Source: a candidate division WS6 bacterium GW2011_GWF2_39_15
Lineage (GTDB): Bacteria; Patescibacteriota; Dojkabacteria; SC72
Reading direction: 5' to 3'
Assembly: GCA_000993565.1 (NCBI GenBank)
Contig: LBWK01000001.1
Location: forward strand, 84,869-148,868
DNA length: 64,000 nucleotides
The position numbers and the translations under genes were made by a program. Numbering within the stretch: the stretch's first letter is position 1; each line of letters starts with the position of its first letter. Shown here one piece after another: positions 1 to 64,000 of the stretch. The notes beneath the pieces were generated by a model. The model ran no database searches. It was not told the origin of the DNA and saw nothing but the letters and a program-made list of their open reading frames with translations.

Positions 1-327
1 AGGTTCACTAGATTCAACTATGTCGACCACATCTAGTGGACTTTCGAATATGAACTCGCGTATATGTTCAATCTCATCTTGCTCATCAGTTATAATTAGA
101 ACATCGACCTCTTTTGCATCACATGCACATGCAAGGCCTTTGGCCTGGGCTAATTTATTTCGGTCCCATCTAAATATAACAAGATCGAACTCTTCACCCG
201 TTTCCATCAGAAAAGATGTCGCCGTTGTTAAGTGATCTATTGTTGTAAAGTCTACTTGAGCAGGCCTTAAACGGTCTCCCACTTTAGACCTGTTTTCGGC
301 GTTGTCATCAATATACAATAGATTCAT
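1..327 (-). CDS. Response regulator receiver (REC) domain protein, 3' partial (C-terminus lies beyond window start)
   Basis: Reverse-strand translation from an ATG at 327..325 gives MNLLYIDDNAENRSKVGDRLRPAQVDFTTIDHLTTATSFLMETGEEFDLVIFRWDRNKLAQAKGLACACDAKEVDVLIITDEQDE... with no stop before position 1. The acidic pair (IDDN) and the DLVI / VLIIT layout are typical of CheY-like receiver domains. It is absent from the ORF track because there is no in-window stop. It displaces the plus-strand ORF 20..235. Confidence 0.4.
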   Translation of the reverse strand, partial: MNLLYIDDNAENRSKVGDRLRPAQVDFTTIDHLTTATSFLMETGEEFDLVIFRWDRNKLAQAKGLACACDAKEVDVLIITDEQDEIEHIREFIFESPLDVVDIVESSEP

Positions 328-349
328 AATATTTAGATTTAATTATATT

Positions 350-438
350 TGGTGCCGAGGACAGGACTTGAACCTGCAAGGGATATTATTCCCACATGCT
401 CCTAAGGCATGCGTGTCTGCCAATTTCACCACCTCGGC
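350..438 (-). tRNA. tRNA-Leu (anticodon TAG), class II with long variable arm, CCA encoded
   Basis: The reverse complement reads gccgaggtggtgaaattggcagacacg-catgc-cttagga-gcatg-tgggaataatatccc...ttcaagtcctgtcctcggc-a-cca. The 7-bp acceptor stem pairs, the anticodon loop is c-t-TAG-g-a, and there is a long extra arm. Confidence 0.75.
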
Positions 439-470
439 ATTCTAGCATATAATTTTACTCTAAAAGGTGA

Positions 471-1919
471 TTAATTCAAAGTATCTTTAATGCTTTTTTC
501 ATAAAGATATGCGAAATTATACAGTGTATCCTCTTTAAAATGTGGGCCGATTAACTGCATTCCGACTGATAATCCATCCTTTGTGTTCCCTGCAGGAAGG
601 GCTAATGCGGGAACTCCTACCGGGTTTATAGTCACGGTAAAAGCGTCCATCAACCACATTTTGAGGGGGTCATCTGTATTCTCTCCAATTTTGGGTGGAA
701 GAACTGGCATGGTTGGGGTTAGTAATATATCTACTTTTTTAAAGGCCTTAAGAATATCATCTTTAAGAATAGCCCTTACCTGTTGGGCCTTATGGTAATA
801 TTTGTCTGCGTAACCGGTAGAAAGAGCGTAAGTACCAACCATTACCCGCCTCTTCTCCTCAGGACCAAAACCTTCGCCCCTGGTTTTAATTATTTTATCC
901 TTCCAGTCATCAACATTTGCTTCATGCCCAAATCTGATACCATCCATACGGGCAAGGTTGGAACTTGCCTCGCTAATACCAATCACATAGTATGCCGCAA
1001 TTGCATACTCGGTGTAGGGGAGAGATACCTCAACTATCTCGCATCCAAGAGATTTGTATACTTCGATGGCTTGATTTATTGCCTTCTTTACTTCCTCATC
1101 AACTCCATCCCCCAAATATTCTTTAACTACACCCACTTTTCTTCCTTTAAGACTTAAGTCCAACGCCTGATGATAAGGTTTAACCTTCTCTGCAGAAGTT
1201 GTTGCATCCCTAGTATCTTTACCCGCTATTACGCTAAGAATAAGAGCATTATCGTATATATCCTTTGTCATAGGGCCTACTGTATCATATGAGGATGCAT
1301 AAGCTATTGAACCATATCTTGATACTCTTCCGTACGTAGGCTTAAGCCCTACAATACCGCAAAATGCTGCAGGACATCTTATTGACCCTCCAGTGTCCTC
1401 ACCAATTGAAAACAAACCTCCTCCATAAGCAACTGCTGCTCCTGAACCTCCGCTGGAACCACCTGGAACCCTATCTGTATCTAAGGGATTTCGTGTTACT
1501 CCATATGCTGAGTTTTCGGTAGAAGAACCGAAACCGAAAGGATCGCAGTTAGTTTTTCCTATGAGAATAGCATCTTCCTTGGCAAGCTTTTCTACAACTG
1601 TAGCGTTGTATGGTGCTATATATCCTTCAAGCATTTTGGAACCGGCTGTAGTAGTGTATCCCTTGGTGCTATAAACATCTTTAAGGGAGTAGGGGATACC
1701 GGCGAGTTTGCCTAATGGCTCTCCCTTAGTTCTTTTCATATCAATTTGATCAGCTGCCTTTAAAGCTTCTTCCTTTATTATAAGAAGGAAGGCATGGATC
1801 GTCGGTTCCATCTCTTCAATTCTATCTAAGCATGACTGGACAAGCTCCCTTGCTGTAATCTCTTTGCTCTCAAGCAATTCTAAAGCTTCTTTTACTGTTA
1901 GCTCGTATAATCTCTTCAT
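471..1919 (-). CDS. gatA: Glutamyl-tRNA(Gln)/Asp-tRNA(Asn) amidotransferase subunit A
   Basis: 482 aa with the amidase signature GGSSGGSGAAVA and a Ser-cisSer-Lys family layout. It sits immediately downstream of gatC and gatB. Confidence 0.9.
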   Translation of the reverse strand: MKRLYELTVKEALELLESKEITARELVQSCLDRIEEMEPTIHAFLLIIKEEALKAADQIDMKRTKGEPLGKLAGIPYSLKDVYSTKGYTTTAGSKMLEGYIAPYNATVVEKLAKEDAILIGKTNCDPFGFGSSTENSAYGVTRNPLDTDRVPGGSSGGSGAAVAYGGGLFSIGEDTGGSIRCPAAFCGIVGLKPTYGRVSRYGSIAYASSYDTVGPMTKDIYDNALILSVIAGKDTRDATTSAEKVKPYHQALDLSLKGRKVGVVKEYLGDGVDEEVKKAINQAIEVYKSLGCEIVEVSLPYTEYAIAAYYVIGISEASSNLARMDGIRFGHEANVDDWKDKIIKTRGEGFGPEEKRRVMVGTYALSTGYADKYYHKAQQVRAILKDDILKAFKKVDILLTPTMPVLPPKIGENTDDPLKMWLMDAFTVTINPVGVPALALPAGNTKDGLSVGMQLIGPHFKEDTLYNFAYLYEKSIKDTLN

Positions 1920-2216
1920 TTATAACACACTTTTTATAACTAAACTGCCCCCTTTACTCTTCTTCTGTCTATTTTTTACAACCTCTTTTTGCTCTAATGA
2001 AGGTTCAGGGATATCCTCTCGGAACACATTGATCAGGTCAGTCTGGGATTTGAATTCATAACCTTCAGTATCTACTTCCTTAAGTTTCTCCACATAGGCA
2101 AGAATATCTCCAATCTGTTTGGCATATTTTTCAGCTTCCATATCATCTACGTTAATATGAGCCAATTGTGCTATCTTTTTTACTTCTTCAATTGTAATTT
2201 TGTCTTTTGGATTCAT
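1920..2216 (-). CDS. gatC: Asp/Glu-tRNA amidotransferase subunit C
   Basis: 98 aa (MNPKDKITIEEVKKIAQLAHINVDDMEAEKY...) with GatC-like length and motif pattern. It is sandwiched between gatB and gatA with a 4-nt overlap and a 0-nt gap. Confidence 0.8.
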   Translation of the reverse strand: MNPKDKITIEEVKKIAQLAHINVDDMEAEKYAKQIGDILAYVEKLKEVDTEGYEFKSQTDLINVFREDIPEPSLEQKEVVKNRQKKSKGGSLVIKSVL

Positions 2217-3643
2217 TGTTTCAGTTTATCAAATATCATATTCTTAACGGTTTGAGCATCTGCCTGGCCTTTGAGTTCTCTCATTGCCTGACCGACAAGA
2301 AACATTGCAGCATTAGGATTTCTTCTAGCATCTTCGACAGCCTTTAGGTTACTTGTAAATATACGATTAACAACTGTTTCAAGAACCGAAGTATCACTTA
2401 CCATTTCGAGACCTTTAGTTTTAATAATATTACCAATGTATTCACCCGTATCGAAACTTTCTTCAAGGATCTCTTTTGCATTTGATCTTGTGATTTTCTT
2501 TTGAATTACCATATCAACAAGTTCCGTTAGCCATTCAGACTTAAACTCTTTACTGCGTTTATTACTGTTCACAAGAGAAAAATAATCACCGACGAACCAT
2601 TTAGAAACTTCAGATACCAATTGAGAATTTACATTCGCAGTTATGCTTTCAAATTCGAGGAAAGTATCTACGTCGTTAATTATAGCTTCAGCGGTATCTT
2701 TCTCTATTCCGTATTCTTTAATATATCTATCCTTCTTTTCCTGAGGTAATTCAGGAATTGTATTCTTGATCTCATCAATCATTTCCTGGGAGAGCTTGAT
2801 TAAGGGTATGTCTGGTTCCGGGAAGTATCTATAATCAGCTTCATTTTCTTTTGATCTCTGAGAGACTGTTTCTCCGGTCATATCAATTAATCCTCGTGTC
2901 TCTTGTTTTGGTGTCTGACCATTTTCAAGTATCTCATATTGCCTCTTCAGCTCATGTTCTATGACTTTTTCCAGTACAGAAATAGATGCTATGTTCTTAA
3001 CCTCAACCTTATACTTAGGAAGCTCTTGGTCACCCTTTTTCCTCAATGACATGTTCAACTCGAATCTCATTTCACCACGCTCCATATCAGCATTTGAAAC
3101 TCCTAAGTATCTGACAATCTGTCTTAAGCGTTTGCAATAGGCGGTGACTTCCTCTTTTGACCTGAAATCAGGCTCCGAAACTATCTCAATCAGAGGGACG
3201 CCCGATTTATTAAAGTCCAGAAGTGTTTCTCCGTTATTATGAATTGATTTTCCTGTGTCTTCCTCCTGATGAACTCTGGTAACGCCAATTCTTTTCACAC
3301 CTTCTTTGGTTTCAATGTTTGTATAACCTGAATACCCTATTGGTTGATCATACTGGGAAATTTGAAAACCTTTGGGAAGGTCAGGGTAGAAGTAGTTTTT
3401 TCTATCAAACTTTGTTTCCTGATTTATACTGCAGTTTAAAGCAAGAGCAGTTTTTATGCAGAGTTCTACAGCTCTTTTGTTTGGGACTGGCAAGGCTCCT
3501 GGAAGCCCAAAGCAAACTGGACAAACGTGAGTATTTGGAGGGGTATTAAAGTAGTTGGCATCACAACTGCAAAACATCTTTGACTTTGTTCTTGATTGAA
3601 CATGAACTTCAAGTCCAATAACAATCTCATAGGAATCAGACAT
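2213..3643 (-). CDS. gatB: Asp/Glu-tRNA amidotransferase subunit B
   Basis: 476 aa. The N-terminus MSDSYEIVIGLEVHVQ...KMFCSC and the central GatB/YqeY-like regions match GatB. Confidence 0.9.
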   Translation of the reverse strand: MSDSYEIVIGLEVHVQSRTKSKMFCSCDANYFNTPPNTHVCPVCFGLPGALPVPNKRAVELCIKTALALNCSINQETKFDRKNYFYPDLPKGFQISQYDQPIGYSGYTNIETKEGVKRIGVTRVHQEEDTGKSIHNNGETLLDFNKSGVPLIEIVSEPDFRSKEEVTAYCKRLRQIVRYLGVSNADMERGEMRFELNMSLRKKGDQELPKYKVEVKNIASISVLEKVIEHELKRQYEILENGQTPKQETRGLIDMTGETVSQRSKENEADYRYFPEPDIPLIKLSQEMIDEIKNTIPELPQEKKDRYIKEYGIEKDTAEAIINDVDTFLEFESITANVNSQLVSEVSKWFVGDYFSLVNSNKRSKEFKSEWLTELVDMVIQKKITRSNAKEILEESFDTGEYIGNIIKTKGLEMVSDTSVLETVVNRIFTSNLKAVEDARRNPNAAMFLVGQAMRELKGQADAQTVKNMIFDKLKQ

Positions 3644-3677
3644 ATAGTGGTAATATTAACAGCTAAATAGGATTTTT

Positions 3678-4778
3678 TCAATCAAATGTTCTTAATGTTT
3701 TCCCTACCTTTGGCTTATTTGTTTCATCCGCTTTTATTTTTTCACTTAGAATATAGTAAGTTCCTCTCCCAACCCCTTTTTGTTGAATATACTTCATATC
3801 CAGAAGCTCCTGGAGATCTCGGAATGCTGTCATAAATGACACGCCCATCAATTTTGAGTAATCATGCCGGGTAATACGGCGTTCTTTTTCCATAGTCTCC
3901 AGTATTTTCACCTGCCTGGGATTAAGGCTCTCATTTAGTTTACTGTACTTCTTAACTCTATTATCGTAAGTATTTTTTATAAGAGTCGATACCTCGGTCG
4001 AGGTGAGTGCAAGAGAGTATAGGAGTGTTTCAATAAATATAGTTAAATCCTTTTTTGACTTGCATATTTTAAAAGCACTTATAATTTCTTCTGAGATTTG
4101 GTTGATAGCTTTAGCAAAAGGAATTAGGTTTCTATGATTATAGCCGTATTCTTTAGCCAAAATGGAAATCGTCGTTATCGCAGTTATCTGATTTAGGGCG
4201 TTAAAAGGGGCTTTATCCATTATCTCGTAAAGGAGAACGGCCAGCTGGATTAGCTTATGAGGGACATTTTTAGGTGTGTTAATCCAGAGAAACAGCTCGT
4301 CAAGATGTCTTTTAGGCTTGAGATTAGGGAAAAAATCCCGAAGCTTATACCAGTTATCATGGATATCGTTGGGCTTTTCAGAAAAAGTTCTCAATTTTCC
4401 TATTTCCCATTCTTCCACTAAACTTTTACCAAGCAGTTTATTCAGATGTATCATTAGCTCTGAAGAAGGGCGGTAGAAAGAAGAAGCAGTATAAACATTT
4501 ATAAAGTCCTGCACACTTCTATAATTGGTAAGGATCCGATCTTTGGCTTTACCCGTAGGCAAAACCTTTCCTCTTTGGATTTGCAGTGCTTTGCTATATC
4601 CAATACTAGATCCAATTAACTCTCCAAGCTTATCTATATCCTCTGCTCTCAATTTTTCATAAACTTCTGTAAAATATGTGTCGGGTAGCGGGGTGGTTCT
4701 GATTCGCTCAAGTGCTAGTTCACACTTTACAATGTAGCTGAGGATATATTGTGTGATTGTAAAGGTTGGTGAGTACAT
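3678..4778 (-). CDS. Fic-family protein with degenerate active-site motif and C-terminal winged-HTH
   Basis: 366 aa. The region ...LYEIMDKAPFNALNQITAITT aligns to the Fic core ..IHPFxDGNGRxxR, but H, G, N, G and R are substituted. The C-terminal RHDYSKLMGVSFMTAFRDLQELLDMKYIQQKGVGRGTYYIL is wHTH-like, as in long Fic proteins. Confidence 0.5.
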   Translation of the reverse strand: MYSPTFTITQYILSYIVKCELALERIRTTPLPDTYFTEVYEKLRAEDIDKLGELIGSSIGYSKALQIQRGKVLPTGKAKDRILTNYRSVQDFINVYTASSFYRPSSELMIHLNKLLGKSLVEEWEIGKLRTFSEKPNDIHDNWYKLRDFFPNLKPKRHLDELFLWINTPKNVPHKLIQLAVLLYEIMDKAPFNALNQITAITTISILAKEYGYNHRNLIPFAKAINQISEEIISAFKICKSKKDLTIFIETLLYSLALTSTEVSTLIKNTYDNRVKKYSKLNESLNPRQVKILETMEKERRITRHDYSKLMGVSFMTAFRDLQELLDMKYIQQKGVGRGTYYILSEKIKADETNKPKVGKTLRTFD

Positions 4779-4796
4779 AGGCTTTCTATTAAAATA

Positions 4797-4870
4797 AGCT
4801 GATGGACAGGATCGAACTGTCGGCCTGCTCTTTACGAAAGAGCCGCTCTAGCCAACTGAGCTACATCAGC
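4797..4870 (-). tRNA. tRNA-Thr (anticodon CGT)
   Basis: The reverse complement reads gctgatg-ta-gctcagttggctagagc-g-gctct-ttCGTaa-agagc-aggcc-gacagttcgatcctgtc-catcagc-t, a full cloverleaf. CCA is not encoded. Confidence 0.75.
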
Positions 4871-4908
4871 GTAACGTTGATGTTACGATTTTAACAGAGT
4901 GTGTAACG

Positions 4909-7575
4909 CTATGCAACTGGCGTTGTTGGATCGGTATTTGTACTAATGACAGGTTCAGCAGGCGTTTGTGTGGGTACTTTGCTAGTAGCCTGTTGATTAA
5001 GTTTAATCGCCTCCTGTGTCGGCACATCGAAATTCCCTATAACCGGAGGAGGTTTCTTCCTATCTCTTGATCGCTTTACTATTAGGGTGGTCATTATGAG
5101 CAGGATTGATATTACAAGTCCGGCAACTGCAGTTAGTGCGATTAGTATAATATTGCCCCTTACATTAATACCCATCTCCTCAAGACGCTGTTCAATTGAT
5201 TGCATGTTGAATAACGGTGTTTGATCCTCACCGTCCTTTATTTTCTTTTCTGATATCTTAATTAATGGAGACATAATGCTTTGTGAGACAGGGTAAAGTG
5301 AGACAACCTTTTTGAAATCTACCAAAGCCAATTTATAGTATGCTTTTGAAAAATTATTAACTCCGCTGCGAATAAGTTTAGCAATTTTCCCTTCAGTTAT
5401 TTGAACAGAGTTTTCCTTTAATAATCTTGTAACTTCCTCTACAGAAATACCTGCATTAAAGTCCGCTGATTCATTTTCTGAAAGCTTGTAGGTCGTTACT
5501 CCGACAACATCACCATCACTATTTAATATTGGGCCTCCGCTGTTACCATAAGAAATAGAGGCGTCTATCTGTAAAAGTTTGAAAGTGCCGTCTATACTTG
5601 GTTTAACGGCGCTAATTATTCCATTTGTAACAGTTGCAATACTAGATGCTGAAGCGGCAAATACACTTTCGTTATTTACTGATCCAGGAAATCCTAAAAC
5701 ATATATCGGCATTCCGGAGGTCAGAACTTCATGCGATGTGAGCTTCAAGAATGGATAATCCTTGTTCTGAGTGTCAACTTTAATAAGAGCGAGATCTGGT
5801 ATTGATGGTGTAATCGGCTTATTATTTGCCTCGTTGTACAAACGCTTGTAGTGTGAATCTACCTGTCCTTTCACTAAAGTTGTTGCAAGCTGGTCTTGGG
5901 TATTTATAAGGTTATAAGTATTTAGATCAACTGAGAACGGTTTCTCCTGTTCTACAAAGTTAGTATACGAAGGTTCAAGTGTAATAACTCCTTGGTTTTC
6001 AAGCTCTATAAAAGAGGACATTAGAAAGAGAAGTGCATCAGAGTTGGAGTAGATATTTAGGTCAGTTGAGTAGTTTGAGAGGAGATACTGCTGAATATCC
6101 GTCGCGAAATCTCTCCAGAAAACATTGGTACTGCCAGTTAGTAGTAAGGAAGAAATGAGCATATCAACTGGATTAGGAGTTGCAACATGCCCATTGGTTA
6201 CAATATAACCTTGACTACTGACAAAAAAGCCAGATCCTGTACTCGCCTGGCATATATCATATGTTTTGCCAGGAGTAGTTTTAAGACCGCTATCACTGGA
6301 TACTTTTACTAGGACACATGCTTTATTGTATATATGTACAACTGATGGTTTCCCAATTAAAGCGGATCGATCAATTTCCAGAGACGAAGTTCCCAGTATA
6401 TTACTAGTCAGATTAAATGAACTCTCACTCTGTATATTTGTACTTTCTTCATACTTTACGGTTGTAAGAAGTTTATCGATGGCTTTTTCACCGTTGCTTC
6501 CAGTTACTGGCATGGTTGCCTTTATCGTAATAATATATTTATTATCCTTGCTCGTAGTTGTATAGATTTTGATCTTTGTCGCTGAACCTGTAAATGTATA
6601 AGAATATTCACTATAAAGGTAGGATGTACCGCCGATGTCCCTCTTTATTTTATCTGAGGAGTATTTTAGACCTTTATCCCTGTAAAAATTCTTATCAAAT
6701 GAAGTGTAAATATCATGACTTGTTTGTTCTGTTTCGTTTTCCCCTTTTGTAGAAGATGTTATTGCGAGGGTAGTTGTACTGTATTTAAAATCATCCAATT
6801 TCTCCTGATTCTCGCTTCTAAAGTTTAAAAACGCCGAATACTCAGTACTTGATGAAAGGATCCACATATCTCTATCATATTTTAATGAGGTACCACCTTT
6901 GGGGATTTCAACCTTTATATCGGTTGCGAGGTCCTTTGGTTCATATTCAGCCTTTGTTAGTATATTAGCTACCTCTGATATGTGATTCGTGACACTATAA
7001 CCATCGGGATATACAATGGTAGCTTTCAAAAACTTATCATTTACCTTTCTATAAACAATTTGTGTATTAAAAAGGGCTTTTGAGTTATCCAGGAAAGATT
7101 CTTTAACATAGGAAAATCTCATCCCTTTTAATTTCTCTATCTCGCTTTCTTCTTCTTTCTTTACATTTTCATAAAGTGCTTTGAGAGCATTTTCTTCTGA
7201 TTGAGGTGAAGTCTCTGTTGATGTAAGAGCTATTGTTGTATAGATATCCAGGTTATATGCTCCAATTTTGCTTACATACACAGAGCTGGAGGAGTCATTT
7301 AAAAGATATTTCGTAGAATCATACGTGAACAAAGTATTCAGAGAGGGGGAATAAAAAGTGGAGGTCTTGTTATGGGTACCCTTGTATACAAGCTGATTTG
7401 TCACCTCTTGTGCAAGTTGCGGGTCAAGGTTTGCTAGGACGATTTTCCCTTCCTTGCCCTTGCCTTGAATATCATCATAGAGACCCTTACCAATTATTAT
7501 AAAGAGGATTAATGAGTTTAAAATACTTAATACCACTCCCGTAAGGATAAGAGATTTTACATTTAACTCTTTCAT
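4909..7575 (-). CDS. Membrane-anchored trypsin-like (HtrA/S1-family) serine protease domain protein
   Basis: 888 aa. It has an N-terminal signal-anchor (LILTGVVLSILNSLILFIIIG). The central region contains GFFVSSQGYIVTNGHVA (His box) and ...GNSGGPILNSDGDVVGV (the GxSGGP Ser box). A C-terminal TM helix (ILIALTAVAGLVISILLIMTTLIV) is followed by a Pro-rich tail. Confidence 0.55.
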   Translation of the reverse strand: MKELNVKSLILTGVVLSILNSLILFIIIGKGLYDDIQGKGKEGKIVLANLDPQLAQEVTNQLVYKGTHNKTSTFYSPSLNTLFTYDSTKYLLNDSSSSVYVSKIGAYNLDIYTTIALTSTETSPQSEENALKALYENVKKEEESEIEKLKGMRFSYVKESFLDNSKALFNTQIVYRKVNDKFLKATIVYPDGYSVTNHISEVANILTKAEYEPKDLATDIKVEIPKGGTSLKYDRDMWILSSSTEYSAFLNFRSENQEKLDDFKYSTTTLAITSSTKGENETEQTSHDIYTSFDKNFYRDKGLKYSSDKIKRDIGGTSYLYSEYSYTFTGSATKIKIYTTTSKDNKYIITIKATMPVTGSNGEKAIDKLLTTVKYEESTNIQSESSFNLTSNILGTSSLEIDRSALIGKPSVVHIYNKACVLVKVSSDSGLKTTPGKTYDICQASTGSGFFVSSQGYIVTNGHVATPNPVDMLISSLLLTGSTNVFWRDFATDIQQYLLSNYSTDLNIYSNSDALLFLMSSFIELENQGVITLEPSYTNFVEQEKPFSVDLNTYNLINTQDQLATTLVKGQVDSHYKRLYNEANNKPITPSIPDLALIKVDTQNKDYPFLKLTSHEVLTSGMPIYVLGFPGSVNNESVFAASASSIATVTNGIISAVKPSIDGTFKLLQIDASISYGNSGGPILNSDGDVVGVTTYKLSENESADFNAGISVEEVTRLLKENSVQITEGKIAKLIRSGVNNFSKAYYKLALVDFKKVVSLYPVSQSIMSPLIKISEKKIKDGEDQTPLFNMQSIEQRLEEMGINVRGNIILIALTAVAGLVISILLIMTTLIVKRSRDRKKPPPVIGNFDVPTQEAIKLNQQATSKVPTQTPAEPVISTNTDPTTPVA

Positions 7576-7643
7576 CTGAGAATGGGCAAATTTAAACTAT
7601 AAAATAGTACTACTTTAGATTCTAATGATCAAATGAGAACAAA

Positions 7644-7720
7644 TGGAGCGAGAGACGGGACTCGAACCCGCAACCTTCTCCTTGGGAAGGAGACATTCTA
7701 ACCAATTGAACTACTCTCGC
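7644..7720 (-). tRNA. tRNA-Gly (anticodon CCC), CCA encoded
   Basis: The reverse complement reads gcgagag-ta-gttcaattggttagaat-g-tctcc-ttCCCaa-ggaga-aggtt-gcgggttcgagtcccgt-ctctcgc-t-cca. Confidence 0.8.
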
Positions 7721-7755
7721 ATCTCGATATTTATACCATAAATAGGGGTTTCTTT

Positions 7756-8472
7756 TTAGGGCTTATTTTGAAATAAACAAGTAATGTAAATCCTCGGAAA
7801 TTCTCCTTTATATGCTCGTGTCACAGTTTGATACTCCTCATATTCAATGAGTTTTAAAGGTGAGAAGAGCTTTTCCAGCTCTCCTTTTGTAAAAGCTTTC
7901 TCTGTTATCGTATCTTCTTCAAATTTAAATCTGTACGAATTCTCTTCGGGGCCGGGCATTTTAGCCTTTAAATCAACTACTGCAGGAGAGTTAGCCAGGA
8001 GTGTAAAAATAAGGTAGTAACCGTTTGGAGCAATTAACCTCTTAATATGCTTTACGGTCTCTCTTCTAGACGACTTTGTCATCGAATGAAGTGTAGTCAT
8101 ATCAATAATTAGGGAGTAGCTGTTTACATCTTTCCCAATCTCAAGGGCTGCATCGTTTGCAATGAAATCAATTCGGTCTGCCAGTCCAAGCCTTTTAGCC
8201 TCCTGCTTTGCCAGGTCAATAGCTACAGGTGAAAGGTCAATTGCTTTGACATATTTAAAACCGTTTTGTATTAAATAGAAGGCGTTTCTCCCGTTACCTG
8301 CTCCAATATCCAAAGCTTTATCCTTCTTTATTCTGGGATACTTCTCAATAAATCTTCTTAAAGAGGAAGAAGGGTGAAATGTATTTGAGGAGGGTAGGGC
8401 TTTACGTGTTGAATATTCTTTATTCCAGAGGTATTTTCTGTATTTGATAGAATCGATATCTAATCCACCCAT
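7756..8472 (-). CDS. Class I SAM-dependent methyltransferase, TehB-like
   Basis: 238 aa. Motif I is LDIGAGNGRNAFYLIQNGF, compared with TehB LDLGCGNGRNSLYLAANGY. The downstream acidic motif and ...APNGYYLI match the TehB GGYNLI region. Confidence 0.6.
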   Translation of the reverse strand: MGGLDIDSIKYRKYLWNKEYSTRKALPSSNTFHPSSSLRRFIEKYPRIKKDKALDIGAGNGRNAFYLIQNGFKYVKAIDLSPVAIDLAKQEAKRLGLADRIDFIANDAALEIGKDVNSYSLIIDMTTLHSMTKSSRRETVKHIKRLIAPNGYYLIFTLLANSPAVVDLKAKMPGPEENSYRFKFEEDTITEKAFTKGELEKLFSPLKLIEYEEYQTVTRAYKGEFPRIYITCLFQNKP

Positions 8473-9404
8473 TCGCTTTTCTGAATAATCTCAGATAACA
8501 CCCAGTCATAGTCACCATTCACGACATTTGCATCGCAGTATTTACATATACCTGATACAGATACTTCTATAGGAGCTCCACAGTTTGGACATTTCCTGTC
8601 GAATAATCCACTTTTTAACTTTGTTTTAAGAGTAGAGCGTCTTATGAATACCCAATATTCTGTAAATGGGGGAGTTTGCTCCTTTGTACCCTCTATAATT
8701 TTTTCGGGTGCTCCTTCCTTTACTTTATAATCCTTCATTGATGCACGGATCTTAACCGCAATTTTGTGATACTCTTCGCCCATATCAACTCGTACTATGT
8801 TAGTAGACCCTACTACTATATTTTCAAGCACATTGATTGTTTTGTTCTTCTTCATATTTTCAATCTGCATTTGGTGGCTCTGATATACCTCCTCGGACAT
8901 AAACGGTCTGCAGACTGCCTGATCTCTGTTTGTCCATCCTTCCTGAACAGACATAAACACTTTTTTAGAGTATGTCTTAAATTTCTGCTCATCAAACTGG
9001 GGGTCAGTCTTCTTTAAGGCTTTGAGACCGTCATTTACCTGTTCACTTTGCATTGAGGAATGATCAGGTGTTATTGGAGTATCAGAGACTGTAGGACCGC
9101 CAGGTCCCGAACCACCCTTTCGTCTTGAGGCTAATATTACTATGACAATGATAATTATGATTATAACGAATGTAGAACAGCCAACACCATCATTATTAAT
9201 ACCTGAGCCATTACCAGAGGTTGTAGACCATCCTGAGCCCCCAAAATCGCCGGATGATGAGCTTCCAGAGTCAAAGCCACCATCTCCAAAACTTTCACCA
9301 CCACCTGCACGTGCATAAGCAAATCCTGTGCTGGTTAATGTTAGAAGAAAGGTCAGAATTAAAGCTAAAAGTATTTTACTTCTGTTCCTGTTGTACTGGA
9401 TCAT
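8460..9404 (-). CDS. Tim44-like domain membrane protein with Gly-rich region and C-terminal zinc-ribbon
   Basis: Signal/TM at the N-terminus. There is a G/S-rich low-complexity stretch, then a poly-Ile TM helix (VIIIIIIVIVIL). A roughly 150-aa domain ending ..FTEYWVFIRR is Tim44-like. The C-terminal CPNCGAPIEVSVSGICKYC carries a CxxC...CxxC ribbon. The start is uncertain (9422 or 9404). Confidence 0.45.
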   Translation of the reverse strand: MIQYNRNRSKILLALILTFLLTLTSTGFAYARAGGGESFGDGGFDSGSSSSGDFGGSGWSTTSGNGSGINNDGVGCSTFVIIIIIIVIVILASRRKGGSGPGGPTVSDTPITPDHSSMQSEQVNDGLKALKKTDPQFDEQKFKTYSKKVFMSVQEGWTNRDQAVCRPFMSEEVYQSHQMQIENMKKNKTINVLENIVVGSTNIVRVDMGEEYHKIAVKIRASMKDYKVKEGAPEKIIEGTKEQTPPFTEYWVFIRRSTLKTKLKSGLFDRKCPNCGAPIEVSVSGICKYCDANVVNGDYDWVLSEIIQKSEWVD

Positions 9405-10284
9405 TCTTTTTGTCTTTTTCATCAGGATTTAATGCTTTCATTCCCATAGCGATTCCCATACCTGTTGCAGCAGCATCTGCAGCCGATGAACCGGCTGAAC
9501 TGCCTTGCTCAAGTCCTTTTGCCATGCCGAGCTTTACTGCGGCATCTGCAGCGGCACCATTTTGAGCGTATGCAAAATCTCTGGTCATCTGTTTAAGCGT
9601 GGCTTCATCTTCTTCCTTTATTGATACGGTTACATTTCCCAGCTTGTTTATAGCGACACCATATTCCAAAAGATCCGGAGAAACTTTATCTAAAGCCATT
9701 TTTTCAAATGCGGAGGCCTGTGATGCAATACCTAAAATATCCTGTTTATCAACTGAAACGTATTTTGAGACCATCTCACGGAAATGCTTAAGGAGAAGGT
9801 CTTTAAGCCAGTCAGTAATTTGTTCATTACTCTGAAGACTCTGTGTCCCAACAAGTGTAAGAATTAGTTTTTGGGGATCGGAAACTGTCATAGCATATTC
9901 TCCAAAAACCCTAATACCGACAGCCAGATTAGTTCTTGGATCAACAACATTATCGATCATCCCTCCAAATGGTAGATCAGTAAACTGCCTTGTTGAAACG
10001 AAATACAATTCGGAAATGAGGAAGTTGCCACCAGTCGCCGAATCAATCAGTCCACTTAAAAAGGGGATACTTGCTCCATCGAGTGTATGTGTACCAGGCT
10101 GCAGTGTCCCTACAACTTGTCCCTTTTTAAAGAAAACAGCTAATTCATCCTGTTGAACAGTTAGTTGCGTCATCATTCGGATATTCGTATCAGGCCATTT
10201 ATAGATGATTTTATCTTTAGAATCATCAGGCCTTGCTACAAACTCTCTTTTAACTTCCTTCTTGAAAAAATCAAATATTCCCAT
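9376..10284 (-). CDS. SPFH/Band-7 family (Band_7_1, YdjI-like) protein
   Basis: 302 aa. The N-terminus MGIFDFFKKEV..KWPD is characteristic of the Band_7_1 / 'T7 gp14-like' SPFH subfamily. The C-terminal Ala/Gly-rich tail (AAADAAVKLGMAKG..SSAADAAATGMGIAMG) is typical. Confidence 0.5.
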   Translation of the reverse strand: MGIFDFFKKEVKREFVARPDDSKDKIIYKWPDTNIRMMTQLTVQQDELAVFFKKGQVVGTLQPGTHTLDGASIPFLSGLIDSATGGNFLISELYFVSTRQFTDLPFGGMIDNVVDPRTNLAVGIRVFGEYAMTVSDPQKLILTLVGTQSLQSNEQITDWLKDLLLKHFREMVSKYVSVDKQDILGIASQASAFEKMALDKVSPDLLEYGVAINKLGNVTVSIKEEDEATLKQMTRDFAYAQNGAAADAAVKLGMAKGLEQGSSAGSSAADAAATGMGIAMGMKALNPDEKDKKNDPVQQEQK

Positions 10285-10288
10285 GTTT

Positions 10289-10681
10289 TTATTTACTAAT
10301 TTTAGCTGTACTCTTAACCTCCGGACTCATGGCTAATTGAACTTTCTTCCAATCCCTTCTTAACTGAGCTCCCAAGCGCTTTGCTGCATCTAAGGTTAAT
10401 GATTTATCATTTTTGAACTCATCAATGACTTCACCAATGATGGAGAAATATTTCTGCTCATCAATCTTTTTACCCGCAGCTTTAAGAGCTTCGACTTTTT
10501 GAGTTACTAGGTCCCTGGCATCTTCAAAATAGTCGTAGGTTTGATCTTTTACCTTTTTTGCTAACTTTAGAAGGTCTTCCCTGGTCTCTTTTCCTGCCTT
10601 AGGAGCGAGAAGAACACCGGCTACTGTGCCGACTACGGCGCCGAATATGAGACCTTTAATAAATGAACCTGCTTTGTCCAT
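10289..10681 (-). CDS. YtxH-like (DUF948) small membrane stress protein
   Basis: 130 aa. The N-terminal glycine-zipper TM (FIKGLIFGAVVGTVAGVLLAPKAGKETRE) is followed by a long amphipathic helix. This matches the YtxH family. Confidence 0.5.
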   Translation of the reverse strand: MDKAGSFIKGLIFGAVVGTVAGVLLAPKAGKETREDLLKLAKKVKDQTYDYFEDARDLVTQKVEALKAAGKKIDEQKYFSIIGEVIDEFKNDKSLTLDAAKRLGAQLRRDWKKVQLAMSPEVKSTAKISK

Positions 10682-10758
10682 ATTTCTTTGTCACTTAATT
10701 TATCTTCTATATTCTTACACGTCTTGTTATATAAAGTCTAGAATGATTAAATATAGCT

Positions 10759-11397
10759 ATGATACTACCATCGTTGGACTTAGAAAAAAGCCTGTGGGCC
10801 AAAGGTTATGAAAATGTCGCCGGCCTAGATGAAGTCGGTAGAGGCCCCTTAGCCGGACCTGTAGTGGCTGGGGTTGTTGTTATAAATAAAGAGGAGCAGG
10901 TTATAGAGGGGGTTAGAGATAGTAAAAAGTTAAGTGAGAAAAAGAGGGAAGAACTTAGTGAAAAAATAGTAGAAGTCTCAGCAGGCTATGGAATAGGGTT
11001 TGTAGGTAGTGAAGAGATTGATATGTTTGGGATTGCTAAAGCCGTTAATTTGGCCATGACAAGGGCTGTGGAAGAAATGGTAACATATTTCAATATAAAT
11101 CCAGGCTTTCTTATAATAGATGGTAAGGCAGTATGGGATATCTCACCATATCCTTGTCTTAAAATGGATAAGGGAGATCTTCATCACTACTCAATCGCTG
11201 CTGCCTCTATAATTGCCAAGGTTGCAAGGGATAACCTGATGAAGGAGTACGCTGCTAAGTATCCTAATTATGGTTTTGACTCTAATGTAGGGTATGGTAC
11301 TAAAAAACATCTTGAGGCTATTCAAAATTACGGCATATGTGATATACATAGGAAAAGTTTTCACCCTATTTCAAATTTTGTTGTAAATACTGAGTAA
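10759..11397 (+). CDS. rnhB: Ribonuclease HII
   Basis: 212 aa. GLDEVGRGPLAGPVV contains the catalytic DEVGRG motif. Overall length is as expected for RNase HII. Confidence 0.85.
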   Translation: MILPSLDLEKSLWAKGYENVAGLDEVGRGPLAGPVVAGVVVINKEEQVIEGVRDSKKLSEKKREELSEKIVEVSAGYGIGFVGSEEIDMFGIAKAVNLAMTRAVEEMVTYFNINPGFLIIDGKAVWDISPYPCLKMDKGDLHHYSIAAASIIAKVARDNLMKEYAAKYPNYGFDSNVGYGTKKHLEAIQNYGICDIHRKSFHPISNFVVNTE

Positions 11398-11424
11398 GAG
11401 GTTGTATAATGCTTAAGTTTGTGA

Positions 11425-11500
11425 GGGCCGTTAGCTCAGTTGGTAGAGCATCTGGCTTTTAACCAGTTGGTCCCGGGTTCGAGTCCCGGACGGCTCACCA
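11425..11500 (+). tRNA. tRNA-Lys (anticodon TTT), CCA encoded
   Basis: Sequence gggccgt-ta-gctcagttggtagagc-a-tctgg-ctTTTaa-ccagt-tggtc-ccgggttcgagtcccgg-acggctc-a-cca. Confidence 0.8.
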
Positions 11501-11513
11501 TCCTTGCAAATAA

Positions 11514-11966
11514 TCAGAACATTTCTTTCCAGTTAATTGTTGAAAAATACTGTGGAATAACTCTTTCTCTAACCTTTTCTATAAACCCGGTTGCATCAGG
11601 CCAGGTTAGTCTCTCAGGTTCTACGAGAGTCGCCTTGGTAGTATTAAGAGCAATTAATCTTATTTCACCCTTCGCATTAGTTACAGTTCCGGCAAGCCAG
11701 ACAGAATGAGTTCCTAGTATATTGATTGACACTGGATCTTGAAGATAGCCTTGCACAAGATTTCTACCATCTGACAATAATCTCACTTCATCACCAATCA
11801 CTAGATCTTTAGCTTCCATAGTATATTTAGGATCTAAACCATTCACAAGGAAATGGAGGAGGCCTTTACGGGGCACAATATATTTACTATCAGGCATATT
11901 TAGAATTGAAACAACTAAAGCAAAATAAGCTATATAGGATATTAATCGACTTTGCAAAACCTGCAC
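11514..11966 (-). CDS. Signal peptidase I-like (S26 family) membrane protein
   Basis: 150 aa with an N-terminal TM. NMPDS resembles the SMxPT box carrying the Ser nucleophile. AKDLVIGDEV resembles the KRxIGxPGD box carrying the Lys general base. SDGRN resembles the GDNR box. Confidence 0.45.
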   Translation of the reverse strand: MQVLQSRLISYIAYFALVVSILNMPDSKYIVPRKGLLHFLVNGLDPKYTMEAKDLVIGDEVRLLSDGRNLVQGYLQDPVSINILGTHSVWLAGTVTNAKGEIRLIALNTTKATLVEPERLTWPDATGFIEKVRERVIPQYFSTINWKEMF

Positions 11967-12091
11967 GAGAATGGGGCTAGAATCAAATCCCGATGGCTCT
12001 ACTCTGCATAGAGTTTAGAACCCTGGGGTCAGGCTCTAAAGCCCGATCTAACAATGTATTTGCTTACTAATAATTTCTCATCGTTTGTGGT

Positions 12092-13111
12092 ATGATCCAT
12101 AGATTCATGAAAAAGCCAGAGCTCAACTACAAGAAATTTCTAAAGATATCACTCCAAATATTTATCTACGTTTTGGTCATATACTACATTTACGAAAGAG
12201 CTTCTGTGGGAAGAGATCTTGTTAAGTCAATTGAAAATATTGACAAAATATATTTCATATCAGCGATACTTGTTTACTTGATTCAAACACTGTTCAACTC
12301 CTTTTTGTGGTTTATAATAATGGTAAAATCGGGAGAGAAAGTAAGCTTAGTGTCACAAGTAGATGTTTACTTGAAATCCTACTTACTTAGATATATTCCG
12401 GGTAATGTTGTAGGTATATTTGCAAGAGGTGAATTTAACAAGGTTTATGGTGTATCAAGACTCAAAAGCTTGTGGGGATGGTTCCTCGAAAATATTACTT
12501 TCTTAGCCGTAGGTATTGGTTTTGGCTCATACTTCATTGTAAAGAACCTTACATCTGTACTTAATTTCACGACAAGTGTTGTTTCTCGCCAGAACATAGT
12601 AATTGCTATATCGGGTGCGGTCGTTATACTAATCTTGTTTGCAGTCTACCTCTCCATGTATAAGACGAATGAGCTGTGGAAGTTTTTCGACAGTTACATT
12701 CTAAAGAAGGTGCTCAAGAAAAATCTCGGTAAAAGCATTACTATTAAATTTGACAACCAATCGAGGATACTCATAGTTTTAGGGTACATAGTCTCATGGG
12801 CAATGTACTCAATCTCATTTATTCTTATGGTTGCAGCAGTTGATCCAGCGGCCTTAGAATATCCAATAGCATTAGCCTCCGTAAACGCCTTAGCATGGTC
12901 ACTAGGCTACCTGTTTATAATCACTCCAAGCGGTTCAGGAGTTAGAGAGGGAGCCTTTCTTTCACTTCTACCTCTAATTGCAGGAATTAGTCCAGTTGGT
13001 TCCGCAATCATAACGATAGGCATGAGATTAGTCAATGTAATCGGGGAAGTTGGTGCTTTCGCCTTATTTAAGGCGTATACTGTACTTAATAAAATGTACA
13101 AAAGATTGTAG
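12092..13111 (+). CDS. Flippase-like domain (UPF0104 / lysyl-PG-synthase TM region family) membrane protein
   Basis: 339 aa and polytopic. The MKKPELNYKKFLKI start, the TM distribution and the ...ITPSGSGVREGAF motif match the UPF0104 'flippase-like' family, which is frequently coupled to glycosyltransferases. Confidence 0.5.
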   Translation: MIHRFMKKPELNYKKFLKISLQIFIYVLVIYYIYERASVGRDLVKSIENIDKIYFISAILVYLIQTLFNSFLWFIIMVKSGEKVSLVSQVDVYLKSYLLRYIPGNVVGIFARGEFNKVYGVSRLKSLWGWFLENITFLAVGIGFGSYFIVKNLTSVLNFTTSVVSRQNIVIAISGAVVILILFAVYLSMYKTNELWKFFDSYILKKVLKKNLGKSITIKFDNQSRILIVLGYIVSWAMYSISFILMVAAVDPAALEYPIALASVNALAWSLGYLFIITPSGSGVREGAFLSLLPLIAGISPVGSAIITIGMRLVNVIGEVGAFALFKAYTVLNKMYKRL

Positions 13112-14035
13112 ATGAAGAAAGTATCCGTCATAGTCCCCATATACAATGAGGGTGAAGCAGTCCGATCTTTTCTAAATGACTTGATTAAAGAAGTAGGCAA
13201 ACTTAAATATCAATCTGAAATACTGGTTTTTGATAGCCCTACCTCCAAAAATTCCGAAAAGGTACTTCGAGAATTTGCAAAAAAGTATCCCAATGTGAAA
13301 GGATATGAGGTACGACATCCTGGTGTTACTGTTACAGACAAAACAAATAAATATATGCTGGGCATACAGCTTGCACAAGGCGATTACATAATAACGTCTG
13401 ATGGAGACGGGCAGGACAGGCCTGAGGAGTTCCATAAGTTCTTCCAAGCACTGGAAGAGGGATATGATTTCGCAATCGGGCGTAAAAAGAAGAGAAGAGA
13501 TGGCCTAGCGTACATGATAACATCACGCATTGCCAACTTCATTGTCAGATCCATTACCGGAGTAAAAGTTCATGATATGAATAACGGGATAAAAGCTTTT
13601 AGAAAGGATATAGCGAGAGAATTGAATTTGAAGGCAGGTCATTTTAGATTTATTCCTGTAATCGCAGCCGCAAAAAAGTGGAAGATAACGGAAATAGATG
13701 TTGAGCATAGGGAACGTTTAGGAAAAGGTAGGTTTTCATTTATGAGCAGGCTCCAGGGAGGGTTATTTGACATGCTTATAGTTTACTTCATTACAAAAAT
13801 GGGAGATACACCTATGTACCTGCTTGGCTGGTTCTCCCTAATTATGAAGCTTTTTGCATTTGTATTCCTCCTTCTTGGCCTTTTTGGCAAGGGGGAGGTC
13901 TTCTATATACTGTCACTAATGATATTTCTTTTCTCTATAAATACCTTTCTGTCAGCACTCCTAATGGAATATCAAAGAACTTCCTATGAGAGAAAAGATT
14001 ATTCTTCACTCATTGTTGAGAAGATCGGCAGCTAA
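13112..14035 (+). CDS. GT2-family polyprenyl-phosphate glycosyltransferase (DPM1/GtrB/ArnC-like)
   Basis: 307 aa. VSVIVPIYNEGEAV marks the GT-A fold start, followed by a DGDGQD (DxD) motif. Two C-terminal TM helices match the GtrB/ArnC architecture. Confidence 0.75.
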   Translation: MKKVSVIVPIYNEGEAVRSFLNDLIKEVGKLKYQSEILVFDSPTSKNSEKVLREFAKKYPNVKGYEVRHPGVTVTDKTNKYMLGIQLAQGDYIITSDGDGQDRPEEFHKFFQALEEGYDFAIGRKKKRRDGLAYMITSRIANFIVRSITGVKVHDMNNGIKAFRKDIARELNLKAGHFRFIPVIAAAKKWKITEIDVEHRERLGKGRFSFMSRLQGGLFDMLIVYFITKMGDTPMYLLGWFSLIMKLFAFVFLLLGLFGKGEVFYILSLMIFLFSINTFLSALLMEYQRTSYERKDYSSLIVEKIGS

Positions 14036-15720
14036 AAAACACATAAGCTTTTCTTATCCTCGACCCTAAATATAAAGTAGTGATTTTTTAGAATAGATTC
14101 GGGTTTTACATCTCCCTTGAAGTATTTGTAACGTAAGCATCTTTGCCATGTTGATAAACTTTTTGAATTTGAAGAGATATCTTCTTTCGGATATACAATG
14201 TAACTCTCTACACCCAACTCGGCCTGTTTGTTTTCTTGGTAAAACCTTTCTTGCTGCCAATCTAAATTACTTCCGTGCAGATATAGATAACCGTTTTTAG
14301 TTCCACCGGTTATTTCGTTGAAATATTCTAAATAGTTTGTGAAAGCTCTTATTACAACCAACAGATGAGCAGTAAGAAGGATAGTTAAAAGCAGTATGAA
14401 GAGCCTGGATTTATATTTTTCGATGAGGATTGAAACCACATAAGCAATTAGTAAACAGAGGAAGGGGTAGATCGGTAATAGATGACGCACGCCTATATTT
14501 ATAGAGCTGGCTAAAGAGAGGAAGGTAAGGACAGTTGGAATTGCTAATAACGGTAGATAATACCCCTTATTTTTCATAAAAAGTTTAAAATTTTTATATA
14601 GGAGAACAAGAGCATAAGTGACTGAGAAAAGTGATAGCAAAATGAAAGGCAGCGTCTCTTTTATGAGAAATGAAACAGGAAAATATAGAGGGTTTCCTCC
14701 ATTAAATGAGTGACCTAACAGATATGTCTTATGTCCGTGAAAGTTGTGCTTAATTACATTATCATAGAACCCCTTTAAATATTCAGGGAAAGGAAACTTT
14801 ACCTTCCTATATATAGTATCGAGAAAAGGCAGATTATCAAATGGCAGTATTCTATCAATAGTGTAAATATGATCATAGGTAGAATATACCTTTCCTGTGT
14901 TTCCATAATCGGCCTCGTAAATAGTTGTGAATTTAAAACCATATGCCGCTGTAAGAAGGAATAGCCATACTGCGATGATACCAATACAATTTATAAGGAC
15001 TCTTTTAGAATTGAGCTTAAAATGATGGGATAAAACCCAACCGTAGATCAAAACCCAAAAGGGAATTAGAAGTGTTGCTGTATATTTTGAAAGCAATGCT
15101 ATCAAAGCAGTAAATGTAAATAGCCAAGGGAAATGCCTCTCATCCTTTTTTGTTTTCCGCAGATCATAATAAAGTGAGAGTGTCGCAATAAATATTGTAA
15201 ACATTGCAGGTACATCTGTTGTTACAAGTGAGGAATGTGCAAGTACAGTAGGGGAAAGGCTCAGCAAAAAGATTGAGAGAAAAGCATATTTAAAACTAAA
15301 TAGCTTTAAAACAAGCTGATACGAAATAAATAACAATAGAGCAGAAAGTGCCGCAGATACCTGACGTGCCTGTACAAGGAAATTTAAGGAGTACGCTTCT
15401 CTACCTCCGTTTATCCATACAAGATTCATAGCGATATCATCTTTCTTAGCGTATTTCCAGTTGTCACTATTTAGATCCTCTCCCTTAAAATCAATATCAT
15501 AGGCAATTGGTATTGATTCAAGTACGTTGAAGAGAATAGGGTGATGTTGATTGATTCTATAATCGCCTGTCCTAATAAGCATAACACCGCGGGCAATATG
15601 ACTCGGTTCATCAGTAGTAAAGGAAAGATCCTTTGAAGAATTAAAGCTCAAAAAATAAAGCAGAAAAGATAATGCTGACGGTATAATAAGAGATATTATT
15701 AATTTCTTCAAAATAGTCAT
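14032..15720 (-). CDS. GT-C fold glycosyltransferase (family 39/83-like, ArnT/PMT-type)
   Basis: About 560 aa and polytopic. A first periplasmic loop carries the FTTDEPSHIARG (DE) motif typical of PMT/ArnT-type GT-C enzymes. Many TM helices follow. The start is 15759 or 15720; the latter avoids overlapping the helicase gene. Confidence 0.55.
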   Translation of the reverse strand: MTILKKLIISLIIPSALSFLLYFLSFNSSKDLSFTTDEPSHIARGVMLIRTGDYRINQHHPILFNVLESIPIAYDIDFKGEDLNSDNWKYAKKDDIAMNLVWINGGREAYSLNFLVQARQVSAALSALLLFISYQLVLKLFSFKYAFLSIFLLSLSPTVLAHSSLVTTDVPAMFTIFIATLSLYYDLRKTKKDERHFPWLFTFTALIALLSKYTATLLIPFWVLIYGWVLSHHFKLNSKRVLINCIGIIAVWLFLLTAAYGFKFTTIYEADYGNTGKVYSTYDHIYTIDRILPFDNLPFLDTIYRKVKFPFPEYLKGFYDNVIKHNFHGHKTYLLGHSFNGGNPLYFPVSFLIKETLPFILLSLFSVTYALVLLYKNFKLFMKNKGYYLPLLAIPTVLTFLSLASSINIGVRHLLPIYPFLCLLIAYVVSILIEKYKSRLFILLLTILLTAHLLVVIRAFTNYLEYFNEITGGTKNGYLYLHGSNLDWQQERFYQENKQAELGVESYIVYPKEDISSNSKSLSTWQRCLRYKYFKGDVKPESILKNHYFIFRVEDKKSLCVF

Positions 15721-17936
15721 ACTTGTAGTATATCTGAAGGGTGATTTTTGGTAAAACATATCGTCAAATGGTGAAGAGCCCTTGTACCTGCCACGTAGAA
15801 CTTCCTTGCTGATTCAAAGGTACTTGGATAGTTATCACTATTCACATCAATCAGAAAAACACTATCAAACTCCAAACCTTTAGCATTTAAAACCGGTGTA
15901 ATAATCACTCCTGCACTGTAGTTTTCCACTCCAATTGGTATTAAATACTGTGAAAGACCACCCTCTTTTTCTAGGTGCTCATATAAACTCTGTGCGGAAA
16001 CCGCATCTTTTGTTATGACGGCAATTGTGTTTCTGCTTTTATCTAATTCTTCCTTTATTTTTTCCGCTAACCTCTTTATATCACCTGATTTTCCTTCGAC
16101 AAGCGGGGAATCAGATTGAAGCACATCTACAGGTTCACCGTGGCGAAGAACGGCCTCAGGCCTTAAGTAACTTTTAGGAAACACCCTATCTATTCGTGTG
16201 GTAACATAATTAATAATTTCGATAGTAGTTCGATAACATTTGTTAAGTTGGTGATATTCATACGAAAGTTCACCATGATTAAGCTTTTTAGTAGTCTCTA
16301 TTAACTCTATCCAGTCATCGATGCAATTAGGTTCTCTAATTGCCTGTGCTAAGTCTCCAGCTAGCATTAAATTTGATTTCTTTGTTGTCAAATACATTGA
16401 GTATATCTGGGAGTAACTGAGGTCTTGGGCCTCATCTGCAATTATATAATCCCTAAGGACATCTGCAGAGCCGTTTAAAAGTAAGTGAAGAATTAGTAAG
16501 GCAGGTAGATCGTCGGCCTCATATGTATAGTAACTCCTAAGCTTTCTGACAATCTTATCTGTCCTCTGCTTTACTGCTGATGGTATAGACATTTTTGAAA
16601 CGATTTTTTTGTAGATCATCATTATATCCAAGCCTTGCTTTAGATAATCCTCAATTTTTTCTGTAATAACATCCCCATACAATTCATTTCGTCTAAGAAA
16701 TGACGCAGTTGTACTACCTTTATACATGAGCTGATTTTTTTCCTTCTGAACAGATAGCTTGAGAGCCTCAACTGGCGTGATATCAGCCGATTTTGCACGA
16801 ATCTCGTAATAGTTTCTATATATTTTCTCACTGTTTGAAAAAGGCAAACCCTCAAGTAATTCATCAATATACTCTGTAAATCCTTCCACAAGCTGTATAA
16901 GGAATTCTTTTGAACCTTTAATCATTTGCGACTCAGGATCGGGTTTGATATTCGCAAGAATATGCTTATTCGACCAATTTAAGACTTTTTTAGCCCAGAA
17001 AAGGTATGTGTTGGTTTCAACTCCATCGATTCCAAGAGAAGGCAATACATCTGAAATATAATCCAAAAATAGTTTGTTTGGTGCAATAATCAAAGTCTTT
17101 TCAGCCTTTATCTGTTTATTATATGTGAAGAAAAGATATGCAAGCCGGTGCAGCACAATTGTCGTTTTACCGCTTCCCGCAACACCTTGTAGAACACTAA
17201 GTTTATCTATTTTATCTCTTATAATTCTATTCTGCTCATTTTGTATTGTTGACACTATATCAGTTAGTTTTTGACCGATCTTTTGATTTAACTGTGAGAG
17301 GAGAAACTCATCAGCTGCCGTATTACCTGTCTTCGCATCATAGATGCTTTTAATTCTGGCTTTTGAGATCTCGAACATCCGCTTCTGCTCAATACTTCCC
17401 ATTTGCTGACCAAGCGGGCTGGTAAACTCAACACCTTCGGTCGGGCCTGAGTTGGTATAGTAAAGATTGGCAATTGGTGCCCTCCAGTCTGTGATTAAAG
17501 AAGAATTGGTCTCACGATCAAAGTAGGCAAACTTTCCTATGTAGGAAGTGATTGAACCTTTAGGAAACTTTTCACTTCTCACTCTGTTAAAGACAACTTT
17601 GCCGAAGTAGGGGATATCTAAAATTTGAAGCTCTCGGTTAATCCGCTTCACATGCTCATTTATCATTTTCATGAGCTGATTATAAATTTTCACAGCCTCC
17701 TTTTTGTCATCTCCAGTTTCATTTTCGATTATGAGGACTTGCTTTTCAAGCTCATTCTCGAGTTCTTTGAGTCTGCTAAAAAGTGATGCAGCACGTTTAC
17801 TTACAATTGATGTCACATTTTGCAAATAGGGATACTCCTGTTTTAAAACATCTGAGGTAATATCTACATCTTTGAAATCTTTAAGCTCATCGAGCTTATC
17901 TATAAGCGGACTGAGATATTTTTTGAATGTGAGCAT
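15717..17936 (-). CDS. Superfamily-1 UvrD-like helicase, HelD (helicase IV)-like
   Basis: 739 aa. Walker A is GVAGSGKTT. The remaining SF1 motifs are IIADEAQD (motif II), LAGD..Q and CYRTT. A long N-terminal coiled-coil/extension is present, as in HelD. Confidence 0.7.
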   Translation of the reverse strand: MLTFKKYLSPLIDKLDELKDFKDVDITSDVLKQEYPYLQNVTSIVSKRAASLFSRLKELENELEKQVLIIENETGDDKKEAVKIYNQLMKMINEHVKRINRELQILDIPYFGKVVFNRVRSEKFPKGSITSYIGKFAYFDRETNSSLITDWRAPIANLYYTNSGPTEGVEFTSPLGQQMGSIEQKRMFEISKARIKSIYDAKTGNTAADEFLLSQLNQKIGQKLTDIVSTIQNEQNRIIRDKIDKLSVLQGVAGSGKTTIVLHRLAYLFFTYNKQIKAEKTLIIAPNKLFLDYISDVLPSLGIDGVETNTYLFWAKKVLNWSNKHILANIKPDPESQMIKGSKEFLIQLVEGFTEYIDELLEGLPFSNSEKIYRNYYEIRAKSADITPVEALKLSVQKEKNQLMYKGSTTASFLRRNELYGDVITEKIEDYLKQGLDIMMIYKKIVSKMSIPSAVKQRTDKIVRKLRSYYTYEADDLPALLILHLLLNGSADVLRDYIIADEAQDLSYSQIYSMYLTTKKSNLMLAGDLAQAIREPNCIDDWIELIETTKKLNHGELSYEYHQLNKCYRTTIEIINYVTTRIDRVFPKSYLRPEAVLRHGEPVDVLQSDSPLVEGKSGDIKRLAEKIKEELDKSRNTIAVITKDAVSAQSLYEHLEKEGGLSQYLIPIGVENYSAGVIITPVLNAKGLEFDSVFLIDVNSDNYPSTFESARKFYVAGTRALHHLTICFTKNHPSDILQV

Positions 17937-17988
17937 TTAGTTTGCAGTTAGATAAATGCGAAATTGATTTTACTACATAATGAAGGAA

Positions 17989-19050
17989 CTATTCAACTAT
18001 ATCAGTAATCACTCCCCCTCCAATGCATTGGTCATCTCTATATACTACAAGGCTTTGACCAACAGCTACTGCCCATTGAGGTTCAAGAAACGAGGCTAAA
18101 GCACTACTTCCGTTAAGAGATAGTGTTATTCTACTATCTTTTGATCTATACCTTACGGTAGCGGTAAAACTATCACTAAGTGTAATGTCAGAAATAATAT
18201 GGAAATGGTCTAACTTAACTGTTTTAGAATATAAAGAAGGACTATTTCTACCTTTTGTTACATATAGACGATTGTTTTCAACATCCTTCTTGCAGACAAA
18301 ATAGGGTTGGTCCAATCCACCGACCCTTAGCCCTTTTCTCTGTCCGATCGTATAAAACCAGACTCCATTATGCTGGCCTACGTCTTTGAGTGAGTCAATA
18401 TCAATAACCTCACCTAGTTTTTCCTTCAATTCTGTTTTAAGAAAGTTAGTAATATTTACCTTACCGACAAAGCAAATACCCTGGCTGTCTTTTCTTGAGT
18501 AGTTTGGAAGCTGTGACTTTCTGGCAATTTCCCGCACCTCTGGTTTAGTTAAACACGCTAGAGGAAACAGTGTTCGAGAGAGCTGTTCCTTAGTTAATTG
18601 GTGAAGGAAGTAAGTTTGATCCTTATTTGTATCCTTAGCGCGATACAAAGCTCCTCCCATTGTTCCCGCATAGTGTCCTGTGGCTATATAATCAGCCCCA
18701 TCTTCCATTGCACGATTCAGGAACTTATCAAATTTAATGAACTTATTACATAACACATCAGGATTTGGTGTATTTCCAATGCTATATTGGGAGAAAAAGT
18801 CTTTAATAACTAACTCTCTGTATTCCTTCTCAAAATTGTAAACCTTAAAGGGGATTTCTAATTTATCGGCAACTGCACGTGCACTCTTCAGATCTTCCTC
18901 CCAAGGGCACTGATCTTCAATCCCGTAATCACTTCCCGACCAGTTCTTGAGAAAAACACCAGTTACCCGATATCCCTGTTGCAATAGTAATAGTGCCGCC
19001 ACAGCACTATCTACACCACCAGATAATCCAACAAAGACATTCTTTCCCAT
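17989..19050 (-). CDS. mnmA: tRNA-specific 2-thiouridylase
   Basis: The PP-loop VFVGLSGGVDSAVAALLL is near the N-terminus, and the overall MnmA layout is present. The alternative start (MGKNVF...) at 19050 avoids overlap with the upstream gene; the ORF-track start is 19113. Confidence 0.85.
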   Translation of the reverse strand: MGKNVFVGLSGGVDSAVAALLLLQQGYRVTGVFLKNWSGSDYGIEDQCPWEEDLKSARAVADKLEIPFKVYNFEKEYRELVIKDFFSQYSIGNTPNPDVLCNKFIKFDKFLNRAMEDGADYIATGHYAGTMGGALYRAKDTNKDQTYFLHQLTKEQLSRTLFPLACLTKPEVREIARKSQLPNYSRKDSQGICFVGKVNITNFLKTELKEKLGEVIDIDSLKDVGQHNGVWFYTIGQRKGLRVGGLDQPYFVCKKDVENNRLYVTKGRNSPSLYSKTVKLDHFHIISDITLSDSFTATVRYRSKDSRITLSLNGSSALASFLEPQWAVAVGQSLVVYRDDQCIGGGVITDIVE

Positions 19051-19073
19051 ATGATTATTATAACTGATTTGGT

Positions 19074-19679
19074 CTACATTAAACTCATAACGTACTCGAC
19101 CTTTCTGGCCCATTCATTTGGTGTATGAGGGTTATAACGTGGTGCAATCTGACGCGGTGTAACAAGCCCAGATGAGTAATAACGAGAAAGACCTCTCGAA
19201 ACCGTGTAGATGGCTTCTTCCCAACTTTTGAACGTGTACGGCGACATACTACCTCCCCAGCCCCATGCGTTGTAAGGTCTATAGGTATATTTGCCCCCGC
19301 TGGATTCTATAATGGAAATTGCAGCTACAAGTCGATAATCAATTCCAAATTCCTGTGCTGTCTTAACAAGGTACTCTGCCTTGGCCGCAAGCGGAGCCCC
19401 ACGTGAGGCAAGATAAGCCCTTACTTTTCTCACCTTAATTTGATCAACATCCATTAGCTCCAATTTACGGGAGACTGTTCTGTAATCAATTTCGTCGTCG
19501 GCACTTAATATCTGAGTCCTGCTATTTACGCTAGAAGAAGCAAAGACGGAACTTATATTTCCTGAGATTAGGTAGAAGAAAACACGCTCCTGCGACTTAA
19601 GCAATGCACCTGTAAATAATATAAGGGCAAACACATAAAGAAGAAAATTATTTATTTTTGATGAATATTTTCTTTTCAT
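19074..19679 (-). CDS. Secreted lysozyme-like (SLT-type) putative peptidoglycan hydrolase
   Basis: 201 aa with an N-terminal signal/TM. AQEFGIDYRLVAAISIIESSGG resembles the SLT catalytic region (..yGvdpxLllAiixxESxf..) with its ES Glu. A conserved NAWGWGG block follows. It is a paralog of 28279..28959 and of a domain inside 35215..38490. Confidence 0.4.
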   Translation of the reverse strand: MKRKYSSKINNFLLYVFALILFTGALLKSQERVFFYLISGNISSVFASSSVNSRTQILSADDEIDYRTVSRKLELMDVDQIKVRKVRAYLASRGAPLAAKAEYLVKTAQEFGIDYRLVAAISIIESSGGKYTYRPYNAWGWGGSMSPYTFKSWEEAIYTVSRGLSRYYSSGLVTPRQIAPRYNPHTPNEWARKVEYVMSLM

Positions 19680-19747
19680 ATATAGTATAAAATATGTGAG
19701 CGATATTATACCATAAATATCCTATATAATTTGACCCGAGCTGCGAA

Positions 19748-20377
19748 ATGGTACTTTCTATAATAAACTGGCTGATATGGCTGATTGAAAAAATTGGATA
19801 CTTAGGGGTTTTCACCGCTATGTTTATTGAAAGTTTTTTCGCACCTATACCAAGTGAACTAATCCTTCCCTTTGCAGGATTCCTAAGCCATCAAGGGACA
19901 CTAAACATTTATCTAGTAATCCTTTTAAGTGGTATAGCAAGCACCTTGGGTTCCTTGCCTTTTTATCTATTAGGATATTGGGGTAATGACTTGGTTGTAA
20001 ATAGATTTCTCAAAAGATACGGCAAATTCTTCTTTATAGCTGAGGAAGATGTCGAAAAGGGAATACTTTTATTTACGAAGCATGGCAAGCTTATGATATT
20101 TGCCGGAAGATTGATACCAATTATCAGAACGGTCATATCTTTCCCCGCCGGATTGGTTAAAATGAGCTTTACGGAGTTCGTACTCTTTACACTAGCCGGA
20201 TCAACTATATGGAGCGCCTTTTTAGCCCTAGCAGGATATGTATTGGGCTCACAGTGGGAGGTCGTGAGTATCTGGATAGAAAAATATCAAACAGTTATTA
20301 TAGTGTGCGGAGTAGCGGCCTTTCTCCTGTTCGTTTTCTACAAAATAGGCAAGAAAAGGCTAAAGAGATCTGATTAG
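19748..20377 (+). CDS. DedA-family membrane protein
   Basis: 209 aa. VFTAMFIESFFAPIPSELIL matches the DedA/SNARE-associated motif, with a typical TM layout. Confidence 0.7.
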   Translation: MVLSIINWLIWLIEKIGYLGVFTAMFIESFFAPIPSELILPFAGFLSHQGTLNIYLVILLSGIASTLGSLPFYLLGYWGNDLVVNRFLKRYGKFFFIAEEDVEKGILLFTKHGKLMIFAGRLIPIIRTVISFPAGLVKMSFTEFVLFTLAGSTIWSAFLALAGYVLGSQWEVVSIWIEKYQTVIIVCGVAAFLLFVFYKIGKKRLKRSD

Positions 20378-21895
20378 GGATTTTCCTCCCATCTCAGACG
20401 GAATCGGTACATCCATAATATCCAATATTGTTGGAGCAATATCTTTAAGTGCACCGTACGGAAGCTTTCTGGGTGACATATCAGGATCTGCAATTATAAA
20501 TGGTACTGGGTTAAATGAATGTTCGGTATCAATCTCCCCGGACTTAAGGTTTATGACCTCCTCGACATTACCATGATCCGCGGTGATAATAACTACCCCT
20601 CCTGCGGCCGTAAATCTTTTTACAAGCTCGTTAACACAGTGGTCAACGACCTGAACAGCCTTTATAGAGGCATTTATATTCCCGGTGTGTCCGACCATAT
20701 CGCCATTTGCCAGATTTAAGACAATAAAATCGTACATATCTGTTGATATACGATATTTGAGAATCTCCTGTATTTCCATTGCGCTCATTTCAGGTTTGAG
20801 ATCGTATGTCGCAACATTTGCTGACGGGACTTCAATCCGGTCTTCACCTTGGTACTTTATAGACATGCCACCGTTAAAGAAGTATGTAACATGAGGGAAC
20901 TTCTCCGTTTCAGAGATCCTGAGCTGACGAATACCGTTATTAGAAAGAACCTTCCCGATTGGGAGAGTGATATACTCTTTGGGAAACAACACATGCAGTG
21001 GAGTGCCCTTTCTATACTCAACCATTGACGCAAAAAAGAGATTTGGAATCAACTCCCTGCTAAAAAATGTAAACTGTGGTTCTGTGAAGGCAGATGTCAG
21101 CTGTAATGCTCTGTCTGCACGATAGTTCATAAAAATGACCGCATCTCCGCTTTTTACCGTCGGTAGAACCCCGTTCTGGCTTATAACAGCAGGCTTTATA
21201 AACTCATCAGTAATACCATTTGAATAATTTCTATCAAAAACCTCTGACCAAGCATTGAATCTTTCTCCCTCACCTCTAGTGAGAAGGTTATAGGCAGCCT
21301 CGGTTTTTCCCCATCTCATACTTCGATCCATAGCAATTGAACGGCCACAAACGGTGGCAATTCTTCCGATACCAAGTTTATCAACTGTATTTTGCATTTT
21401 TGCCAAGTAATTCCGCCCATGATCGGGTGGTGTATCCCGGCCATCTGTAAATGCGTGGATTAATACTTCGCCAGTAAAGTTGTTGGCAGCAAAAAACTCA
21501 ATTGTTGCTATGAAATGATTAATATGCGAGTGAACCGATCCGTCACTCAAGCATCCCATTAGATGGATATTGCTACGATGCTTAATCGCATGTCTTAAAG
21601 CTTCCCAAAGAGTATTATTGTCCTGATAACTGCCACCTGTAATTGATTTATTAATCCTTGGAAGTGTTTGTGTAACAACGTTACCTGCTCCAATATTTAG
21701 ATGTCCGACTTCACTATTTCCTTTAGTATTGGCGGGTAATCCTACGGCCTCAGATGAAGCGAGTAGGTAGGTATGAGGAAAAGTATCCCAAAGCTGAATA
21801 AGGTTTTTAGGATTTGCAAGAGAAACTGCGTTCCCTCTGTTTTGAGGTGCAGCACCCAGTCCGTCCATAATTATTAATAGAACCTTCTTCTTCAT
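20360..21895 (-). CDS. gpmI: 2,3-bisphosphoglycerate-independent phosphoglycerate mutase
   Basis: MKKKVLLIIMDGLGAAP is the iPGM N-terminal motif. It is about 510 aa with the metal-binding Ser/Asp/His layout. The ORF track extends to 21928, but the internal MKKK is the likelier start. Confidence 0.85.
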   Translation of the reverse strand: MKKKVLLIIMDGLGAAPQNRGNAVSLANPKNLIQLWDTFPHTYLLASSEAVGLPANTKGNSEVGHLNIGAGNVVTQTLPRINKSITGGSYQDNNTLWEALRHAIKHRSNIHLMGCLSDGSVHSHINHFIATIEFFAANNFTGEVLIHAFTDGRDTPPDHGRNYLAKMQNTVDKLGIGRIATVCGRSIAMDRSMRWGKTEAAYNLLTRGEGERFNAWSEVFDRNYSNGITDEFIKPAVISQNGVLPTVKSGDAVIFMNYRADRALQLTSAFTEPQFTFFSRELIPNLFFASMVEYRKGTPLHVLFPKEYITLPIGKVLSNNGIRQLRISETEKFPHVTYFFNGGMSIKYQGEDRIEVPSANVATYDLKPEMSAMEIQEILKYRISTDMYDFIVLNLANGDMVGHTGNINASIKAVQVVDHCVNELVKRFTAAGGVVIITADHGNVEEVINLKSGEIDTEHSFNPVPFIIADPDMSPRKLPYGALKDIAPTILDIMDVPIPSEMGGKSLIRSL

Positions 21896-21995
21896 AGGCA
21901 GTTTCTTGTTATGTGAAAATAATAACATATACTATGGAATAATTTAAACGTATATCATATAATCAAACCAATATTACACAAACTTTTGATTTTTC

Positions 21996-22004
21996 TGATA
22001 TAAT
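21996..22004 (+). promoter_or_regulatory. Extended -10 promoter element (TGaTATAAT) upstream of rplS
   Basis: The sequence ctgatataat lies 29 nt upstream of the rplS ATG. I see no good -35, which fits an extended -10 promoter. Confidence 0.3.
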
Positions 22005-22032
22005 CAGCAGTCTTAAATAAGTAATCAAGATT

Positions 22033-22467
22033 ATGAATACAGATATTTTTAAAAAGATTGAAGAGTCACAATATAAAAAGAGACCTGATGTTAAGGTTGG
22101 AGATACTGCTAAGCTCTCAGTAAGGATTAAGGAAGGGAACAAGGAGAGAGTACAGGTATTTGAAGGCTTAGTTATAGCCCTAAAAGGCTCAGGACTGGGA
22201 AGAACAATTACCGTTAGAAAAATGTCCTATGGAGTATCTGTTGAGAGAATTGTTCCGCTTCATTCACCAACACTTGATAAAATAGAGGTTGTACAAAGAG
22301 GAAAAGTTCGAAAGAGCAAACTTTATTACGTAAGAGAAAAGATTGGTAAGAGAGCTTTGAAAGTAAGCAACCTTAAAGATCTTTACTTAACTGATGAGGC
22401 TGAAGTTGCTGAGGAACCAGAGAAGGCTGAATCTAAATCAGAAACTGAGCAAGCAACCGCTGCTTAA
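22033..22467 (+). CDS. rplS: 50S ribosomal protein L19 with acidic C-terminal extension
   Basis: The core MNTDIFKKIE...GDTAKLSVRIKEGNKERVQVFEGLVIA...RKMSYGVSVERIVPLHSP is L19. About 30 extra C-terminal residues are rich in E/A/K. Confidence 0.85.
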   Translation: MNTDIFKKIEESQYKKRPDVKVGDTAKLSVRIKEGNKERVQVFEGLVIALKGSGLGRTITVRKMSYGVSVERIVPLHSPTLDKIEVVQRGKVRKSKLYYVREKIGKRALKVSNLKDLYLTDEAEVAEEPEKAESKSETEQATAA

Positions 22468-22482
22468 GCTTATTGAAAACAT

Positions 22483-22558
22483 GCGAGAGTAGTTCAATGG
22501 TTAGAATATCTGTTTTCCAAACAGAGGGTTGCGGGTTCGAGTCCCGTCTCTCGCTCCA
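22483..22558 (+). tRNA. tRNA-Gly (anticodon TCC), CCA encoded
   Basis: Sequence gcgagag-ta-gttcaatggttagaat-a-tctgt-ttTCCaa-acaga-gggtt-gcgggttcgagtcccgt-ctctcgc-t-cca. The acceptor and T arms are identical to the Gly-CCC gene at 7644..7720. Confidence 0.8.
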
Positions 22559-22668
22559 AATTTCATGTATTAAATACGATTGATATTTAGCACCCAAATC
22601 CCCCCTTATTAACAATGTTGTCTTTTCCTGGTAAAATATAGCTATTATAATGTTTTATTAACATAAAT

Positions 22669-23355
22669 ATGCCTCAGGTAATTCCGGGAAACCAGAGTAA
22701 TACAACTCAGACACCTGTGGTAGCACCTGCTGCATCACCGATACCTTCTCAACAGGTTCCCCCTTCACAAAGTCCATGGAATGATATGGGAGGCTGGGGA
22801 TGGAATCCTGGATCGGATAATCCTAACCCAAATGAAAAGCGCTTAACTCCGCAAGAGCGGGTTGAAATGATTGAGAAATTATACCAAGAGGTATTAGGCA
22901 GAAAACCTGACACAAGAGATATAAATTACTATAAATACTCAACTCTATCTGAAGAAGAGATTAAAAAACAACTTCTCACTGGCAAAGAGCACAAGCAACT
23001 TTTAGATGATGGTCGTGACTATAAGAAAATGAAAGATAGGGCTATGCAGGCAGAAACACGTGTAAAAATGCTCGAATCACAAATAACCGATCAAGTTCAA
23101 GAGTTCAAACATTTATCCGATCTCTTAACAGAAAAGAACAAATATATTCAACAGTTGCGCGAAAAGCTAAATGACCCGTATAATCTATCAAGCTCATCTG
23201 TTAAGCCATTACCTATTCCACAGTCTCCTGATCTTGTTAAGCCTCAGCATGAAAGCAAGGAGGTCTTTTCTATTCCTACATCCTCTTCAGAAAAGCCGAT
23301 CAGTGAGACTAAGAAGAAGCTATTTAATTTAATTAAAAACTTTTTACCAGATTAA
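22669..23355 (+). CDS. DUF4214-domain protein with Pro/Gln-rich N-terminus and coiled-coil C-terminus
   Basis: 228 aa. IEKLYQEVLGRKPDTRDINYY...LSEEEI matches the DUF4214 signature (lYxxvLgRepDxxGlxyW...S.EF). The N-terminal 50 aa are low-complexity P/Q/S/N. The C-terminal half is heptad-rich. Confidence 0.45.
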   Translation: MPQVIPGNQSNTTQTPVVAPAASPIPSQQVPPSQSPWNDMGGWGWNPGSDNPNPNEKRLTPQERVEMIEKLYQEVLGRKPDTRDINYYKYSTLSEEEIKKQLLTGKEHKQLLDDGRDYKKMKDRAMQAETRVKMLESQITDQVQEFKHLSDLLTEKNKYIQQLREKLNDPYNLSSSSVKPLPIPQSPDLVKPQHESKEVFSIPTSSSEKPISETKKKLFNLIKNFLPD

Positions 23356-23356
23356 A

Positions 23357-23662
23357 ATGAGTATGAGATACATTGCCACTCGGATAAGAGGGGCACGAGA
23401 GGAGAAGGGGATCTCTCAAAGAAAATTAGGAATGATCTTAGGTCTTTCTGATAAAGCAATCAGTGCTTACGAAGCAGGAAGAACCTATCCCCCGTTAGAT
23501 ACACTTTTTAAGTTGTCAAAAGAGCTTGGGAAACCTGTTTCATATTTTATTGAAGAGGACTCTCACAAAGCTTACATCACTGAATCAATGTCCAAAATCT
23601 CTGAACGTCTAGCAACAATAACCCAGGAAATAGAAAAGCTGAAAAAGACTTTAAGTGAATAG
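23357..23662 (+). CDS. XRE-family helix-turn-helix transcriptional regulator
   Basis: 101 aa. ISQRKLGMILGLSDKAISAYEAGRTYPPLDTLFKLSKELGKPVSYFIEE is a canonical Cro/C1 HTH. It starts 2 nt after the DUF4214 gene. Confidence 0.65.
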   Translation: MSMRYIATRIRGAREEKGISQRKLGMILGLSDKAISAYEAGRTYPPLDTLFKLSKELGKPVSYFIEEDSHKAYITESMSKISERLATITQEIEKLKKTLSE

Positions 23663-24454
23663 CTAATTATCGATAAGAGTAAGAAAGTTTCCTTTGAAGA
23701 AGCTTTCAAGTGAACTATTATATAAAGCCTCATCTTTTTTGAGCGACTTATATGATGTGCTTAAGCTAGACTGCAGTGAATTGATCTCAGAGAGAGTAGG
23801 CTTATTGTGAACCTGTCTAATCGTCTCCCAATACTTCGTATAGGAACTCCAATAATTGGAAACCTCACTGAGTTGTGTCGGGAACCTTGATTTAAGCAGA
23901 TTTAGATTAGCCATACACTGATCTATAGCTTTTTTAACGGCTGAATCACTACTTTCCAAGTTAATACGATTAAAGCAGGACCTGATACTATATGTCTCCA
24001 CTATCACTGAATGATAACTAATTAAAGAAGTCCCTAAATCGGCATATACCTGGTGATTTGCAACACGTTGTCTATCTTCACGTAAAGTTTCGGCCGATAT
24101 CCCAGGAATCTTTTTTGAAAGTTCAAAAACTATCTCAGAATGGGAACTTAACTCCTGATTCAACAGGTTAAACTCTTCAATATCCTGTACGGCTACAGAA
24201 GAAGTACTCTTATAGTCATTAATACTGACAGATAACACTTCGTCTCTTAGTGTGTTGAATTTCTTTGAAATATTATTATATGTTTCTACATAAGCATTAC
24301 GAGTGATATTCAGAGTTTCAATATCCTCTTCTTTCTTACCAACTAGATACGATGTTAGTACTAAGGCAAAAGAAACAAGGATAAGTAACCCAATCAAAGC
24401 AGGTAGGAGGAACTTAAACTGCTTAATGAGTTTTACTCTGGTGGTTCTAGCCAT
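23663..24454 (-). CDS. Hypothetical membrane-anchored coiled-coil protein
   Basis: 263 aa. An N-terminal TM (LLPALIGLLILVSFALVLTSYLV) is followed by helical, heptad-like sequence. It is the last gene of the overlapping minus-strand operon. Confidence 0.4.
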   Translation of the reverse strand: MARTTRVKLIKQFKFLLPALIGLLILVSFALVLTSYLVGKKEEDIETLNITRNAYVETYNNISKKFNTLRDEVLSVSINDYKSTSSVAVQDIEEFNLLNQELSSHSEIVFELSKKIPGISAETLREDRQRVANHQVYADLGTSLISYHSVIVETYSIRSCFNRINLESSDSAVKKAIDQCMANLNLLKSRFPTQLSEVSNYWSSYTKYWETIRQVHNKPTLSEINSLQSSLSTSYKSLKKDEALYNSSLESFFKGNFLTLIDN

Positions 24455-24993
24455 TTCTTGAGTTTCTTAACAAAGTTTCTGGCAAGCAAATACAGGCCAA
24501 ATAATCCACCTAATGCAAGCAGGAGTAGAATTAACGACTTAATTATTACTGCTCCGCTGTATCCAGCGGTCTGTGGAACAGTAGTCTTGTCTTCATCAAA
24601 AGTAAGTGTAATCGAAGCAGAAGAAGTGTAATTTGTTTTAAACTCCCAGTCAGTAATATTTCCCGAAATATTGTATGTACCTGAAGTTGAAGGTTTAGCA
24701 TAGGCAGTATAAGAATAGACCTCTCCCTTTTCTACGGGGATAAACTGCGGATGTCTCTCAATTATCTCTATGCCTTCAGGGGCATCCCACGATATCTCCA
24801 CTTTATCAGCGGTTATATTCGACCTAAATTTCACATTAATAGGAACACTTTTTGTCCATGGTGATTGTGTTCCCAAACTTAGTTCTACATTGAAGTAGTC
24901 GCCTGTCGTTTCAGGAACCTCTGCATATACTGGAGAGTGTATAAGAAAGGTCCAAGTAAGAAGTAATGTTAGAAATAAGAAAAGTTTCTTCAT
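24433..24993 (-). CDS. Hypothetical surface protein (signal peptide plus C-terminal TM anchor)
   Basis: 186 aa. The signal peptide MKKLFLFLTLLLTWTFLIHSPVYA is followed by a beta-rich 120-aa domain and a C-terminal helix IIKSLILLLLALGGLFGLYLL with KK-rich stop-transfer. Confidence 0.4.
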   Translation of the reverse strand: MKKLFLFLTLLLTWTFLIHSPVYAEVPETTGDYFNVELSLGTQSPWTKSVPINVKFRSNITADKVEISWDAPEGIEIIERHPQFIPVEKGEVYSYTAYAKPSTSGTYNISGNITDWEFKTNYTSSASITLTFDEDKTTVPQTAGYSGAVIIKSLILLLLALGGLFGLYLLARNFVKKLKKWLEPPE

Positions 24994-25406
24994 CCTAGTA
25001 ACCTTGATATTAATTTATAATACGCCTGGTATCCCTTTTTAACATCTTCACGACTAACCTCAATGTCGTCGTGTACAATACTATTTCTTAGCTTGTGATA
25101 ATACCATATTTCCTCGTAAAGATCTCTTTTAACTTGCTTTCTTATTTTCTTTAAATTTTCACCGCAGGTTAAATTGTTACGATTTCTAATCTGCAACACC
25201 TTACTTAATATGCTATCTAATCTAACAATACTATCACGATTAGCAGAACTTAAATCAAGTTCAATATTTTCCTTAATACTTTTCATCTGTTTATAGATCT
25301 CATTTTTCCTCCTGGAAGATACTTTGTTTGAGCTTTTAAAAACAAATAAGAAAAAGACCAGAATTAAGAATAGGACCAGCCCTGTTATGTATAAGGAGTC
25401 TTGCAT
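24990..25406 (-). CDS. Membrane-anchored HEPN-like (DUF4145-like) protein
   Basis: 138 aa with an N-terminal TM (ITGLVLFLILVFFLFVF). The C-terminal helical domain carries HKLRNSIVHDD, i.e. R-x4-H as in HEPN/DUF4145 (lRNxxaH). Assignment is from the motif only. Confidence 0.3.
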   Translation of the reverse strand: MQDSLYITGLVLFLILVFFLFVFKSSNKVSSRRKNEIYKQMKSIKENIELDLSSANRDSIVRLDSILSKVLQIRNRNNLTCGENLKKIRKQVKRDLYEEIWYYHKLRNSIVHDDIEVSREDVKKGYQAYYKLISRLLG

Positions 25407-27265
25407 TATTTCCTTTTTCTAAATAAATATTTAAATATCATGTATATTATAGTGAATAAGAGCAGAGAAATTAAGAGATTTATGAAGGTATTACCAGTTG
25501 GATTACTAGCAGTCGATTTTAAATTTGCAGCTTTTTTGAATACGGTTCCCTCAAGATCGGCAATTGTTACAACCATTTTATCAGCCTTAGTCAGGCTTGT
25601 GGCAGAAAAGACCAGAGGGATTATCGTCTCCTGATTTGGTAAGACAGTATGTGCACTCCAAAGATTCAAGGGAGAAATGCCTGCTTTATCAACTATTATA
25701 TTCGCTTTCATTATCTGATATATCTTATTACTGCGATTTTTAACAATCAGATCGCCTTTAACTCTATTTCCATCTTGTCCCTTAACTTTAAACTCACTGG
25801 TAATCTCTTCAAAAGGAGCAATCATTGCATCTGCGATCTCAATGTTAAACTCATCCGGAGAAAATACAGACATTTGAGGTTTAATTGATGATTCGTTCCT
25901 GGAAACGAGGGCGATATGGTCTAAGCTAGTTGAAATATAGCGTTTGGGGAAATAGTCTTGTAAGGCAGGGTCTAAAATTATCCATTTACCACTATCCACA
26001 TCCCAGTACTCCCCCCAGCTATGAAAAAAACCTTTCTCTTGATATGAGTTTAGGGGTGAAATATAACCTAGTATCATACGAGTTGGGACTCCCATATATC
26101 TCAGGAGGGCGATTAAGAGATCAGTATAATCATCAGGGGAAGCACCTTCCGAAATTGTTCTCTCGATATTGGAAACACCATGCCTAATGTCTACTTTTAC
26201 GTCCTGTGATGATCCTGAAGAAGGGGTAAGCCTCTCAAGAACATAATCATATATTGAGGAGATAAATAAACTGCGGACATTTGACTCACCTTCAAAGCTC
26301 TCAGGTAATCCTTTCTCCCGTAGATAAAGCTTAACTCTCTTCAGTTCAGTATCCGTTCCAAATGACCAGTAGTTATCTATTTGCAGTAGTTTGGAAAAGT
26401 CTTTTGGTGACCTGTGACTTGCTTCATCAAAATAGATATAACCGCGTACCTTGATTGTGATGCTTTCACCTTGCTTAAGGAGATAGGAGATATTCAGATT
26501 ATCATTACTATCCAGTTCAATATCAAATGGGGAAGGAGTAACTTCAGAGTATAAAACATGCTGACCGTTACCTTCTCTGGGCAAGGTAATTCTATATACA
26601 CTTGTCTGTTCCCCGGAGTTACTTAATTCTTTAGAGATACTAAGGTTATAACCAAAGTCTTTACCAATAACCAGTGAGAGAGCAGGATTAGAAAGCAAGG
26701 ATTTTTCCTTTACTTGCACGACCTTAAAGCCCTTCGCTGTAGTACTGGGTTCAAACTCAACAGATGACCAGACTATATTTCCCCAGTCGGAGGGGTATTC
26801 TACCTTATTAACACCCTGGTCAAAACTTAATATTGGGGGGATTAGAAGCACATAGTTCTCACCGTCAACCTTAACATAATCATCAAGCACTATTGTGACA
26901 TTAATTACCAAGGGACTACCTTTCTGTGCAATCAAATTCGGTAGGCTGAGATAAACTTTACTACCTGACGATTGTTTAGTACTGCTATATTTATAATCCT
27001 TCCCCTCAATGTTAACTTTAAGGCTATCATATGAACTAAATGGGATTGTAAATGTAAAATTTGTAATGACTGAAGGGATATTACTGGATTGGGCTAAGGT
27101 GAATGCATAGTTGATACTTAAATCGCCATCTTTGTTTACGTGGTAAATGGAGGAATTTGTTCTTGTAAGCTCAGCTGCAATTAAAGGCGTTGAAGTTGAA
27201 AGAAGTATTAAAAATCCACTAAATACTAATAGAGTTCTCTTTAAATAACCAATCAAACTTGTCAT
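25406..27265 (-). CDS. Transglutaminase-like domain membrane protein (catalytic Cys position occupied by Ser)
   Basis: 619 aa with an N-terminal signal. The TGase-like core EGASPDDYTDLLIALLRYMGVPTRMILGY ... FFHSWGEYWDVDSGKWIILDP aligns to GxCxxxA..L.RA.GIPAR.V.GY...HaW.E.y...GW...DP, with Ser at the Cys position and His/Asp conserved. A C-terminal TM follows (LLISLLLFTIIYMIF) with an RKRK tail. Confidence 0.55.
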   Translation of the reverse strand: MTSLIGYLKRTLLVFSGFLILLSTSTPLIAAELTRTNSSIYHVNKDGDLSINYAFTLAQSSNIPSVITNFTFTIPFSSYDSLKVNIEGKDYKYSSTKQSSGSKVYLSLPNLIAQKGSPLVINVTIVLDDYVKVDGENYVLLIPPILSFDQGVNKVEYPSDWGNIVWSSVEFEPSTTAKGFKVVQVKEKSLLSNPALSLVIGKDFGYNLSISKELSNSGEQTSVYRITLPREGNGQHVLYSEVTPSPFDIELDSNDNLNISYLLKQGESITIKVRGYIYFDEASHRSPKDFSKLLQIDNYWSFGTDTELKRVKLYLREKGLPESFEGESNVRSLFISSIYDYVLERLTPSSGSSQDVKVDIRHGVSNIERTISEGASPDDYTDLLIALLRYMGVPTRMILGYISPLNSYQEKGFFHSWGEYWDVDSGKWIILDPALQDYFPKRYISTSLDHIALVSRNESSIKPQMSVFSPDEFNIEIADAMIAPFEEITSEFKVKGQDGNRVKGDLIVKNRSNKIYQIMKANIIVDKAGISPLNLWSAHTVLPNQETIIPLVFSATSLTKADKMVVTIADLEGTVFKKAANLKSTASNPTGNTFINLLISLLLFTIIYMIFKYLFRKRK

Positions 27266-27950
27266 ATTTTCTCAAAATTTGTTTTATTATTGGGGTCTTA
27301 AGCGTAATTCCCATTTTACCTAGAACATTTTCCCATTTTACCCTTCGCGGTGGATTTACCATGCGATAAGTAGGATTCCTAACAATTTCCTGTTTTGCAT
27401 TCTTTCTTATGACATAATAGGCCATACCATTCATATCATCAAGCTCGTCAATCTCAAGTCCATCCTCATGCACAATCTCATTGATGACAAGTAGGTTGGA
27501 TCTGGTATTAGATATACATACTGCATAATCTGGAGGAACTATTACTTTTGAGTCTTTCTTTAAGGAAACTGTAATAATATCTCCCTCGTAGCTTTTCTCA
27601 AAATTCTGCATTTGTATTGTACCTGCACCATTCACTACTTCTAGTATGCGGGCGTACTTTGACATCCTCAGACCTTTTGTCTTGACAAACTCAATTCCCG
27701 CCAGATTAGCCTGCACAAGAAAAAGGTTTACTTTTATACCTTTCTCTTTATATATACCGTCTTTATCAAAACCCGTGTATTTAGTATAAAAGACCTCCGG
27801 ACAGGTGATTTCACTGTTTAATAACTGATGTTTTATGTTATCAATACCTACAGAGTTCTTACTTTCGTAAATAAGCTCAGACTCAAGTATTTCACCATTT
27901 TCTATTATTACTGAAAAACCGAGGGATTTCTTTAAATCAATCTTCGCCAT
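27219..27950 (-). CDS. Hypothetical protein, cupin-type glucose-6-phosphate-isomerase-like (metal ligands not conserved)
   Basis: 243 aa. KVIVPPDYAVCISNT resembles the cupin-PGI motif (iPPgwaHRtvN) with the His replaced. I found no TxGHxH motif. The assignment is weak. Confidence 0.3.
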   Translation of the reverse strand: MAKIDLKKSLGFSVIIENGEILESELIYESKNSVGIDNIKHQLLNSEITCPEVFYTKYTGFDKDGIYKEKGIKVNLFLVQANLAGIEFVKTKGLRMSKYARILEVVNGAGTIQMQNFEKSYEGDIITVSLKKDSKVIVPPDYAVCISNTRSNLLVINEIVHEDGLEIDELDDMNGMAYYVIRKNAKQEIVRNPTYRMVNPPRRVKWENVLGKMGITLKTPIIKQILRKYDKFDWLFKENSISI

Positions 27951-27972
27951 TCTTTATTATACCACGAGAGTG

Positions 27973-28278
27973 CTATTCTCTAGAAAAAGCCTTTACCATC
28001 TCATAAGTGATATATCCGAGAATTATAAAGAAGGCAAGAGCTACAAGTGACGTTAGATCAAACTCTACACCAGCGAGAACAAATACATCCTGTGTTATTC
28101 CCCTAAATGGCCTGACAAAATATTCACTGTACTGATATACAAGGTTAACTAAGGAGTTTTTAGCACTGGCATCTATCAACAGCAGGACAAAACGGATTGA
28201 AACAAGCGCCTGTATCAGAAGTATTAACGAGTAAATAAGTTTTGTAAATAATCTTAACATAAATAATAGATATAACAT
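27973..28278 (-). CDS. YggT/Ycf19-family small membrane protein
   Basis: 101 aa with two TM helices. The ..ALVSIRFVLLLID...YFVRPFRGIT..DLTSLVALAFFIIL pattern matches YggT. Confidence 0.5.
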   Translation of the reverse strand: MLYLLFMLRLFTKLIYSLILLIQALVSIRFVLLLIDASAKNSLVNLVYQYSEYFVRPFRGITQDVFVLAGVEFDLTSLVALAFFIILGYITYEMVKAFSRE

Positions 28279-28959
28279 TTAATAAACACTTTCAAGGTTT
28301 CGGACATAATAATTTAGATCAGACATAAATTGCGTTACACCGTTTGCCCAGGCATGAGAGGGATTTTGACCACATGGAGGACAATAGGTTGGTTCAATTT
28401 GAAACGGAGTTAAATCAGTACCATAGCCGGCTGCGAGTCTTCCTGTTACAGTAGAAATACCTTCTTTCCAACTCGAAAAGATGCTGTAAGCTCCTCCAGG
28501 GCCGCCCCGCCAACCCCAACCATTATTAGATCTGTATGGAATAAGATTGCCAAATGCAGATTCGACTCCGGATATTGAAGCTACAAGCCTCCAGTCAAGC
28601 CCCACCTTATCTGCTTCTGAAACAAAAATATCCGCGTAGGTATACAACGGAGAGTAGTGATCAATCAGGAACTGACGCATCGCCAAAACTCTGGGATCAG
28701 AAGTTGTGACAGTTGTTTGACCGGATACTTGTGAAATATCCCCTGAGAGCAAAAAGGACGGATCCGAACTTGTTAAATAGATACTTCGTGTTTCCAAAGC
28801 AGACAGCCTGTTCACCTCCACCAACTTACGATTAAAACCAACCATTTCGCCAATGGTTTGAGCAAACTTTCCGCCAGCTACTAGATGAAAAAGGCTAAAT
28901 AGTATTATAAATCCCAATAGACTCATGCTTTTAGATATAAGACTACGGACATTAGACAT
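28279..28959 (-). CDS. Secreted lysozyme-like (SLT-type) putative peptidoglycan hydrolase, paralog of 19074..19679
   Basis: 226 aa with a signal peptide. ADKVGLDWRLVASISGVESAFGN...NNGWGWRGG has the same ES-containing block and WGWxGG block as the 19074 gene. It is the first gene of the minus-strand operon. Confidence 0.4.
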   Translation of the reverse strand: MSNVRSLISKSMSLLGFIILFSLFHLVAGGKFAQTIGEMVGFNRKLVEVNRLSALETRSIYLTSSDPSFLLSGDISQVSGQTTVTTSDPRVLAMRQFLIDHYSPLYTYADIFVSEADKVGLDWRLVASISGVESAFGNLIPYRSNNGWGWRGGPGGAYSIFSSWKEGISTVTGRLAAGYGTDLTPFQIEPTYCPPCGQNPSHAWANGVTQFMSDLNYYVRNLESVY

Positions 28960-29046
28960 GATATATTTAAACTACAGGTTAATTTATGATAAAAATATTC
29001 AGATCATTATATGATAATAGAATAGCATAATTATTTAAAAGGAGTC

Positions 29047-32000
29047 ATGTCATTTACTCACCTACATTTACACTCAGAATATTCCTTATTGGACGGTGTT
29101 ATACGTATTCCTGAGCTGATTGCGAAGATTAAGGAGTGCGGCATGAATGCTTGTGCACTTACGGACCACGGCAACATGTACGGTACATTCAAATTCTATA
29201 ATGAGATGAAACATGCTGAGCTCAAACCGATTCTCGGATGTGAGATATACTTAGCCCCACGGACAAGATTTGATAAGGAAGCCGGTACAGATAATAAAAC
29301 CCCGCATCTAACTGTCCTTGCCCAAAACCTAACCGGTTACAAAAATCTTGTGAAGCTCGTATCCTCAGGCTTCATGGAAGGCTTCTATTATCGCCCAAGA
29401 GTAGATTGGGAAATTCTTGAGAAATACTCTGAAGGACTAATAGTTCTTTCTGGATGCTTAAGCGGCCCAGTATCAAAACTTTTCAGAGATGGAAGGGGGA
29501 AGGAGGCTGTAAAAACAGCTCAAAAGTTTAAAGATCTTTTTAAAGACCGATATTTCTTGGAAATTCAAAGGAATGGCATTAAAGAGCAGGACGATTTAAA
29601 TCTGGAGCTAATCAAACTTTCAAAAGAGCTTAATATACCCCTTGTAGCAACATGTGACGCCCACTATGTAAATAAAGAAGACTATAATGTACAGGAAATC
29701 GTATGGGCCATTTCTGACGGTAAAACGCTTGATGACCCGACACGCCGTGTTGCACCAACCAAAGAATACTACTTCAAAAACCAGCAGGAGATGGAGGAGC
29801 TCTTCAAAGATCTTCCAGAAGCTATATCCAATACCCAAAAAATTGTTGATATGGTTGAGGATTTCTCAATCTCATTCGGCAGAGTAGAACCCCATTATCT
29901 GGATCTTCCCGAAGGCGTAACGCCAAAGGATCATCTTCGTGATCTTGTAATGCAGGGGGCACAAAAGAAATATAAAGAGATTACGGATGAAATTCAGACA
30001 AGAATTGACTATGAGCTGGAAATCATTGATGACAAGGGCTATAACAACTATTTCCTTGTAGTATATGATTTCGTTAGATATTGCGTTGAGAACGGCATCA
30101 TGGTTGGAGCCAGAGGTTCGGCAGTAGGTACAGTTGTCGGATACTGCCTTAATATTGCAGGTGTTGATCCGATAACATGGGAGTTGTACTTCGAAAGATT
30201 TCTTAACCCCGGTAGGGAGTCACCTCCGGATATAGACCTGGATATTTCAGATCAGAGACGTCAGGAACTCATTAAATACGCACAGGTGAAGTATGGGGAA
30301 CCCAACGTCCGGCAGATCATTACATTCAGCAAGCTCCAGACCAGGCAGGCAATAAGGGACGTATCAAGAGTTATGGGCATTGATCTTCAGACTGCTGATA
30401 AACTCTCAAAACTTGTCAAGGTCGAATTCGGAAAAACCAAACCAATTGATTATATGATGGAGAACAACCCTGAGTTTGCTGAGATAATAAATTCATCCGA
30501 AAAGCTTCAGCAGATGTCACAGGTGGTGAAAAAAATTGCGGGACTTGCCCGTGGTGTATCAATGCATGCATGTGGAGTCATTGTGGCACCTGAACCCGTT
30601 GACAACTTCATTCCTATACAAAGAGACTCAAAAGATGAAGGTGTTGGAATGGCTCAGTTTGAAATGACAGACTTAGAGTATGTAGGCCTCCTTAAGCTGG
30701 ACTTCCTGGGTTTGAAAAACCTGAACATTATTGATACAGCTGTAAGAAAAATAAAAAGGCACAAGGGAATTGACCTCGATTTAAGCACTATTGATGTCAA
30801 TGATCAAAATATTTATCAAATGCTCAGAGACGGACATACAATGGGAGTTTTCCAACTTGAGGGGGAGGGTATGACAAAAGCTTTGATTACGATCCGTCCA
30901 GAAACCCCTGAAGACCTCTGTTATCTCCTTGCAGCCTATCGTCCTGGGCCAATTGAGTTCATTCCTCAATATGCCGCGGTCAAAAAGGGTGAAAAGCAGC
31001 CTACATACATTATTGACGACCTTGAACCAATTCTTGGAGTTACAAACGGAGTCATCACATATCAAGAGCAGGTAATGAAAATCGCAACGGATATAGCCGG
31101 CTACACACTCTCAGAAGCTGACAATATGAGACGGGCGATGGGTAAGAAAAAGATGGAAATCATGGAAGCCGAAAAGCCCAAATTCATTAAGGGAGGTGTA
31201 GACAAGGGATATGCGGAAGAAAAAATCGCTGAAATATGGGACCTCCTAGTTAAATTTGCAAACTACGGTTTCAATAAATCACATGCAGCAGCCTATGCAA
31301 TGGTCTCATACTATACGGCCTATCTTAAGTACTACTACCCGTTAGAATACATGGCTGCCCTTCTTGAAGCTGATCTTGAAAACTTTAATCGTATTTCTCT
31401 TGATATCCAGGAATGCACCAGGCTTGGGATAGAGGTTGTACACCCAGATATAAACAAGAGCGGAAGCTTTTTTACAGTTGAAGAAGGTGATGTAAAAAGA
31501 ATCCGGTTCGGCCTTGGCGCCATTAAAAATGTCGGAGCCGAAATTGTTAGACAGATAGTAGCAGAGCAAACTCAAAACGGTGAATATCTCAGCCTCGATG
31601 ACTTTGTTTACAGAAATATCCAGCACAAGCTGCAAATGCGCGTCGTTGAATATCTAATTATGGCAGGGGCTATGGATGAGTGGGGAGACAGGGGTGCACT
31701 ACTTAAAATCCTTCCGGGGATATATGAGAGATTCAAAAAACAAAAACAAACCGAGGCTAACGGACAAATAGACTTCTTCAATAACGGAGAGACTCAGGAA
31801 TCTTCGATTGAGTTAATGAAAACACCTGTCCCAACAGATATTCACACACCCATGCACCAGATTCTACAGTGGGAAAAAGAGTTATTAGGATTGTATTTCA
31901 CCAGTCATCCGTTGGATGACCTTCAGGAGTTCTTTGCTCAAAAAGGAGTAATTCCTATAAAAAATTTAATAACGATAAAAGGCGGAAGGCTTGTCATACT

Positions 32001-32451
32001 TGGTGCTTTGATTACGAAAGTACGAAGGATCACAACCAAGAAAGGTGAGAGAATGGCCTTCCTTACCATTGAAGACAAAACATCCTCAATAGATGCTTTA
32101 GTCTTTCCAAGAACATATGAAGAGATGAAAGATATGTTTGAGGCTAATAAACCCATACTAATTGCGGCACGTATCTCAGAGCGGGATGAAGGTAAAAGCG
32201 TTATCCTTGAGAAGGCAAAATATGTTGATCAGGATAAATTTGCATCAGATTTTAAAGGTGTCATCTTTAAAATAACAAAGAAAAACACTAAAAAACAGAT
32301 TGCACAGTTAAAAGAGTATATTAAAACAAATGCAGGCGATACGGCAGTCCGAATACTAATTCAGGAAGGGAAAGATATGAAAACCGTTGAGATTAAAAAT
32401 AAAATTACCCTAGACCAAAAGGGCAGAGAACTAATGAATATATTTTCATAA
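29047..32451 (+). CDS. dnaE: DNA polymerase III alpha subunit
   Basis: 1134 aa. The PHP domain starts MSFTHLHLHSEYSLLDG. The Pol III alpha palm/fingers and an OB-fold C-terminus are present. GGAG Shine-Dalgarno (aaaaggagt) lies 6 nt upstream. Confidence 0.9.
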   Translation: MSFTHLHLHSEYSLLDGVIRIPELIAKIKECGMNACALTDHGNMYGTFKFYNEMKHAELKPILGCEIYLAPRTRFDKEAGTDNKTPHLTVLAQNLTGYKNLVKLVSSGFMEGFYYRPRVDWEILEKYSEGLIVLSGCLSGPVSKLFRDGRGKEAVKTAQKFKDLFKDRYFLEIQRNGIKEQDDLNLELIKLSKELNIPLVATCDAHYVNKEDYNVQEIVWAISDGKTLDDPTRRVAPTKEYYFKNQQEMEELFKDLPEAISNTQKIVDMVEDFSISFGRVEPHYLDLPEGVTPKDHLRDLVMQGAQKKYKEITDEIQTRIDYELEIIDDKGYNNYFLVVYDFVRYCVENGIMVGARGSAVGTVVGYCLNIAGVDPITWELYFERFLNPGRESPPDIDLDISDQRRQELIKYAQVKYGEPNVRQIITFSKLQTRQAIRDVSRVMGIDLQTADKLSKLVKVEFGKTKPIDYMMENNPEFAEIINSSEKLQQMSQVVKKIAGLARGVSMHACGVIVAPEPVDNFIPIQRDSKDEGVGMAQFEMTDLEYVGLLKLDFLGLKNLNIIDTAVRKIKRHKGIDLDLSTIDVNDQNIYQMLRDGHTMGVFQLEGEGMTKALITIRPETPEDLCYLLAAYRPGPIEFIPQYAAVKKGEKQPTYIIDDLEPILGVTNGVITYQEQVMKIATDIAGYTLSEADNMRRAMGKKKMEIMEAEKPKFIKGGVDKGYAEEKIAEIWDLLVKFANYGFNKSHAAAYAMVSYYTAYLKYYYPLEYMAALLEADLENFNRISLDIQECTRLGIEVVHPDINKSGSFFTVEEGDVKRIRFGLGAIKNVGAEIVRQIVAEQTQNGEYLSLDDFVYRNIQHKLQMRVVEYLIMAGAMDEWGDRGALLKILPGIYERFKKQKQTEANGQIDFFNNGETQESSIELMKTPVPTDIHTPMHQILQWEKELLGLYFTSHPLDDLQEFFAQKGVIPIKNLITIKGGRLVILGALITKVRRITTKKGERMAFLTIEDKTSSIDALVFPRTYEEMKDMFEANKPILIAARISERDEGKSVILEKAKYVDQDKFASDFKGVIFKITKKNTKKQIAQLKEYIKTNAGDTAVRILIQEGKDMKTVEIKNKITLDQKGRELMNIFS

Positions 32452-33926
32452 TGAGTGTTAATTTGAAAGAAAAAATTCTTCTATTGCCAGACTCTCCGGG
32501 GGTTTATAAATTCTATAATAAGAACGGAGAAATAATATATATAGGTAAGGCACATAGCCTAAGAAATAGAGTATCTTCATACTTCAAGTCAGACCACAGA
32601 GACCGGCCGAGAATAATATCAATGATCCCTTTGATTGCTGATCTCGAAGTAACGCAAACAGACAATGATATTGAGGCACTTATTTTGGAATCTGCTCTCA
32701 TTAAACAGAATCAGCCGGAATATAATTCAATGCTTAAGGACGACAAGAGTTATGCATGGCTTTATGTAATAACAAAAAGCAGATATCCAACCGTAAAAAT
32801 TGTTCGAACCACTAATAAGAGTGAGTTTATAAATGGTAAGCTATTTGGTCCGTACCCTAGTGGTAAAACAATTAAAAGGGTCTTCAACTATATAAGAAAG
32901 CTCTATCCTTTTTGTACAAGCAAGGATCCATCAAAACCCTGCTTCTATTCCAGAATTGGTCTATGCCCCGGACCCGATGCTTCTGAAGAGGTATACCAAA
33001 ATAATATAAAGGGCATAATAAATCTTCTTAAAGGACGAAATTATAATCAGTTAAGAGTACTTGCTGAGAAAATGCGTACATATGCACAAAACCGGCAGTA
33101 CGAAAGAGCCGCTGAAATTAGGGACCGTATTAATGACCTCAAATATTTAGGTTCGGAGATCAAATTCAATTACTTCGGAACAGAAGAAGAATATGTGGAG
33201 AGCCGGGAAGAAAGAATGAGAAAACAGCTAAATCAGCTACAAAAGATTCTGGGTCTGGAAAAACTAAATAGAGTGGAATGCTATGATATATCAAATATAC
33301 AGGGAAAAATGTCTTACGGCTCAATGGTGGTAAGTATAAACGGGGTTCCAACAAACCGGCTTTATAGAATATTTAAAATAAGATCGATGGATACACCTAA
33401 TGATTATCTGATGCTTGCAGAAGTTTTGTCACGAAGGATCAAGCACATAAATGGTGACAAAGATGAAAGTTTAACTGAAAAGCCAGACCTAATAATTATA
33501 GATGGGGGAAAGGGGCAGCTTTCAGCAGTTCACAAAATTATACCTTCTGGGATAGCGATATTAGGAATTACAAAAGGGAGGAAATATAAAAGAAAAGGAG
33601 GAAAAAAGAAAGATGAGTTTTGGATTTACAATAATGGAACGATAGAACAGCTCAAAATTGGCCCACAGCAAAGTATTTCAATCCTTAGAGATGAGGCACA
33701 CAGGTTTGCCATCATTCATCACCGTAAATTAAGAAAGTTTATGCAAAAGAAATCAATACTGGATGAGATTAAAGGAGTAGGGGCTATAACCAAGAAAAAG
33801 CTAATCAAAGCTTTTGGCAGCGTAGAGCAAATTCGAGGGGTTTCACTCGAAGAAATAGATAAGGTGATACATAATAAGAAGATATCAGAAGCGATCAACT
33901 CCGCTCTTAAAAGGTTTAAAGTTTGA
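32451..33926 (+). CDS. uvrC: Excinuclease ABC subunit C (compact form)
   Basis: 491 aa. The GIY-YIG domain is LPDSPGVYKFYNKNGEIIYIGKAHSLRNRVSSYF. A UVR-like region (YERAAEIRDRINDL) is present. The C-terminal HhH is ILDEIKGVGAITKKKLIKAFGS. The start overlaps the dnaE stop. Confidence 0.85.
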   Translation: MSVNLKEKILLLPDSPGVYKFYNKNGEIIYIGKAHSLRNRVSSYFKSDHRDRPRIISMIPLIADLEVTQTDNDIEALILESALIKQNQPEYNSMLKDDKSYAWLYVITKSRYPTVKIVRTTNKSEFINGKLFGPYPSGKTIKRVFNYIRKLYPFCTSKDPSKPCFYSRIGLCPGPDASEEVYQNNIKGIINLLKGRNYNQLRVLAEKMRTYAQNRQYERAAEIRDRINDLKYLGSEIKFNYFGTEEEYVESREERMRKQLNQLQKILGLEKLNRVECYDISNIQGKMSYGSMVVSINGVPTNRLYRIFKIRSMDTPNDYLMLAEVLSRRIKHINGDKDESLTEKPDLIIIDGGKGQLSAVHKIIPSGIAILGITKGRKYKRKGGKKKDEFWIYNNGTIEQLKIGPQQSISILRDEAHRFAIIHHRKLRKFMQKKSILDEIKGVGAITKKKLIKAFGSVEQIRGVSLEEIDKVIHNKKISEAINSALKRFKV

Positions 33927-33928
33927 TT

Positions 33929-35017
33929 TTAATTAAGAGTGCTTTTTGCGGGCTCAACCTTTTCAATAATATACTTAAGGAACGGATCACTCTCCTGATC
34001 AGCAATAAACATATAAACAACTGTATCTCTTGGATTGCCTACTATATAAGCTTCAGTCTGTACATTACCGCTAAAAAGCTTCCCGGAAAGAGCCTCCTGG
34101 CCTGCTACAACAGTGACTGTAGTATTAGAGACCTGCCATTTGGTTTTATGTGCCTTGTTGAATTTCTTTAAGCCTTTTTCTAAAAAAGCATCATAACTAA
34201 TTGCACCCATATAGCCTAAAGGCTCAATTGTAACTGACTTGTTAGAGCCTAGCTTTTTAAAGCTCACTTTAATTAATTCACCTATGTCGGTAGCTCCATA
34301 CGTAGCGATATAGTCACTTGAGAAACTCAGCTTCCAAGGGAAATCAGGACGCAAGTCTTGCATATCACTCTCAGAGAGTAGAAGTTGAAGCTCAACCTCC
34401 TTTTTGACTTCGTCAGACAGCCCCGTTGATGCCTGCTCCTGTGTTATTGACTGATACCAAATATCGTTGAGTTTAGAATAGATTCTGACTCCAATTGTGC
34501 CTTTTACCCAATACTCTCCGAACTTTTGTTCCTCTGATTCCAACGGAACGGAAAGGACCTCCTTCCATCCCGCTTTAGGCAGGTGTTCCTTATAATAGTT
34601 ATTGACATCTTCTATTGTGTGTCCAGGCTCAAGTCTGTAAACTGCCTGGCCAGTACTTAAGAACCTCTTCACATCATCGTTATTCAGTTTATCCTTGAAA
34701 ATGAAAACTGAGTTCGGGTACTCCGGTATTTCAGCAAATCCGACAACATTAGTGAGACTCACATCCGTTCCATCAAGAATATTTCTTCTTAAGTTCGAAA
34801 CGTAATTAATTAAAAGAAAAAGCACAATAACAACAAGGGCTCCAAAAGTGAGAATTAAGAATATCTTTATAAAGGATCTACCAAACATTTTTTTGTATAA
34901 CCTTCCTCTGGTCACCTCTGTATATTTAGTCTTTCTTCTTTTGAAAAAGCTCAAAACCTTCCTTTGTAGAGATTTTCTTTCCTTTATTTTTCTTTTATCA
35001 AGCTCCTTGAATTTCAT
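33929..35017 (-). CDS. Hypothetical single-pass membrane protein with extracytoplasmic domain
   Basis: 362 aa. A basic N-terminus (KRKIKERKSLQRK...) precedes a TM helix (IKIFLILTFGALVVIVLFLLINYV) and a 290-aa soluble domain. I see no recognisable motif. Confidence 0.4.
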   Translation of the reverse strand: MKFKELDKRKIKERKSLQRKVLSFFKRRKTKYTEVTRGRLYKKMFGRSFIKIFLILTFGALVVIVLFLLINYVSNLRRNILDGTDVSLTNVVGFAEIPEYPNSVFIFKDKLNNDDVKRFLSTGQAVYRLEPGHTIEDVNNYYKEHLPKAGWKEVLSVPLESEEQKFGEYWVKGTIGVRIYSKLNDIWYQSITQEQASTGLSDEVKKEVELQLLLSESDMQDLRPDFPWKLSFSSDYIATYGATDIGELIKVSFKKLGSNKSVTIEPLGYMGAISYDAFLEKGLKKFNKAHKTKWQVSNTTVTVVAGQEALSGKLFSGNVQTEAYIVGNPRDTVVYMFIADQESDPFLKYIIEKVEPAKSTLN

Positions 35018-35092
35018 ATAATTCTAATTTAATAGAAAGTTTGTTATATTACAAATCGAAATAGTATAATATACAGGATTTTTATTTATATA

Positions 35093-35166
35093 TGCGGGAT
35101 CGTCTAATGGTAGGACACCGGCCTTTGAAGCCGTGAATCCTGGTTCGAGTCCAGGTCCCGCAACCA
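35093..35166 (+). tRNA. tRNA-Gln (anticodon TTG), U1-A72, CCA encoded
   Basis: Sequence tgcggga-tc-gtctaatggtagga-c-a-ccggc-ctTTGaa-gccgt-gaat-cctggttcgagtccagg-tcccgca-a-cca. The U1:A72 pair matches E. coli tRNA-Gln. Confidence 0.7.
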
Positions 35167-35214
35167 CTTGGGACATATATACAAAGAACCAATTAAGGTG
35201 GTACTATACTAAAT

Positions 35215-38200
35215 ATGAAATCCAAGAAGAAACTTGTTTCAAGAAACTCCAAATTTATATTCACTTTAATATTTATTATCCTAATTGTTGCCGGATTTTT
35301 TTACACACGAGACCTCTTTACGTCAAAAGCCCGTAATGTAAAAATCTCCAATATAACTTCAACCTCAGTGACATTAACCTGGGTCACCACTAAGAAAAAT
35401 GCCGGTATAGTTCTCGTAAAAGAAGGCTCTAATATTGGAAATTCATGGAAGGACTTTTTTACAGCACGAAGATACTACGATGACAGGGATATCTATATTA
35501 CTGCTACAAAAACAGTGATAAATGCTGAGCGAAGATATACACATTATGTTACGATCAACCATCTGACACCTGAAAAAAAATACTATTTCAGACTTTCTAA
35601 TGGCCTTCACATCTGGGATATCAAAGACGTTAATCAGAAGAAAGAGTGGTATGGAATAGATAACATATCATCTTTTCAATTTACAACCCCCGCAATTTCC
35701 TCCTCGGGACTGACACTTCCCCAGACAGTTTATGGCAATTTGGAAGATCAGAAAGCCCTTGCATATTCAGATGGGATTATCTTTGGACAGATTTACAGTG
35801 TTAACGATGAGGGAGAGGTTGATATTCAAAACAAATCCAGAATAATTTCTACTTTTGTCAATGACGATGGGGGATGGGTTCTTGACTACTCATTAGAAAA
35901 AAATGGATTCGAAAATAACAAGGATCAAATATATCTTTATGCTCACATTGAAAATAAAAGTGATATTCCGGGACAATTCGAAAATATCACAAGCGGAAGC
36001 AGTATCGTAGACCTTTTTGACTATGACCGCACACAATCATTAAGGCCTAGTTTTCTTCTTTCGCTCTCAAAACCTGTTTCGGCGGCAGGTGACCCAGTTT
36101 GTTGTGCCTTAATTATCAGCGGTAGAAAGAACGTTCTTTTTGATTATGAGGAGGCCGGGGCATGTACAACATGTGGCGAATGCTACAAGGTGGGAACCCA
36201 GGAATCAGGCGGAACACTATTAGAAGTAGGCAGTATTAAACCAAGAGGAGACAATGATGCGGAAAGGAGAAACAACTGTGAGAGTATGGATAGACTTGCA
36301 AGTAAAGGCTTACCCGCTGGTTCTGAAGACCAAAGCTCCAGTAGTAGTAATAATAACAGTAATAGCTCAGAAAATAGTTTCAGCGGTGCTTGTAATACGA
36401 GCTTAAAGGATGAGGATTTTACAGTATCAAACATAGATAAATCGCAATTTGTTGACTACGCAAAAAGACTTGGAGGAGGTGGAACACAAGCTGACAAATG
36501 TTATAACTACGTTGTATGTAAATCAAAGCAGTATGGAATAAATCCTGCACTTGGTCTGAGTATCTGGGTTCATGAATCTGCCGCAAGTGACTACCAAAGA
36601 TTTCCAAACGTTGAGGATATGGGTATCCACTGTTATGGCGGAGCAGGGAACTATCCTGCTTACCCATGTAATCAAACTCCTAAAGAGAATCTAAAAGCAC
36701 AGACCGAAATGTTTGGCCTTTTACCTCATACACAATGCCAATCCGGTGGTAGTTTTAATATCACTAAATGGGCAACAGGATTTTGGACAGGGAATTGTTC
36801 TGAGACTTCATATGGTGAGAAATATGTGGATGATCTTGAGTTGCAATGGAGTGTCTACGGAAAAGGTGCTTTTCCAAATTGGCTGAAGAATGCAGGAACT
36901 GCAAAACCTAACCTACCGTGTGATCAAGTAGCAAGTTCAACTCCTTCAACCCCCTCAACCCCGACAACCCCTTCTACACCTTCAACCCCTTCTACACCTT
37001 CAACACCAAGTACACCGACGACACCTAGCCAAAATACCGGAGAAAAATGTTGTGCCTTTATCCTTAAAGGGGAGAATGTCTATCGAAGTGAAAAAACTAC
37101 ATCCAATAGCTGTGCTGATGCTTTCGCAAAGGGTAGTTCCTATACTAGTGGGAATATATCGGGAACTATAGACTATGGAGTGGAAATAGGCAGGAAAGAG
37201 GTTCAAGTAATTAAACCCGCATGTTGTGCAATGATAGTTACAGGGAAAGATAATGTATATTTCGATTATGTAAATGACAAAATCTGCAACACTTGCGGAG
37301 ACTGCTTCCCCGTCGGGAGGACAGTAGCGGGAGGGAGAGTTACTGCAGTCGGAAGAGAGGTTCTGACGGGTGCTAACGACAACAGAACCACCTGTGAGTC
37401 TATAAAAAGGCCCGCCTCTTCAGGTGTTCCAGCCGATACTCCAGTCGAACCAGTTTTTTCAAACAAATGTAGCGGAACACAATATGATATAGAATGTAAA
37501 AACTATTTGCCTGTACCTAAAGGGGAAAATGCAATATCAGCTCCATATGGAGAAAATACCAGATGCCTAGATCCAAATGTGAAGCCCATAGAAGACGGTA
37601 TTACTAATATAATCATCAGCAAGGAAAATCCAAAAGTATTTACAAAACTACTCTCAACAGTACAGGCGGAAGAAAGCTACGTTAAATCAGTATCAGGGTC
37701 AGTTGTAACTTTCACAAAAGACGGAATATACAATATTGAGATTGGTGACCTGAAAGTATCAAATGTACCAATTAACTCAGATGGGAAATATAGATTCTAC
37801 CAAGAAATAAATGAGGAACGAGGATATCAAAGTTCTAAAGACAAAGCTCTAACGTTCAAAAATAAAAATGAGATAAAAGCTGTAAAGGTTGAAGACGGCT
37901 TTAGAGTTGAACTCAATGCTGGTTATAACTTCATTACAATCAACTATGAACGTCCTCCGATGTCTATTATAACTACGCCTGCAAATCCGACACAGATAAC
38001 CGCAGCTTCTGTATTAAATATTGGAAATATTGATGAAATCAAAGTAACATACCTGAGCACTTATGCAGATGGCAAGTGGGCAAATGGTATAAGGCCCCGT
38101 GATGATAAAAAGCCCGGGTTACTTGGGAATGACTTTGCTCTTCTCCCGGGACAAGGTTATATGATTATTTCAAACTCAGACCTGAAGGGCGGAATGGCCC

Positions 38201-38490
38201 TGATACTGCCAGGCAAAATTACTTCATCAAAAGTTTCAGTTGAAGTGAAAACCGGGTGGAACTTTGTTGGTTTAACAGGAAAAATCCAGCCACCTTCTTC
38301 TCTCAAATTTTTGGAGAAACTAATGAAGGAACATGGTTTAGCAAAAGTGAATATTACTCAGTGGGATTCAAGCAAGGGACTATTTGAGAGTGTTCAATAT
38401 GATGGAGAGATAGTATACGGAGACGATTACAATTTGAATAATGCTTCAGGGTACTTCTTGTATACGAATAAAGCTTTCACCCTTAAATAG
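35215..38490 (+). CDS. Large multidomain cell-surface protein (FN3-like, Cys-rich repeat modules, SLT-like domain, Pro/Thr/Ser linker, beta-rich C-terminal region)
   Basis: 1091 aa with an N-terminal TM anchor. The FN3 / purple-acid-phosphatase-N-like stretch is ISNITSTSVTLTWVTT...YYFRLS. Cys-rich module copies start at CCALIISGRKNVLFDYEEAGACTTCGECYKVG...NNCESMDRLASKGLPAG, CCAFILKGENVY... and CCAMIVTGKDNVYFDYVNDKICNTCGDCFPVG...TTCESIKRPASSGVPAD. The SLT-like block is YGINPALGLSIWVHESAASDY. The linker is STPSTPSTPTTPSTPSTPSTPSTPSTPTTPS. Confidence 0.6.
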   Translation: MKSKKKLVSRNSKFIFTLIFIILIVAGFFYTRDLFTSKARNVKISNITSTSVTLTWVTTKKNAGIVLVKEGSNIGNSWKDFFTARRYYDDRDIYITATKTVINAERRYTHYVTINHLTPEKKYYFRLSNGLHIWDIKDVNQKKEWYGIDNISSFQFTTPAISSSGLTLPQTVYGNLEDQKALAYSDGIIFGQIYSVNDEGEVDIQNKSRIISTFVNDDGGWVLDYSLEKNGFENNKDQIYLYAHIENKSDIPGQFENITSGSSIVDLFDYDRTQSLRPSFLLSLSKPVSAAGDPVCCALIISGRKNVLFDYEEAGACTTCGECYKVGTQESGGTLLEVGSIKPRGDNDAERRNNCESMDRLASKGLPAGSEDQSSSSSNNNSNSSENSFSGACNTSLKDEDFTVSNIDKSQFVDYAKRLGGGGTQADKCYNYVVCKSKQYGINPALGLSIWVHESAASDYQRFPNVEDMGIHCYGGAGNYPAYPCNQTPKENLKAQTEMFGLLPHTQCQSGGSFNITKWATGFWTGNCSETSYGEKYVDDLELQWSVYGKGAFPNWLKNAGTAKPNLPCDQVASSTPSTPSTPTTPSTPSTPSTPSTPSTPTTPSQNTGEKCCAFILKGENVYRSEKTTSNSCADAFAKGSSYTSGNISGTIDYGVEIGRKEVQVIKPACCAMIVTGKDNVYFDYVNDKICNTCGDCFPVGRTVAGGRVTAVGREVLTGANDNRTTCESIKRPASSGVPADTPVEPVFSNKCSGTQYDIECKNYLPVPKGENAISAPYGENTRCLDPNVKPIEDGITNIIISKENPKVFTKLLSTVQAEESYVKSVSGSVVTFTKDGIYNIEIGDLKVSNVPINSDGKYRFYQEINEERGYQSSKDKALTFKNKNEIKAVKVEDGFRVELNAGYNFITINYERPPMSIITTPANPTQITAASVLNIGNIDEIKVTYLSTYADGKWANGIRPRDDKKPGLLGNDFALLPGQGYMIISNSDLKGGMALILPGKITSSKVSVEVKTGWNFVGLTGKIQPPSSLKFLEKLMKEHGLAKVNITQWDSSKGLFESVQYDGEIVYGDDYNLNNASGYFLYTNKAFTLK
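36937..37026 (+). repeat. Imperfect 9-bp tandem repeat (TCA/TCT-ACM-CCT units) encoding the (S/T)TP(S/T) linker
   Basis: Sequence tcaactcct tcaaccccc tcaaccccg acaacccct tctacacct tcaacccct tctacacct tcaacacca agtacaccg acgacacct. These are 10 nonamer units in frame. Confidence 0.7.
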
Positions 38491-40465
38491 CGTTTAGATC
38501 CTTTATCTGGTCTCTAATTTCAGCAGCCTTTTCGAATTGAAGGTTGCTTGCATATAAATGCATCTTATCCTCAAGATCTTTAATAACTCTTTTGATCTCA
38601 CTTTTAGGAGGTTTGGCTCCCTTTATCCATTCTGAGTAATCAAATTCAAGCTCTTCTTCACTTTTCTCAACTAATCTATCTCTAATAGCTTTAATAATAC
38701 TTTGAGGCGTTATTCCCTTCTTTTTGTTATACTCTTCCTGATATTTACGCCTTCTTTGCGTTTCCGAAATGGCATACTTCATACTCTCAGTCAGAGAATC
38801 TGCATACATAATAACCCGACCCTCAACATGTCGTGCAGCTCTCCCAATTGTCTGAACCAGGCTGGTTTTAGATCTTAAGAATCCTTCCTTATCAGCATCT
38901 AAAATAATAACCAATGAGACTTCTGGCAGATCAATCCCCTCCCTTAACAGGTTTATACCGACTAAAACATCATACTCACCTAATCTTAAATCGCGAAGGA
39001 TATCGACTCTCTCAACAGTGTCAACATCTGAGTGAAGATATTGAACTTTAATATCAAGATCCCTTAGATATTCTGCAAGGTCTTCGGCCATCTTTTTTGT
39101 GAGAGTTGTGATTAGGACGCGCTGTTTCTTCTCTATATTCTTTCTAACTTCCTCAATAACATCATCAATTTGATTATTTGTAGGACGAATATCTACCTTA
39201 GGATCTAAAAGTCCCGTAGGACGTGTCAGAAGCTCTGTGAGAGACCCTTTAGAATCAGTGATCTCCCATTCGTCAGGGGTAGCAGAGTAGTAGATTGTGT
39301 TTCCCTGTTTAGACTGAAACTCACTAAACTTTAAAGGTCTATTATCTTTTGCAGAAGGTAATCTGAAACCGTATTCAACAAGATTGTCTTTCCTAGCACT
39401 GTCACCGTTGTACATACCCCTTACCTGAGGAATAGTAATATGAGACTCATCTACAAATAGGAGGTAGTCTTTAGGAAAGTAGTCAAGAAGAGTATACGGA
39501 GGATCTCCGGCAGATCTACCGTCGAAGTATATAGAGTAATTTTCCATGCTTTTACAAAATCCTACCTCTCTAATCATTTCCATGTCGTATCGAGTTTTTT
39601 GCAAAAGCCTGTGAGCCTCCAATTCCTTACCAATACTTCTTAAAAAGGAAACTCTATCATTCAGATCTTTTTCGATTTTAACAAGAGCACCTTCAATAAC
39701 ATCATTACCGTAAACAAGCGACGTTGCAGGATATATTTCAACTTCATCAATCTCCTTTATTTTATGTGTTGAGATAGCATCTATATATGAAATCCTCTCA
39801 ATAGTATTTCCCCAAAACTCAACTCTAACAGGGAAATCATCATAAGGCATAAAAACATCAACAATGTCACCTTTGACTCTGAATGAACCTGGAACGAAAT
39901 CTTCTCCCTGTCTGTTATATCTCATTAATGTTAAGTCCATGGATATCTTGGATAGCTCTATCTCTTCGCCTCTCCTAAGTGTTAAAGCCTTGTTTTCATA
40001 GTTATCGGGGCTCCCAATATTATATATACACGATACTGATGCCACTACAATTGTATCCCTTCTCGTCACGGCAGCATTCATTGCTGAAAATCTCAGCCTC
40101 TCAATCTGTTGATTCACCTCTGACTCTTTCTCAATATACAGGTCACGGTTCGGAATATACGCTTCCGGCTGATAATAGTCATAGTATGATACGAAATACT
40201 TGACGGCATTGTCAGGAAAGAATTCTTTGAACTCTTCATATAGCTGTGCCGCTAGTGTTTTGTTATGTGAAAGGATAAGTGCAGGTCGATTAAGCTCCTT
40301 AATGATATTAGCCATTACATATGTTTTTCCAGAACCAGTTACTCCCAAAAGAACTTGCCTTTCATTACCCTTTTCAACATTTGATTTTAGGTTTTCAATC
40401 GCAATTTGTTGGTCTTTAGAAGGTGAGTATTTTGATTGTAGGTTAAAGGGATTATCTTTTCTCAT
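38483..40465 (-). CDS. uvrB: Excinuclease ABC subunit B
   Basis: 660 aa. Walker A is GVTGSGKTYVMANII. Helicase motifs, the beta-hairpin region and a C-terminal UVR domain (ASNLQFEKAAEIRDQIKDL) are present. Confidence 0.9.
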   Translation of the reverse strand: MRKDNPFNLQSKYSPSKDQQIAIENLKSNVEKGNERQVLLGVTGSGKTYVMANIIKELNRPALILSHNKTLAAQLYEEFKEFFPDNAVKYFVSYYDYYQPEAYIPNRDLYIEKESEVNQQIERLRFSAMNAAVTRRDTIVVASVSCIYNIGSPDNYENKALTLRRGEEIELSKISMDLTLMRYNRQGEDFVPGSFRVKGDIVDVFMPYDDFPVRVEFWGNTIERISYIDAISTHKIKEIDEVEIYPATSLVYGNDVIEGALVKIEKDLNDRVSFLRSIGKELEAHRLLQKTRYDMEMIREVGFCKSMENYSIYFDGRSAGDPPYTLLDYFPKDYLLFVDESHITIPQVRGMYNGDSARKDNLVEYGFRLPSAKDNRPLKFSEFQSKQGNTIYYSATPDEWEITDSKGSLTELLTRPTGLLDPKVDIRPTNNQIDDVIEEVRKNIEKKQRVLITTLTKKMAEDLAEYLRDLDIKVQYLHSDVDTVERVDILRDLRLGEYDVLVGINLLREGIDLPEVSLVIILDADKEGFLRSKTSLVQTIGRAARHVEGRVIMYADSLTESMKYAISETQRRRKYQEEYNKKKGITPQSIIKAIRDRLVEKSEEELEFDYSEWIKGAKPPKSEIKRVIKDLEDKMHLYASNLQFEKAAEIRDQIKDLNAI

Positions 40466-40494
40466 TCTTTAATTATACCTTAAAAAGGGTAGCC

Positions 40495-41052
40495 ATGCTT
40501 CAAATGATGTATTATAATACTGATACTATGTTAGGAGATCAATTTGTACGAGAACCAAAAGAACGACCAGTTGAAGCATCAGAAGTAGAATCATTACTTT
40601 TGGGATCTTCTGTGTATGTATGCCCAGCTGACGAGATCAGTGCTTCTGCGATAAGTTCCTTTTTCAATGAGGCAGAACTTAAGGAAATATTTGCATCACC
40701 CTTATTAAAACAGGGTGGTGTTATTGTTATCTGGAGAGGGATACTTTCAGTTCCATTTGGTATGGAAAAAGGTATTGTGAGGCTCAACACAAGATATCAA
40801 AACAATGAAACAACAGCCAATTTACATGGAGGAGAGCTTATAACCGATGTTGTACGGGATACGGAAAGTGGTAGAATCTTTAGATATAGCAATTTATTTC
40901 ATGACCAATACCCTGAATCTCCACACGGAGAATCCAATACTCAGCCATTAGGCAAAGTCTCACAATTGAGACATGCTATACTTATTAGGTCAGAAGTAAC
41001 CAATAGGCTTTTTGAACTAAATGAGATGATAAGGATTAGCCAAGATGCATGA
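40495..41052 (+). CDS. Hypothetical protein
   Basis: 185 aa with no recognisable motif. It lies only 29 nt from the divergent uvrB start, and its 8-nt overlap with the HIT gene suggests co-transcription. Coding status is uncertain. Confidence 0.35.
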   Translation: MLQMMYYNTDTMLGDQFVREPKERPVEASEVESLLLGSSVYVCPADEISASAISSFFNEAELKEIFASPLLKQGGVIVIWRGILSVPFGMEKGIVRLNTRYQNNETTANLHGGELITDVVRDTESGRIFRYSNLFHDQYPESPHGESNTQPLGKVSQLRHAILIRSEVTNRLFELNEMIRISQDA

Positions 41053-41476
41053 TCCAAGCTGCATATTCTGTAAAATTGTAAAAGGAGATATACCTTCATA
41101 TAAAATATATGAAGACGATAAATTTCTAGCCTTTCTAGATATCGCACAGTTTGTAGAAGGACACACCCTGCTTATCCCTAAAGAACATTTTGAGTTCGTA
41201 TGGGATATCACATATATCGGTGAATATTATAAAACAGCAAAGCAGATATCAGACCATTTCAGAAAGAGATTAGGTTATAAATATGTTGACAGTGCTACAT
41301 TTGGAAGGGATGTACCTCATGCACATTTACATCTGATACCTCATAACGAGACCGGTACTGACTGGGAGAAAGCCTTAAAAGAAATAGGTAATATGCAAAA
41401 GGATAGTTCAAGAAGAATAAATCCCAGTGAAGGTTCAATCCTTATAGAGAAATTTAGATTGAGTAGAATTACTTAG
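41045..41476 (+). CDS. HIT-family (histidine triad) nucleotide hydrolase/transferase
   Basis: 143 aa. CIFCKIVKGDIPSYKIYEDDKFLAFLD and the HAHLHLIPH histidine triad are present. Confidence 0.75.
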   Translation: MHDPSCIFCKIVKGDIPSYKIYEDDKFLAFLDIAQFVEGHTLLIPKEHFEFVWDITYIGEYYKTAKQISDHFRKRLGYKYVDSATFGRDVPHAHLHLIPHNETGTDWEKALKEIGNMQKDSSRRINPSEGSILIEKFRLSRIT

Positions 41477-41844
41477 TTTAATTCCACGAATTGGTAAGGT
41501 AGATTACTTTTTGGCCTATTAGTTATTTCAACAAAAATTATTGGGCTCGTTTCTGCTGATTTTAAGTATAACGTAAGCCCCATTCGAGAACTTAAATCGA
41601 AGTTATCTAGCAAAAAAGCTCTATTAGATTGTGCCCAGCCCTTACTTAAAGCAAGTGCTTCTATTCCGTCCTTCAATGCAGTCACATCATCAGTTAATCT
41701 CGTCTCAAGTAGCTGCAATTCCTTCGGAAGAGTACCTCTATTTTGCGGCTGTCCTTTAGCATATTCAATCATCGTAGCAGCTCTCGAAGCAAATTCACTC
41801 CATATCGTTTCAGTAGTGTTGGAATACTCTTTTGTTTCAACCAT
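41473..41844 (-). CDS. Hypothetical protein
   Basis: 123 aa, convergent with the HIT gene and divergent from mutL. It has no motif I recognise and is predicted helical. Confidence 0.35.
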   Translation of the reverse strand: MVETKEYSNTTETIWSEFASRAATMIEYAKGQPQNRGTLPKELQLLETRLTDDVTALKDGIEALALSKGWAQSNRAFLLDNFDLSSRMGLTLYLKSAETSPIIFVEITNRPKSNLPYQFVELN

Positions 41845-41900
41845 TTGTATAAATAATACTAATTTAATTAGGGTTCTAATTATACTAAAAATGGCGTAAA

Positions 41901-43721
41901 ATGGGTAATATGATTAAAGATGTCAGAAAATTGCCACAGGAGTTAATCAATCAAATTGCTGCTGGTGAGGTTATAGAACGCCCGGCATCTATTGTCAAGG
42001 AGTTGGTTGATAACTCTATAGATGCAGGAGCGAAAAGTATAAAAATCAAGTTAGAGGAAGGCGGAACTAAAAGTATAGAGATCATTGATGACGGCTTCGG
42101 AATATCGAAGGAAAATCTCTCCAAAGCATTTGAGGCTCATACGACAAGCAAAATAGAGACCTTTGATGATTTAAATAATGTCATCACAATGGGATTCAGA
42201 GGTGAAGCACTCTCCACAGTTGTTTCAGTATCAAGAGTAAAAGCAGTCTCTAAAGCTAAAAGTGCTGAATTCGGTTACGAGATCTCATTTGATGGAATTA
42301 CTCCACAACCTATTCAAAAATCACCCAAAGATAAAGGGACTTCAATTACTGTAACAGACCTTTTCTATAACATTCCTGCACGGAAAAAGTTCTTAAAAAC
42401 CCCTGAAACTGAATACCGAAAGATTCTAGAAATTCTCTACCCTTATTTCATGCTATATAACAATATACACTGGACTGTCATAAAAAACGGTAAGGAATCA
42501 TTAAATCTCACTCCAGTAGATTCAGCTTTTAAACTCTCGAAAGACCGTATACAGGCAGTACTGAAGAGTGATTTCATTTCCCGCATGTTTGAGTTTTCGT
42601 CTGAAGGCAATGGAATGAAGATTGCGGGTTTTGCAGGGCATCCAAAGGATAACTTTGAAAAGACCGCTCACCAATATATATTTATCAACAATAGACCGAT
42701 TTGGGACTTTGGTATCGCCAAATCAATACGAAATGCCTATTCAAGATTCATACCTCAAACACAAAAGATTCCATTTGTTATCTCAATTCAGATGCCTACT
42801 AATCAGGTAGATGTAAATGTACACCCTAGAAAGGAAGAGGTGAGATTCGAAAACCCCTTTAGAGTATATTCACTTGTAGAAGAAGCTGTTACAACAGCAT
42901 TAAGTAAGGTTGTAAGGCAAGAAAATCAAATAAACTCTCCATACTTCTCACCCTCCACTCATTTTAACTCCCTAAAAGATTCCTCTGCCAAAAGTTATCA
43001 ACCTCAAGCTATGTTCGGAAGCAGCGGAGAGAGTAGGGATATAAGATTCGATAAAAAGCCAAAAGATTTCAGCATTAAACAAAGCCTAGAATTCTCAAGG
43101 GAGATAATTGAGTCAAAGAATGAGCCATCATCTCAACTAAATACTGATGTCAGGAATACTTTCCAAATTTTTAATAAGTATATTATTCTTGAAACACAGG
43201 ATGAGCTGATAATTGTGGACCAGCATGCTGCAGCGGAAAGGATAAACTTTGAAAAACTTGAGGCAAGTATCGAGAATAGAAATATGGATATACAAAATAT
43301 GTTAGTGCCAATTGATATTACCTTATCTGATTCCGAAAAGTCATACCTTAGGGAGAACAGGGATTTCTTTGAAAGTTTGGGCTTTAGATTTACACTATCA
43401 GACTCTACAATTGGTATCACTGCCATCCCCGCAATATTCACAAACGTGAATATCGAAGAGCTTTTCAGATCAGTTTGGGATCTTTCCTCTGAGGAAAGGG
43501 ATATATCAAAATCATTTGAAAATGCCAAGCAGAATATACTGGCAACACTTGCTTGTCATGGAAGTATAAGAAAAGGACAACCAGTATCACCTGCAGAGGG
43601 AAACCAACTATACGGGGACCTTATGAAATGCAAAAATCCCTACAGCTGCCCACACGGTAGACCAGCAGTGTGGAAACTGAAACTCAGTGAAATAGATACT
43701 AATTTTTACCGGACATATTAA
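41901..43721 (+). CDS. mutL: DNA mismatch repair protein MutL
   Basis: 606 aa. The GHKL ATPase N-terminus is LPQELINQIAAGEVIERPASIVKELVDNSIDAGAKSIKI. The C-terminal dimerisation domain is present. Confidence 0.85.
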   Translation: MGNMIKDVRKLPQELINQIAAGEVIERPASIVKELVDNSIDAGAKSIKIKLEEGGTKSIEIIDDGFGISKENLSKAFEAHTTSKIETFDDLNNVITMGFRGEALSTVVSVSRVKAVSKAKSAEFGYEISFDGITPQPIQKSPKDKGTSITVTDLFYNIPARKKFLKTPETEYRKILEILYPYFMLYNNIHWTVIKNGKESLNLTPVDSAFKLSKDRIQAVLKSDFISRMFEFSSEGNGMKIAGFAGHPKDNFEKTAHQYIFINNRPIWDFGIAKSIRNAYSRFIPQTQKIPFVISIQMPTNQVDVNVHPRKEEVRFENPFRVYSLVEEAVTTALSKVVRQENQINSPYFSPSTHFNSLKDSSAKSYQPQAMFGSSGESRDIRFDKKPKDFSIKQSLEFSREIIESKNEPSSQLNTDVRNTFQIFNKYIILETQDELIIVDQHAAAERINFEKLEASIENRNMDIQNMLVPIDITLSDSEKSYLRENRDFFESLGFRFTLSDSTIGITAIPAIFTNVNIEELFRSVWDLSSEERDISKSFENAKQNILATLACHGSIRKGQPVSPAEGNQLYGDLMKCKNPYSCPHGRPAVWKLKLSEIDTNFYRTY

Positions 43722-44422
43722 TGGAGAAAGGCAAATTATACCTCATTCCTACGTCCCTCTCCGGAATGCCCCTAGTTGATGTGTATCCTGAAAATATCTT
43801 AACTATTATTAGAGAGATTAAGACTTTTGTAGTTGAGACACCTAAAATCGGACGATCTTTTTTAAAAGGACTGTACAAAGACGTAAAGATCTTTGATTTA
43901 AAATTTTATACCCTTAATGAAAATATAAGACAGATCAGTCCAATAATTTATGACTTAAAAAGCGGTCATGACATTGGAGTTATAAGTGATGCAGGAGCAC
44001 CAGGAATAGGGGATATGGGAACTGACTTGGTTTTTGAAGCACAGAGAAATGAAATTAACGTTATACCTATTGTAGGACCGTCCGCAATAATGCTTGCTAT
44101 AATGGCCTCTGGCCTATCAGGACAATCATTTGCCTTCAACGGATACCTACCTAAAGAGCAGGAAGCAAGAGTAAAAAAGATTAAGCAATTAGAAGAAGCT
44201 TCTCATAAACTTAATCAGGCACAAGTGTTTATAGAAACACCATACAGAGCCCAATATGTTTACGAGGATATAATAAAGTCGTGTAAAGACAATACCTACC
44301 TCTCTCTGTCCGTAGATTTAACCGATGAAAAGGGCTTCTCAAAGACAAAAAGAGCAGGTGAGTGGAAAAAAGAAAATGTTGATATAAGCAAAAGACAGGT
44401 AGTATTTATTATTCAAAAGTAA
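43721..44422 (+). CDS. rsmI: 16S rRNA (cytidine1402-2'-O)-methyltransferase
   Basis: 233 aa of the tetrapyrrole-methylase fold. GKLYLIPTSLSG matches RsmI LYLVPTPIGN, and SDAGAPGIGDMG is the SAM pocket. The start overlaps the mutL stop. Confidence 0.75.
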   Translation: MEKGKLYLIPTSLSGMPLVDVYPENILTIIREIKTFVVETPKIGRSFLKGLYKDVKIFDLKFYTLNENIRQISPIIYDLKSGHDIGVISDAGAPGIGDMGTDLVFEAQRNEINVIPIVGPSAIMLAIMASGLSGQSFAFNGYLPKEQEARVKKIKQLEEASHKLNQAQVFIETPYRAQYVYEDIIKSCKDNTYLSLSVDLTDEKGFSKTKRAGEWKKENVDISKRQVVFIIQK

Positions 44423-44436
44423 CTAAAGAAGCCGTT

Positions 44437-45342
44437 ATGACGATAAGAGGAAGATACGCACCAAAAATTTCTGGTTTTAAGTATCTATCTTCTCCTATTA
44501 AAAAGTATGACTTCATATCCGAAGGTTTTATATATAATGCCGCTGAAAGAAGCATTCACGGACAGTTTTTTCATAAAGGTATAGACTATTCAGCTCCATA
44601 TGGTACACCAGTGTATGCTGCAGCTGCCGGGTATGCTGTAGCAAGTTATCATAGGTTCCCTGTACTCAGGTCTGATTTCACAATACAGATTTTGGATGGG
44701 AAGCCATTAGGAAATGGATTAGGGTATTTTGTACAAATATATCATCCCGAAAACATATCCGGGGTAAAAGGCGGAAGAATTACACAGTACGGGCATCTAA
44801 GCTATATTATAAATAAACTGGACGTAAAATTAACTCAAGTTCAAAAGATTAACTTGCTGGATAGAATAAAGAAAGTAAATGATGCAAAGGTAAAAAACGG
44901 ACTTAGTAATGAAAAATTGAATCGTGTCTTGGACCAGCAGGAGAAAATAATGAGATCATACCCATGGGTTCAAACATATCATGGCTACAATTTTTCCAAA
45001 GATTTAGGCGAGCGAGAAAGCTATTTATATTCCCCAACAGAATTAGCGTTTCTATATGAAAAAAGATCTCCCTTTGTTAAATATGTAGAGCAAGGGGAAG
45101 AAATCGGTAGAGTTGGAGCATCAGCGTTGTTACAAGGGAAACCCAGTTACTCTGAATATGAGATACACCCGTCAATTACAGAACCAAAAGTTGTGTGGGA
45201 TGAGTACCATCTTCATTTTGAAGAAGCAGACAGGGATTGGAATAGCGGGAGAAAAGGGCTTCAAAGAGATCCATACAATATTTATAAAACAAGCAAATGG
45301 TACTTAATCAAGGAAAATCTCAAAAGCTCCTTATTCGTATAA
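44437..45342 (+). CDS. M23-family (LytM-like) metallopeptidase domain protein
   Basis: 301 aa. HKGIDYSAPYGTPVYAAAAGYAV matches HxGxD...GTPVxAxxxGxV. The later GHLS is a degenerate HxH. Confidence 0.55.
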   Translation: MTIRGRYAPKISGFKYLSSPIKKYDFISEGFIYNAAERSIHGQFFHKGIDYSAPYGTPVYAAAAGYAVASYHRFPVLRSDFTIQILDGKPLGNGLGYFVQIYHPENISGVKGGRITQYGHLSYIINKLDVKLTQVQKINLLDRIKKVNDAKVKNGLSNEKLNRVLDQQEKIMRSYPWVQTYHGYNFSKDLGERESYLYSPTELAFLYEKRSPFVKYVEQGEEIGRVGASALLQGKPSYSEYEIHPSITEPKVVWDEYHLHFEEADRDWNSGRKGLQRDPYNIYKTSKWYLIKENLKSSLFV

Positions 45343-45355
45343 GTAAAAAGGTTAC

Positions 45356-46051
45356 TTACTTGTAATATTCAATCTTTTCAGGCAACTTTCCTTTAAGGAT
45401 AAACTTACCCTCCTTTATTTTAAACTGTTCAATCTTATACTTGCTATCTGGTGAAAGTCTCTCGCTTACAAAGTTATTAACTTCTCCTGCATACTTATTT
45501 ATAGTATCTGAAGGGATACTTAAAAAGGAGACTCTCACGGATGACAAATCGGCATTCACACTGTTATTAAGTATCTCAACCTTTCCTTTAAGATACACAG
45601 GAAAGCTGCCTCCAAAAGGCTTAATATATTTAGAAACAGTATCAACAAGTGACTGTGGAACTCCAGTTGCAGAAGCATAACCTAATGCCCGCGTTACGCT
45701 AAATGTTCCTGAATACTCAAAACTATCATCGGAATTAATCTTCACGCTTGAGTTTGTCAAAGGTGCATATTTCCATGAGTCTGCCCAATGATTCATTGCC
45801 GCAGTAGCCTCAACATTAGTTATATCTGAGTCAACCTCTTTAACCCCAGAGTTCGCAATACTATTAGCCGGCTGTATCTCACCTTCAATATCTACAATTT
45901 TAGCTGTATAACCGAGTTTTTGTGTAAGTCCGTCATAATCTTTCTGAGAATAGTTTACGGATACGGTTTTAGGCTTAAGAAAATTCTTAACACCAGCTAC
46001 AGCTACGACTATAACAGCGACAATAACAAGCAGAATTATGACTTTTTTCAT
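45356..46051 (-). CDS. Hypothetical membrane-anchored extracytoplasmic protein
   Basis: 231 aa. An N-terminal TM (VIILLVIVAVIVVAVAGV) is followed by a beta-rich domain. No motif found. Confidence 0.4.
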   Translation of the reverse strand: MKKVIILLVIVAVIVVAVAGVKNFLKPKTVSVNYSQKDYDGLTQKLGYTAKIVDIEGEIQPANSIANSGVKEVDSDITNVEATAAMNHWADSWKYAPLTNSSVKINSDDSFEYSGTFSVTRALGYASATGVPQSLVDTVSKYIKPFGGSFPVYLKGKVEILNNSVNADLSSVRVSFLSIPSDTINKYAGEVNNFVSERLSPDSKYKIEQFKIKEGKFILKGKLPEKIEYYK

Positions 46052-46128
46052 CAGTATGTACGTTATATATTATCACCTCAATCTTATACCTATTCGTCAT
46101 GCAATTAAAGAGATGAAAAATCTGATAG

Positions 46129-46157
46129 TTGAATATTGCCTTAGAAAGTACTAATCT
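46129..46157 (+). promoter_or_regulatory. Sigma70-like promoter (TTGAAT-17-TAATCT) producing a near-leaderless transcript for the ABC ATPase gene
   Basis: TTGAAT is at 46129..46134 and TAATCT at 46152..46157, with a 17-nt spacer. The ATG at 46166 is about 8 nt after the -10 and no SD is present. Confidence 0.3.
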
Positions 46158-46165
46158 GTAGAGAC

Positions 46166-46831
46166 ATGATTAAAGCCAGTGATCTTAAGAAAACATACAA
46201 ATTGAATAAGAAGGTAGAGGTTCACGCCTTAAATGATATAAATTTCTCAATCCCTGAGGGAAGCAGTGTTGCAATTGTTGGGCCTTCAGGATCCGGAAAA
46301 TCAACCCTTCTGAATATTCTTGGTGGTCTGGATACAGACTATAAGGGAGAGATTCTTGTTGATGGAAAGGATATAAAAAAGTATGACACTAACTACTACA
46401 GAAGACATATTGTAGGCACTATTTTCCAGCAGTTCAACCTTGTCTCATCATTGAGCGTAACGGAAAACATATTATTGCCTATTACTTTTGGAAAACAATT
46501 TGATAAACAGCATGTAAAAGAAAGATTAAACTACCTTCTTGATACATTGGGGTTAAAAGATAGGGCTGAACATAAACCAACAGAACTTTCAGGAGGACAG
46601 TCACAGCGGGTAGCAATTGCCAGAGCCCTTATTGCTCAACCTAAGATAATTCTTGCAGATGAGCCAACAGGAAACCTGGACTCCAAAACGGGTAAAGAGA
46701 TCGTTAATATCCTTTTTAAACTAAATAAAGAAGAAGGTACAACACTAATTATTGTTACACACGACCCAGAATTGTTTAATAATGTTAATAAACAGATACA
46801 TTTAAGAGACGGTAAAATTATCGACAGATAA
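46166..46831 (+). CDS. ABC transporter ATP-binding protein (MacB/LolD/FtsE-like)
   Basis: 221 aa. Walker A is GPSGSGKSTLLNILGGLD, the signature is LSGGQSQRVAIARAL, and Walker B is ILADEPTGNLD. Confidence 0.8.
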   Translation: MIKASDLKKTYKLNKKVEVHALNDINFSIPEGSSVAIVGPSGSGKSTLLNILGGLDTDYKGEILVDGKDIKKYDTNYYRRHIVGTIFQQFNLVSSLSVTENILLPITFGKQFDKQHVKERLNYLLDTLGLKDRAEHKPTELSGGQSQRVAIARALIAQPKIILADEPTGNLDSKTGKEIVNILFKLNKEEGTTLIIVTHDPELFNNVNKQIHLRDGKIIDR

Positions 46832-46833
46832 CT

Positions 46834-48108
46834 ATGTTTAAATACGCCCTTAGCTTGGTGCTAAGAAGAAAATTGAGAACAGTTTTAACAAGCCTTGGTA
46901 TTACTATCGCGGTATTTCTCATAAGTTTTATAGTTTTTGGAATGCAAGATCTACAGAAAGTTCTTGTAGATCAGTTCAATAGAGTATTAAAACCGAATGA
47001 AGTAATAGTTGCAAAAGAATCGCCTTTCAGTATGTTTGGTACTACATCAACCTATGATCAGAAGGAAGAAAAGGAAGTAATTATGGATGATAATGTAGTT
47101 AAAAAGATAAACGACCTTAAATATGTCGAGAAAATCTCAAGGATGACTGTTCTAATGGGGCAACAGATAACATTGGATGATAAAAAGGTTCCATATCCGC
47201 AGGCTATGATGGCAGGCTGGGAGGCAAGCCCGGAGAGTTCGTACTTCACCGAATTCATTGGTGACGTTGAGAGTCAGGAAGACGGTCTTCTCTGGGTTTC
47301 GACATCATTCGCAAAGTTCTACAAAGAAGATCCTGAGAGTCTAATAGGACGCAGTGTGACACTTGAACCATCTGCTTCATCATTAATATCAAATAAGTCA
47401 AAGAGCATTATCGGCAAGAAGTTTACATTTAAAATATCAGGAGTCTTTAATCCAGGCCAGGATAAAAATGATGCGGTGCTCACAATCAATGATAGTATAA
47501 AAGTATTAAGCAGTTTAGGAGGCTTTACTGATAGTGCCGACTACATTGAGCATATAGGCTATGACGATCTTTATGTGACAGTAAACTCAGAGAAGGTAAA
47601 AGAGTTTAAAAAGTATGTCCAGGATGAATTTCACTATCAAACGTTTACAGCCGATGATATCCTATCAATACTCGGTAGTATTACTCAGGGACTGACAATT
47701 GCTTTAGTCATGTTCGGGCTTGTATCAGGGCTTGTAGCTGGCATTGGAATCATTAACACAATGATTATGAGTATTTATGAACAGACTAAAGAGATAGGCA
47801 TTATTAAGGCAATTGGTGCTTCCAATTCACAGGTATTAAGTATCTTCCTAATTCAATCAGGCTTTATAGGAATGTTTGGCGGAGTGATGGGATTAGCCCT
47901 TATTTTCCTCATTATGAAAGCAACAGATTCACTTGTTGTCGAGCAGCTTAAAAACGCAGGCTTTACAACAACATCATTCTTCAATTTTGATATAAAAATT
48001 GCATTAGGTATAACAATTGCTAGCATACTTGTAGGAATCATATCTGGGATTTACCCAGCTACCAGAGCAGCGAAATTAGACCCAATCAAGGCTCTTAGAT
48101 ACGAGTAA
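46834..48108 (+). CDS. ABC transporter permease, FtsX/MacB-like
   Basis: 424 aa. The order is TM1, a large periplasmic domain, then three C-terminal TMs with the FtsX-type motif (..IGIIKAIGASN..). It is adjacent to the ATPase gene. Confidence 0.75.
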   Translation: MFKYALSLVLRRKLRTVLTSLGITIAVFLISFIVFGMQDLQKVLVDQFNRVLKPNEVIVAKESPFSMFGTTSTYDQKEEKEVIMDDNVVKKINDLKYVEKISRMTVLMGQQITLDDKKVPYPQAMMAGWEASPESSYFTEFIGDVESQEDGLLWVSTSFAKFYKEDPESLIGRSVTLEPSASSLISNKSKSIIGKKFTFKISGVFNPGQDKNDAVLTINDSIKVLSSLGGFTDSADYIEHIGYDDLYVTVNSEKVKEFKKYVQDEFHYQTFTADDILSILGSITQGLTIALVMFGLVSGLVAGIGIINTMIMSIYEQTKEIGIIKAIGASNSQVLSIFLIQSGFIGMFGGVMGLALIFLIMKATDSLVVEQLKNAGFTTTSFFNFDIKIALGITIASILVGIISGIYPATRAAKLDPIKALRYE

Positions 48109-48705
48109 TTAAGAATTAATTCTTAGCAGGACGTTTTCCCAGTTAACCACACTCCACCAGTTTTCAATATATTTAGCCCTGTCATTTTGATAGCCCAAAT
48201 AGTAGGCGTGCTCCCAAAGATCATTAACAAGTACGGGTTTTAAACAGCCAATACCCAGCATATTATGACTTTGAACTTGTGTTATAAGAAGATTACTTTT
48301 ATCGTCCCTAACTAACATTACCCACCCGGACCCTTCCAACTGTTTGCTGACCTCACTGAACTCCTTCGTAAACATCTCGAAAGAACCGAAGTTTTTATTT
48401 ATCATCAACTCTAGCTCTTTCGGTACTTTATTCATCTTTTCGTAAGCCTTCATATTTGTCCAAAAGATCTCATGGAGCAGATGGCCATTTAAATGAAAAC
48501 TTAGATCCTTAAGTACTGATCTGTAGTTGATCTCCACTTCTCCTTTTCGGGCTTTTTCAAGGGTCTCCAAAGCCGCATTTGCACCGTTTACATATGCCTG
48601 ATGATGCTTATCATGATGTAGTTTCATTATCTCAGAGGAGATTATCGGTTCAAGTGCATCAAATGAATAGGGGAGCGGAGGTAGTTCATACCTTACATTT
48701 ACCAT
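48109..48705 (-). CDS. sodA: Fe/Mn superoxide dismutase
   Basis: 198 aa. LPPLPYSFDALEPIISSEIMKLHHDKHHQAYV and the C-terminal DLWEHAYY metal-ligand motifs are present. Confidence 0.85.
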   Translation of the reverse strand: MVNVRYELPPLPYSFDALEPIISSEIMKLHHDKHHQAYVNGANAALETLEKARKGEVEINYRSVLKDLSFHLNGHLLHEIFWTNMKAYEKMNKVPKELELMINKNFGSFEMFTKEFSEVSKQLEGSGWVMLVRDDKSNLLITQVQSHNMLGIGCLKPVLVNDLWEHAYYLGYQNDRAKYIENWWSVVNWENVLLRINS

Positions 48706-48744
48706 CGTATTAGAAATACTAAATTTAATTAATTATATAAGTAA

Positions 48745-49080
48745 TTAATTAGCTAGCTTCTCTATTACATACTGGCTGAAGTCGGAAATACCGGTACCGA
48801 ACTGTTTGCTTGGAAATAGATATATATTTTTACCCTTCCTCTTTGACTCAACGAGCCCTGCCTGCATAAGAGCCTTAACATGGTTAGAAACTGTTGGCTG
48901 AGGAATACGAAGCATCTTAGATATCCTGGTTACACAGTTGTCTGAGATATCATCACAATCCATACATGACTCGCATGCTGTATCAAGGATATCTAGAAAT
49001 ATTTTAAACCTGACTGGGTTAGAGAGTACTCTGAAGTACTTGGACATTTTGTTATTCATATATTGGAATTGTATAGTCAA
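48745..49080 (-). CDS. ArsR/SmtB-family transcriptional regulator with N-terminal Cys cluster
   Basis: 111 aa. FRVLSNPVRFKIFLDIL ... PTVSNHVKALMQAGLV is an ArsR wHTH. The insert CESCMDCDDISDNC provides four Cys. Confidence 0.6.
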   Translation of the reverse strand: MTIQFQYMNNKMSKYFRVLSNPVRFKIFLDILDTACESCMDCDDISDNCVTRISKMLRIPQPTVSNHVKALMQAGLVESKRKGKNIYLFPSKQFGTGISDFSQYVIEKLAN

Positions 49081-49142
49081 AAAGATGTTTTGGCAAGTAT
49101 TATGATATAGTTTAGATATATAATTTAAGTATTTAATTAGCT

Positions 49143-49427
49143 ATGACATACTCACAGGCGGATAAATATTCCCGTATGTTTAGAGTTTTATCAGATCCAT
49201 ACGCCCTACTTATATTAGATATACTTTTTGAAACAGATGGGGAACAAACACCAGAAGAATTAGCATCGCAAGTTAAGACTAGTGAGAGCAAGGCGAGGGG
49301 AATATGTGAAGAATTAAGGCAGCTTAATGTATTAGATAAGGATAATGAAGACGGTAGGGACGTGTACGAGGCTATAGATTCACAGTATGGTAACTTCTTA
49401 GAGGCTGTTATTGAAAAGATAGACTAG
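49143..49427 (+). CDS. Small ArsR-like HTH protein
   Basis: 94 aa. FRVLSDPYALLILDILFETDGEQTPEELASQ resembles the ArsR N-terminal helix/HTH. It is divergent from the upstream ArsR gene across 62 bp. Confidence 0.45.
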   Translation: MTYSQADKYSRMFRVLSDPYALLILDILFETDGEQTPEELASQVKTSESKARGICEELRQLNVLDKDNEDGRDVYEAIDSQYGNFLEAVIEKID

Positions 49428-49492
49428 TGGCCTCCTGTGAGCTTCTGATTTAAAATCATTGAAACCCACAGGAAATGGGGTGGCCAACTAGT

Positions 49493-49825
49493 TCAGAACT
49501 TCTCATTCTGAGTGGCTTGCCATGCAGCAAGGCTACCCAAAAGCTGAGCTCCGTTAAAAAGACCAAAAGCAAGTGATGCCAACGCAGAGATTAAGTACTG
49601 ATCGAATGCTAAAGGCATAACCATCAGAGCATAAATTAATCCCTGTGCTGCTCTCACAAGCCAACGTCTCTCCACCAATGTGCTTGCGTATCCCATAGCA
49701 AGAAGGATACCCATGAACACACTAATGTGTCCAGAATTCATCCTCGCGAGTATTACTGCAAGGATAAATCCGCATAAAGCCCCTCCAAAGTCCGAAGCAT
49801 TCTGACGAATATCTTCATTTGACAT
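49493..49825 (-). CDS. Hypothetical small membrane protein (3-4 TM)
   Basis: 110 aa, hydrophobic, with no motif. Its local GC appears higher than the surrounding sequence by eye. Confidence 0.35.
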   Translation of the reverse strand: MSNEDIRQNASDFGGALCGFILAVILARMNSGHISVFMGILLAMGYASTLVERRWLVRAAQGLIYALMVMPLAFDQYLISALASLAFGLFNGAQLLGSLAAWQATQNEKF

Positions 49826-49951
49826 AGTAGGCCTCCTTTAGGCCACCCCATTGTGTTGGATTATACCATCTCACTATAGGGTAGATAAAGGTATAATAAG
49901 GTTAGAGCTATGAAGTTTCTTTAATGTAAATATCTATGTTATATTATCTCC

Positions 49952-50626
49952 ATGTATAAAAATATTATCTTTGATTTTGACGGTACTCTCAATGACTCAC
50001 GCGATTTCACTATCGCTACATTTGTGGGAATAATGAAGGAGAGAATAAAGAGAAACTTTAATCATTATTTAAGTAAAGATAAAAGAGAAATACTCCAAGA
50101 AGTACGAACACTCACATTCAGGACACTCAAAGAACGCTTCAAACTCAACCTGATTACCTTTCTCAAAACCAATATCCGAATACAGGAATTAGAATATCAG
50201 TTCCTAGTAAATAATAGTAAAGAGACAGTACTAAAGGAACTTCCTTTCTACAACGGAATGATTGAACTTACTGAAGAGCTAAAAAAACAAGGAAGAAATA
50301 TATATATACTCTCCTCAAATAAAGCTAAGGTAATTAAATACATGCTTAAACTAATTGGAAAAGAAGATCTCTTTATAGATATAAATGGAGAAACCAGCCT
50401 TTTTGGAAAGGAAATGAAACTTAGAACATTTATGTCCAAACACAAAATGAAAAAGGAAGATACAATTTATATAGGTGATGAATCAAGAGATGCATATGCT
50501 TCTAAAAAGGTCGGTATTTCAATAGCCTCTGTGACATGGGGATATGCAAATACTAAAGTGCTCCAACTTGAAAAACCTACTTACATTTGTGAGAGTGTAA
50601 AAGAATTAAGAAAAATTCTCCTCTAA
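49952..50626 (+). CDS. HAD-superfamily hydrolase (phosphoglycolate-phosphatase-like)
   Basis: 224 aa. Motif I is IIFDFDGTLNDS, motif II is LSSN, and C-terminal GDESRD is motif IV. Confidence 0.6.
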   Translation: MYKNIIFDFDGTLNDSRDFTIATFVGIMKERIKRNFNHYLSKDKREILQEVRTLTFRTLKERFKLNLITFLKTNIRIQELEYQFLVNNSKETVLKELPFYNGMIELTEELKKQGRNIYILSSNKAKVIKYMLKLIGKEDLFIDINGETSLFGKEMKLRTFMSKHKMKKEDTIYIGDESRDAYASKKVGISIASVTWGYANTKVLQLEKPTYICESVKELRKILL

Positions 50627-50657
50627 GCTTGATTTCAAAACTAAAACAATCGGGAAC

Positions 50658-50734
50658 TGGTCGGGGAGACAGGACTTGAACCTGCGGCCTCTGCGTCCCA
50701 AACGCAGCGTTCTAGCCATCTGAACTACTCCCCG
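50658..50734 (-). tRNA. tRNA-Pro (anticodon TGG), CCA encoded
   Basis: The reverse complement reads cggggag-ta-gttcagatggctagaac-g-ctgcg-ttTGGga-cgcag-aggcc-gcaggttcaagtcctgt-ctccccg-a-cca. Confidence 0.8.
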
Positions 50735-50817
50735 AAATCTTCTGCATTTTAACACACTATTCTTAAAAACAAAAAGGGAGGATCACTCCTCCCTTTCCAT
50801 TAACAAAGTAAATAAGT

Positions 50818-51216
50818 TTAGAACTTATTCATCATCTGTAATGCATACTTGGAAAGAACAGGAACATCCCATCTCTCACCCTTGTATGCTTTCATAGCGG
50901 CAACAATGATAAGGATTAAGCTACCTAAGCTAAGCAAAGGCATAAGGCAAACGCTTAAAACCCCCATTATTACGTTTACAACAGGAATTAAACCTAAAAC
51001 AAACATAAGCACACCGAGACCTAAACCTGCTACAACAAGTAGTCCAAACTGAGCTGCGTAATATCTTACAAAAAGATCCTTCTTCTCTACGAAGAAAACA
51101 ACTGCACCAACAATTGGGATGCAGGACAAAGCTGCCATAAGAGCATTATCTTTATTGAACTTAATATCGTTCAATGATACTTGTCTTACAGCGTCCTTTA
51201 CGGTAGTTTCTGCCAT
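50818..51216 (-). CDS. Hypothetical membrane protein (DUF4870-like)
   Basis: 132 aa. An N-terminal soluble segment precedes ALSCIPIVGAVVFFV...YYAAQFGLLVVAGLGLGVLMFV, a pattern typical of the small DUF4870/TM2-like family. Confidence 0.4.
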   Translation of the reverse strand: MAETTVKDAVRQVSLNDIKFNKDNALMAALSCIPIVGAVVFFVEKKDLFVRYYAAQFGLLVVAGLGLGVLMFVLGLIPVVNVIMGVLSVCLMPLLSLGSLILIIVAAMKAYKGERWDVPVLSKYALQMMNKF

Positions 51217-51320
51217 TTAAAGTAATATAATATATTAATCTCCATAGTATAGAAGAGAAGTGGTCAATAAATCAATAGACAAATTTTTTACTACAAGATG
51301 TTGAAATATATCTCCGAGAG

Positions 51321-51335
51321 GTATACTATGTATAC
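51321..51335 (+). promoter_or_regulatory. Candidate operator: GTATAC-tat-GTATAC inverted repeat 24 nt upstream of lexA
   Basis: The 15-bp element is built of two self-complementary GTATAC hexamers. It is followed by two direct copies of ATTAATATAT (51337..51346 and 51351..51360) flanking the lexA start codon. Confidence 0.25.
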
Positions 51336-51358
51336 ATTAATATATTAGCCATTAATAT

Positions 51359-51994
51359 ATGAACCAATATTTAACAGAAAAACAGGTTAGGGTGTTAACA
51401 ACTATCAGGGACTTTTTCCTTGAGAATGGTTACGCTCCATCTCTAAGTGAGTTGCAATTAATGCTAAGTATTAATACCAAAAGGGGAGTAGTAAATCATT
51501 TGGAATCACTCGAAAAGAAGGGATATATTATTAGAACAAGTGAACCAAGAGGTATTAAGCTTGTTGAGGAGGAGGAGTATGAATATATGATCGGAATTCC
51601 CATACTCGGATATGCCAATGCCGGCCAGCCCCTCGCAATTGCAGAGGAGGATAGACTGGGTCTGCTTCACGTAGACAAGTCTCTACTTAGTCATAAATCA
51701 AACCTTTTTGCCCTAATTGTCACCGGTGACTCAATGAACCAAAGGAATATCGAAGGGAAACCAATGAGCGATGGAAGCTATATTATTGTTTCAAAGGATA
51801 GTGATGTAACCAACGGCGACGCAGTAGTTGCAGTCTTAGACAACTCTGCGACCGTAAAATCCTATAAGAAATCTGATGACATGATAATACTATACCCGGA
51901 GTCTGATAATCCCAAACATCAACCTATATACCTTGATCAGTTCAGTAACAGTTTAATTAATGGTAAAGTTATAAAAGTACTTGAAAGACCATAA
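51359..51994 (+). CDS. lexA: LexA repressor (S24 peptidase)
   Basis: 211 aa. The N-terminal wHTH is LTEKQVRVLTTIRDFFLENGYAPSLSELQLMLSINTKRGVVNHLESLEKKGYI. A linker with AG..PLAI follows. The S24 domain has GDSM (Ser) and VVAVLDNSATVK (Lys). Confidence 0.75.
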   Translation: MNQYLTEKQVRVLTTIRDFFLENGYAPSLSELQLMLSINTKRGVVNHLESLEKKGYIIRTSEPRGIKLVEEEEYEYMIGIPILGYANAGQPLAIAEEDRLGLLHVDKSLLSHKSNLFALIVTGDSMNQRNIEGKPMSDGSYIIVSKDSDVTNGDAVVAVLDNSATVKSYKKSDDMIILYPESDNPKHQPIYLDQFSNSLINGKVIKVLERP

Positions 51995-51997
51995 CAA

Positions 51998-52537
51998 ATG
52001 GCTTCAGTGTTGGAGATATACAAGGGTAATAAATATGTAAAGCTAGTCATAATACTTAGACTGCTCGGATATCTCGTTATCCCCTTTAAACCTCTTGAAG
52101 GGATCTTGCTTTCTATGTTTTTGGATTGTGTTGACTGGTGGATCCTAAGCTGGGGAGGTATACCTAAAAGAATGTACCATGTTTTGGATAAACCTTTGGA
52201 TTACATTCAATACCTAGTTATGCTTATACCTCTTTTTCACACCCCAATATTTCCTGCATATGCACTTCTTTTATTATGGAGGACAATTGGGCTAATAATC
52301 TACACAAAAAAACATAGCAACAAAATATTTGCCCTCTTTCCAAATGTCGCCGAATTGCTAGCGCTAATATACCTGATTTCCGAGAAATTCAACCTTAATA
52401 TAAACGTCCTGGATTTTAAAATTTTGTTCCTCCTCCTTGTAATCAAAGTAATACAAGAGTTTTGGCTACACTATTTTTCCAGAGGAGTAACCTACCAGTG
52501 GATCTATAACTTGAGAAAAATATTGTCGCAGAAATAG
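51998..52537 (+). CDS. Hypothetical polytopic membrane protein co-transcribed with lexA
   Basis: 179 aa with 4-5 TM. It starts 3 nt after the lexA stop. No motif found. Confidence 0.4.
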   Translation: MASVLEIYKGNKYVKLVIILRLLGYLVIPFKPLEGILLSMFLDCVDWWILSWGGIPKRMYHVLDKPLDYIQYLVMLIPLFHTPIFPAYALLLLWRTIGLIIYTKKHSNKIFALFPNVAELLALIYLISEKFNLNINVLDFKILFLLLVIKVIQEFWLHYFSRGVTYQWIYNLRKILSQK

Positions 52538-52559
52538 TAATGTAGTATTATTACTCAGC

Positions 52560-53543
52560 TTGAATTATCAATCTCGGATGATGGATATAAACACAGATAA
52601 CATTCTAATTGGCGATACAATTTATATCTCAGGACACAAGAAGCCTGACCTAGATGCAGTCGTCTCAGCATATTCATACCAGATATATAGACACGCCAGG
52701 GGTGACTTCAACTATATAGCAATTAGATCTGATGATGTAAATGCAGTTACAAAATGGATTTTCAATCACTTCAAGCTGGATATCCCAATGCTAATTAGAG
52801 ATGTAAGCGGGAAGAAACTTGTACTTGTTGATCATACAGATCCCGTACAAAGGCCAGATGGATGGGAAAGAGCTGAGATTATTGAAGTCGTAGACCACCA
52901 CAACCTCAAACTTGAAACAACAGTACCTCCAAAGATAACTATAAGACCATACGGATCAACCTCTACGCTTGTAGGACAGAAATTGATACAGGCCAATGTT
53001 AAAATCCAACCCAATGTTGCAGGCCTTATGCTCGCAGCGATTATCGATGACACTCTTGCTCTTAGGTCGCCAATAACAACGTATGTCGACAGATCTATTG
53101 CCGGACAGCTATCTGCAATTGCAGGTATCTCCGACATATCCTCGTTTGCCCGCGAACTCTTTGATCATAAAGATATATGGCTCAAGCTGAAAGCAAACCA
53201 GATTATAAATACTGACATTAAAGAATTCGATGCAAATGGTACATCTGTTGTTATAACACAAGTAGAAACCATGGATAACCAAAAACTTTCAAAAAAAGAA
53301 CCCGAACTCGTTCTGGAACTTAAAAAACTAAACCGAACACAGCCTAAGGACATTAGAATTGTTATGCTGACTGATCTTCTCAGAAATGATTGTATTATCC
53401 TTGCGGATGGGAACAAAGCACAGGATCTAGAGAAAATTTTCGGGACTCAACTTGAGAAAGGAAATAGAATGTACCTTCCAGGGGTCCTTTCAAGAAAAAA
53501 GCAAGTTCTTCCTCCAATACTTGATTATTATACTAAGATATAA
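52560..53543 (+). CDS. ppaC: DHH-family phosphoesterase, family-II (Mn-dependent) inorganic pyrophosphatase-like
   Basis: 327 aa. GHKKPDLDAVVSAYSY is DHH motif I, VLVDHTD is motif II, and EVVDHHN is the DHH motif III. LMLAAIIDDTLALRSPITT resembles PpaC LMLSAIISDSLLFKSPTCT. Confidence 0.6.
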   Translation: MNYQSRMMDINTDNILIGDTIYISGHKKPDLDAVVSAYSYQIYRHARGDFNYIAIRSDDVNAVTKWIFNHFKLDIPMLIRDVSGKKLVLVDHTDPVQRPDGWERAEIIEVVDHHNLKLETTVPPKITIRPYGSTSTLVGQKLIQANVKIQPNVAGLMLAAIIDDTLALRSPITTYVDRSIAGQLSAIAGISDISSFARELFDHKDIWLKLKANQIINTDIKEFDANGTSVVITQVETMDNQKLSKKEPELVLELKKLNRTQPKDIRIVMLTDLLRNDCIILADGNKAQDLEKIFGTQLEKGNRMYLPGVLSRKKQVLPPILDYYTKI

Positions 53544-53576
53544 CCAACAAGTGAAAAAAGTGATAGTATATTCAAT

Positions 53577-54308
53577 ATGAACCTTCTGACAGTAACAGAC
53601 CTGACGAAAAAGTACAAAGATTTCAAGGCAGTAAACAGCATTTCATTCAGTATACCTAAGGGAGAGATATTCGCCCTTATCGGTCCAAACGGGGCAGGCA
53701 AATCAACCACGCTAAAGATCATCGCAACAATACTTCAACCGACATCAGGTAAAATAACTCTTGAAAATAAAGACTTCAAAAATATGCGCGATGATGTACG
53801 AAAAATGATTACGTACCTTCCAGAAGAAGCAGGTGCATATAAAAACATGAAAGGAATTGACTATCTAAACTTTATGGCACAGCTCTACAGCACCAGTAAA
53901 GCAGAGGCGACAGAAGCTATAAAATTTGCCCGCGAGTTATCAGACTTAGGCAACAAACTGAGAGATAAAATATCCACATATAGCAAAGGGATGACGAGAA
54001 AACTCCTCTTAGCAAGAGCTCTAATGTCAAAACCTAAATTGGCAATTCTAGATGAGCCCACAAGCGGTCTTGATGTAATTAACGCTTTACACATAAGAAG
54101 AACAATTAAACAAATGAGCAAATTAGGGATGACTGTACTACTTTCTTCCCATAACATGCTTGAAATAGAGTTTCTGTCAGATAGAGTTGCAATTATCGAT
54201 AAGGGTGAAATCATTGAGATCGGAGAACCAAATGAGTTGATGAAAAAACATAATGCGAAGAATCTTGAAGAAGTATTTTCTAATTTAACACAAAAACAGA
54301 ATGAGTAA
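53577..54308 (+). CDS. ABC transporter ATP-binding protein (ABC-2 type)
   Basis: 243 aa. Walker A is GPNGAGKSTTLKII, the signature-like motif is YSKGMTRKLLLARAL, and Walker B is ILDEPTSGLD. Confidence 0.8.
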   Translation: MNLLTVTDLTKKYKDFKAVNSISFSIPKGEIFALIGPNGAGKSTTLKIIATILQPTSGKITLENKDFKNMRDDVRKMITYLPEEAGAYKNMKGIDYLNFMAQLYSTSKAEATEAIKFARELSDLGNKLRDKISTYSKGMTRKLLLARALMSKPKLAILDEPTSGLDVINALHIRRTIKQMSKLGMTVLLSSHNMLEIEFLSDRVAIIDKGEIIEIGEPNELMKKHNAKNLEEVFSNLTQKQNE

Positions 54309-55548
54309 GTTTTGGGTTTTGCTTAAAAAGGAGGTCAAAGAGCTACTCACTCCACAAATGATTGTTCCCTTCATTGCAATGGTTGTTGTCTTCATGCTTA
54401 TGGGAAATATCATAGGCAACGAGACTGAAAAGCAAACTTCGCAAAAGGTTCAAATTGTTTTTACTGATAACGATAAGACACCGTCCAGTAACACAATCAA
54501 ACAATCAATGGAAGCGGCCGGATATGAAATAACTACCAAAAGTTCAGCACAATCACATGTGGTAATACCACAAAACTTTGAAAGTGATTTAAAGGCTCAA
54601 AAACAACCAACCATTGAAATAATCACTAAGTTAGATAATCTTTCCATTGTAAACAATGTCAATACACAACGAACAGCACAAATAGGAACACTCATTAATG
54701 AATTAACGGCAAACATTGTTCTACAATCCAAGCTAAAACCAAATGATATAGCCTTTTCAAAGCAACCAGTAAAAATATCCGATACAGTTAAATTCAACAA
54801 CAAAATGGCACAAATCACGGTCGGAGAAATCTTCGGTTACCTATTATCACAATCAACCGTTGTACCAATTGTCCTCTTTTTGGTTATAACACTAGCTTCG
54901 CAATTAGTTGCAACAGCAATCGCATCCGAAAAAGAAAACAAAACATTAGAGACTTTACTATCAATACCTATCAGCAGGAAATCTATTGTGGCTGCTAAGC
55001 TAATGGCAAGTGGAGTAGTTTCATTCTTTATTTCTATCCTATACCTATACGGAATGAAATCATACATGGGAGGTTTGACATCCACAGCAACACAAAGTCT
55101 AGACCAGAGCAAGGTACAGGAAGCTATTCAGCAATTGGGCCTAAATATGGGAGCAACGGATTATGCACTTCTCGGACTCAGTCTGTTCCTCGGAATAATG
55201 GTTGCACTTTCATTCGCTTTTATATTAGGAACTTTTGTTGAAGATATAAAGTCTGTACAAGGTGCAATAACTCCATTAATGGTAATGTTGCTTATCCCAT
55301 ATGTCCTAACTCTGCTACTCGACATTTCAACTCTAGCCTTGCCCGTCAAAATGCTTGTATATGCAATACCCTTCACACACACCTTTACGGCGATGAATAA
55401 TATTACATTAGGAAGATTCCCTGAGCTCTACGCAGGGATGGCGTATATGCTTGTAATTGTCATAGTGGGTATAATTGTCGCAAGCAAACTCTTTTCTTCA
55501 GAGAAGATATTTACATTCAAGCTTAACTTTTTCAAGAAGAGTGCATAA
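54301..55548 (+). CDS. ABC-2-type transporter permease
   Basis: 415 aa. TM1 is followed by a 150-aa extracytoplasmic loop and five C-terminal TMs. It overlaps the ATPase gene by 8 nt. Confidence 0.6.
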   Translation: MSKFWVLLKKEVKELLTPQMIVPFIAMVVVFMLMGNIIGNETEKQTSQKVQIVFTDNDKTPSSNTIKQSMEAAGYEITTKSSAQSHVVIPQNFESDLKAQKQPTIEIITKLDNLSIVNNVNTQRTAQIGTLINELTANIVLQSKLKPNDIAFSKQPVKISDTVKFNNKMAQITVGEIFGYLLSQSTVVPIVLFLVITLASQLVATAIASEKENKTLETLLSIPISRKSIVAAKLMASGVVSFFISILYLYGMKSYMGGLTSTATQSLDQSKVQEAIQQLGLNMGATDYALLGLSLFLGIMVALSFAFILGTFVEDIKSVQGAITPLMVMLLIPYVLTLLLDISTLALPVKMLVYAIPFTHTFTAMNNITLGRFPELYAGMAYMLVIVIVGIIVASKLFSSEKIFTFKLNFFKKSA

Positions 55549-55609
55549 AATAGCGTTTACACCAATACTCGTTTCCTATACACTAGGATATTATTCATAA
55601 TATGCTGAC

Positions 55610-56932
55610 ATGCAAAAGATATACCGATTTCCTACAAACTTTCTCTGGGGGGCAAGTACAGCTGCACATCAAATAGAAGGAGACTGTACAAATGATTGGA
55701 GTGTATGGGAAAAGAAAAATGCCCAACGACTTGCAAAACAGGCCATACGGATATATAGACACCTTCCCAAATGGGATAGATTAAAGGAACAGGCACAGAA
55801 TCCTGCGAATTATATTTCAGGGAAATCAATTGACGGTTATAACCGTTACAGGGAGGATATGAACCTTCTCAAAGATATTGGGCTTAATTCGTACAGGTTC
55901 TCAATCGAATGGTCCAGAATCGAGCCAGAAGAGGGAGCATATGACGAAAAGGAGATTCAGCACTATCTGGAACAGCTGGAGTATATTAAATCAAAAGGGA
56001 TTGCAACAGTTGTTACTATCTGGCACTGGACAATTCCAACCTGGCTTGCAAATAAAAAAGGAGTTTTGTATCCAAACTTTCAAAAATCCTTTGTTGCTTT
56101 TGCAACTTTATTGGCAAAACGGCTTGGGAAGTATGTAGACTACTGGATTACACTCAATGAACCAGATGTTTATACAATGCAATCTTATCTGCAAGGTTTC
56201 CGCCCCCCAAGAAAGAAAAACTTTCTTAAAACACTTTATATCTACTTCATTTTACTCCCCAATGTACACAATGAGACTTATGATGCTATAAAGGAAGTTC
56301 TGCCTAAAAGCAAAATAAGTCTATCAAAACAGTTTGTAGGATATACCGCTATTGGAAACACTTTTGAAAACAGACTGATTGTTTTACTTGCACAGTTCTT
56401 TACCAATGATCTTTTCATGAACAGAGTCAAATCACATTTGGATTTTGTAGGAATTAATCATTACTTTACAACCAGAATAAATCTGTTTAGAGTAAAAACG
56501 CTTCTATTTAAATCCGCTCTAAACGAGTTCAAATATCTAGATCCACAAAATCGCATCTATTCGGATTTCGGGTGGGAACTTTACCCTAAAAGCCTTTATC
56601 TTGCTCTGAAGGATCTCAGGAAATATAAGCTTCCTGTAATGATAACGGAACACGGACTGGCGGACTCAGAAGACATTTATAGAAAGTGGTTTATAAAAGA
56701 CTCTCTCAAATACTTAGCAAAAGCTATGAACGAAGGAGTTAACGTGATCGGGTATCATCACTGGTCTCTATTAGATAACTTCGAATGGGATCAGGGCTTC
56801 TGGCCGCAGTTCGGGCTAATTGCTGTCAACAGAAAGACAATGGAGAGAAAAATAAGGAAAAGTGCCTTTACATACGGTAATATCGCGAGAAAAAATACAA
56901 TTAATCTACCTGAACATGAAGACGAAAAATAA
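55610..56932 (+). CDS. Glycoside hydrolase family 1 (beta-glucosidase-like)
   Basis: 440 aa. The N-terminal FPTNFLWGASTAAHQIEGD is the GH1 signature. TLNEPD carries the acid/base Glu and ITEHG the nucleophile Glu. Confidence 0.75.
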   Translation: MQKIYRFPTNFLWGASTAAHQIEGDCTNDWSVWEKKNAQRLAKQAIRIYRHLPKWDRLKEQAQNPANYISGKSIDGYNRYREDMNLLKDIGLNSYRFSIEWSRIEPEEGAYDEKEIQHYLEQLEYIKSKGIATVVTIWHWTIPTWLANKKGVLYPNFQKSFVAFATLLAKRLGKYVDYWITLNEPDVYTMQSYLQGFRPPRKKNFLKTLYIYFILLPNVHNETYDAIKEVLPKSKISLSKQFVGYTAIGNTFENRLIVLLAQFFTNDLFMNRVKSHLDFVGINHYFTTRINLFRVKTLLFKSALNEFKYLDPQNRIYSDFGWELYPKSLYLALKDLRKYKLPVMITEHGLADSEDIYRKWFIKDSLKYLAKAMNEGVNVIGYHHWSLLDNFEWDQGFWPQFGLIAVNRKTMERKIRKSAFTYGNIARKNTINLPEHEDEK

Positions 56933-57686
56933 AGAGTATTCCATCAAGGACTACGTGCTCGAGTATATGTTTATAACTCGTACCGGGCGACTCATCAGTT
57001 TCTCATACATTGTTATTGGAGTTTTCCTTCTCGGAGGCTACCAAGCCATAAATTATAATTACGGAAAACTCTTTGAAACGTTCCTGTTTGCTGGAGTTTT
57101 AGCTTATGGAGGTGTTTATGCCTTTAATAAATATACCGATTACACTGAGGACCAAAAGGTAGAGTACAAGTCAAAGAAAAGCAAAATTTTTGAAATATTC
57201 AGCAGAGACGATACTCTAGTTATTGCAATAGTAAATATGCTCTTAGGTTCAGTTCTGACACATCTCTTTTTACCTCAAATATTTGTTACAACCATTTCGC
57301 TTATTACCATTAATATAATATATTCCATTTACCTCAAGAAGTTTAATAGGCTTCTTGCCGTACTTCTAATATCAACAACCGGCCCACTGAAATTACTAAT
57401 TGGTATGCAGATTATAGGAGGTTCGCTAGAGCCGATTATTCCTATCCTCTTTACACATTTTTCGCTTTCCCTTGCCGTGCATATCTATAAACAACAACTA
57501 AAAGGATACCTAACGGACCAATGGTATAACCGAGTTCAAGTAGTCATCCTATGTCTTGTGCTAGTTTTCAGTTTATATATCTATACAGTACTTCAAAACA
57601 TAGTTCCTCTACTTTTTTCAATCATTGGAATTTCATCATGGACAATTTTCAGATATACTGGGTTTAAGAAAATATTTTTGCACTAA
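56916..57686 (+). CDS. UbiA-like prenyltransferase-family membrane protein (tentative)
   Basis: Polytopic. NKYTDYTEDQK resembles the UbiA NxxxDxxxD motif. The start is ambiguous (56862, 56916 or 56964) and the gene overlaps the end of the GH1 gene. Confidence 0.35.
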   Translation: MKTKNKEYSIKDYVLEYMFITRTGRLISFSYIVIGVFLLGGYQAINYNYGKLFETFLFAGVLAYGGVYAFNKYTDYTEDQKVEYKSKKSKIFEIFSRDDTLVIAIVNMLLGSVLTHLFLPQIFVTTISLITINIIYSIYLKKFNRLLAVLLISTTGPLKLLIGMQIIGGSLEPIIPILFTHFSLSLAVHIYKQQLKGYLTDQWYNRVQVVILCLVLVFSLYIYTVLQNIVPLLFSIIGISSWTIFRYTGFKKIFLH

Positions 57687-57693
57687 AATTATA

Positions 57694-58374
57694 ATGTCTC
57701 TTAGATCATGCTTGAGTAGATTTAAAGAAGAAAAGCTGCCATTCTCGCACCAGTCATATTCAACACTCAAACTTGGTGCCAGAGAAATAGTCCTTTCGGA
57801 AATCATGCATACAATTGATAATGATACTGAAAGGAGAATCCGCAGAAGAGAATATATTGTAGATAAGGCTAAATATGCGACGGTCCTTTATGACAAGACT
57901 GGTAAATCAATAACCACAAGCATAATCCGCGACCTTTTTCACAACATTGGTTTTAATACCGATACAGTGTTTGGTGAGCCGCACAATGCCGATGTAACAT
58001 GCACGGCTAATATAGGTGGCTATATATTTCCATTCTGGAGAAGTTTTATATACCTCATAAATAAAAGTTCCCCCACTAGAATTCTGCTGACTCAGCGTTT
58101 AGGACCGGGAAGGAAAAGACTCCATGTCAGGCTTTTCAACAGCGATGACGGCTCATGGATAGTAATCACACATGTGGACCATTCCAACTGGTTCAATTTT
58201 CTCGACCCTATACAATCTGTCAAATCCCATTTCGTGAAAGCGACAGGTGACTATGAACTAGGAAACAAAATGCTGGAAAGCATAATTACACAGACGTTGC
58301 GAAACTTTGATAATCAGAAGCATCTCCATTTAGACATTAACCAGATATATTTAGACAATGTTAAACAAATCTGA
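57694..58374 (+). CDS. Hypothetical protein upstream of and overlapping the DUF2779 gene
   Basis: About 226 aa from MSLRSCLSRF. Features include HNADVTCTANIGGY and ..SWIVITHVDHSNWF, with no motif I can assign. The first 23 codons of the ORF-track call overlap the preceding gene and are probably not coding. Confidence 0.35.
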   Translation: MSLRSCLSRFKEEKLPFSHQSYSTLKLGAREIVLSEIMHTIDNDTERRIRRREYIVDKAKYATVLYDKTGKSITTSIIRDLFHNIGFNTDTVFGEPHNADVTCTANIGGYIFPFWRSFIYLINKSSPTRILLTQRLGPGRKRLHVRLFNSDDGSWIVITHVDHSNWFNFLDPIQSVKSHFVKATGDYELGNKMLESIITQTLRNFDNQKHLHLDINQIYLDNVKQI

Positions 58375-59755
58375 ATTCCTAATATTTCTTGATTCGCCTC
58401 TACACTTCTGGGCCTACAAGCACGGTCTGTATACAAGTCCAAAAAGTGAACTTGCGGAACAGTTCAAACGACAGGGATATGATGTTGAAACTTGTGTCGC
58501 GGAGTATTTTCGAGCATTAATTCCACAAGGAGTAATAGAGCAAAAAACCTTTTTTACAAAGGAGCTCGAATGCAGAACGGATTTTCTTGTTTACGATGAA
58601 GGAACCAATTCATACGACCTTTATGAGGTTAAAAGCAGCACTGATGTTAAGCTGGATCACGAGTATGACATACTATTCCAATACATTGTAGCTTCCCAGA
58701 CAATCACAATCCGAAATCTTTACATTGTATATCTGAATAAGGAGTATGAAAGGGGAGCAGTACTGGATTTCGAACAACTCTTTAAAATCCGAGATGTTAC
58801 AGATCTCATTACAACTAGAAATGACGAAGTCGAAAGATTAATAAATGATGCCTTGAATATTGCAACAAAGGATTCGCCTGATGGCTTACTCGAGTGTTTC
58901 AAACCTAAAAACTGTCCCTGCCCCCAGCTTTGTTTTCCACTGCTGCCTGAATACTCAATCTACAGTCTTTCAAATTGCAGTGAGAAAATGACTCGAGAAC
59001 TCCGTGCTTCTGGAATCCTTGATATTAACGATATTCCCGACTCATTTAATCTAAGCCATAAACAAAGAATCCAGCTGATTTCTACAAAGCTTAAAAGCCC
59101 TGTAATTGATACACAAAGAATTGCAGAATTCATATCTAGAATTCAATTTCCGCTTCATTTTCTTGACTACGAGTCATATTCCTGGTCTATACCCCAATAC
59201 AATCGACATAGGGTTTATGAGAATGTCGTCTTTCAATATTCATTACATATTCAAAAGACAAGGAACAGCACATTAGATCACCACGAGTACCTTGCAATCA
59301 CCACAGATGATCCAATTAAGCTAATTGCAAAAGACATTACTGAAAAGATTAATGGCTCCGGAAGCATCCTTGTATGGAACAAAGATTTCGAGAAACGATG
59401 TAATAGAGACATGGCAAGAATATACCCGGAATATAGAGAGAAACTCTATAGTATTAATGAAAGGATTATAGATTTAGGAGATATCTTCAGTAAGCAAATG
59501 TATGTAGATTACAGATTCAAGGGTAGCTGGAGTATTAAAAATATACTCCCCGTATTAGTTCCAGATCTGGATTACAAGAAAATGGAGATCTCTAACGGCA
59601 CATTAGCAATGACAACATGGGAATCCATTGTGTACGGTAACCTAATCCCGCAAAAGAAAAACCTCTTAATAGATGCTTTATTAAAATACTGTGAGCTTGA
59701 TACGTACGCAATGTATAGAATACTGGAAGAAGTGATAAAGAGGCTCACTATTTAA
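58358..59755 (+). CDS. DUF2779-type protein: PD-(D/E)xK nuclease N-domain, Cys4 cluster, DEDD-like exonuclease C-domain
   Basis: 465 aa. The N-terminal TDFLVYDEG...DLYEVKSST gives D...ExK, followed by QYIV. The Cys4 cluster is CFKPKNCPCPQLC. The C-terminal FLDYESYSW (DxE), VWNKDFEKRC and ELDTYAMYRIL are DnaQ-like Exo I/II/III-like blocks. Confidence 0.5.
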   Translation: MLNKSEFLIFLDSPLHFWAYKHGLYTSPKSELAEQFKRQGYDVETCVAEYFRALIPQGVIEQKTFFTKELECRTDFLVYDEGTNSYDLYEVKSSTDVKLDHEYDILFQYIVASQTITIRNLYIVYLNKEYERGAVLDFEQLFKIRDVTDLITTRNDEVERLINDALNIATKDSPDGLLECFKPKNCPCPQLCFPLLPEYSIYSLSNCSEKMTRELRASGILDINDIPDSFNLSHKQRIQLISTKLKSPVIDTQRIAEFISRIQFPLHFLDYESYSWSIPQYNRHRVYENVVFQYSLHIQKTRNSTLDHHEYLAITTDDPIKLIAKDITEKINGSGSILVWNKDFEKRCNRDMARIYPEYREKLYSINERIIDLGDIFSKQMYVDYRFKGSWSIKNILPVLVPDLDYKKMEISNGTLAMTTWESIVYGNLIPQKKNLLIDALLKYCELDTYAMYRILEEVIKRLTI

Positions 59756-60491
59756 CTTTTTTGGAATGTACAATAGTAATAGTATCCGCTGTAACATATG
59801 ATATACCCCTCTGCCTACATCTTTGTTTCAAGCCTATTTTAAATATCCCTTCAGTTGGCGAAGTAGGACCCCTATCAGAAATAATAACTATTCTTAAACC
59901 CGTTTTTCCAAGATCTGTTTCGGAATGAACTTGTTTAAACCAATCTATTAGAGGATCATATTTACTTACACTAGAAGGATACCTACTCTTAAGAACATAG
60001 AAAGTAAATGCATCACTGAGAAGGTATGGTACTAATCTATCCATTTTTTGAAAAACCTCAAGAGACATACCTCGTTCACTAAGACGATCTTTAATTTGTG
60101 CAATTAAATATCCGCTATTGAAAAGGTGTGACCTTTCATCGCGATTAGTAACTATAGCCATTGCACCTTCGAAGAGAGCATCTAACTCCACCAGGGCGTC
60201 TAAGTTAAGTTCGGGGACTAATTCATCATCTGGAAGCATCTGCTTTACTAAGGATTCAAATGAACTTCTAAGGGCACCGATCGGCAATTGGTGAATAAAG
60301 CCAACCAAATTGGCCGTGATCGTCATGTCAGCATCAATTAAAAGTACTGGAGTGTATCCGTCATGAGACTCACTTAAAATATTTATAGCTGAGTCTTTGG
60401 CCTCAGGAAGACTTCCTACCTTAAGTTTAACTTCTAGAGGGCGTTTTTCGTTTTCCTTTGAATTTGTGGCTACCCACTGGAAATCCGACAT
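59748..60491 (-). CDS. Hypothetical protein with HAD-like motif I (tentative)
   Basis: 247 aa. VLLIDADMTIT fits DxDxT, and AIVTNRDE could be motif II. It is convergent with the DUF2779 gene and overlaps it by 8 nt. Confidence 0.3.
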   Translation of the reverse strand: MSDFQWVATNSKENEKRPLEVKLKVGSLPEAKDSAINILSESHDGYTPVLLIDADMTITANLVGFIHQLPIGALRSSFESLVKQMLPDDELVPELNLDALVELDALFEGAMAIVTNRDERSHLFNSGYLIAQIKDRLSERGMSLEVFQKMDRLVPYLLSDAFTFYVLKSRYPSSVSKYDPLIDWFKQVHSETDLGKTGLRIVIISDRGPTSPTEGIFKIGLKQRCRQRGISYVTADTITIVHSKKVK

Positions 60492-60667
60492 AAATTTGCA
60501 AATGATTTAAGGGTTAAGATTCTACCCTAAAATTCCCTCCTTGCCAACCAAAAAGGCACAAAATATAACCGATAATTTTACATATAGAGTATATACTACA
60601 GGCGGTTTCCTTCAAAAAGCCTCTTATGATATGATAAAGAGAGACATACCATCAAATATGAGTAAAA

Positions 60668-61387
60668 ATGAGAAAACCTATAGACCTTCACAACCTCTTA
60701 AAGGGGAAAATAGGGGATTTCAGAGTCAAAGAGTCTGTTGATACGAAAAAGCTATATCTACCTCCTGGAGAGTACTTAGAGGGACGTAAAATGCCACATC
60801 CTGCGGTCACAGTAACTCAAAAGAAACAGTATATGTCATCAAACTATCTCCAATCCGGCTGCTCGATCGTTGCAATAGATTATATTGCTGATATAAAACA
60901 GGTAAAAATACCTATAAAGGAGATCGAACAGATAGCAACAAAATATGGCTTCGGATACTATGGAATTAGTGACAGCGGTATTGTAGATACGCTTAAGGAC
61001 ATTGGTATTGAGTCAAGAATTGAATACATGAGAGACGGGAACCAGCTATCCACTCTCTTTCCTGATAATTACTTAATTGCAAGCATCTGGGCAAATTACC
61101 GTAAGCCTAGACTCGCATTTAAACTTGATTCGCAAGAGTGGGATGGGGGACACTATGTAGTCTTTACCGATACATTTGAATATAACAACAAAAGATACTT
61201 CTACACAGTTGATGAGTCCGAAATAGACAGTGACAGCAGATGGGGATATAGTGGGATTGGAATAAACGGGTACGAACATATCCGGTACACTTATACAAAC
61301 CAAAGGACGGCATCAATTAATATATCCGGTATATGTCTCGGAAATACTACCTGGACGGCCGGCTTGGTAATTGTAATTAAGAAGTAA
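60668..61387 (+). CDS. Papain-like cysteine peptidase, C39-like (Peptidase_C39_2) domain protein
   Basis: 239 aa. SNYLQSGCSIVAIDYI supplies the Gln/Cys nucleophile context as in C39. GGHYVVF supplies the catalytic His. No ABC exporter domain is fused. Confidence 0.45.
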   Translation: MRKPIDLHNLLKGKIGDFRVKESVDTKKLYLPPGEYLEGRKMPHPAVTVTQKKQYMSSNYLQSGCSIVAIDYIADIKQVKIPIKEIEQIATKYGFGYYGISDSGIVDTLKDIGIESRIEYMRDGNQLSTLFPDNYLIASIWANYRKPRLAFKLDSQEWDGGHYVVFTDTFEYNNKRYFYTVDESEIDSDSRWGYSGIGINGYEHIRYTYTNQRTASINISGICLGNTTWTAGLVIVIKK

Positions 61388-61394
61388 CAAATAC

Positions 61395-62069
61395 ATGCTT
61401 AAAATCAATCTATCTGAAATAGAGGTCGGTAAAAAGCTCCTTCTCAGAAATATTGTCTTAAATATTTCACCCGGGACAATAACCATCTTAACAGGTTCAA
61501 ATGGGGCAGGGAAAAGCACAATAGCAAAAGCCATAATGGGTAACCCCGACATTAAAACCGTAGGGGAGATATACATAGATGATTCCAATATAACAGCGTT
61601 TAATCCATATCTGAGAGCTCAAAAAGGAATTTATCTTTCACACCAAAACCCTATAGGTATAAATGGAATAAAGCTGGGTACATTTCTCCGCACTACATAT
61701 ATGCAGATGGAGTATATTAAGAGAAAAACAGACTTACTAACTTTTCGTAAAACAACAAAGTCTCTTTGCAAAGAGTTAGGACTCAGTACAGACATCCTCG
61801 AGAGGGATCTCAATGTCGGATACTCTGGAGGAGAAATGAAAAAAGTAGAGTTTCTTCAGCTCCTGCTTCTCAGTCCTAAATACGCAATTCTGGATGAAAT
61901 TGATTCAGGTTTGGACGCAATATCCCGCAAAAGGATCTTCAAATACCTCAGTGACCTTGTACAGAAAGGACTTGGGGTACTCCTAATCACACACAGGGAA
62001 AACATAGACAAAGAATTAAAAGTCGTACAAACATACAAATTGGAAAATAAAACTCTTACAAATGTATAA
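61395..62069 (+). CDS. sufC: Fe-S cluster assembly ATPase SufC
   Basis: 224 aa. GSNGAGKSTIAKAIMGNPDIKTVGEIYIDD...GIYLSHQNPIGINGI matches the SufC-specific pattern around Walker A. LDEIDSGLD is Walker B. Confidence 0.8.
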   Translation: MLKINLSEIEVGKKLLLRNIVLNISPGTITILTGSNGAGKSTIAKAIMGNPDIKTVGEIYIDDSNITAFNPYLRAQKGIYLSHQNPIGINGIKLGTFLRTTYMQMEYIKRKTDLLTFRKTTKSLCKELGLSTDILERDLNVGYSGGEMKKVEFLQLLLLSPKYAILDEIDSGLDAISRKRIFKYLSDLVQKGLGVLLITHRENIDKELKVVQTYKLENKTLTNV

Positions 62070-63396
62070 GTATCCTTTAAGCGAACAGACTATTCATGAA
62101 ATATCAGAAATAAAAGAAGAACCCTTGTGGGTTCTGAATAAACGACTTGAAGCATATAAAATTTTTCTTCAAAAGCCTTTACCTACATGGGGAGTAGATT
62201 TATCAACCTTAGATTTCACACAAATACAATACTTCACTCCAACTCAAAGTACTAAACATAAATGGTCTGATGTCCCAGAAGGAATTATAAAAGATTTTGA
62301 AAGGATAGGAGTTCCTGGTAGAGAACGAAAGTACTTGGCCGGCGTATCTACACAGTATGACTCGGGGGTTATATATCACAGACTAAAAGACCGCTTCTCC
62401 AAATATGGAATTATTTTTGAAAGTATTGAGAACGGACTGAAGATGTATCCTGAACTATTTAAGAAGTATTTTGGTACTTTAATAACCAGTGAAGATAATA
62501 AGTTTGCCGCCTTAAACACTGCTTTTTGGAGCGGGGGTAGTTTCGTTTATATCCCAAAAGGAATAAACCTGGAAATACCAATTGAAACATACTTTAGAAT
62601 TAATGCAAAAGCGTTGGGACAGTTTGAACGCACCCTCATCATTGCAGATAAAGGATCCTTTGTACACTACATAGAAGGATGTACTGCTCCGCAATACTTG
62701 GAATCATCACTTCACAGTGCTGTAGTTGAAATATTTGCCATGAAAGGAGCAACGGTTAAATATACCACTCTCCAAAACTGGTCAAAGAATGTCTACAATT
62801 TAGTTACCAAACGTGCCCTAACAGAGGAGAATGCCCATGTTGAGTGGGTTGACTGCAATATAGGTTCCCGTTATACGATGAAATACCCTTCCGTCGTGCT
62901 TAAGGGCGACAATTCAAGTGGGAAACTCATCTCCTTAGCTCTAGCATCAGAGAATCAAAACATTGATAGTGGAGGAAAAATGATACACATTGGTAGAGGG
63001 ACGAAAAGCACAATCATTTCCAAAACAATATGTCAGAAAGGTGGCACATCAACATATAGAGGGCTAAGCAAAATCACTCCTAATGCATTTAACTCCCGTG
63101 CCTATATTGACTGCGAATCACTACTCCTTGATTCAGACTCCCTGTCACAATCTCTTCCTACGGATGAGGTGAAAAATAATAGCTCAATATTGGAACATGA
63201 GGCTTTTGTATCAAGTATTTCCAAATCCCAGCTTTACTATTTAATGTCAAAGGGTTATACATCAGAACAGGCACGAGATCTGATTGTCCAAGGATTTGCC
63301 AGTTCAGTCCTCGATCTTCTACCTTGGGAATACTCAGTGGAATTAGAAAGGATTCTTTTTCATTTTTCAAAGGAGGAAGAAAATGAAAAGAACTAA
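62062..63396 (+). CDS. sufB: Fe-S cluster assembly protein SufB
   Basis: 444 aa. It has the SufB/SufD beta-helix core with conserved C-terminal blocks. It sits immediately after sufC with an 8-nt overlap. Confidence 0.75.
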   Translation: MYKYPLSEQTIHEISEIKEEPLWVLNKRLEAYKIFLQKPLPTWGVDLSTLDFTQIQYFTPTQSTKHKWSDVPEGIIKDFERIGVPGRERKYLAGVSTQYDSGVIYHRLKDRFSKYGIIFESIENGLKMYPELFKKYFGTLITSEDNKFAALNTAFWSGGSFVYIPKGINLEIPIETYFRINAKALGQFERTLIIADKGSFVHYIEGCTAPQYLESSLHSAVVEIFAMKGATVKYTTLQNWSKNVYNLVTKRALTEENAHVEWVDCNIGSRYTMKYPSVVLKGDNSSGKLISLALASENQNIDSGGKMIHIGRGTKSTIISKTICQKGGTSTYRGLSKITPNAFNSRAYIDCESLLLDSDSLSQSLPTDEVKNNSSILEHEAFVSSISKSQLYYLMSKGYTSEQARDLIVQGFASSVLDLLPWEYSVELERILFHFSKEEENEKN

Positions 63397-63820
63397 GATT
63401 AAGCTTACAAAAGACCGCAGAATATTTGTCAAACAGAGCACCGTTTACGTCATAAGCTTAGTAGGGGAAATTAGCTTTGAAGGATCTATTGAATTCATAC
63501 AGAAGGCTGAAAACATAAATATAGAGGTATATATAAATAGTTTTCTCGAAGGTAATAGCGGGTTAGTTCTTGAAGTACTTTTCAGAAACTATAGTCATAA
63601 CAATATCGGGAAATATAACCTGCAATCAAGAGTAATTATCGATGGAAACAGTTCAGCAACTATTCGCCCGATCTTAATAGTCGGTAGCAAGGAATATCAG
63701 GCTAATCATAAGCTTTCTGTAGGGGGAATTGATTCCGCAGCTTCACAATATCTAAATACAAAAGGTTTAGACAGAACCCAGATTAAAAAGCTCATAAAAG
63801 AAAGTTTCATCAATTTCTAA
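63383..63820 (+). CDS. Truncated SufD-like protein (C-terminal SufB/D domain only)
   Basis: 145 aa. The C-terminal HKLSVGGIDSAASQYLNTKGLDRTQIKKLIKESF matches the conserved SufB/SufD C-terminal helix region (H...G.ld.e.lFYL.SRGl....A..LL..gF). Confidence 0.45.
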   Translation: MKRTKIKLTKDRRIFVKQSTVYVISLVGEISFEGSIEFIQKAENINIEVYINSFLEGNSGLVLEVLFRNYSHNNIGKYNLQSRVIIDGNSSATIRPILIVGSKEYQANHKLSVGGIDSAASQYLNTKGLDRTQIKKLIKESFINF

Positions 63821-63823
63821 TTT

Positions 63824-64000
63824 CTAATTTCAACTCTATCTACATATTTACCCACTATCTCTGCGAACTCATTAAGCTCTTGCGATGTATAGCTTTTTGA
63901 ACTATCCAAAGTAGGATCAATACTTTTACCTGCTCGAAAATTTTGGATGTAGTAAACGGGAGATCCTTTTATTAAGAGCCCTATTTTCTTCATTACCTCA
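63824..64000 (-). CDS. Open reading frame running in from beyond the window end (5' partial), unknown function
   Basis: The reverse-strand frame is open from 64000 to a TAG at 63826..63824. An internal ATG sits at 63993..63991. The peptide is ...MKKIGLLIKGSPVYYIQNFRAGKSIDPTLDSSKSYTSQELNEFAEIVGKYVDRVEIRN. It is too short within the window to classify. Confidence 0.2.

What the first reader, a model, noticed from the sequence alone, without database searches (positions are those of the whole stretch)
7756..10681. Four-gene membrane-stress style operon: YtxH-like, SPFH (Band_7_1), Tim44-like/zinc-ribbon protein, TehB-like methyltransferase
Four minus-strand genes overlap or abut: 10681..10289, 10284..9376, 9422..8460 and 8472..7756. 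The first three mirror the B. subtilis ydjG/H/I-type module (zinc-ribbon, Tim44-like and SPFH proteins) that works with the PspA envelope-stress response. Here the zinc ribbon and Tim44-like domain appear fused in one protein. That protein also carries an extraordinary poly-Ile TM (IIIIIIVIVIL) and a G/S-rich segment. The operon is capped by a TehB-like SAM methyltransferase, which is not part of the described Bacillus module.
Basis: partly seen in the sequence, partly recalled or inferred. Interest (0 to 1): 0.5.

Follow-up and report, generated by a model that had tools for sequence, protein, structure and literature searches.

The report
SPFH scaffold with Tim44-like membrane anchor
A tiny-genome (CPR) bacterium carries four tightly packed genes whose conserved core is a widespread but unstudied gene pair, a stomatin/flotillin-like scaffold protein and a membrane protein with a mitochondrial-Tim44-like domain plus zinc ribbon, which most likely tethers the scaffold to the cell membrane.

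Summary
Four minus-strand ORFs lie at exactly the stated coordinates, separated by a 4-nt gap, a 47-nt overlap and a 13-nt overlap. They encode YtxH, a TM-less Band_7_1 SPFH protein, a Tim44-like/Cys4 zinc-ribbon membrane protein and a TehB-like class I methyltransferase. Pfam, PDB profile hits and AlphaFold/Foldseek all agree. The source is candidate division WS6 (Dojkabacteria, CPR).

In the Bacillus pspA-ydjGHI operon fetched here, YdjH is a TPM-domain protein. YdjG gives no Tim44 signal; only the zinc ribbon aligns. No PspA is detectable in the window or in any related locus.

The Tim44+ribbon architecture, the poly-Ile/Val TM and the G/S-rich ectodomain are features of a large family, about 2,400 50%-identity clusters at E≤1e-30. 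What is specific to this lineage is that the SPFH partner has lost its zinc ribbon.

The conserved unit is the SPFH + Tim44-ZnR pair. It is adjacent on the same strand in 30 of 41 informative loci, in both gene orders. Another 4 loci pair Tim44-ZnR with a TPM protein instead. YtxH is an addition at the Dojkabacteria level. The methyltransferase is only loosely linked.

Best reading: a PspA-independent membrane-scaffold module that is analogous, not orthologous, to YdjG/H→YdjI. Interest is moderate.

The parts
10289..10681 (-). YtxH-family small membrane protein (130 aa). It has an N-terminal glycine-rich hydrophobic helix followed by amphipathic helices. It is the first gene of the cluster.
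   Evidence: Pfam PF12732 at 6.8e-17, 62 bits against a cut-off of 37.5. There is one hydrophobic segment at residues about 5-30. It lies immediately upstream of the SPFH gene (4-32 nt spacer) in the window, L001, L002, L092 and L093. It is present without the dyad in L095 and absent from the dyad in L094 and in all non-CPR loci.
9376..10284 (-). Soluble Band_7_1 (YdjI-family) SPFH protein (302 aa). It comprises an SPFH domain, a long C-terminal helix and a disordered Ala/Gly/Met-rich tail. It has no TM and no zinc ribbon.
   Evidence: Pfam PF13421 at 1.1e-30 and PF01145 at 8.5e-07. The AF2 model has pLDDT 74. Foldseek PDB top hits are stomatin 9z7u, prohibitin 8rrh, HflK/C 7vhq and flotillin 9bq2, with E from 1e-7 to 1e-5. 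No hydrophobic window was found. It is 23% identical to Bacillus YdjI. There are 0 CxxC motifs in the tail, against >=2 in all 40 non-Dojkabacteria dyad partners.
8460..9422 (-). Tim44-ZnR membrane protein (320 aa, or 314 aa from Met7). It is a predicted type I membrane protein with cytoplasmic Tim44-like and zinc-ribbon domains.
   Evidence: Pfam PF04280 at 4.3e-23. The whole architecture is conserved in 22 diverse relatives. The family has 2,362 50%-identity clusters at E<=1e-30. It is adjacent to a Band_7_1 gene in 30 of 41 informative loci.
9312..9422 (-). Predicted Sec signal peptide of the Tim44-ZnR protein (residues 1-37, with an A-Y-A|R cleavage motif).
   Evidence: There is a hydrophobic segment at residues about 15-35. 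An AxA motif followed by the conserved (R/D)(A/V)G..E.Y is aligned in all 22 family members. Cleavage itself is inferred and was not tested.
9174..9311 (-). Short G/S/D-rich low-complexity ectodomain (residues 38-83), predicted to be disordered.
   Evidence: pLDDT is below 50 over residues 34-84. Across 98 family members the median length is 55 aa and the mean G/S/D/W/N/T/Y content is 75%. G40 is invariant.
9126..9173 (-). Ile/Val-rich transmembrane helix (residues about 84-99, TFVIIIIIIVIVILAS), followed by a basic RRK stop-transfer sequence.
   Evidence: The AF2 model places a helix at 84-101. Family-wide, this TM averages 68% I+V and 8% Leu, against 27% I+V and 26% Leu in the same proteins' signal peptides.
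8637..9032 (-). Tim44-like (NTF2-fold) domain, residues 131-262, predicted to be cytoplasmic.
   Evidence: Pfam call. The family profile hits human TIM44 C-domain 2cw9 at 3.6e-9, yeast Tim44 and mL45. pLDDT exceeds 90 over residues 121-265. Foldseek top hits are 2cw9, mL45, 3qk9 and 2fxt.
8526..8597 (-). C-terminal Cys4 zinc ribbon (C278, C281, C293, C296; CPNCGAP...CKYC), followed by a conserved DWVLS tail.
   Evidence: All four Cys, plus P279, G282 and A283, are invariant in alignment A1. Pfam ribbon hits are weak (0.014-0.054). This is the only part that aligns with Bacillus YdjG.
7756..8472 (-). TehB-like class I SAM-dependent methyltransferase (238 aa), soluble. Its start codon overlaps the Tim44-ZnR stop by 13 nt. 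It is a loosely linked, lineage-restricted passenger.
   Evidence: Methyltransf_25 at 5.8e-15 and TehB PF03848 at 1e-07. The NCBIfam TehB equivalogs score far below their cut-offs, 44 bits against 218. Orthologues in L001, L092 and L093 are 36-54% identical and share the W..EY..PS..T..PSSSLR.F and DIGxGNGRN motifs. The whole-database search found only 18 relatives. Its position varies.
7644..7720 (-). tRNA-Gly(CCC), the downstream boundary of the cluster.
   Evidence: ARAGORN and Rfam at 69.5 bits. The same tRNA follows YtxH directly in L095, where the dyad is absent.

Best explanation
The functional core is a two-gene membrane-scaffold module. The Tim44-ZnR protein is exported by a signal peptide and retained by one Ile/Val-rich TM helix. 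It displays a short acidic, disordered ectodomain outside the cell. Inside, it carries a Tim44-like (NTF2-fold, membrane-proximal) domain and a Cys4 zinc ribbon.

The Tim44-ZnR protein most likely acts as the membrane receptor or anchor for the TM-less Band_7_1 SPFH protein. [quoted passage not shown] There it would organise or stabilise a membrane patch under envelope stress.

This is the same logic as YdjG/YdjH recruiting YdjI in Bacillus subtilis, or NfeD working with stomatin, but with a different, non-homologous anchor and no PspA gene nearby. In Dojkabacteria the pair is co-transcribed with a YtxH membrane stress protein. In some genomes it is also co-transcribed with a TehB-like methyltransferase, whose link to the module is weak.

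Shown here: gene order and overlaps, domain and fold identities, predicted topology features, and conservation of the gene pair. Inferred: physical interaction, oligomerisation, topology, and the envelope-maintenance role.
For: The SPFH protein has no hydrophobic segment, while the Tim44-ZnR protein has two.

Conserved adjacency: of 41 Tim44-ZnR loci with at least 1 kb on both sides, 30 have a Band_7_1 gene directly adjacent on the same strand, 23 upstream and 7 downstream. After dereplication at 70% identity the figure is 21 of 30 informative clusters. Two clearly different Band_7_1 subfamilies are involved, scoring about 1e-145 and about 1e-14 to 1e-22 against the local HMM. The flanks outside the pair are unrelated: enolase, phosphoglycerate mutase, RadC and PNPOx.

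Four further informative loci pair Tim44-ZnR with a TPM-domain protein (6 of 6 members hit Pfam TPM, best 2.9e-7). That reproduces the partner set of Bacillus YdjG.

Published work shows that the TM-less YdjI needs the membrane proteins YdjG and YdjH for membrane localisation (PMC8581546). The tight spacing and overlaps are seen in the window and in Dojkabacteria relatives.
Against: No interaction, localisation or phenotype data exist for any member. A complex prediction could not be run. About a quarter of informative Tim44-ZnR loci have no SPFH neighbour, so the anchor is not obligatorily tied to SPFH. The metagenomic sample is the best 80 tblastn hits and is taxonomically uneven, with many similar soil contigs. 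The signal-peptide cleavage and the N-out/C-in topology are inferred from sequence only. The role of the zinc ribbon is unknown, and the Dojkabacteria SPFH has lost the ribbon that all other dyad partners keep. That loss could mean the interaction mode differs in this lineage.
Confidence: 0.6

Rival explanations
1. One reading: all four genes form one membrane-stress operon that is the CPR counterpart of B. subtilis pspA-ydjGHI. It would work with a PspA encoded elsewhere, and the MTase would be an added functional component.
For: The SPFH protein is in the YdjI Pfam family. Tim44-ZnR shares with YdjG a zinc ribbon, one TM and, according to PMC11237479, an NTF2-like fold class. Tim44-ZnR pairs with SPFH or TPM partners, as YdjG does. 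YtxH is a general-stress membrane protein family. The four genes are tightly packed.
Against: No PspA, TPM or YdjG homologue is detectable in the window or in any dyad locus. YdjG gives no Tim44 signal, and YdjH is a TPM protein, not Tim44. YtxH persists without the dyad (L095), and the dyad persists without YtxH (L094 and all non-CPR loci). The MTase is absent, displaced or elsewhere in several relatives.
Confidence: 0.2
2. The SPFH/Tim44-ZnR pair regulates a membrane protease, in the way that HflK/C cages FtsH or stomatin works with NfeD. Here the client would be the 888-aa two-TM trypsin-like protease encoded just downstream (4909..7575).
For: SPFH cages around proteases are an established theme; HflK/C-FtsH structures were among the fold hits. 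The protease has Trypsin_2/HtrA-like hits. It is syntenic downstream of the cluster in L001 and in L093, at 44% identity over 848 aa.
Against: The protease is separated from the cluster by a tRNA gene. It is not seen within 5-6 kb in L002 or L092. It does not recur as a neighbour of the dyad outside the Dojkabacteria. The synteny is most simply explained by conserved local gene order in one lineage.
Confidence: 0.1
3. The adjacency has no functional meaning. The four genes are unrelated neighbours squeezed together in a compact CPR genome.
For: CPR genomes are gene-dense, and overlapping starts and stops are common there (general knowledge). YtxH and the MTase behave as separable neighbours.
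Against: The SPFH + Tim44-ZnR pair recurs in 30 of 41 informative loci from soil, peat and gut metagenomes. It occurs in both gene orders, with different SPFH subfamilies and with unrelated flanks. Chance or lineage synteny cannot explain that.
Confidence: 0.05

Closest known systems
Bacillus subtilis PspA-YdjG-YdjH-YdjI envelope-stress module (Scholz et al. 2021, PMC8581546; Ravi et al. 2024, PMC11237479)
   Same: Both contain a TM-less Band_7_1 SPFH protein of the YdjI family, encoded next to a single-pass membrane protein that carries a zinc ribbon. In both cases the zinc-ribbon membrane protein's gene family associates with Band_7_1 and with TPM-domain partners. The likely logic is the same: a membrane anchor recruits a soluble SPFH scaffold.
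   Different: There is no PspA and no TPM protein here. The anchor is not homologous to YdjG beyond the ribbon motif. YdjG runs ZnR-ZnR-domain-TM, whereas this protein runs signal peptide-ectodomain-TM-Tim44-ZnR. The SPFH protein here lacks the C-terminal ribbon that YdjI has.
Tim44 C-terminal domain / mitoribosomal mL45 / bacterial Tim44-TimA family (PF04280)
   Same: The domain matches by sequence profile and by fold. Tim44 and mL45 both use this NTF2-like domain as a peripheral inner-membrane tether (established knowledge of those proteins).
   Different: This protein scores below the NCBIfam Tim44/TimA adaptor subfamily cut-off, 64.9 bits against 80. It has its own signal peptide, ectodomain, TM and C-terminal Cys4 ribbon, none of which belongs to mitochondrial Tim44. 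There is no link to protein import.
SPFH-partner operons such as stomatin-NfeD and HflK/C-FtsH
   Same: An SPFH-fold protein is encoded with a dedicated membrane partner. [quoted passage not shown]
   Different: The SPFH protein here has no membrane anchor of its own. The partner is a Tim44-ZnR protein, not NfeD or an AAA protease.
TehB tellurite-resistance methyltransferase
   Same: It has a class I SAM-MTase fold, a Pfam TehB domain hit above gathering (32.1 bits against 20.4) and a GNGRN-type SAM-binding motif.
   Different: Generic MTase models score higher. All the NCBIfam TehB equivalogs score far below their cut-offs, 35-44 bits against 218-303. It belongs to a small orthologous group labelled only Dojkabacteria or 'bacterium'. 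Its substrate is unknown.

Membership tests
SPFH superfamily, Band_7_1 / YdjI family (PF13421) | Profile match above the curated cut-off | tested here: met
   PF13421 scores 107.3 bits against a cut-off of 24, and PF01145 scores 29.6 against 23.6.
SPFH superfamily, Band_7_1 / YdjI family (PF13421) | SPFH alpha/beta fold followed by a long C-terminal helix | tested here: met
   The AF2 model has an SPFH core plus a helix at residues 224-260. Foldseek top hits are stomatin, prohibitin, HflK/C and flotillin at probability 1.00.
SPFH superfamily, Band_7_1 / YdjI family (PF13421) | No transmembrane segment of its own (YdjI type) | tested here: met
   No 19-residue window reaches Kyte-Doolittle >=1.6.
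SPFH superfamily, Band_7_1 / YdjI family (PF13421) | C-terminal zinc ribbon(s), as in YdjI and in most close relatives | tested here: not met
   There are 0 CxxC motifs in the tail of the window protein and of 5 other Dojkabacteria orthologues. All 40 other dyad partners and YdjI have >=2.
SPFH superfamily, Band_7_1 / YdjI family (PF13421) | Assembly into a membrane-associated ring or cage oligomer | not testable with these tools
   Only single-chain prediction was available.
Tim44-like domain family (PF04280) | Profile match above the curated cut-off | tested here: met
   82.5 bits against a cut-off of 29.6, over residues 131-262.
Tim44-like domain family (PF04280) | Sequence and fold similarity to solved Tim44 C-terminal domains | tested here: met
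   The family profile hits 2cw9 at 3.6e-9, together with yeast Tim44 and mL45. Foldseek top hits are 2cw9, mL45, 3qk9 and 2fxt.
Tim44-like domain family (PF04280) | Membership of the NCBIfam Tim44/TimA adaptor subfamily (NF033779) or TimA (NF033778) | tested here: not met
   64.9 bits against a cut-off of 80, and 37.5 against 200.
Tim44-like domain family (PF04280) | Binding to membrane or cardiolipin | not testable with these tools
   This needs biochemistry.
B. subtilis pspA-ydjGHI module | A PspA/IM30 gene in the operon | tested here: not met
   A Bacillus PspA HMM finds nothing better than E=0.49 in the window's ORFs and nothing in L001-L007 or L012-L091 at E<1e-4. It does find PspA in the Bacillus control loci. 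This was a single-sequence HMM, so its sensitivity is limited.
B. subtilis pspA-ydjGHI module | A YdjH-type TPM-domain membrane protein | tested here: not met
   None of the four window proteins hits TPM. YdjH itself is TPM at 1.1e-23.
B. subtilis pspA-ydjGHI module | A YdjG homologue (two N-terminal zinc ribbons, a central domain and a C-terminal TM) | tested here: not met
   BLASTP and hhalign align only the CPNCG ribbon motif, at probability 72%. YdjG has no Tim44 Pfam hit at E<=1.
B. subtilis pspA-ydjGHI module | A YdjI-type Band_7_1 protein | tested here: met
   Same Pfam family, 23% identity, E=4e-14.
YtxH family (PF12732) | Profile match above the cut-off and an N-terminal hydrophobic helix | tested here: met
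   62.1 bits against a cut-off of 37.5. The hydrophobic segment is at residues about 5-30.
TehB tellurite-resistance methyltransferase | Equivalog-level match (NF008405, NF008992, TIGR00477) | tested here: not met
   Scores are 44.1, 43.6 and 35.1 bits against cut-offs of 218, 303 and 219.5. Only the domain-level Pfam TehB hit passes, at 32.1 against 20.4.
SPFH-NfeD operon | An NfeD-family partner gene next to the SPFH gene | tested here: not met
   There is no NfeD hit among the cluster proteins or the immediate neighbours.
Known anti-phage defence systems (PADLOC) | A match of the core proteins to defence-system models | tested here: not met
   The SPFH and Tim44-ZnR proteins have no hits. 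The MTase matches only the MTase domain of mad2.

The most novel reading that the evidence does not exclude
The SPFH (Band_7_1) + Tim44-ZnR pair may be a widespread, PspA-independent membrane-scaffolding system that has not been described. It would be present in thousands of bacterial lineages, from CPR to Clostridia-type and soil bacteria. In it, a dedicated type I membrane protein with an Ile/Val-zipper TM and a Tim44-like domain would act as a general adaptor, docking either SPFH cages or TPM-domain proteins onto the cytoplasmic membrane. On this reading, using the Tim44 fold as a membrane tether is an ancient bacterial theme, predating and independent of mitochondrial import. The Dojkabacteria version would be a streamlined form with the ribbon lost from the SPFH protein, a YtxH partner added, and sometimes a dedicated methyltransferase.
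Probability: 0.45. Interest if true: 0.55.

Novelty: new variant of a known kind. Interest (0 to 1): 0.4.

Why it matters
SPFH proteins (stomatin, prohibitin, flotillin, HflK/C) are universal membrane organisers. How the TM-less bacterial ones reach the membrane is known only for Bacillus YdjI. This analysis identifies a different, far more widespread candidate anchor: a Tim44-like/zinc-ribbon type I membrane protein, in about 2,400 50%-identity clusters. It is genomically coupled to Band_7_1 proteins across distant lineages, including minimal-genome CPR bacteria that have very few envelope-maintenance systems.

It gives a testable partner for an uncharacterised SPFH subfamily. It also suggests a functional context for bacterial Tim44-like domains. 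Finally, it shows that the Bacillus ydjGHI architecture is one variant of a broader 'zinc-ribbon anchor + SPFH/TPM' theme.

It is not a new kind of system, and every gene is already annotated at domain level in public records.

Tried and rejected
(1) Homology between Tim44-ZnR and Bacillus YdjG or YdjH. BLASTP and hhalign aligned only the ribbon motif, so I rejected orthology with ydjG/H.

(2) PspA, TPM and YdjG in the window. Permissive searches with single-sequence HMMs found nothing better than E about 0.4.

(3) A defence-system reading. PADLOC was negative for the core proteins.

(4) A cis-regulatory RNA or riboswitch in or around the cluster. Rfam found only the tRNA.

(5) Promoter and terminator scans were uninformative. 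The counts matched shuffled expectation, and the one minus-strand terminator-like hit lies inside the YtxH coding sequence.

(6) All-against-all clustering of neighbouring ORFs to find further conserved partners. The third-largest cluster is probably antisense shadow ORFs from greedy ORF calling on the soil contigs (an inference; not checked), so I used only the SPFH and TPM clusters. Sampled flanking ORFs were unrelated housekeeping genes or had no Pfam hit.

(7) hhalign of the TPM-like upstream family against the single YdjH sequence was not significant, although Pfam TPM hits all six members. The TPM call therefore rests on Pfam alone.

(8) Literature searches for an SPFH-Tim44 association found no report. 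The library holds open-access papers only, so this is absence of evidence.

(9) The SPFH protein has no solved relative by sequence, so the fold search was needed.

(10) The 191-aa protein upstream of Tim44-ZnR in L003 and the 85-aa ORF between the Tim44 and MTase genes in L001 have no Pfam hits and were not pursued.

Full report
OBSERVATION

The sequence shows a 4-nt gap, then a 47-nt overlap, then a 13-nt overlap. The 47-nt overlap becomes 29 nt if the third gene starts at Met7, as in the public 314-aa annotation.

Nothing resembling a terminator separates the genes. The cluster is bounded upstream by a divergently transcribed RNase HII gene (10759..11397) and downstream by tRNA-Gly(CCC) at 7720..7644. 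The third protein is 100% identical to a hypothetical protein of 'candidate division WS6 bacterium GW2011_GWF2_39_15', so the window comes from a Dojkabacteria (CPR/Patescibacteria) genome.

WHAT THE PROTEINS ARE

All four domain calls hold above the curated Pfam cut-offs:
- YtxH at 6.8e-17.
- Band_7_1 at 1.1e-30, plus Band_7.
- Tim44 at 4.3e-23 over residues 131-262.
- A class I SAM methyltransferase whose best models are generic (Methyltransf_25 at 5.8e-15), with a weaker TehB domain hit (1e-07).

NCBIfam shows that the methyltransferase is not a TehB equivalog, scoring 35-44 bits against cut-offs of 218-303. It also shows that the Tim44 protein falls below the Tim44/TimA adaptor subfamily cut-off, 64.9 bits against 80.

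- A profile of the Tim44-ZnR family hits the solved C-terminal domain of human TIM44 (2cw9, 3.6e-9), yeast Tim44 and mitoribosomal mL45.
- Its AlphaFold model has pLDDT above 90 over residues 121-265 and retrieves the same structures first by Foldseek.
- The SPFH protein has no solved relative by sequence. Its model retrieves stomatin, prohibitin, HflK/C and flotillin at probability 1.00.

The SPFH protein and the methyltransferase have no hydrophobic segment. YtxH has one and the Tim44 protein has two.

ANATOMY OF THE TIM44-ZnR PROTEIN

An alignment of 22 relatives down to 23% identity shows that the complete architecture is conserved. In order, it runs:
- an N-terminal hydrophobic segment ending in AxA;
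- a (R/D)(A/V)G..E.Y motif with an invariant Gly;
- a short low-complexity G/S/D/W-rich segment;
- an Ile/Val-rich TM;
- a basic patch;
- the Tim44-like domain;
- a CPxCGAP...CxYC ribbon whose four cysteines are invariant;
- a DWVLS tail.

Across 98 full-length family members, the TM averages 68% Ile+Val and 8% Leu. The same proteins' signal peptides average 27% Ile+Val and 26% Leu. The predicted ectodomain has a median length of 55 residues and is 75% G/S/D/W/N/T/Y.

The 'extraordinary' poly-Ile TM and the G/S segment are therefore real, but they are family traits, not oddities of this genome. The same is true of the Tim44+ribbon combination.

An exhaustive HMM search finds 2,362 50%-identity clusters at E<=1e-30 and 5,286 at E<=1e-10. 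They come in short (about 310 aa), long (about 520 aa) and about 650-aa forms. From the AxA motif, the acidic segment before the TM and the RRK after it, I infer a type I topology with the Tim44 and ribbon domains in the cytoplasm. This was not tested.

THE BACILLUS COMPARISON, TESTED DIRECTLY

Using the published ydjG primer (PMC8581546) as an exact pattern, I fetched the pspA-ydjG-ydjH-ydjI operon from four close relatives of B. subtilis and analysed the B. stercoris copy, L009. Pfam gives the following:
- PspA_IM30 for PspA.
- Only zinc-ribbon families for YdjG, with no Tim44 hit even at E<=1.
- TPM_phosphatase (1.1e-23) for YdjH.
- Band_7_1 plus Zn_ribbon_3 for YdjI.

So the Bacillus module has no Tim44-like protein by profile search, and YdjH is a TPM protein. 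This agrees with Ravi et al. 2024 (PMC11237479), who describe YdjG as two zinc ribbons plus an NTF2-like domain plus a TM.

The window SPFH protein is a distant YdjI relative, at 23% identity and E=4e-14. The Tim44-ZnR protein aligns with YdjG only at the ribbon motif, by BLASTP and by hhalign at probability 72%. It does not align with YdjH at all. No PspA, TPM or YdjG homologue is detectable in the 64-kb window.

WHAT IS CONSERVED AROUND IT

Within the Dojkabacteria:
- The trio YtxH-SPFH-Tim44ZnR, divergent from RNase HII, recurs in L001, L002, L092 and L093.
- L094 has the SPFH-Tim44ZnR pair without YtxH.
- L095 has RNase HII and YtxH, then about 400 bp of non-coding DNA, then the same tRNA-Gly. 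The pair is missing there while YtxH stays.

The methyltransferases of the window, L001, L092 and L093 are orthologous. They are 36-54% identical and share an N-terminal W..EY..PS..T..PSSSLR.F motif. The group is small, with 18 database hits labelled only Dojkabacteria or 'bacterium'. Its position varies:
- It overlaps the Tim44 gene in the window and in L093.
- It is separated from it by an 85-aa ORF in L001.
- It lies 1.1 kb away, behind three reverse genes, in L092.
- It is absent within 6 kb in L002.
- It is on the other side of RNase HII in L095.
- It sits in an unrelated context in L096.

Beyond the CPR, a scan of metagenome contigs returned 80 loci encoding Tim44-ZnR relatives. I called ORFs in them and searched with locally built HMMs.
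- Of 41 loci with at least 1 kb on both sides of the Tim44-ZnR gene, 30 have a Band_7_1 gene directly adjacent on the same strand: 23 upstream and 7 downstream.
- After dereplication at 70% identity, 21 of 30 informative clusters show the pair.
- Two clearly different Band_7_1 subfamilies take part.
- The sampled genes flanking the pair are unrelated housekeeping genes or have no Pfam match.
- A further contig, L007, with a Coat_F spore-coat neighbour, has Band_7_1+ribbon immediately upstream of Tim44-ZnR.
- None of these loci has a PspA, YtxH or MTase hit with my HMMs, which are narrow.

Four of the ten informative loci without SPFH carry a different partner, as do two less complete loci. Immediately upstream of a long-form Tim44-ZnR they have an approximately 209-aa membrane protein. 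All six members of that family hit Pfam TPM_phosphatase, best E=2.9e-7.

So the Tim44-ZnR family is genomically coupled to either Band_7_1 or TPM proteins. Those are the same two partner families that surround YdjG in Bacillus.

Finally, all 40 SPFH partners outside the Dojkabacteria carry at least two CxxC motifs in their C-terminal tails, as YdjI does. All six Dojkabacteria SPFH proteins have none (see also the Pfam column). The lineage-specific event is loss of the ribbon from the SPFH protein, not gain of a ribbon by the Tim44 protein.

MECHANISM

The best-supported reading is that the conserved functional unit is the pair. Tim44-ZnR would be a single-pass membrane protein that presents a Tim44-like, membrane-proximal domain and a zinc ribbon to the cytoplasm, and that docks the TM-less SPFH protein onto the membrane. 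By analogy with every solved SPFH family member retrieved, the SPFH protein would then oligomerise into a ring or cage that organises or protects a membrane patch.

This is the logic shown experimentally for YdjG/YdjH→YdjI in B. subtilis (PMC8581546). Here the anchor is different and non-homologous, and no PspA is in the neighbourhood.

The Ile/Val-rich TM and the short acidic ectodomain are conserved enough to be functional. I suggest oligomer packing for the TM and envelope or cation sensing for the ectodomain, but this is speculation.

YtxH, a membrane-anchored amphipathic-helix stress protein family, is probably co-transcribed in Dojkabacteria and may cooperate with the pair, but it is separable from it. 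The methyltransferase is at best a facultative accessory.

Rivals:
- A protease-regulating SPFH cage acting on the syntenic 888-aa membrane serine protease (0.1).
- Meaningless adjacency (0.05, and only tenable for YtxH and the MTase).

The module is not a recognised defence system, and no structured RNA other than the tRNA is present.

NOVELTY AND VERDICT

Every gene is already annotated at domain level in public records ('SPFH domain-containing', 'Tim44 domain-containing', 'class I SAM-dependent methyltransferase'). I found no paper in the searchable open-access library that links SPFH proteins with bacterial Tim44-like proteins. The pair is large and phylogenetically broad.

I rate it a new variant of a known kind, an SPFH scaffold with a dedicated membrane partner. 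It is of moderate interest: useful as a concrete, testable partner assignment for two poorly understood families, but not surprising in principle.

Noticed in passing
L005:5375-6004, L045:4766-5548, L070:5132-5761, L083:5042-5677, L087:4741-5370, L090:351-998: An approximately 209-aa membrane protein family lies immediately upstream of long-form (about 520 aa) Tim44-ZnR genes, in loci with no SPFH gene. All six members hit Pfam TPM_phosphatase (best 2.9e-7). Tim44-ZnR therefore pairs with either SPFH or TPM proteins, mirroring the YdjG partners YdjI and YdjH.
   Followed up: partly
L095:9011-9870 compared with window 7644-10681: One Dojkabacterium keeps RNase HII, YtxH and the same tRNA-Gly(CCC). 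Between YtxH and the tRNA it has about 400 bp of non-coding DNA instead of the SPFH, Tim44-ZnR and MTase genes. This looks like a clean presence/absence polymorphism of the module. The MTase orthologue sits 3.3 kb away, on the other side of RNase HII.
   Followed up: partly
window 4909-7575 (minus strand): An 888-aa protein has N- and C-terminal TM segments and a trypsin/HtrA-like protease domain (residues about 575-715) after a long unannotated N-terminal region. It is syntenic downstream of the cluster in L001 and in L093 (44% identity over 848 aa). A possible SPFH-protease relationship was not established.
   Followed up: partly
L016, L018, L020, L022, L026 (second copy on the opposite strand, about 1.2 kb downstream); L065, L085, L004 (tandem copies): Several soil and gut contigs carry a second Tim44-ZnR paralogue close to the first. 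It is convergent in some contigs and tandem in others.
   Followed up: no
window 9126-9173 and family-wide (P0001-P0120): The TM helix of the Tim44-ZnR family is strongly enriched in beta-branched residues (68% Ile+Val) and depleted in Leu (8%) across 98 members. The same proteins' signal peptides do not show this. The compositional constraint is conserved and its cause is unknown.
   Followed up: yes
L001:6918-7175: An 85-aa ORF with two hydrophobic stretches and no Pfam hit is inserted between the Tim44-ZnR gene and the MTase gene in the closest relative. It is absent from the window.
   Followed up: no
window 3678-4778 (minus strand): A 366-aa protein gives only weak C-terminal winged-helix/DeoR-like HTH hits (E about 0.003, below the cut-offs). 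It lies between tRNA-Thr and the protease gene. It could be a local regulator, but this was not examined.
   Followed up: no
window, whole 64 kb: The window contains seven tRNA genes. It also has a run of envelope and glycosylation genes next to the cluster: LPG_synthase_TM at 12092-13111 (Pfam), followed at 13112-14035 by a gene whose syntenic counterparts in L001 and L093 are annotated Glycos_transf_2, with a PMT_2-like gene beyond it in L001 (window copies not scanned here). This block is syntenic with L001 and L093, which indicates strong local gene-order conservation in Dojkabacteria. That conservation argues for caution in reading function from adjacency within this lineage.
   Followed up: partly

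Follow-up and report, generated by a model that had tools for sequence, protein, structure and literature searches.

A conserved three-gene module in Dojkabacteria as a probable polyprenyl-phosphate-sugar-dependent glycosylation system with an MprF-like candidate flippase

Do three neighbouring genes of a candidate division WS6/Dojkabacteria genome, encoding a UPF0104 membrane protein, a GT2 glycosyltransferase and a GT-C transferase, act together to glycosylate a target outside the cell and, if so, with which donor and on which acceptor? The host is a tiny groundwater bacterium. The genes lie in a window of 64,000 nucleotides (the whole stretch of DNA analysed), in which an initial annotation had grouped them as one module that makes, flips and transfers a lipid-linked sugar. 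The module is probably a three-component extracytoplasmic glycosylation system that uses a polyprenyl-phosphate-linked monosaccharide, according to the scheme defined for such systems (PMC11127046).

All three proposed open reading frames are present. The UPF0104 / LPG_synthase_TM (PplT, MprF-flippase-like) membrane protein (339 aa, Pfam PF03706) is encoded on the plus strand at 12092..13111, with M6 (12107) as a possible alternative start, and is followed on the same strand by the predicted polyprenyl-phosphate sugar synthase, a GT2 enzyme of GT-A fold (13112..14035, 307 aa, GenBank KKR06061.1). The UPF0104 gene is directly upstream of, and translationally coupled to, the GT2 gene. Its stop codon TAG (13109-13111) abuts the GT2 ATG (13112) in the plus-strand sequence TAGATG (13109..13114), and the two genes abut or overlap in all loci compared (by 4-17 nt between the called genes of the relatives L001-L004). 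The PMT/PMT_2-like glycosyltransferase of GT-C fold (14032..15720, minus strand, 562 aa, GenBank KKR06062.1, named 'Glycosyl transferase family 39') is convergent with them, and the 3' ends of the GT2 and GT-C genes overlap by 4 nt (14032-14035). Its open reading frame (14032-15759, minus strand) spans 575 aa, but translation starts at M14, the ATG at 15720, which gives the 562 aa of the GenBank entry. Upstream of it, a UvrD-like helicase gene (15717-17936, minus strand) ends on a stop codon that overlaps the GT-C start codon, as read from the sequence ATGA (15717..15720, minus strand). In the WS6 genome, this overlap points to co-transcription and translational coupling of the GT-C gene with MnmA-UvrD. 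The same overlap is also 4 nt long in L002, and an opposite-strand HAD gene separates the two genes in L003 and L004. The GT-C gene sits in a transcription unit separate from that of its two presumed partners, which counts against a single system, as does the lack of nucleotide-sugar synthesis genes in the locus. A DedA-family gene is found 4 kb from the module. Scans of 11300-19300 were uninformative, with 20 promoter-like sites (fewer than the 26 expected from shuffled controls) and 6 terminator-like sites (4.9 in shuffled controls). The UPF0104 gene is preceded by a 125-bp spacer; there and in the stretch that follows tRNA-Lys, the tRNA was the sole Rfam match and the folding was not unusual (z -1.4).

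The case for grouping the three genes relies on their conservation. The order UPF0104-like, GT2, convergent GT-C is the same in L001-L004 and in 12/12 loci of GTDB species with enough flanking sequence. In five loci (L018-L021 and L023), the triad is kept at protein identities down to about 30%, while the flanking UvrD, MnmA and RNase HII genes are all lost. Since the triad persists even where the flanking synteny is gone, the three genes can be regarded as a functional unit, and the strict conservation across diverged Dojkabacteria bears out the proposed module. Clustering and co-inheritance, both expected of a three-component system, are therefore observed. Partial versions occur in unrelated genomes: in L006, a PMT/PMT_2 GT-C gene comes immediately after related GT2 genes, and in L026 and L007 a related GT2 gene adjoins, or is near, a UPF0104 gene.

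The GT2 protein matches Pfam Glycos_transf_2 (PF00535; E 1.3e-19) and carries D41, D97xD99-Q101 (D97-G-D99-Q being the DxD motif) and D155, followed by two hydrophobic C-terminal helices at about 234-285. The alignment with ArnC (PDB 9bhc; E 1.4e-22) runs end-to-end over residues 1-287 and includes the transmembrane hairpin, so that the enzyme is not a soluble one, in line with the C-terminal membrane segments noted in the initial annotation. GtrB (2e-10) and DPMS (3e-10) are further PDB matches. An ArnC/GtrB/DPMS-type GT2, with a DxD-bearing GT-A domain and a C-terminal membrane hairpin, is the synthase expected in a three-component system. The top NCBIfam matches (ArnC, AglJ, PgfS, Dol-P-hexose transferase and PpgS) all fall under the equivalog cut-offs; for ArnC, the score is 110 bits for a cut-off of 529 bits, which counts against the proposed role. 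This clade also has D-S where D-D-G-S is usual, and an insertion of 5 residues. Both the scores and these differences caution against assigning a donor or lipid specificity. One Archaeoglobus GT2 is found among the matches, with 27% identity.

The third protein has a GT-C fold, the large membrane protein having been proposed as such with the proviso that structure prediction could contradict it, which is not the case. Its D37-E38 pair (D50-E51 in the numbering of the open reading frame) follows TM1 in the first external loop, where the initial annotation had placed it, and, among 81 homologues, at least 90% retain it. A GT-C fold with an acidic catalytic motif in that loop is again what a three-component system requires. 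Sequence-level similarity is much lower: the Pfam PMT_2 match (28.1 bits) is barely over the cut-off (26.1), NCBIfam gives no match, and PDB sequence searches with the protein alone or an 81-sequence profile return nothing up to E 1, ArnT included, which counts against the proposed reading. As PDB sequence searches gave nothing meaningful for the UPF0104 protein either, fold comparison was needed for both. Like the GT39 protein O-mannosyltransferases and ArnT (GT83), the enzyme combines a GT-C(A)-type fold with a D-E pair directly after TM1. Unlike them, it lacks MIR and PMT_4TMC domains and arn operon partners, shares 9-15% sequence identity with the solved members, and passes the cut-off of the generic PMT_2 model alone. 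A C-terminal extracytoplasmic domain of ~100 aa, with an S-N-x-D-W-x-Q motif, has no counterpart in the proteins compared. ArnT/arn-pathway identity was rejected, both the sequence-level similarity and the partner genes being missing (no ArnA/B/D/E/F in the locus or among the scanned open reading frames of the window). Distant homologues (about 29% identity, L005) belong to unrelated glycan clusters and are uninformative for the module.

The closest structural relatives raise the question of the acceptor. The best structural matches of the GT-C protein are the protein O-mannosyltransferases Pmt4 and Pmt2, although the available scores do not decide between PMT and ArnT. The consensus of the family, D-E-x-x-H ... 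H-P-P-L-x-K, is similar to the signature that PMTs such as yeast Pmt1 carry in loop 1. Several homologues also bear TPR repeats, as do TMTC-type protein O-mannosyltransferases. These features are consistent with a PMT-like bacterial protein O-glycosylation system, acting on Ser/Thr where secreted or anchored proteins have Pro/Thr-rich linkers, a reading that is possible but less likely than not. Of the features of GT39 PMTs, the D-E pair in loop 1 is present, while PF02366 and PMT_4TMC give no match even at E up to 10; weak PF02366 matches exist in some homologues. Within the window, heavily S/T/P-rich surface proteins had been put forward as targets, and this composition is clear for one open reading frame (35215-38490) and not for the others. 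The 35215-38490 protein has an N-terminal transmembrane anchor and the tract SSTPSTPSTPTTPSTPSTPSTPSTPSTPTTPS (82% S/T/P over 40 aa; (S/T)P tract of 32 residues), and its Pro/Thr-rich linker is a plausible but only possible glycosylation target.

The UPF0104 protein, proposed as the flippase, is MprF-like, which is the only unusual trait of the module. It is 100% identical to the WS6 protein UT34_C0001G0100, and covers nearly all of the Pfam LPG_synthase_TM/UPF0104 model (PF03706; E 1.8e-16, positions 3-295 of 302). R100, R112, E133, R285, E286 and R312 are invariant polar residues of the family. NCBIfam gives no match, and PDB sequence searches with the protein alone or a 36-sequence profile return nothing meaningful. 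Its AF2 model (pLDDT 85.9) resembles the MprF flippase domain and no other (7duw, E 8e-5, TMq 0.59): MprF accounts for each of the top six Foldseek matches (probability 1.0), after which the probability drops below 0.2. The earlier 'flippase-like' label is thereby backed by the fold. The protein is outside the flippase families known from three-component systems (GtrA, SMR, MATE). Like MprF, it has the flippase-domain fold (TMq 0.5-0.6) and PF03706; unlike MprF, it has no C-terminal aminoacyl-PG synthase domain and no PDB match by sequence. MprF identity was rejected for lack of this domain, DUF2156 (Pfam) being absent from the UPF0104 protein, the GT2, the 150-aa open reading frame at 11514-11966 and all scanned open reading frames of the window. 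Its pairing with a GT2 makes a glycosylated lipid carrier a more probable cargo than Lys-PG.

Nevertheless, the characterized contexts of UPF0104 proteins are phospholipids and glycolipids (MprF, GpgF, E. coli YbhN), and the lack, in the literature, of an experimental demonstration of polyprenyl-P-sugar flipping by a UPF0104 protein counts against the donor flippase role. Another possibility is a glycolipid head-group system, in which the GT2 would glycosylate a phospholipid or diacylglycerol, the UPF0104 protein would flip the finished glycolipid, and the GT-C protein would do a separate job. Precedents exist in GpgSDF of P. aeruginosa, HexSDF of C. difficile and MprF (as proposed), phospholipid derivatives being the characterized or proposed UPF0104 cargos. 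The L026 pair of GT2 and UPF0104 genes, with no GT-C detected in the sampled part of the locus, goes in the same direction, as do archaeal UPF0104 genes that adjoin a deacetylase and a glycosyltransferase (PMC5898192). However, the GpgSDF synthase is a soluble GT4 (GT-B) and not a GT2 with a transmembrane hairpin, no deacetylase is present here, the GT2 aligns over its full length with polyprenyl/dolichyl-phosphate enzymes, and in none of the 12 fully sampled loci is the pair separated from the GT-C gene, whether or not the flanks differ. This alternative is considered improbable.

Domain fusions of UPF0104 proteins count in favour of the three-component reading. Among the 150 nearest relatives of the UPF0104 protein, 12 are long (>440 aa), of which 10 were scanned; 6 of these 10 are fused to DUF2079, and the others to a GT-B glycosyltransferase, a polysaccharide pyruvyl transferase or a methyltransferase. 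DUF2079 is probably a GT-C family, judging from the weak match of a 9-sequence profile to the PMT_2 core (hhalign E 7e-4, probability 26%). With one DUF2079 sequence, hhalign finds nothing against the GT-C alignment (probability 0.6); the PDB sequence search with DUF2079 was empty, and the literature search yielded no paper on it.

These fusions fit the hand-over of a flipped substrate, and bear on a further alternative, in which the GT2 and the GT-C protein are a donor-synthase/transferase pair and the donor is translocated by some protein other than UPF0104, or unassisted. The UPF0104 protein could instead flip or present a lipid acceptor, return polyprenyl phosphate, or support the GT2 structurally, a role that may also be that of the C-terminal domain in AglD. 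In favour of this alternative, and against the preferred reading, Dol-P-Man translocation in Haloferax implicates AglR and not the UPF0104 domain of AglD (PMC3871713). Flippase components are unproven in other three-component systems too (PMC11127046), and the literature holds no flippase assay for stand-alone UPF0104 proteins. Yet no GtrA-, SMR-, MATE- or Wzx-like gene is found in the locus or the window, and lipid-translocating cavities have been demonstrated for the MprF-type fold, which, with the fusions, makes this alternative unlikely.

In the preferred three-component reading, the cytoplasmic GT-A domain of the GT2, held at the membrane by its C-terminal helical hairpin, would load polyprenyl phosphate (presumably C55-P) with a single sugar taken from a nucleotide sugar, as suggested by full-length homology to ArnC, GtrB and DPMS. 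The MprF-like protein would then move the polyprenyl-P-sugar to the outer leaflet, a step proposed on the basis of fold, gene linkage and domain fusions. The GT-C enzyme, whose fold and D-E motif are observed and whose donor and acceptor we infer, would use the flipped lipid-linked sugar to glycosylate an acceptor at the external membrane surface, and polyprenyl phosphate, once released, would return inward for reuse. Candidate acceptors are Ser/Thr of secreted proteins (the PMT-like case), a wall or teichoic-type polymer, or a lipid.

If this reading is right, the module could constitute a tractable system to determine whether MprF-type UPF0104 proteins flip polyprenyl-phosphate sugars, and could reveal surface decoration in CPR bacteria, relevant to their episymbiotic lifestyle. 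The repeated occurrence of UPF0104-DUF2079 fusions and the strict conservation of the triad prompt a bolder and rather doubtful extension: UPF0104/MprF-like proteins may be the long-sought general polyprenyl-monophosphate-sugar flippases and may physically partner GT-C enzymes, in which case Dojkabacteria would have this machinery in a minimal, self-contained form, with Pro/Thr-rich surface proteins as its O-glycosylation targets. PMT-type protein O-glycosylation would then reach into the Candidate Phyla Radiation, for which the literature search found no paper on GT-C glycosylation. The logic of the system is textbook and the archaeal triad has already been described and interpreted, so that the gain would be incremental rather than conceptual.

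Comparable bacterial systems are GtrA-GtrB-Gtr*, ArnC-ArnE/F-ArnT, CsbB/GtlA-GtcA-YfhO/GtlB and PpgS-Rv3632-Rv3779 (PMC11127046, PMC8035078, PMC7389260). They share with the WS6 module a GT2 with a C-terminal transmembrane hairpin, a small multi-pass membrane protein in the flippase slot, an external GT-C and gene clustering. They differ in the flippase slot, filled by an 8-TM MprF-type UPF0104 protein in WS6 and by GtrA, SMR (ArnE/F) or MATE proteins elsewhere, in the GT-C gene, which in WS6 is convergent and co-transcribed with housekeeping genes, and in the host, which for the WS6 module is a CPR bacterium with a reduced genome. The archaeal neighbourhood of arCOG00899 (UPF0104), arCOG00897 (AglD-like GT2) and arCOG00563 (PMT/STT3-like), for example MJ_1079/MJ_1080, was predicted by Makarova et al. 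(2015) to provide a flippase and Dol-P-sugar-dependent glycosylation (PMC5898192). Haloferax AglD combines a GT2 and UPF0104 in one protein and synthesizes the Dol-P-Man that AglS uses on the outside of the cell (PMC3871713); in WS6, the proteins are separate and the host is bacterial, while the Haloferax translocation is attributed to AglR. When the Pfam assignments are set against the published description of the archaeal triad, the same three families are adjacent in both.

The three open reading frames (ORFs) of the module are found where the initial annotation placed them. The first, at 12092-13111 (+), encodes a protein of 339 aa that matches the Pfam family UPF0104/LPG_synthase_TM over its full length (E 1.8e-16), and its stop codon abuts the start of a GT2 gene (13112-14035, +; 307 aa, E 1.3e-19). 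Both proteins, named in GenBank hypothetical protein UT34_C0001G0100 and 'Glycosyl transferase family 2' (KKR06061.1), show 100% identity to proteins of candidate division WS6 bacterium GW2011_GWF2_39_15, a member of the Dojkabacteria within the Candidate Phyla Radiation (CPR). The third ORF, convergent with the GT2 gene and overlapping it by 4 nt, spans 575 codons (14032-15759, -). Three points set the gene proper at 14032-15720, in agreement with the second extent initially given for it: homologue N-termini begin aligning at codon 14; the stop codon of the UvrD-like gene upstream and the ATG at 15720 share bases within ATGA; and the database record (KKR06062.1, 'Glycosyl transferase family 39') is the 562-aa form.

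From the proteins' families and folds, their motifs and their conserved linkage, we infer a lipid carrier, a sugar, a translocase in the UPF0104 protein and an acceptor. The GT2 enzyme would make a polyprenyl-phosphate-sugar at the cytoplasmic face, the UPF0104 membrane protein would carry it across the membrane, and the GT-C enzyme would pass the sugar to an acceptor outside. Such a scheme of GT2, membrane protein and GT-C enzyme is established (PMC11127046), and it is the best-supported and probably the correct reading of the triad as a whole.

The top NCBIfam matches of the GT2 protein are nearly all polyprenyl- or dolichyl-phosphate glycosyltransferases (ArnC, AglJ, PgfS, Dol-P-hexose transferase, PpgS), with all scores far under the equivalog cut-offs, so that it is none of these specifically. 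Among solved structures, residues 1-287 align with ArnC (E 1.4e-22), 4-293 with GtrB/sll0501 (E 2e-10) and 3-197 with Pyrococcus DPMS. The ArnC and GtrB alignments cover its two C-terminal hydrophobic helices, in keeping with the membrane-linked enzyme originally proposed rather than a soluble cytoplasmic one. The protein keeps the conserved Asp that binds the nucleotide (D41) as well as D155 and the DxD motif, D97-G-D99-Q101. In the Dojkabacteria clade, D-S-x-T replaces the near-universal GT2 nucleotide-binding motif D-D-G-S (residues 41-42), and a five-residue insertion follows it at residues ~67-78 (P-G-V-T-V-T-D-K-T-N-K-Y, for N-F-G-K in relatives); these changes may reflect a different or unusual nucleotide-sugar donor.

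Since sequence searches of the PDB gave no match for the GT-C protein, even using a profile of 81 homologues, its structure was predicted from the 81-sequence alignment (pLDDT 96.3, pTM 0.95). The best 27 Foldseek matches of this model are all GT-C enzymes, which bears out the proposed fold; as modelled, the GT-C fold is certain, with PMT slightly ahead as subfamily. The expected Asp-Glu motif is also present: D37-E38 directly follows TM1 and is conserved in at least 90% of the 81 sequences, across which H162, D169 (within T-T-D), K212, R412 and W488 are invariant. The generic PMT_2 is the only Pfam model above cut-off, and no PMT, PMT_4TMC or MIR domain is detectable.

The predicted model of the UPF0104 protein (pLDDT 85.9) matches the MprF flippase domain and nothing else: the best six Foldseek matches are MprF structures (probability 1.0, TMq 0.51-0.59), and the next has a probability below 0.2. 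The protein is not MprF itself, since the aminoacyl-PG synthase domain is absent. Its assignment as a flippase, taken alone, is likely, with somewhat less assurance than the scheme as a whole. A non-flippase role, for which it can be cited that Dol-P-Man translocation in Haloferax is attributed to AglR (PMC3871713), is unlikely.

A full HMMER search with the UPF0104 profile finds 12,781 relatives among 1.84 billion representatives. The best 150 include 12 long proteins (>440 aa), 10 of which were scanned. Six of these (P0223, P0234, P0239, P0285, P0286 and P0303) are UPF0104-DUF2079 fusions, and loci L025 (2786-5218) and L027 (6731-9205) also encode such a fusion. All are single polypeptides of ~780-1216 aa with UPF0104 at the N-terminus and the DUF2079 membrane domain at the C-terminus; among the best 150 relatives, this is the commonest long architecture. 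In the remaining scanned proteins, the partner of UPF0104 is a GT-B glycosyltransferase, polysaccharide pyruvyl transferase or methyltransferase, except that the tenth has a C-terminus without domain assignment. These fusions show that the UPF0104 family of the window cooperates with glycan-handling enzymes. No GT2 gene adjoins the DUF2079 fusions in L025 or L027. DUF2079, which we take to be a member of Pfam's GT-C clan, matches the PMT_2 core weakly in profile-profile comparison (hhalign E 7e-4, probability 26%). If it is a GT-C domain, the fusions would be flippase-transferase polypeptides, with UPF0104 acting directly with GT-C transferases.

The window's three-gene arrangement recurs around the relatives of its GT-C protein at close and intermediate distance (35-58% identity; loci L001-L004), without exception. 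When GTDB was scanned with the UPF0104 alignment, taking a single genome for each species, 18 loci came up, and HMMs built from the three module alignments were run over them. UPF0104, then GT2, then convergent GT-C are present in all 12 loci with sufficient flank; contig ends cut the other three loci of the triad's clade. In every locus, the GT2 gene either overlaps the UPF0104 gene or directly adjoins it. Five diverged Dojkabacteria loci (L018-L021 and L023) keep the triad with proteins only ~30-36% identical to those of the window, although the genes that neighbour it in the window (UvrD, MnmA, RNase HII and YtxH) all go undetected there; the conservation therefore goes beyond inherited synteny. 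Outside the triad's clade, related GT2 genes directly precede a PMT/PMT_2 GT-C gene in L006, and in L026 and L007 they either adjoin a UPF0104 gene or have one nearby. In L026 (5956-7888), an ArnC-like GT2 (356 bits to the GT2 HMM) directly precedes a diverged UPF0104-like gene (94 bits to the UPF0104 HMM; missed by Pfam), and no GT-C gene is detected within the locus as fetched. Such two-gene pairs recall the glycolipid synthase/flippase precedent GpgSDF (PMC12713373); that the window's pair works in this way, with the GT-C gene an unrelated neighbour, is very unlikely given the 12 complete loci. The L026 MAG is labelled 'uncultured Gammaproteobacteria', yet its gene content is CPR-like (short AlaRS, MnmA), and for several scanned records the titles 'Saccharibacteria' or 'Gammaproteobacteria' seem to have been assigned automatically, and wrongly, to Dojkabacteria-like genomes.

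Within the three-component reading, a protein acceptor (O-glycosylation) is plausible but doubtful. The top structural matches of the GT-C protein are PMT-like, some of its homologues bear TPR, and the suggested target is a 1091-aa protein (35215-38490, +) that is anchored in the membrane at its N-terminus and combines an fn3/purple-acid-phosphatase-N-like domain and Cys-rich repeated segments with a 32-residue pure (S/T)P linker at residues ~570-602 (SSTPSTPSTPTTPSTPSTPSTPSTPSTPTTPS). However, linkage lends no support, and this protein is a candidate substrate without a tie to the module.

The other genes of the window are housekeeping (GatA/B, DNA pol III alpha, UvrB/C, MutL, LexA, SOD, ABC transporters), and neither nucleotide-sugar genes nor a GtrA-like gene are among them. 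The GT-C gene comes last in a minus-strand run, after MnmA (17989-19113) and the UvrD-like helicase (15717-17936), which together span 15717-19113. This makes odd operon partners of a surface glycosyltransferase and genes for tRNA modification and a DNA helicase; the run is kept in L001 and L002, and a HAD gene interrupts it in L003 and L004. Between tRNA-Lys and the UPF0104 gene, a 150-aa GTG-start ORF (11514-11966, -) has no Pfam match and no counterpart across the related loci, where other, unrelated small genes fill the spacer; possibly it is a gene specific to this lineage, or else no gene at all.

A DedA/VTT-domain gene (19748-20377, +) lies some 4 kb away from the GT-C gene, flanked on one side by an iPGM gene and on the other by a gene for a conserved membrane protein of 201 aa. 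DedA occupies the same slot in the closer relatives L001 (3226-3849) and L002 (2815-3456), and a DUF368 gene (PF04018, VCA0040-like) fills exactly this slot in L003 (1571-2509) and L004 (1-667), which looks like in-place non-orthologous replacement. Two families of undecaprenyl-phosphate recycling translocases are known, DedA and DUF368, and they are synthetically lethal in Vibrio (PMC9876793). The slot fits a need for carrier-lipid recycling, for peptidoglycan synthesis and possibly for the triad too. Farther away, a UbiA-family prenyltransferase gene (56862-57686, +; E 4.5e-13) shares an overlap with the closing stretch of a gene for a GH1 glycosidase (55610-56932, +). The UbiA-family gene could represent a second lipid-linked sugar route, since UbiA-type enzymes include the polyprenyl-phosphate phosphoribosyltransferases of pentofuranose three-component pathways.

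The flippase component of bacterial three-component systems varies, being GtrA, SMR or MATE (PMC11127046). Fusions of UPF0104 ('PplT') to glycosyltransferases have been catalogued by Hauser et al. (bioRxiv 10.1101/2022.03.11.483950). For CPR bacteria, no description of the triad came up in the literature searched. In archaea, the combination of UPF0104 with an AglD-like GT2 and a PMT/STT3-like enzyme forms a conserved neighbourhood, which Makarova, Galperin and Koonin described in 2015 and read as flippase plus glycosylation (PMC5898192). The module is a bacterial instance of a kind already known and predicted, and its scheme is textbook for bacteria.

What the first reader, a model, noticed from the sequence alone, without database searches (positions are those of the whole stretch)
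25406..27265. Transglutaminase-like domain with Cys-to-Ser substitution at the catalytic position but intact His/Asp
The TGase-like core aligns as EGA-S-PDDYTDLLIALLRYMGVPTRMILGY ... FFHSWGEYWDVDSGKWIILDP. The canonical GxC nucleophile is replaced by GAS. The downstream His (HSW) and Asp (LDP) are retained. The protein is therefore either a pseudo-enzyme (binding module) or a Ser-His-Asp variant of the papain-like fold. It carries a roughly 330-aa N-terminal beta-rich ectodomain and a C-terminal TM anchor.
Basis: seen in the sequence. Interest (0 to 1): 0.5.

Follow-up and report, generated by a model that had tools for sequence, protein, structure and literature searches.

The report
Dead transglutaminase-like surface protein (Cys→Pro)
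This is a membrane-anchored surface protein of a candidate-phylum (WS6/Dojkabacteria) bacterium whose transglutaminase-like domain has lost its catalytic cysteine to a proline, not a serine, so it is most likely a non-catalytic binding module, which is a well-known fate for this fold.

The parts
25406..27265 (-). Whole ORF, 619 aa, transglutaminase-like membrane-anchored ectoprotein (UT34_C0001G0114 of candidate division WS6 bacterium GW2011_GWF2_39_15)
   Evidence: no Cys in the whole protein
27173..27265 (-). Residues 1-31: N-terminal hydrophobic segment with K9/R10 before it and an ...LIAA|E site after it. It is a probable Sec signal peptide or N-terminal anchor (cleavage is inferred).
   Evidence: helix 4-22 in the model; hydrophobic N- and C-terminal segments with positive flanks across the family
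26429..27169 (-). Residues 33-279: N-terminal all-beta domain(s)
25826..26398 (-). Residues 290-480: helical sub-domain plus transglutaminase-like (papain-fold) core
26135..26137 (-). Pro377 codon: the position homologous to the catalytic Cys (first residue of helix 377-390)
26138..26140 (-). It precedes the helix (N-cap position) and is not conserved.
26021..26023 (-). His415 codon (triad His, in strand 413-422)
   Evidence: H in 147/154 family members
25970..25972 (-). Asp432 codon (triad Asp, after strand 427-431)
   Evidence: D in 151/154 family members
25514..25804 (-). Residues 488-584: C-terminal beta sandwich with an N-x-G-N motif (N510, G512, N513)
   Evidence: model; conservation
25412..25498 (-). 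Residues 590-618: C-terminal transmembrane helix followed by KYLFRKRK (positive-inside, so the bulk of the protein is outside the cell)
24990..25406 (-). p138: co-transcribed partner with an N-terminal TM helix and a helical domain carrying an invariant HK[LM]RNx[IL]VH[ED] motif (Rx4H, HEPN-like). Its start codon overlaps the TGase-like gene's stop codon by one base.
24433..24993 (-). p186: co-transcribed partner with a signal peptide, a beta-rich part and a C-terminal TM helix
   Evidence: (weak BatD/MBG similarity only)
23663..24454 (-). p263: co-transcribed partner with an N-terminal TM helix and a long helical part
   Evidence: detectable orthologues only in L001-L003; ORFs of similar size occupy the same position in L013 and L014
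27219..27950 (-). Upstream cupin-type glucose-6-phosphate isomerase-like gene. It overlaps the start of the TGase-like ORF by 47 nt, and the same overlap is seen in the orthologous loci.
27973..28959 (-). YggT-family membrane protein (27973-28278) and p226 (28279-28959), the first genes of the conserved same-strand cluster

Best explanation
The gene encodes a cell-surface pseudo-enzyme. The protein is exported and held in the membrane by a C-terminal TM helix. Its ectodomain consists of an N-terminal beta domain, a transglutaminase-like (papain-fold) core and a C-terminal beta sandwich. The ancestor of the family was a Cys-His-Asp enzyme (protease, amidase or transglutaminase), and one large clade still has that triad. 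In the lineage leading to the Dojkabacteria the nucleophilic Cys was lost. That position now drifts and is Pro in this protein, so no acyl-enzyme intermediate can form. The fold, the His-Asp pair and the surrounding core (W417, G400, D382, R389, R396, W428, P433) remain under selection. The domain therefore most likely still binds the former substrate or a similar ligand on the cell surface without modifying it. It probably acts as a binding or scaffolding subunit together with the small membrane proteins encoded directly downstream (p138, p186, p263). Shown: the fold, the register of the Cys column, the absence of any Cys, the clade-wide loss with retention of His and Asp, relaxed constraint in the core, and the conserved gene cluster. 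Inferred: the topology (positive-inside rule), ligand binding without catalysis, and physical association with the partner proteins.
Against: There are no biochemical data. The model coordinates could not be read, so the geometry around S376, H415 and D432 was not measured. In the Cys-less clade the residue before the lost Cys is Ser or Thr in 47/68 members, whereas it is I/V/L in the Cys clade. This could in principle reflect a recruited hydroxyl nucleophile rather than helix capping. The strong retention of His and Asp is also what an alternative catalytic mechanism would predict. The clade comparison rests on an NJ tree and on 50 %-identity cluster representatives, not on a full phylogeny. 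Only a few representatives carry taxon names: five Dojkabacteria for the Cys-less clade and one Shapirobacteria for the Cys clade.
Confidence: 0.75

Rival explanations
1. Ser-His-Asp variant: Ser376, one residue before the old Cys position, has taken over as nucleophile and the domain is still a hydrolase or acyl-transferase.
For: His415 and Asp432 are retained. The column of S376 is Ser or Thr in 47/68 members of the Cys-less clade but hydrophobic in the Cys clade. Papain-fold families with Ser in place of Cys are described, and their activity is discussed as an open question (PMC10318531).
Against: Ser376 is not at the nucleophile column. In the nearest relatives it is Y, N, N, V, V, and 21/68 clade members have I, N, V, D, Y, A or M, which is far from the 77/77 conservation of the real nucleophile. 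S, T, N and D together make up 54/68, which is the classical helix N-cap preference, and the residue immediately precedes helix 377-390 in the model. The core as a whole is less constrained than in the Cys clade.
Confidence: 0.07
2. Cys-independent catalysis: His415/Asp432 activate water, or a nucleophile supplied by a partner protein or by the substrate, so the domain remains an enzyme with a different chemistry.
For: His and Asp are kept in >90 % of the Cys-less clade over deep divergence (22-32 % pairwise identity). D379 and D382 next to the lost Cys are conserved. New partner proteins appear together with the loss.
Against: No new conserved residue appears in the core of the Cys-less clade; the only positions conserved specifically in that clade are G512/N513 in the C-terminal beta domain. 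The ectodomain-facing partners have no conserved Cys: p186 has none, and the single Cys of p138 is not conserved and lies on the predicted cytoplasmic side. Retention of His and Asp without catalysis has a documented precedent in Cyk3p.
Confidence: 0.08
3. A decaying or functionless gene: loss of the nucleophile marks a relic that is drifting towards loss.
For: The nucleophile is lost, constraint in the core is relaxed, and the protein is less conserved than its neighbours (44-47 % identity against 55-75 % for p138, p186, p226 and the GPI-like protein in L002/L003).
Against: Full-length intact ORFs are seen in about 68 cluster representatives of the clade. There are 26 positions >=85 % conserved in both clades, including His, Asp and the structural core. 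Both termini are conserved, and gene order is fixed with overlapping start/stop codons.
Confidence: 0.04

Closest known systems
Fungal Cyk3p (transglutaminase-like domain lacking the active-site Cys)
   Same: It has the same pattern in the triad: Cys absent, His and Asp retained. In Cyk3p both are needed for function although catalysis is impossible. The proposed role is in cell-wall or extracellular-matrix remodelling (PMC3386208).
   Different: Cyk3p is a eukaryotic cytoplasmic protein with an SH3 domain. It has no beta-sandwich domains or TM anchor and shows no detectable specific sequence relationship. The residue at the Cys column was not compared.
Erythrocyte band 4.2 (EPB42) and Rad4/XPC: classical inactive TGase-fold proteins
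   Different: Band 4.2 has also lost the His. In the HMMER alignment Rad4 has no His at the His column but keeps the Asp of VDP. Both are intracellular eukaryotic proteins. The shared Pro is most simply convergence at a helix N-terminus.
TgpA of Pseudomonas aeruginosa (PDB 6g49/6g4h)
   Same: It is the best sequence match among solved structures (family profile E 1.3e-12). It is a membrane protein with an extracytoplasmic TGase domain, and its motifs R..GIPAR.V.GY, H.W.EYW and W..VDP are shared.
   Different: TgpA has the complete Cys-His-Asp triad, and its periplasmic domain was assayed for transglutaminase activity (PMC3507681). It has a polytopic membrane architecture and different flanking domains.
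Cytophaga hutchinsonii TGase-like putative cysteine protease (PDB 3isr) and Parabacteroides BDI_1141 (PDB 3kd4)
   Different: 3isr carries the Cys (GVCRDF in 3isr); the triad of 3kd4 was not checked. Both are soluble proteins of unknown substrate, with only 10-18 % identity.
The Cys-retaining sister clade of the same family (e.g. Shapirobacteria MDD5481883.1 = P0088)
   Same: It has the same length and domain order, including both hydrophobic termini. hhalign gives probability 100 % and E 4.5e-85 over 535 columns.
   Different: It has Cys in 77/77 members, usually as the only Cys of the ectodomain, and a more constrained core. It has no p138 or p186 neighbours. It is usually located between uvrA and uvrC.

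Membership tests
Transglutaminase-like superfamily (Pfam PF01841 Transglut_core; papain-like fold) | Sequence match to the family model above its curated threshold | tested here: met
   40.2 bits against a gathering score of 23, residues 335-433
Transglutaminase-like superfamily (Pfam PF01841 Transglut_core; papain-like fold) | Alpha+beta papain-like core: a helix carrying the nucleophile position at its N-terminus, packed against a beta sheet carrying His and Asp | tested here: met
Catalytically competent transglutaminase / TGase-like cysteine protease | Nucleophilic Cys at the N-terminus of the core helix | tested here: not met
   Pro377 occupies the column; the protein contains no Cys
Catalytically competent transglutaminase / TGase-like cysteine protease | Triad His and Asp | tested here: met
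   H415 and D432 are present and conserved (147/154 and 151/154)
Serine-based papain-fold variants (Ser in place of the catalytic Cys) | A conserved Ser at the nucleophile column | tested here: not met
   The column holds Pro here and Ser in only 9/68 members of the clade. The neighbouring S376 is Y/N/N/V in the closest relatives.
Serine-based papain-fold variants (Ser in place of the catalytic Cys) | Ser hydroxyl positioned to be activated by the His | not testable with these tools
Inactive TGase-like pseudo-enzymes (Cyk3p / band 4.2 / Rad4-XPC kind) | TGase fold retained, nucleophile absent across orthologues, and the protein still under purifying selection | tested here: met
Inactive TGase-like pseudo-enzymes (Cyk3p / band 4.2 / Rad4-XPC kind) | Demonstrated lack of enzymatic activity together with a non-catalytic function | not testable with these tools
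   This requires biochemistry or genetics

The most novel reading that the evidence does not exclude
Loss of the nucleophile in the Dojkabacteria lineage coincided with recruitment of three small membrane proteins, one of which (p138) carries an invariant Rx4H (HEPN-like) motif on the predicted cytoplasmic side of the membrane. On this reading the dead TGase-like ectodomain would be the ligand-sensing head of a trans-membrane module that couples recognition of a surface ligand (host-cell, phage or cell-wall peptide) to a cytoplasmic effector. This would be a pseudo-enzyme turned receptor in an episymbiotic CPR bacterium.
Probability: 0.08. Interest if true: 0.6.

Novelty: new member of a known kind. 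Interest (0 to 1): 0.25.

Why it matters
Catalytically dead members of the transglutaminase/papain fold are well documented in eukaryotes, for example band 4.2, Cyk3p, Rad4/XPC and FBXO21. This case adds a bacterial, clade-wide example in the Candidate Phyla Radiation, with an active-looking sister clade for direct comparison. That pairing gives a clean natural experiment on what a TGase-like cleft does once its nucleophile is gone, and on why His and Asp are kept. Practically, it corrects an annotation trap: the Ser next to the lost Cys is not a substitute nucleophile. It also flags an abundant and uncharacterised family of CPR surface proteins. It does not overturn any expectation.

Tried and rejected
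- The word-indexed homologue searches found only the query and three orthologues. The third search, with the domain-only alignment, found nothing, not even the query.
- The afdb50 fold library was not available.
With the closer alignment it returned only 3 loci.
- PADLOC, PHROGs and NCBIfam gave nothing significant for the protein or its partners. p226 has no match in PDB or Pfam, so my guess of a lytic-transglycosylase-like GVESAFG motif stays untested.
- The HEPN idea for p138 gave only sub-threshold hits, each in a single member (DUF4145 E 0.078, HepT-like 0.14, HEPN_Swt1 0.15), and nothing in PDB.
- My first clade-specific conservation table contained artefacts. Columns 62, 306, 314, 315 and 563-565 were mostly gaps in the Cys clade (seen). 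It was recomputed with an occupancy filter, and only that version is used.
- A displaced Cys nucleophile is rejected because there is no Cys.
- A functional link to nucleotide excision repair, prompted by the uvrA-TGL-uvrC order and the Rad4 resemblance, is considered unlikely. Both termini are hydrophobic with positive-inside flanks, which places the domain outside the cell.

Full report
**1. What is in the sequence**

It is identical to a hypothetical protein (UT34_C0001G0114) of candidate division WS6 bacterium GW2011_GWF2_39_15. That organism belongs to Candidatus Dojkabacteria, a Candidate Phyla Radiation lineage. Pfam Transglut_core (PF01841) matches residues 335-433 at 40.2 bits, above the gathering score of 23. 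The quoted motifs are present (GASP at 374-377, H415, D432). The protein contains no cysteine at all. Its orthologues have none either, except one in the N-terminal hydrophobic segment of two of them. A displaced Cys nucleophile is therefore impossible.

**2. Register of the catalytic position**

- HMMER aligns the orthologue profile to the Cytophaga TGase-like protease 3isr without gaps, with ...AGVCRDFAHLGIALCR over ...EGASPDDYTDLLIALLR. This puts the Cys on Pro377.
- In a MAFFT alignment of 154 family members, the column of P377 reads C80 P27 A14 V10 S9 L3 Q3. The column of S376 reads I40 S37 V24 T21 L12, which is the variable x of A-x-C.
- The Cys-less and Cys-bearing halves of the family were aligned separately and compared with hhalign. 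The result was probability 100 %, E 4.5e-85, 535 columns, with GASPDDYTD over NVICQEFTD.
- The family profile places its Cys column on the Cys of the triad motif of P. aeruginosa TgpA (6g49, GFCAHY, E 1.3e-12) and of 3isr. The periplasmic domain of TgpA was assayed for transglutaminase activity (PMC3507681).

The substitution is therefore Cys to Pro. Ser376 is the preceding residue.

**3. Structure**

With only four sequences, AlphaFold gave a poor core. With a 132-sequence family alignment it gave mean pLDDT 92.2 and pTM 0.86. The domains are:

| Residues | Feature |
|---|---|
| 4-22 | N-terminal hydrophobic helix |
| 33-279 | All-beta domain |
| 290-372 | Helical sub-domain |
| 373-480 | TGase core |
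| 488-584 | Beta sandwich |
| 590-618 | TM helix |

The core helix 377-390 starts at P377. H415 lies in strand 413-422, and D432 follows strand 427-431.

Hydrophobic termini with positive flanks occur in 86-96 % of family members. By the positive-inside rule this puts the bulk of the protein outside the cell, which is an inference. The model coordinates could not be read, so the triad geometry was not measured.

**4. The family and the fate of the nucleophile**

An exhaustive HMMER search found 1027 cluster representatives at E<=1e-3 and 637 at E<=1e-10. Most are about 600 aa and match end to end. The top 153 split into two clades:

| Feature | Cys-bearing clade (n=77) | Cys-less clade (n=68) |
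|---|---|---|
| Nucleophile column | Cys 77/77 | P24 A13 V10 S9 L3 Q3 D2 T I G Y |
| His / Asp | conserved | His 62/68, Asp 67/68 |
| Cys in the ectodomain | exactly one in 62/77 | none in 41/68 |
| Named members | Shapirobacteria (one) | Dojkabacteria (five) |

The Cys clade has the motif A-x-C-x-E-[FY]-T-D ... H-x-W-P-E-Y-W-D ... V-D-P-T. The Cys-less clade contains the query.

On an NJ tree about 4 Cys/non-Cys changes suffice, but 34 changes of residue identity are needed. This indicates one main loss followed by drift.

The column of S376 in the Cys-less clade is S34 T13 I7 N5 V4 D2 Y A M. In the nearest relatives it is Y, N, N, V, V. S, T, N and D are the classical helix N-cap residues (established knowledge), and the residue immediately precedes the helix. 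I therefore read the Ser/Thr preference as capping of a helix that has lost its Cys, not as a new nucleophile. No other column outside the N-terminal beta domain reaches 70 % Ser/Thr/Cys in the Cys-less clade.

**5. Constraint**

Only columns occupied in at least 80 % of both clades were used.

| Domain | Measure | Cys clade | Cys-less clade |
|---|---|---|---|
| TGase core | mean pairwise identity | 0.48 | 0.32 |
| TGase core | entropy | 1.67 | 2.33 |
| C-terminal beta domain (control) | mean pairwise identity | 0.16 | 0.19 |
| C-terminal beta domain (control) | entropy | 3.10 | 2.96 |

The C-terminal beta domain is equally diverged in both clades.

Seventeen positions are >=85 % conserved in the Cys clade but <50 % in the Cys-less clade. 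Eleven of them lie in the core or its helical sub-domain. Only two positions show the reverse pattern (G512 and N513 in the beta sandwich). Twenty-six positions are conserved in both clades, including D382, R389, P394, R396, G400, H415, W417, W428, D432 and P433.

The core is thus relaxed but remains the most conserved part of the protein. That is the signature of a pseudo-enzyme that retains a function. An earlier version of this table contained gap-column artefacts (detected) and is not used.

**6. Gene neighbourhood**

In the window the gene lies in a same-strand run with overlapping or abutting ORFs: p226, YggT, cupin-type GPI-like, TGase-like, p138, p186, p263. The run is divergent from dnaE-uvrC.

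The same order holds in all nine Cys-less loci sampled, down to 31 % identity of the TGase-like protein (L001-L007, L013, L014; L001 and L002 are two assemblies of one protein). p138 was not detected in L006, and p263 is recognisable only in the closest loci.

None of the partners was detected in the five Cys-bearing loci searched by sequence (L008-L012). The called genes around two further Cys-bearing members, L015 and L016, are also different. In four of the seven Cys-bearing loci the gene sits directly upstream of uvrC (L008/L009, L010, L015). In L011 one gene intervenes. uvrA lies upstream in L008-L011. The other two loci have a different context.

The loss of Cys therefore correlates with acquisition of dedicated small membrane-protein neighbours. 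This fits a shift from enzyme to subunit of a membrane complex, but that is an inference from correlation only.

**7. Comparison with what is known**

Inactive TGase-fold proteins are well documented. Band 4.2 lacks Cys and His. Rad4/XPC and FBXO21 are scaffolds (PMC10318531; PMC3386208).

The closest analogue in pattern is fungal Cyk3p, where Cys is lost and His and Asp are retained. [quoted passage not shown] Rad4 also has Pro at the Cys column, probably by convergence.

The protein is a member of the TGase-like superfamily by sequence and by fold. It fails the defining feature of an active member (the Cys) and of a serine variant (a conserved Ser at that column).

**8. Verdict**

The protein is a surface-anchored pseudo-transglutaminase (confidence about 0.75). 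It is not a Ser-His-Asp enzyme (about 0.07). This is a new bacterial example of a known kind and of modest interest.

The most novel reading not excluded is that the dead ectodomain serves as the sensor of a trans-membrane module together with p138. Across seven orthologues p138 carries an invariant HK[LM]RNx[IL]VH[ED] (Rx4H, HEPN-like) motif on the predicted cytoplasmic side. Support from profile searches is sub-threshold only.

Noticed in passing
L008 4083-10208, L009 461-6586, L010 3071-9130, L011 3218-10253, L015 1989-5154; window 29047-33926: In the Cys-bearing clade the family gene usually sits between uvrA and uvrC, in the order lexA-uvrB-uvrA-TGL-uvrC. The ORFs overlap in L010, and one gene intervenes in L011. 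In the window and in other Dojkabacteria, uvrC (with dnaE) is still the divergent neighbour. This may be conserved CPR gene order or co-regulation with the SOS/NER genes. The protein itself is predicted to be extracytoplasmic.
   Followed up: partly
Family members P0058, P0102, P0153 (not in the window): These three representatives cluster together next to the Cys clade. They keep most of its signature residues (G114, G135, Q204, P372, G457, and mostly F384, L414, W435, T438, F444, D447) but have Ser exactly at the true nucleophile column.
   Followed up: partly
window 24990-25406 (-): The 138-aa downstream protein has an N-terminal TM helix followed by a helical domain. Across seven orthologues it has invariant R57-D58, R62, D64, G82-E83, W101 and an HK[LM]RNx[IL]VH[ED] motif (Rx4H, as in HEPN domains). 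Only sub-threshold hits were found, each in a single member (DUF4145 E 0.078, HepT-like 0.14, HEPN_Swt1 0.15).
   Followed up: partly
window 27219-27265 (-): The cupin-type GPI-like ORF overlaps the start of the TGase-like ORF by 47 nt. The same 47-nt overlap is present in the orthologous loci L001-L003 and L014, and the N-terminus MxxLxGYLK is conserved, so the overlap seems real.
   Followed up: partly
window 28279-28959 (-): The 226-aa membrane-anchored protein at the head of the cluster has no Pfam or PDB match but is well conserved (52-68 % identity in orthologous loci). It contains a GVESAFG motif that, from memory, resembles the catalytic-Glu motif of lytic transglycosylases. A paralogue lies in L003 at 15509-16114.
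   Followed up: no
L015 5639-8877: Downstream of TGL-uvrC-holin-like in this Cys-clade locus lies a 7TM_transglut, ATP-grasp (ATPgrasp_ST) and MATCAP gene trio. This is a separate transglutaminase-associated system.
   Followed up: no
L003, L004 record titles: Two contigs carrying close orthologues (44 % and 32 % identity, with the same synteny as the Dojkabacteria loci) are labelled 'uncultured Candidatus Saccharibacteria bacterium' in their ENA-derived records. This may be a taxonomic mislabel.
   Followed up: no
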